Part shown: positions 1 to 13,937 of the stretch, one piece after another
How the letters are laid out: each line of letters starts with the position of its first letter
Position numbering within the stretch: the first letter of the stretch is position 1
Assembly (NCBI GenBank): GCA_048887225.1
Contig: JBHLJY010000035.1
Coordinates: 3,423-17,359 of the forward strand
DNA length: 13,937 nucleotides
Direction of reading: 5' to 3'
From: Candidatus Hodarchaeota archaeon
GTDB lineage: Archaea; Asgardarchaeota; Lokiarchaeia; Sigyniarchaeales; SOKP01
Made by a program: the position numbers and the translations under genes
Notes under the pieces: model-generated
Told to the model about the DNA's origin: nothing
Database searches by the model: none
The model's input: the letters and a program-made list of their open reading frames with translations, nothing else

Positions 1-1380
1 AAAGTAGCATTTATGCAATTATCGTCATGTTGGGGGTGCCATCAGAGCCTCGTAAATGCTCACTTAGGATTACTCCCGATTCTGCCAGAATTGGAGATTG
101 TTTATTGGCCAGCTGTTGTTGATTTCAAACACGAATCTTTAGTAGCTCGACCAGACGGCGATATTGTTGTAGGATTTATTGAAGGTGTAGCAAGAACAAA
201 AGATGATACTGAAAATGTTAGGTTGATGAGAAAGAAATGCGCCGTAATTGTTGCAATTGGAGCATGTTCTTGTTATGGTAGTGTCAAGGGATTAGCTAAT
301 CTTTTTGACAAAGATGAGTTAGTCAGAAGAAAATTTATGGAAACAGAGTCAATCACAGATGAAAATCCTAAAGAACCAACTGAACACGTCCCTGGATTTG
401 AAGATTATATTGTAAATGTTAAAGATATTATCGATGTTGATGTATTTATTCCTGGATGTCCTCCAACAACAGATAATATTGTTGCTGCAATTTCATATCT
501 ACTTACGCTTGTTGGAGAAGGACCTGCCTCCCTTAATAAAAACGGTAATATTTGTGAGTCATGTAATTTGTTCAAAGAAGGTTGTTTCTTAGATAAAGAT
601 GAATTATGTTATGGATCAATTACTGCTGCTGGTTGTGATTTAATGTGCCCAAATGATGGCGATATTTGTTACGGATGCTTCAAACCAACAGCGAAACCGG
701 GAGAAAAAGTTACACAATTAAAAAATATTATTGATAATGTAAAATCATTAACACCACAGTTAGGCGCAAGTTTACAGCACTTTCTAGATTTATATTTAGG
801 AGTTTCAAATATAACAAATTTTTACTTCCGTGGCGATTTAATCCAACGATTAGCTTACGAACCAGAAAGTTTTAAGGTTAAAGAAGTTGGAGGAAAATTA
901 GTACTAGATGTCGCGCCTACAGGAAACGCTGTTATGGACGAAATAGTAGGGACTGCTTTATATTTATTAAAGGATGATCCTAATTTCAAATTTAGCTCTA
1001 AGACAGTATGTAGTCATTGCGACAGAGAAGTAGCTGATAAAGTGCCAACAGAATTGAAACGAGATTATGAGGGGCTACCCACAATGGATACTTGCTTTTT
1101 GGAGCAAGGTTATATTTGTCTAGGACCGGTGACGCAAGCTGGGTGTGGAACAATCTGTCCCAATAAAGCAAACGCACCTTGTCTTGGATGCTTTGGTCCG
1201 CCTCTGGGAGTAAAAGACCAAGGTACTAAATTCATTAGTACGCTTGGATCTCTCTGTGCTGATAGAGATCCTGAAGAATTAATGAAATTTATTAAAGATC
1301 CGGCCGGATTATTTAATAGATTTACTTTAGCTGCTAGTACATTGGGCCATAAATATCACGATATAATGGAGGAAGAGTAA
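1..1380 (+). CDS. vhuG: Group 3c (F420-non-reducing) hydrogenase small subunit VhuG/MvhG, 5'-partial, with duplicated C-terminal FeS domain
   Basis: Frame is open from base 1 (KVAFMQLSSCWGC), so the true start is probably upstream. Proximal-cluster motifs CWGC, GACSCYG and PGCPP are present, plus two 8-Cys blocks. Lies directly upstream of the large subunit. Confidence 0.9.
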   Translation, partial: KVAFMQLSSCWGCHQSLVNAHLGLLPILPELEIVYWPAVVDFKHESLVARPDGDIVVGFIEGVARTKDDTENVRLMRKKCAVIVAIGACSCYGSVKGLANLFDKDELVRRKFMETESITDENPKEPTEHVPGFEDYIVNVKDIIDVDVFIPGCPPTTDNIVAAISYLLTLVGEGPASLNKNGNICESCNLFKEGCFLDKDELCYGSITAAGCDLMCPNDGDICYGCFKPTAKPGEKVTQLKNIIDNVKSLTPQLGASLQHFLDLYLGVSNITNFYFRGDLIQRLAYEPESFKVKEVGGKLVLDVAPTGNAVMDEIVGTALYLLKDDPNFKFSSKTVCSHCDREVADKVPTELKRDYEGLPTMDTCFLEQGYICLGPVTQAGCGTICPNKANAPCLGCFGPPLGVKDQGTKFISTLGSLCADRDPEELMKFIKDPAGLFNRFTLAASTLGHKYHDIMEEE

Positions 1381-1382
1381 AA

Positions 1383-2687
1383 ATGGTAAAAGAAATAGAA
1401 GTAGAGCCAGTCACTCGTTTGGAAGGGCATGGTGGATTAAGATTAGTTTTAGGAGACGATGGAAAAGTTCAAAATGTGCAATTTAACATCACTTCTACTA
1501 GATTTTTTGAAAAATTTTTAGAAGGACGTTATTGTGAGCATATTCCAAGAATCACACCAAGAATTTGCGGTATTTGTCCGATTCCTCATCATTTAGCTCC
1601 AACAAAAGCTGTTGAAGATGCGTGGGGAGTGTCGATTCCTGAACCAGCGTTAAAATTACGAAAATTATTAATAAACGCTAAGCAATACTCTTCGCATGCA
1701 TTACATTTCTACGCTTTAGCTGCACCTGATTTTTTATTAGGACCAATGGCAGATCCTGCGCTAAGAAATGTCGTTCATGTAATTACTCAAATGCCAGATG
1801 TAGGTGCAATGGCACTGAAAATGATGGATTTTGGTCAAAAATTATGCGCTGCGATTGGAGGCAAATCAGTTCACCCCATCTCTGCAATTGTTGGGGGAAT
1901 AAAAAAGCCTTTAGATGAGGATATTCGTGATAAATTTCTCAAACAAATTGAAGATCAAGTGGAGTGGACAAAAAAGACAGTTGATATTGGATTAAAAGTT
2001 GTAGAAGATTATTGGGATGTAGTAGCAAATGTTGGTGTTGTTCCTACTTATTATGCTGGAATGACTAAAAATGGGATTCATGACATCTATGAAGGAGACA
2101 TTAGAATCGTATCTCCAACAGGTGAAAAATTCGATTATCCACCTCAGAAATATTTAGATGCCTTAGGTGAACACATTCCAGAACATTCTTACGCGACACA
2201 TATGTATTATAAACCTGCTGGATATCCTGAAGGAATTTATCGTGCCAATACGTTGGCAATGATTAATGCCGCTGATAAGATGGCTACTCCTTTAGCAGAC
2301 GAAGCTCTGAAAGCGATGAGAGCAAAAGTCGGCGAAGTATCACATCATACTTTTGCATATCATTGGGCTCGACTAATAGAATTAGTAGAATCGATTGAAG
2401 TAATTGCGACATTGCTTCAAGATCCTGACATTTTAAATCCTGACTGTAAAACTTTAGATGTTGAGCCCAAAGAAGGCAACGGTATTGGATTAGTTGAAGC
2501 ACCACGTGGCCTGCTATTGTATAATATATGGTCTGACGCAGATGGTATCTGTAAAAAAGCTAACTTATTAGTTGCTACAAATCATAACATCGCTGGAATT
2601 GAAAAAACCTTAATGCATGTTGCGAAGCAAGTCTTTGAAGATAAGGCTTTAGATGGCTTAAAATTACCAGATCCTTGGATAAAATAG
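1383..2687 (+). CDS. vhuA: [NiFe(Se)]-hydrogenase group 3c large subunit VhuA/MvhA, lacking the C-terminal L2 motif
   Basis: TRLEGHG, L1 motif RICGICPIPH and EAPRG are present. Ends ...LKLPDPWIK-TAG with no DPCxxCxxH, as in the split VhuA of Methanococcales. Confidence 0.93.
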   Translation: MVKEIEVEPVTRLEGHGGLRLVLGDDGKVQNVQFNITSTRFFEKFLEGRYCEHIPRITPRICGICPIPHHLAPTKAVEDAWGVSIPEPALKLRKLLINAKQYSSHALHFYALAAPDFLLGPMADPALRNVVHVITQMPDVGAMALKMMDFGQKLCAAIGGKSVHPISAIVGGIKKPLDEDIRDKFLKQIEDQVEWTKKTVDIGLKVVEDYWDVVANVGVVPTYYAGMTKNGIHDIYEGDIRIVSPTGEKFDYPPQKYLDALGEHIPEHSYATHMYYKPAGYPEGIYRANTLAMINAADKMATPLADEALKAMRAKVGEVSHHTFAYHWARLIELVESIEVIATLLQDPDILNPDCKTLDVEPKEGNGIGLVEAPRGLLLYNIWSDADGICKKANLLVATNHNIAGIEKTLMHVAKQVFEDKALDGLKLPDPWIK

Positions 2688-2752
2688 AATCTAAAAATAA
2701 TTATTTGATTTTTTGAATATGAATTTAAAATTTATAAAAAGTGTGAAAAAAA

Positions 2753-3247
2753 ATGGTTGTTGTTGATTACGAATTAAGAAAAAAAATAATGGATGCTCAT
2801 ATTGACGATACATTGAAATATTGTTATCAATGCGCACGTTGTACAGATGTTTGCCCTGTTGCGAAAGTATCTGATCAGCGGTATAATCCCAGACCAATCA
2901 TATTGAATTCATTCTTAGGGCTTAATACATTTATTGGTCAAAAAAATAATTTTAGTATTTGGGGATGTACTGTTTGTGATACTTGTGACGAGGAATGCCC
3001 GCAAAAGATTGAGTTAACAGAAATTTTTACCGTATTAAAAAATATGAGTATTGCTGCAGGAGAAGGTCCTGATTATTACACTACTCAGGCATCAACAATT
3101 TACGATAATGGAAAGGCAATTCCACCGCAACCTGCTGTTGAGAGGAGAAGAGAACAACTGGACCTTCCAAAAATTGAACCCCCAAATGTAAATGAGGTTC
3201 AAAAAATTTTAAATGCAACAAAACTAAATAAAATATTAAATAAGTAA
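2753..3247 (+). CDS. hdrC: Heterodisulfide reductase subunit C
   Basis: CYQCARCTDVCP and CTVCDTCDEECP 2x[4Fe-4S] motifs, YNPR motif, directly upstream of hdrB. Confidence 0.9.
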   Translation: MVVVDYELRKKIMDAHIDDTLKYCYQCARCTDVCPVAKVSDQRYNPRPIILNSFLGLNTFIGQKNNFSIWGCTVCDTCDEECPQKIELTEIFTVLKNMSIAAGEGPDYYTTQASTIYDNGKAIPPQPAVERRREQLDLPKIEPPNVNEVQKILNATKLNKILNK

Positions 3248-3250
3248 AAA

Positions 3251-3256
3251 AGGAGG
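3251..3256 (+). promoter_or_regulatory. Shine-Dalgarno sequence of hdrB
   Basis: AGGAGG 7 nt upstream of ATG 3264. Confidence 0.6.
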
Positions 3257-3263
3257 ATTAAGA

Positions 3264-4151
3264 ATGGCAAAAGCAGAAGAATATAAAATGTTTCAAGGTT
3301 GTGTCATTGGAAACAGAATTCCCTTTATTGAAGCATCTGCGCGAAAAGTATTTGATAAACTGGGAATAAAAACCTCTGAAGCCCCTTTTGCGTGTTGTCC
3401 AGATCCAGTTGGATTTAATTCAACGGATCATTTGAGTTGGATGGCAATGGGGGCCAGAAATCTTACACTCGCAGAAGAGGAAGGAAAAGATATAATTTCC
3501 CTTTGCAATGGATGTTTTCAAACGCTTAAGCTTGTTAATCAAGAATTAAGTCACGATGAACATGAAAAGGAGAAAATAAATGAAATATTAAAAACAGTTG
3601 GGCGAGAATTTAAAGGTAATATAAAAGTAAAACATTTTGTTGAAGTCTTGCACGAAGTTGGAGCAGAAAGAATAAAAGAACATATTACAAACGATCTTTC
3701 TGGCCTAAAAGTAGCTTGTCATACTGGATGCCATTACAATAGACCATCAGAAATAGTTCAAACAGACGATCCAATGAAACCAGTAAAACTTCGAGAAGTA
3801 GTAGAAGCGACAGGAGCAACCCCAGTAGATTATGAGGAAGAAGTACTCTGCTGTGGCACGGGGGTAGGAAATACAGAGGAGGAACCTTCAATGCAGATTT
3901 TAGCAAATAAATTAAATAGCGCAATGAACGCTGGAGCTGAAGCCATCATAGTTAATTGCCCTGCATGTTTCCAACAATTTGACAGTAATCAGAAGAAAGC
4001 AGAAAAAATATCAGGGAATACATATGGGATACCAATATTATATATAACGGAATTATTAGCATTGGCAATGGGAGTTAACCCTGACGACATAGGAATTAAA
4101 TTCCACCGTTCTAGATTAACCGATTTTTTAGAGAAATACAATCTTAAATAA
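3264..4151 (+). CDS. hdrB: Heterodisulfide reductase subunit B
   Basis: Two CCG domains: GC..CCPDP..CNGC and HTGCH..CCGTG..CPAC. Confidence 0.93.
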   Translation: MAKAEEYKMFQGCVIGNRIPFIEASARKVFDKLGIKTSEAPFACCPDPVGFNSTDHLSWMAMGARNLTLAEEEGKDIISLCNGCFQTLKLVNQELSHDEHEKEKINEILKTVGREFKGNIKVKHFVEVLHEVGAERIKEHITNDLSGLKVACHTGCHYNRPSEIVQTDDPMKPVKLREVVEATGATPVDYEEEVLCCGTGVGNTEEEPSMQILANKLNSAMNAGAEAIIVNCPACFQQFDSNQKKAEKISGNTYGIPILYITELLALAMGVNPDDIGIKFHRSRLTDFLEKYNLK

Positions 4152-4190
4152 AATAAAAGAACAAGTATTAGAATTGGAGTTTTTATAAAA

Positions 4191-4340
4191 ATGAGTGATA
4201 TACCAGAAGGAGTAGTAAATGTTTTGGAAATGATAGTTCGATGTTTTGACTGTTGACTATCGTGTGCCGCCCACATCACAGTTGTCGATGAGGATGGCAA
4301 AGAAATTTACTCTCGAAAATTAAATGTTGGCTTAGGATGA
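4191..4340 (+). CDS. vhuU: Selenoprotein VhuU: C-terminal Ni-ligating peptide of a split [NiFeSe] hydrogenase large subunit, 49 aa, UGA at 4254-4256 read as Sec
   Basis: Manual translation: MSDIPEGVVNVLEMIVRCFDC(U)LSCAAHITVVDEDGKEIYSRKLNVGLG*. The TGA falls at the first Cys/Sec position of the L2 motif DxUxxCxxH. GGAG at 4176-4179 upstream, SECIS-like hairpin downstream, and vhuA lacks this segment. Confidence 0.92.
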
Positions 4341-4396
4341 ATGTCCAATAAAAAAAAGCGATTGGATATGACTGCCCTGCGCGGGTAAAACCAACA
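4325..4396 (+). promoter_or_regulatory. Eukaryote-like (Lokiarchaeal-type) SECIS element for vhuU
   Basis: AUGA 4337-4340; 9-bp stem AUGUCCAAU (4341-4349) with AUUGGAUAU (4361-4369), one G-U pair; A-rich loop AAAAAAAAGCG (4350-4360); GA at 4370-4371. The lower helix could form as GGC 4329-4331/GCC 4374-4376 or UGUUGG 4325-4330/CCAACA 4391-4396. Confidence 0.85.
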
Positions 4397-4402
4397 AATA
4401 AC

Positions 4403-4420
4403 TATTTTTATATTTTTAAT
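4403..4420 (+). terminator. Possible archaeal oligo-T terminator of the vhu/hdr operon
   Basis: Two T5 runs just downstream of the SECIS. Weak evidence given the AT-rich background. Confidence 0.3.
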
Positions 4421-4475
4421 TATTATTTTAAGAAATGAAATTAATTAACTATTAATTAAAGAAAAAGGTTTTTTG

Positions 4476-5378
4476 ATGATGAAAGCATTAAGAACTCCTG
4501 TAGAAAGATTCAAAAATCTTCCTAACTTTCCTTATAAGCCAATCTATATAGAGGATCTTCCAGGCTACGAAGAATTGCGAATGCATTATATAGATGAAGG
4601 TCCTAAAGACTCCAAAGAGGTTTTCTTATGTTTACACGGTCAACCAACATGGGCCTATTTGTATCGTAAAATGATACCAGTATTTTTAGATGCAGGATAC
4701 CGAGCAGTTGCGCCCGATTTTTTTGGTTTTGGAAGGTCTGACAAACCTGTTGAGGAGGAGGTATATACTTTTGATTTTCATCGTGGATCACTTATAGCTT
4801 TTATAAAATACCTTGACTTAAAGAATATGACTCTTATTGGTCAAGACTGGGGAGGGATTATAGGCCTCACATTACCAATGGACATGCCTGAAAGAATAAC
4901 TCGGCTTCTTTTAATGAATACATTACTTGGAACTGGCGATTTTAAGCTTACTAGAGGTTTCCTTGCTTTTCGAGACTGGGTCAATAAAACTCCTGATTTG
5001 GATGCTGGACGCCTTATATCCCGTATAACCCCTCAATTATCGGCAGAAGAAATTGCTGCATACAATGCCCCATTTCCAGATATTCGATATAAGGCAGGCG
5101 TGCGTCGTTTTCCAAATCTTGTTCCAGACCGTCCAGATGCTCCTGGTGCAAAAATATCACAACAATCACGCGAATGGTTGAGCAGTGAATGGTCTGGTGA
5201 GACTTTCATGGCAATAGGAATGGCAGATCCTGTTCTGGGCCCGCCTATCATGAATCCTTTAAGGAATTTAATTAAAAACTGCCCTGAACCCTATGAAGTC
5301 AAAGAAGCAAGCCATTTCGTGCAAGAATGGGGAGAAGTGGTAGCAAAAGAAGCATTAAAAGCTTTTAAGTTAGTTTAA
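4476..5378 (+). CDS. Haloalkane dehalogenase (alpha/beta hydrolase, HLD-I/DhlA-like)
   Basis: CLHGQPTWAYLYRKM, APDFFGFGRSDKP, nucleophile QDWGG, acid GMADPVLG, base HFVQE. Start is probably ATG 4476 or 4479 rather than TTG 4473. Confidence 0.88.
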   Translation: MMKALRTPVERFKNLPNFPYKPIYIEDLPGYEELRMHYIDEGPKDSKEVFLCLHGQPTWAYLYRKMIPVFLDAGYRAVAPDFFGFGRSDKPVEEEVYTFDFHRGSLIAFIKYLDLKNMTLIGQDWGGIIGLTLPMDMPERITRLLLMNTLLGTGDFKLTRGFLAFRDWVNKTPDLDAGRLISRITPQLSAEEIAAYNAPFPDIRYKAGVRRFPNLVPDRPDAPGAKISQQSREWLSSEWSGETFMAIGMADPVLGPPIMNPLRNLIKNCPEPYEVKEASHFVQEWGEVVAKEALKAFKLV

Positions 5379-5387
5379 TTAAATAAA

Positions 5388-6719
5388 TCAATTTTGTTTT
5401 TTTATTAATTTGCCAAAAAGGTTAAAACCATCAACTTTATTTATCTTAACCTTGACGAATTTGCCATAATCACCATTATAATCATTAATAAAAATATTCT
5501 TATAAGCAAAATTTCTTCCAAAAGCTTGATGTTTTTTCTCACCTTTGTGGATAACTAAAACCTCACCTTCCCAACCATCCCATTTTTCGTTAATCGTTAA
5601 TAAACTATTTCGAAAAACTCTTGATAATCGAATGGATCTCTCTTTTATTATTCTACTATCTAAGTGCTTCATTTTTTTTGCTTTGGTCCCTGGTCGCCCT
5701 GTAAATTTTGATATATTTAAAATTTCAGGATTTAACCATTTCACGAAATTAACAGTTCTATGAAAATCGTATTCAGTTTCGCCAGGAAAACCGCATATTA
5801 TATCAGTGGAAATAGTAAGATCTGGAAATTTTCTTTTTAATGCCTCAATTTGGTCAATTATCTCGGAGATTAAGTAAGGTCTTTGCATCTTTTTAAGGAT
5901 TTTATTGCTTCCTGATTGTACAGGGATGTGTAAAAATTTATAAACTTTTTCGAGCTTAAAAATAGAAATTAAATCTTCTAGATAATTAATCAGAAAACTT
6001 GGATTTATCATCCCCATTCTTAAAAAGAATTTAAAATCCAAAATATTAATCATTTTTACTAAATCATAGAGCTTAATATTATTGTACTCGTAAATACTGC
6101 AATCTTGCGATGTTAAATAAATCTGTTTAATACCTTGACTCAATTGATGGTTTACATTTTTAAGTATAGTATGAGGATTATAACAGTTTAACTTCCCTCT
6201 TGCGTTTTTTACGCAACAATAAGTACAAGAACCTTGGCATCCTTCAGAAATTGGGACGATTCCAGTAATTTTTCCTGGAGGATAATTAATTAGGAATTCT
6301 GATTTATCAATGGAATTTTCTGTATTGAAAATTAGATTTTTTTTCCCTTCTTTTATTTCTCTAAAGATTTCTGAAATATCATTAACACGATCTAAATCTA
6401 CGATTGCTGAGAAAGTAGGAACAATTTTTTTTACGACATCAATATACTCTGGAGCTATATGTGGTAAACAGCCAGCAATAACAATAAATTTATTAAGATT
6501 TTTACCAAATGTTTCATAAATTTTTTTTAAACGTGCTTTTATTTTGTTTTCTGTTTGTTCTTTTACAGCACATGTGTTAAAGATGATAAATTCTGCTTTT
6601 TCTAAACTCGTTTCAATATAATTAGCTTTTTTTAAAATATTAGATATAATTAGCGAATCTGCTTTATTTGATGTACAGCCGTAAGTTTCAATGTAAAATG
6701 AATTCGCTTCTAATGTCAT
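5388..6719 (-). CDS. mtaB: tRNA t6A37 methylthiotransferase (MiaB-family radical SAM, archaeal/e-MtaB CDKAL1-like)
   Basis: UPF0004 cysteines (YGCTSN, NTCAVK, GCLP), radical SAM motif CQGSCTYC, HIPVQSGS, DIICGFPGET and a C-terminal TRAM-like region. Confidence 0.88.
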   Translation of the reverse strand: MTLEANSFYIETYGCTSNKADSLIISNILKKANYIETSLEKAEFIIFNTCAVKEQTENKIKARLKKIYETFGKNLNKFIVIAGCLPHIAPEYIDVVKKIVPTFSAIVDLDRVNDISEIFREIKEGKKNLIFNTENSIDKSEFLINYPPGKITGIVPISEGCQGSCTYCCVKNARGKLNCYNPHTILKNVNHQLSQGIKQIYLTSQDCSIYEYNNIKLYDLVKMINILDFKFFLRMGMINPSFLINYLEDLISIFKLEKVYKFLHIPVQSGSNKILKKMQRPYLISEIIDQIEALKRKFPDLTISTDIICGFPGETEYDFHRTVNFVKWLNPEILNISKFTGRPGTKAKKMKHLDSRIIKERSIRLSRVFRNSLLTINEKWDGWEGEVLVIHKGEKKHQAFGRNFAYKNIFINDYNGDYGKFVKVKINKVDGFNLFGKLIKKQN

Positions 6720-6837
6720 TTAATTGAGAAAGATTTAATAATCAATAAAAGGAGTAATAAATATAATTATAAAAAATTTTTTTACTTAAATTATTCTAAT
6801 ATTAAAAAAATACACTTAATTAATAAGATGAACTAAA

Positions 6838-7269
6838 ATGGGAAAAATTAAATTCTCATATTGTGACTATTGTGAAAAAGAAGTTGAGCCCGCCAAAAAA
6901 AAACTTGATTCTATGCAAATAACAATTTGGGTAATTGCTTCTATTTGTACCTTAGGATTTGGGATAATAGGATATCTAATTTATAATGCGTCTTTTAGGA
7001 AAAAACATTATTGTCCTAATTGTGAGTCTAAGCTAAAATTCTCCGAAACTCCCTTTGAAAAACCAAAACCTTTAGAAGAATTAACAACAAAGGAAAGGGT
7101 ACTTGTGAAGACTGGAAAGAAAATAAATGTAAAAGAAGAACCAAAAGAGAAACTTGAAGAAGAAATGGAGGAGAAAGAGGAGGAAAAAATTTTTTGCCCA
7201 TTTTGCGGTGAAGAATTAAGTGAAAAAGTAGCAAGTTGTCCATATTGTAAAGCGGACATTAAATTCTAA
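6838..7269 (+). CDS. LITAF-like zinc-ribbon membrane protein with a C-terminal zinc ribbon
   Basis: CDYC, hydrophobic segment, HYCPNC; Glu/Lys-rich linker; CPFC..CPYC. Confidence 0.65.
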   Translation: MGKIKFSYCDYCEKEVEPAKKKLDSMQITIWVIASICTLGFGIIGYLIYNASFRKKHYCPNCESKLKFSETPFEKPKPLEELTTKERVLVKTGKKINVKEEPKEKLEEEMEEKEEEKIFCPFCGEELSEKVASCPYCKADIKF

Positions 7270-7410
7270 AATTAGAAAGTCTATTCAAATCTGTTTTTAC
7301 TCAGATAAAAATACTATCTTAATAAAAAAATAAAGAAGATTCAAATAAAGAGAAAAATAACATTTTAACAATATAAATTGAATATTTATTGAAAAAATAG
7401 ATGGATTGAA

Positions 7411-8184
7411 ATGCCAAGAAAGCCAAGAAAAGCCCCTGAGAGGGTAGAAGAAGCTCTTGATATATATTCAACTTGGGATGTAAGAGTGGCACGCCTCTTT
7501 TACTATTCCTTTGTATTAGCAGCAATTATTATCATGCTAGGAACATGGATTTCACTTATTGCAGGAATCCCTGTCAATATATGGGATTGGTATTTGAGAC
7601 TTGATGTAGGATTCCAAGTTGCAATTATTGGTGCTATAATAACAGCACATTTATTAGTATTAGTTTTATTCTATGCCATGTTTAGAGGCGGAATTTATAG
7701 AATGTGTAGAGTTTTATACAAAAATCGCTTAGTCGCTAAGAAATATGAAGATCAAACAGTGTTAAGATGGTTAGTCGGCGTCATGCTATTAGGTATATAT
7801 TTTACTTTATTTGCTGTTATAATAGGTATATTAACAGTAGATTTCTGGACATGGCTAGATACTATTTGGAAATGGATGGTTGATAATTTTAATGTAGGAC
7901 ATTGGATTTTGTGGCTTGGTCTTGTAGTTCTTTCAGTAATTTTATTCTTCTTCTTTATGTTTGTCATCTGGAATCATATTGTATTTTTAGTTCTAAGACT
8001 TATAACTAGAACCAAAGAAGAAGAAGAAATTGATATTGAAATAAAGAAAGAGCAAATTAGTAAATTGAGCGAAGAAGACCGTAGAAAAGCATATAGGAAA
8101 GAAACAGGAAAAGTAGCAACCTATCGAGGAAGAGAAACTAGAGGATATAAAAGCTGGAAAAAGAAAATGGACGTAAGAGAATAA
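7411..8184 (+). CDS. Hypothetical integral membrane protein (about 4 TM helices) with a charged C-terminal domain
   Basis: 257-aa ORF with four long hydrophobic stretches and Trp-rich loops. Confidence 0.75.
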   Translation: MPRKPRKAPERVEEALDIYSTWDVRVARLFYYSFVLAAIIIMLGTWISLIAGIPVNIWDWYLRLDVGFQVAIIGAIITAHLLVLVLFYAMFRGGIYRMCRVLYKNRLVAKKYEDQTVLRWLVGVMLLGIYFTLFAVIIGILTVDFWTWLDTIWKWMVDNFNVGHWILWLGLVVLSVILFFFFMFVIWNHIVFLVLRLITRTKEEEEIDIEIKKEQISKLSEEDRRKAYRKETGKVATYRGRETRGYKSWKKKMDVRE

Positions 8185-8258
8185 ATGAATAATAATTTTA
8201 AAAAATAGAATAAAAAAATTAAATACATTTATTAAAAACTCTTTTTTTAAATTTTCTT

Positions 8259-9119
8259 TTATCTCCTTATCATCCGAGGATTTTTAAAGAGATCTAATTC
8301 GAATTTTGGAGGTTTAAATTCAGTAGTTCCTGTATTTTTCATTATTTTATAAAATTTTTTAAGTTCCTTATAGATCTCTTTCATAAAAAAGCAAATACAT
8401 CCAAAAAGGATGAGTATCATTATAAAAGTTTTGTCTTTTGCATAATTTTCATTGTATATCTCTATCTCTACATCTTTAGTGACTCTTTGATGGTCAACTC
8501 TTCCAATTACCGTGTCTCCTAAGTGAATATTGTAATCGTTTCCAAAACCAATTGTACCTTTTGCAATAACTAATTGGAGCTGATCTTCTTTTTCTTCTGG
8601 AATTAGAGGGAAACTCCAACGAGTTCTAAACCAACGATGACCACGGACTATACGAGCCATCATTGGGGTACCAGGCAAATGAGTAAAAAATACAGGAGCA
8701 GCATATTTTACCTCAACACTTTGAACTAAAGAATGCGTATAACTTAATTCTATACCTCCTTTAAAATTTCCACCTTTCTGAGCACCCATCTTTTCCTCCA
8801 TTATTGTAAATAGGCGTAATACAAGTCTTTTTTTATCTTCATGGAAGTTTTCCTTGTTGTAAGCGATGATATATTTTTTTTCACCATCAATCTCAACAAG
8901 TCCTTCAATATCAAAGGTCTTGGAAAACCAACGCGTTTTAGCTTGATATTTCATTTGTTGATAAACACCTAATTCTTCAGCGTGTAATCTTGTACGCCAT
9001 AAATTACATCTAATTTTTTTGTAAACAGTATGTTTTGGTTTTTCTTGCTCAATAACTTCCTCCGCTTCAACCTCCTCATCTTTGGGTGGTTTTTTCTTTA
9101 CTGGTTTCTTTTTAGCCAT
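8259..9119 (-). CDS. Hypothetical protein, possible LURP1/Tubby/scramblase-like fold
   Basis: 286-aa ORF with GTGA SD-like motif upstream. Beta-strand-like pattern ends in NDYNI..IGRVD followed by one hydrophobic helix (FIMILILFGCICFF). The fold call is tentative. Confidence 0.6.
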   Translation of the reverse strand: MAKKKPVKKKPPKDEEVEAEEVIEQEKPKHTVYKKIRCNLWRTRLHAEELGVYQQMKYQAKTRWFSKTFDIEGLVEIDGEKKYIIAYNKENFHEDKKRLVLRLFTIMEEKMGAQKGGNFKGGIELSYTHSLVQSVEVKYAAPVFFTHLPGTPMMARIVRGHRWFRTRWSFPLIPEEKEDQLQLVIAKGTIGFGNDYNIHLGDTVIGRVDHQRVTKDVEIEIYNENYAKDKTFIMILILFGCICFFMKEIYKELKKFYKIMKNTGTTEFKPPKFELDLFKNPRMIRR

Positions 9120-9259
9120 ATGTAATCACTTTTTTTTAATTATAAATTTTCTTTATAAATTAAATTTCATTGGATTGTTTATAATTTTTACTTAAGCTTT
9201 TATAGTTCGTGAATTGAATTTAAAAAAGACAGAAGATCATATCTAATTATTGCTAATCT

Positions 9260-9523
9260 TTATTTCGAACCTAATTGCTTTTGGATATCTATATATATCG
9301 GAAGCTCCTTCCCCTTTTGTTTAATAACAACCCTTAATAATTTTCCTTCAATAGAGGAGCTTATTAATTCAATTTTTTCCTCTTTTTCTCCAGGGATTTT
9401 TTCAGTACTTAAACAAACATGTCTTTCTTCATAAAGGATGCAATATGAGCAGCAAAAACCGATTGGCATATAACCTACAATAGAGCATTTTTCGTAATTG
9501 TCACAATTACAGTTAAGACACAT
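9260..9523 (-). CDS. Small Cys-rich putative metal-binding protein
   Basis: 87 aa with 8 Cys in the first 37 residues (CLNCNC..C..CCSYC..HVC). Fills an otherwise gene-free gap. Confidence 0.65.
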   Translation of the reverse strand: MCLNCNCDNYEKCSIVGYMPIGFCCSYCILYEERHVCLSTEKIPGEKEEKIELISSSIEGKLLRVVIKQKGKELPIYIDIQKQLGSK

Positions 9524-9710
9524 TATAAATTAATTATTAATTCTTTCATATATAAATGTGTTGATCGATTTTAATAAAAATTATGTTTAAAAAGAGAAAA
9601 TTTTAATATATTTGATCGGTAAATTTACATAAAGAGTAATTTTTAGATAATTATTAAATTTAAAAATATTCTTTAAATTTATCCTTTCAATTAAATACAT
9701 AAGATAAATC

Positions 9711-10208
9711 ATGAGTGTAATTAATTTTGATTTTAGAAACCAAGTTATTAAGCATAATGCTTCTTTAAGTTATTGTTATCAATGTTCAACTTGTTCGGGT
9801 GGTTGTCCTGTTGCTTTAATAACTAATGGCGAGTACAACCCGAGAAAAATTATTGAATTATCAATATTAGGACTTCAAGATAAATTAGTTGAAAAACAAG
9901 AACCAAATTCTTGGTTGTGTTCGACTTGTCAGAAATGTGTTGAATTATGCCCTCAAAAAGTTGAGTTGACGGAAATTTTTACTTTAATTAAAAATAAATG
10001 TTTTGAAACAGGAAAGGTTCCTGAGGCTTTTTTAGCACAAGCTCAAGCTGTTTTAGACAATGGGATTGCGATTCCATATTCTAAGGCAATTTTAACGCGA
10101 AGGGAGAAGTTAGGGCTTCCACCAATAAAAATTGCTCCGATTGCTGAGATAAAATCAATATTAGAAGAGACGCATTTTGATAGTAATCTTTTAAAGGGAG
10201 GAAAATAA
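9711..10208 (+). CDS. hdrC: Heterodisulfide reductase subunit C (second copy)
   Basis: CYQCSTCSGGCP and CSTCQKCVELCP; clearly paralogous to 2753-3247. Confidence 0.9.
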   Translation: MSVINFDFRNQVIKHNASLSYCYQCSTCSGGCPVALITNGEYNPRKIIELSILGLQDKLVEKQEPNSWLCSTCQKCVELCPQKVELTEIFTLIKNKCFETGKVPEAFLAQAQAVLDNGIAIPYSKAILTRREKLGLPPIKIAPIAEIKSILEETHFDSNLLKGGK

Positions 10209-10211
10209 ATT

Positions 10212-11087
10212 ATGGCTTACGATTTGTTTTTAGGTTGCGTAATTCCCGCAAGATTACCTTATTTAGAGGTATCCTCAAGGAAAATATTCGAAAAACTTGG
10301 GATAGAATTGCGTGACGTTAACGGATTTAGTTGTTGCCCTGATCCTACCGGAATTGAGTTAATTGACCATAAAACTTGGTTGGCTTTAGGGGCCAGAAAT
10401 TTGAGTTTATGTAATAAAAATGGAGGGTTAATATCTTTTTGTTCTGGTTGCGTCGAAACCTTAAAAGGAGTAAATTATTACCTAAACAAGGAATCCCATA
10501 TGAAAGAAGAAGTAAATCAAATCTTAAAAAAAGTTGGAAAAACTTATGATGGTAGCGTGGAAGTAAAACACTTTGCTCAAATTTTATATGAATATATAGA
10601 CAAGGTCAAACTTTATGTTGAAAAGCCTTTAAATGGCTTTAAGGTTGCCGTTCATTATGGGTGTCATTATTTAAGACCTTCAGAGATTATAAAATGGGAT
10701 GATCCCTTTGAGCCGGTTACTATAGACGAGATTGTTAAAGCACTTGGAGCCGAGTCAGTAGAATATGATATGAAAATGGAGTGCTGCGGCAATCCCGTAG
10801 ATAAATCTGATAAGGACTTATCTCTCTTAATGATAGATCAGAAATTAAAAGCAATACAAGAAGCGGGAGCAAATTGTGTTGTAGTTGTTTGTCCAGCTTG
10901 TTACCAACAATATGAATTTAATCAACGCGAGCTTAACAAGAGAAATGATTCTAATTATGAATTTCCTATTTTTTATCTCTCCGAGTTAGTTGCTCTAGCA
11001 TTTGGATATAAACCAGAAGTACTTGGATTTAATTTTCACAGAATTAAACCTAATGTGTTATTTGAAAATGTGAACTTTTCATCTTAA
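10212..11087 (+). CDS. hdrB: Heterodisulfide reductase subunit B (second copy)
   Basis: GC..CCPDP..CSGC and HYGCH..CCGNP..CPAC CCG domains. Confidence 0.93.
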   Translation: MAYDLFLGCVIPARLPYLEVSSRKIFEKLGIELRDVNGFSCCPDPTGIELIDHKTWLALGARNLSLCNKNGGLISFCSGCVETLKGVNYYLNKESHMKEEVNQILKKVGKTYDGSVEVKHFAQILYEYIDKVKLYVEKPLNGFKVAVHYGCHYLRPSEIIKWDDPFEPVTIDEIVKALGAESVEYDMKMECCGNPVDKSDKDLSLLMIDQKLKAIQEAGANCVVVVCPACYQQYEFNQRELNKRNDSNYEFPIFYLSELVALAFGYKPEVLGFNFHRIKPNVLFENVNFSS

Positions 11088-11133
11088 TATTTATGATAAA
11101 AAATTACTAAATTATAAAGTGATTTGAAAATTT

Positions 11134-12267
11134 ATGGCAGATGTAAAACCTAAAAAAGCCTTGATTGAGGATATTAAAATTTTTAAGGATTTAGAGGATA
11201 AAATTATAAAAACCGATAAATGCTGTGCTTGTGGCGCCTGTGTAGCTTACTGTTTAAGTCAAGGATTTGATGTCATTAAAATGGAAGGATATACGCCTCA
11301 ATTTATTTCAGACGCCAATGTAGATAATTGTAAAGAATGTGGAGTTTGTTATTACATATGCCCTCAAACTGATCCTTTAATTGATAAAATAACAGATTTA
11401 TATCGTATTAAAGATGAGCTTGGTTATGTTCACGACATCATTGCTGCAAAAACAACAGACGAGAAAATAAAGGAAGTTGGACAAGATGGTGGTTTGGTTA
11501 CAACACTTTTGATGTATCTATTTGATAAAAATAAAATAGATGCCGCAATTGTTTCAGAATATGATAATAATTTCAATCCGATACCAAAAATAGTGTATAA
11601 TAAAGAAGATTTATTAAAATCGTCTGGGACAAGATATTCTATATCCTCAAATATCTTACCTTTAAAAGATTTGTATGATATAGCTGAAGAGATTGTTAAA
11701 AAACAGAAGCAAATTTATGATCTTAATCAAATACGCATGGCTTTTGTAGGAACTCCTTGTCAATGCAGAGCTATTAGAAAAATGCAGCTATTAAACGTTA
11801 GTCCTTCTCATGTTATTAAATACGTGTTTGGCTTATTTTGTATGGAGAATTTTGATTATAATAAATTATTTGAGCTTGTAAAGGCTGAGACCAACGAGGT
11901 TCCTATAAATATAGCAAAGATGAATATCAAAAAGAACTTTTTTATCACGAACAAAGCAAATCAAGTACATGAAGTAGAGCTTAAGAAGTTTGATCCAGCA
12001 GTTAGAAATCATTGCCATGAATGCGACGAATTTACAAGTAGATTTTCGGACTTAAGTTTTGGAGGTTCTGGAGCAGTTCAACAAAATTCAATGATCATTA
12101 TCAGAACAGAAAAAGGTCAGGAATTAATTAAAGATTTAATTATAAACGGCTATATTGAAAAATTTATCCCAAAAACAATGACAATTTCTGAATGGAAAAC
12201 AAAAAAACTCGGTTTACTCAGAAAAATGACATCTAATAAAATTAACAAACAAAAAGAGGATGGATAA
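11134..12267 (+). CDS. F420 hydrogenase/dehydrogenase beta-subunit family protein (FrhB/FpoF-like) with an N-terminal ferredoxin domain
   Basis: N-terminal CCACGACVAYC and CKECGVCYYICP; FrhB motifs GQDGGLVT, GTRYS, VGTPCQ, GLFCMENF and CHEC..DLSFG. Confidence 0.88.
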   Translation: MADVKPKKALIEDIKIFKDLEDKIIKTDKCCACGACVAYCLSQGFDVIKMEGYTPQFISDANVDNCKECGVCYYICPQTDPLIDKITDLYRIKDELGYVHDIIAAKTTDEKIKEVGQDGGLVTTLLMYLFDKNKIDAAIVSEYDNNFNPIPKIVYNKEDLLKSSGTRYSISSNILPLKDLYDIAEEIVKKQKQIYDLNQIRMAFVGTPCQCRAIRKMQLLNVSPSHVIKYVFGLFCMENFDYNKLFELVKAETNEVPINIAKMNIKKNFFITNKANQVHEVELKKFDPAVRNHCHECDEFTSRFSDLSFGGSGAVQQNSMIIIRTEKGQELIKDLIINGYIEKFIPKTMTISEWKTKKLGLLRKMTSNKINKQKEDG

Positions 12268-13573
12268 TTTGGGTAAAAATTCTAAATCTGTTCTTATTAT
12301 CGGAGCAGGGATTGCTGGCATTCAAGCTGCTTTAGATCTTGGAGATATGGGAATTAGCGTTATTTTAATTGAGAAAAATCCTTGTATTGGTGGTAGGATG
12401 GCACAATTAGATAAGACATTTCCCACATTAGATTGCTCAATTTGTATTCTTGCTCCTAAACTTTCAGAATGTTATAGACATCCCAATATAACACTTTATA
12501 CTCTTTCTGAACTACAAAAAGTAGAAGGATCTGCTGGAAATTTTTCAGTAGATATTCTTAAACACGCACGTTATGTTATTGAAAAAGAATGTACAAATTG
12601 CGGTGATTGTGGAAATATTTGTCCAGTAAAAGGAATAACCAATTTTTTTGATGCTGATTTAGTTACTCAATCAGCAGTAAATATCCCATTTCCTTCAGCA
12701 GTTCCTCCCGTTTATAGTATTGATAAATCAAAATGTTTATATTTAAATTATGGGATATGTGGATTATGTTATCAAGCATGTGGTCGGGATGCTATCGATT
12801 TTACTCAAAAAGATGAAATACTTAATATTGATAATATTGGTGCGATAGTTGTTGCAACAGGATTAGATTTAGCAGAAGATATTCATTCATTAAATATCTA
12901 TGGATATGAAAAATATGATAATGTAATTACAGCCATAGAACTTGAAAGACTAATATGTGCTTCAGGACCACAAGAGGGTCATTTATCAAGATTATCGGAT
13001 GGTAAACATCCTAAAAAGATTGCTTTTCTGCAATGTATAGATTCTAGAACTCAGAGAGGGCAGAAATATTGTTCTTCTATTTGTTGTATGTATACTACAA
13101 AAGAAGCAATGATAGCATATGAACATGATAATGAGCTAGAATCTTACATATTTTATATTGATATGAGGGCAGGAGGTAAAGGTTTTCAAAAATTTCTCCG
13201 AAGAGGAGCTGAAGAATATAATATAAAGTATATAAAAAGCAAAATAGCTCAAATTCAAGTTGACGAGAATGATAATCCAATTATTATATATGAAGATATA
13301 AATACCTCAGAAATTAAGCAGTTAAAAGTAGATTTAGTTGTATTAGCAACTTGTATTATTCCTTCACAGGGTTTAGAGAAATTAGCAAAAATATTAGGTG
13401 TTGAGTTAAACGAATACAATTTTGTCAAGACTAACCCTTTTACACCAGTAGAAACGAATGTTGAAGGAATTTTTACCTGTGGATGTGCTCGAGAACCCAT
13501 GGATATTCCACGCTCTGTTGCTGAAGCAAGCGGTGCGGCAGCGCGTGCCGCAGAAATGATAAGAGGAGGTTGA
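12260..13573 (+). CDS. hdrA: Heterodisulfide reductase subunit A-like flavoprotein, short form lacking the N-terminal FeS domain and C-terminal ferredoxin
   Basis: GAGIAG FAD motif, DKTFPTLDCSIC, inserted ferredoxin CTNCGDCGNICP, LQCIDSR..YCSSICC, FYIDMR, GIFTCG..PMDIP. Overlaps the upstream gene by 8 nt. Confidence 0.9.
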   Translation: MDNLGKNSKSVLIIGAGIAGIQAALDLGDMGISVILIEKNPCIGGRMAQLDKTFPTLDCSICILAPKLSECYRHPNITLYTLSELQKVEGSAGNFSVDILKHARYVIEKECTNCGDCGNICPVKGITNFFDADLVTQSAVNIPFPSAVPPVYSIDKSKCLYLNYGICGLCYQACGRDAIDFTQKDEILNIDNIGAIVVATGLDLAEDIHSLNIYGYEKYDNVITAIELERLICASGPQEGHLSRLSDGKHPKKIAFLQCIDSRTQRGQKYCSSICCMYTTKEAMIAYEHDNELESYIFYIDMRAGGKGFQKFLRRGAEEYNIKYIKSKIAQIQVDENDNPIIIYEDINTSEIKQLKVDLVVLATCIIPSQGLEKLAKILGVELNEYNFVKTNPFTPVETNVEGIFTCGCAREPMDIPRSVAEASGAAARAAEMIRGG

Positions 13574-13581
13574 GAAAAAAT

Positions 13582-13937
13582 ATGTCAAATGATGAAGAGA
13601 TTAGAATTGGCGTTTTTATTTGTAATTGCGGCTCTAACATTGGTGGCTTGATTGATTGTAGCGCAGTTGCTGAATATGCTAAGACTTTACCAAACGTTGT
13701 ATATTCAGAAGATAATCTCTACACTTGCTCAGAAACCGGTTTAGCAAGTATTAAAAAAGCAGTTAATGAAAATAATTTAAATCGAGTAATAGTCGCTGCT
13801 TGTACACCTAGAACTCATGAACCCTTATTTCGAGCATGTATTGAGGAAGAGGGATTAAATCCATATCTCTTTAATTTTGTAAATATTAGAGATCAAGATA
13901 CATGGGTTCATATGAAATTTCCACAAGAAGCTTTCGA
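13582..13937 (+). CDS. hdrA: Second HdrA-family protein, N-terminal part (3'-partial)
   Basis: Manual translation: MSNDEEIRIGVFICNCGSNIGG...YTCSETG...VAACTPRTHEPLF...NIRDQDTWVH, the canonical HdrA N-terminus. GGAGGT at 13565-13570 upstream. Runs off the window. Confidence 0.92.
   Translation, partial: MSNDEEIRIGVFICNCGSNIGGLIDCSAVAEYAKTLPNVVYSEDNLYTCSETGLASIKKAVNENNLNRVIVAACTPRTHEPLFRACIEEEGLNPYLFNFVNIRDQDTWVHMKFPQEAF

Follow-up and report, generated by a model that had tools for sequence, protein, structure and literature searches.

The question raised by this locus is whether a 49-codon ORF interrupted by an in-frame TGA encodes a selenoprotein, and whether that selenoprotein is the metal-binding segment that a hydrogenase large subunit encoded nearby lacks. 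The ORF lies in a 13,937-nucleotide stretch of archaeal DNA (the window, at its full length), which belongs to a genome assembly of 3.27 Mb in 49 contigs, with about 31% G+C and 98% completeness. Among public genomes, the vhuA loci most similar to this one belong to MAGs titled Promethearchaeota or Promethearchaeia. On the evidence given below, we are highly confident that positions 4191-4340 are a genuine vhuU gene of a Loki-type (Promethearchaeota) Asgard archaeon, with its UGA read as selenocysteine (Sec) under the direction of a lokiSECIS. The features of the hydrogenase region are as follows.

13-1380, plus strand: vhuG/mvhG-type hydrogenase small subunit, 455 amino acids (Pfam Oxidored_q6, E 2e-20).
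1383-2687, plus strand: vhuA, [NiFe(Se)] hydrogenase large subunit without the C-terminal metal-binding segment, 434 amino acids (Pfam NiFeSe_Hases, PDB).
2753-3247, plus strand: hdrC-like gene for a 4Fe-4S dicluster protein, downstream of vhuA and upstream of vhuU (Pfam Fer4_8 and families related to it).
3264-4151, plus strand: hdrB-like gene, immediately before vhuU; its protein has two CCG domains (Pfam CCG in two stretches, E 2.5e-29).
4191-4340, plus strand: very probable vhuU selenoprotein gene, 49 codons (translation with TGA as U, alignments to MvhA and 9sfi_M, conservation).
4248-4274, plus strand: L2 motif D-C-U-L-S-C-A-A-H of vhuU.
4254-4256, plus strand: codon 22, a UGA that very probably encodes selenocysteine and aligns with the first Cys of DPCxxCxxH (alignments, conservation).

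Reading and translation of the sequence confirmed the ORF as the initial annotation had placed it, running from ATG 4191 through 49 codons to a TGA stop at 4338-4340 on the plus strand, with the in-frame TGA at codon 22 (4254-4256). With TGA translated as U, the product reads ...VRCFDC-U-LSCAAH.... Standard gene callers stop at the UGA and miss the gene, as had been anticipated, and a Pfam search with the VhuU peptide alone returned no match. Residues 5-33 of the peptide could be aligned with residues 425-453 of MvhA (5odc_F, E 1e-4), and in this alignment codon 22 pairs with the first nickel-ligand Cys of the C-terminal MvhA motif DPCLSCATH. The peptide also aligned with chain 9sfi_M, which is 27 residues long and named 'F420 non-reducing hydrogenase subunit'; the X residue of this chain (unknown or non-standard) coincides with the vhuU TGA codon. 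These alignments, which the initial annotation had suggested as a check, support the identification of VhuU as the detached L2 (C-terminal, nickel-binding) segment of a group 3c large subunit of the Mvh/Vhu type.

The counterpart of this segment is the upstream large subunit. VhuA carries the L1 motif RICGICPIPH at nucleotides 1560-1589, which includes Cys62 and Cys65, and a search of its translation (1383-2687) for a C-terminal CxxC..H motif found none. It matched the 418-residue VhuA-type chain 9sfi_g in the PDB from end to end (E 2e-124), and against MvhA (5odc_F) it covered only chain residues 3-416 of 473. The claim that VhuA lacks the L2 motif was thus borne out, the protein ending at the equivalent of approximately residue 416 of MvhA, and the alignments of VhuA and of the peptide to MvhA and to the 9sfi chains likewise uphold the split group 3c hydrogenase that had been proposed. 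If vhuU is overlooked, the hydrogenase encoded here appears defective, with two of the four metal ligands absent. The two genes are not directly adjacent; vhuA is located two genes upstream of vhuU, with hdrC and hdrB intervening.

The small subunit VhuG aligned with MvhG (5odc_E) in two blocks, residues 3-187 with 9-183 and residues 328-442 with 172-292, which leaves an insertion of about 140 amino acids (nucleotides 574-993) relative to MvhG. The insertion gave no Pfam or PDB match. It opens with a Cys-rich stretch, C..C....GC...CP....C.GC, and because this resembles the cluster-binding segment at residues ~328-380 the insertion may be an internal duplication with an extra Fe-S site.

An RNA element was recognized at the end of vhuU from its minimum free energy fold and the published description of the lokiSECIS, and it was corroborated by a genome scan and by covariation. 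Its parts are listed below.

4325-4396, plus strand: lokiSECIS (Asgard type I eSECIS-like element).
4325-4330 and 4391-4396, plus strand: lower stem, UGUUGG (the last vhuU codons) with CCAACA.
4337-4340, plus strand: AUGA core, containing the vhuU UGA stop (4338-4340).
4341-4349 and 4361-4369, plus strand: upper stem, 9 bp.
4350-4360, plus strand: A-rich loop of 11 nucleotides, AAAAAAAAGCG.
4370-4371, plus strand: GA.
4374-4386, plus strand: small, G+C-rich side hairpin that follows the GA and precedes the 3' strand of the lower stem.

The minimum free energy fold of 4336-4420 showed GAUGA, a 9-bp stem, an 11-nucleotide loop and then GA. The lokiSECIS was described as an AUGA before, and a GA after, a 9-bp stem that closes an 11-nucleotide loop starting with adenines, and the AUGA was found to double as the stop codon in VhuU.1 (Mariotti et al. 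2016, PMC4989117); for frhA/vhuU a lower stem [U/C]GG_C[C/U][A/G] was later reported (Huang et al. 2024, PMC11227280). When 30 homologous elements were folded with RNAalifold the upper stem was recovered, with compensatory double changes in seven of its eight predicted pairs. Covariation in the lower stem was tabulated with an anchor-based script, since MAFFT mis-registers its 3' strand in distant sequences. Six compensated forms were found, namely the UGUUGG/CCAACA of the window and five replacements among relatives: GUAGGC/GCCUA, CUCGGAA/UUCCGAG, ACUUGGA/UUCAAGU, GUGGGA/UCCCAC and AUCGGA/UCCGAU. In shape, in position at the 3' end of a UGA-containing gene, in the overlap of AUGA and stop codon and in covariation, the element of the window corresponds to the lokiSECIS as defined. 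A scan of the window with Rfam (E up to 10) matched no SECIS family. The side hairpin gives the element three arms; a hairpin in the same position stands behind every lokiSECIS of the genome and is also kept in distant families of the order, and the main texts of PMC4989117 and PMC11227280 make no mention of it.

Conservation of the TGA in related genomes, a further check that had been suggested, was found to be nearly complete. A read-through search of 121 genomes from the same order recovered vhuU in 106, nearly all strong matches having exactly one TGA, and codon 22 was TGA in all 44 distinct 150-nucleotide vhuU sequences from relatives. Codons close to it vary synonymously (five codons for Leu23, six for Ser24, four for Ala27 and two for His28). 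Across the 44 sequences, the differences downstream of the TGA numbered 13012 at third, 5843 at first and 3951 at second codon positions, and this excess at third positions indicates that the frame is translated beyond the UGA. The 21-residue tail that follows His28 is also kept among relatives. A single homologue with Cys in place of Sec was encountered, in relative L077 (DCCLSCSAH); it has no SECIS behind it and is a natural control. A minus-strand ORF at 3989-4300 that overlaps vhuU was considered and rejected, as the substitution pattern by codon position fits the plus frame.

The machinery for Sec synthesis and insertion, whose absence the initial annotation had regarded as fatal to its proposal, was found in this 98%-complete genome.

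Contig C4, 44921-46066: SepSecS (PF05889, 397 bits).
Contig C4, 38949-39836: EFSec (TIGR00475, 248.6 bits, cut-off 242).
Contig C2, 204406-205188: SPS (TIGR00476, 180 bits, above cut-off), with one in-frame TGA.
Contig C7, 95112-95864: PSTK (TIGR03574, full-length, 155.7 bits, below the NCBIfam equivalog cut-off of 290.5).
Contig C4, 44554-44706, plus strand: tRNA-Sec, found by hand near EFSec and SepSecS after removal of introns in silico.

The tRNA-Sec has the 9/4 fold, its acceptor stem being of 9 bp and its T stem of 4 bp. The D stem is 7 bp long with UGGU as its loop, the anticodon stem is 6 bp long with CUUCAAA (anticodon UCA), and the variable arm is long; the discriminator is G (G73). 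Two introns of 30 nucleotides each interrupt the gene, the first within the D stem and the second within the T loop. Because of these introns it was missed in whole-genome searches with aragorn and with Rfam RF01852: the top RF01852 matches were ordinary Arg, His, Gly and Ser tRNAs, and the unspliced tRNA-Sec scored only 20 bits, below threshold. Orthologues in relatives show all four states (neither intron, either one alone, or the two together), and this variety, together with the intron-less orthologues, fixes the exon joins. EFSec lies some 5 kb away and is encoded on the other strand, an arrangement that has been described before (PMC4989117). For the D-stem intron, the portions of the Lokiarchaeota literature covered here report an intron in the T arm only.

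The position of vhuU in its operon was compared among relatives. Among the best 80 vhuA loci from named MAGs, vhuU directly follows vhuA in 70, and 64 of these 70 continue with hdrC-hdrB. The order seen in the window, vhuA-hdrC-hdrB-vhuU, was present in six complete and two partial loci of the same 80, in 11 or 12 more loci among the extra vhuU copies (L092 being partial), and in L040; its recurrence points to a recurrent paralogous arrangement and not to a misassembly. The hdrC and hdrB genes of the two operon types are only about 50-60% identical, and the minority order places the SECIS at the end of the operon. Whether genes upstream of the SECIS avoid TGA stops more strongly in the order of the window than in that of the majority was also asked; TGA stops were almost absent in both gene orders (1 of 191 versus 0 of 46).

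This genome itself holds a second locus, vhuA.2-vhuU.2, on the plus strand at the very end of contig C12 (73031-74518). There vhuU directly follows vhuA and has its own UGA and lokiSECIS, and the VhuA and VhuU proteins are 89% and 90% identical to those of the window. A second locus allows a reading in which the vhuU UGA of the window mostly acts as a stop or is decoded as Cys, for instance when selenium is limiting, and the C12 locus supplies most of the active enzyme. Back-up enzymes with Cys, of the Vhc/Frc type, occur in Methanococcus, and the Cys-form vhuU of L077 lends this reading some plausibility. Against it, both copies of this genome have the UGA and the SECIS, no Cys-form vhuU of this genome was found among the strong matches, and the UGA is strictly conserved; we regard this possibility as very unlikely.

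In principle an error of sequencing or assembly could have produced the TGA, or vhuU could be a decaying pseudogene, the fragment of a large-subunit gene that was once intact, considering that the locus was read from a single MAG contig and that the ORF is short and has no Pfam match of its own. This explanation is already effectively refuted, because the TGA recurs at this codon in about 100 genomes that were assembled independently and in the second copy of this genome, because purifying selection is evident after the TGA (third-position changes dominate, and Ser24 is written with six codons), and because a covarying SECIS lies behind the gene.

The whole genome was scanned with the pattern ATGA-9bp-11nt-9bp-GA. 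Ten elements with A-rich loops were obtained, versus one or two in reversed or locally shuffled controls, and nine of the ten follow immediately after ORFs that contain a UGA: three HdrA-VhuD pairs, SPS, PrxL, an 85-amino-acid CKPU protein, vhuU and two unnamed ORFs (on contigs C14 and C21). For the tenth, at C21:2361, no qualifying ORF was seen in the 2.4 kb examined. The element behind vhuU.2 on C12 has one extra base after AUGA and was for this reason not counted by the fixed pattern. LokiSECIS elements behind small UGA ORFs outside the five classical families were noted at C18:47774, C14:30222 and C21:2361 and 2665 (all plus strand); these extra ORFs comprise the AhpD-like 85-amino-acid CKPU protein, a GGG-U-G-C membrane protein and multi-UGA ORFs (C21). 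Within the window, TGA ends a MiaB/MtaB-like radical SAM gene (5388-6719, minus strand), an HdrA-like gene (12260-13573, plus strand) and vhuU itself, and reading through the TGA stops of the first two gave no plausible extension. The earlier view that recoding is site-specific is therefore sustained, TGA being a stop elsewhere in the window and vhuU having a lokiSECIS on its stop. UGA reassignments are known in some uncultured lineages, yet a changed code here, with UGA standing throughout for an amino acid such as Trp or Gly and the ORF an ordinary small protein, has practically no likelihood left, given the stops just named without sensible read-through, the restriction of in-frame UGAs found by the scan to ORFs with a SECIS behind them, the dedicated tRNA-Sec with UCA anticodon and its EFSec, and the alignment of the vhuU UGA with a metal-ligand Cys. 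Conserved genes with in-frame UGAs at positions other than Cys and lacking a SECIS, which would have favored a changed code, were not seen.

With the UGA taken as a Sec codon, the following course of events is proposed for this uncultured archaeon. The UGA at 4254 would be read as Sec under the influence of the eukaryote-like lokiSECIS, which begins 83 nucleotides downstream on the mRNA. Sec-tRNA(Sec) would be supplied by the tRNA-Sec, PSTK, SepSecS and SPS of the genome and delivered by EFSec. Placed within the SECIS core, the terminal UGA would be too close to the element for recoding and would end translation; stops close to a SECIS element have been argued to remain stops (PMC4989117). VhuA (Cys62 and Cys65) and VhuU (Sec22 and Cys25) would together supply the four ligands of a [NiFeSe] center. 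After metal insertion a HycI-type protease would probably remove the 21 residues behind His28, so that mature VhuU would consist of residues 1-28. This cleavage site is suggested by the general course of hydrogenase maturation, by the conserved 21-residue tail and by a HycI-family protease gene in the genome (C3:61814-62092). The 27-residue chain 9sfi_M terminates one residue past the His that corresponds to His28. The 28-residue peptide would stay bound to VhuA and VhuG, and the assembled hydrogenase module would work with HdrABC and with Sec-containing VhuD proteins encoded elsewhere in the genome.

Selenoproteins of this lineage have been described previously. VhuU is one of five Lokiarchaeota selenoprotein families and, with its eukaryote-like SECIS, serves as a central example in the paper that described them (PMC4989117), and in a catalogue of selenoproteins across more than 400 Asgard genomes the FrhA/MvhA/VhuU family was present in 68% of Sec-using Asgard archaea (PMC11227280). 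The initial annotation was right that Lokiarchaeal selenoproteins are known but did not mention that VhuU itself is among them; vhuU, its lokiSECIS and the overlap of AUGA and stop were published in 2016 and 2024 (PMC4989117, PMC11227280). The gene of the window shares with the published VhuU.1 a peptide of about 50 amino acids, a single Sec and an identical SECIS shape at the gene end with AUGA as stop (PMC4989117), and shares with other Lokiarchaeota vhuU genes the UGG_CCA lower stem (PMC11227280). The Sec machinery and the companion genes are likewise those of the published Loki selenoproteome (HdrA-VhuD pairs sharing one SECIS, SPS and PrxL), and apart from the extra small ORFs the set of this genome is that selenoproteome. 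Differences from it are the gene order, which in the Loki majority is vhuA-vhuU-hdrC-hdrB, and the tRNA-Sec, for which the portions of the literature covered describe a T-loop intron, whereas a D-stem intron is present here in addition. Three local variants, namely the permuted order of the genes, the Cys that adjoins Sec and the doubly interrupted tRNA-Sec, are small additions within a known system. For annotation vhuU is of modest importance, and the gene should be included in metabolic reconstructions of Asgard MAGs.

More distant systems were compared in the same manner. The VhuA and VhuU chains of the Methanococcales (9sfi_g and 9sfi_M) are split at the same place, have Sec at the first ligand position and share the ...SCAAH ending; the identity with 9sfi_M is modest (E about 0.002-0.01), and that chain has D-P-U where D-C-U is found here. 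The Methanococcales SECIS is of the euryarchaeal GAA_A type and lies in the 3' UTR, in contrast to the kink-turn AUGA..GA type of the window (PMC4989117, PMC11227280). MvhA of the MvhAGD-HdrABC complex from Methanothermococcus thermolithotrophicus (5ODC) is also of group 3c and has comparable partners, namely an MvhG-like small subunit and HdrB/HdrC, but it is one polypeptide with Cys (DPCLSCATH), while two pieces with Sec are encoded here.

The initial annotation had cited the motif DPUxxCxxH. Sec at the first ligand position and the CxxH were found as expected; D-P-U itself was not, since the peptide departs from the canonical D-P-U/C-x-x-C-x-x-H in reading D-C-U. All ligand residues are present, and D-C-U is a variant of the motif in this lineage and not a missing ligand. 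Residue 21 of VhuU was Cys in 45 of 50 relatives, Pro in two and Phe in three. Residue 18, canonically Ala, is also usually Cys, which gives the pattern C-x-x-C-U-x-x-C (4242-4265 in the window) in nearly all sequences of the family; the Cys-form homologue reads DCC. The main texts of PMC4989117 and PMC11227280 make no mention of a Cys adjoining the Sec of VhuU. With a near-universal Pro replaced by Cys, Loki-type VhuU would differ from all characterized [NiFeSe] and [NiFe] large subunits, and Cys21 could form with Sec22 a reversible selenenylsulfide that protects or gates the active site. A parallel is the Cys-Sec selenenylsulfide at the GCUG end of thioredoxin reductase. If such a bond forms, it could afford protection, for example against oxygen or before nickel insertion. 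The side hairpin and the permuted operon might in addition give the SECIS a role in expression at the level of the operon. This combined reading is speculative and unlikely to be correct.

Several features of the rest of the window were also noted. A downstream cluster on the plus strand (9711-13573) encodes an hdrC-like protein, an hdrB-like protein, an FrhB/FdhB-like protein of 377 amino acids and an HdrA-like flavoprotein of 437 amino acids, the gene for the last having no in-frame UGA, a TGA stop and a 4-nucleotide overlap with the next ORF. The cluster may be an Hdr-like module free of Sec, separate from the HdrA-VhuD pairs elsewhere in the genome, all three of which contain Sec. A weak match to a C/D-box snoRNA (SNORD12, E 0.6, its 23.6 bits falling far short of the family cut-off) at 8853-8900 on the plus strand lies antisense to an ORF at 8259-9119 and is probably due to chance. 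Finally, the gene at 6838-7269 on the plus strand encodes a protein of 143 amino acids with a LITAF-like zinc ribbon (PF10601, E 4e-10) and a second zinc ribbon; because the LITAF domain is mostly known from eukaryotes, the protein may count as a eukaryote-signature protein of this Asgard archaeon.
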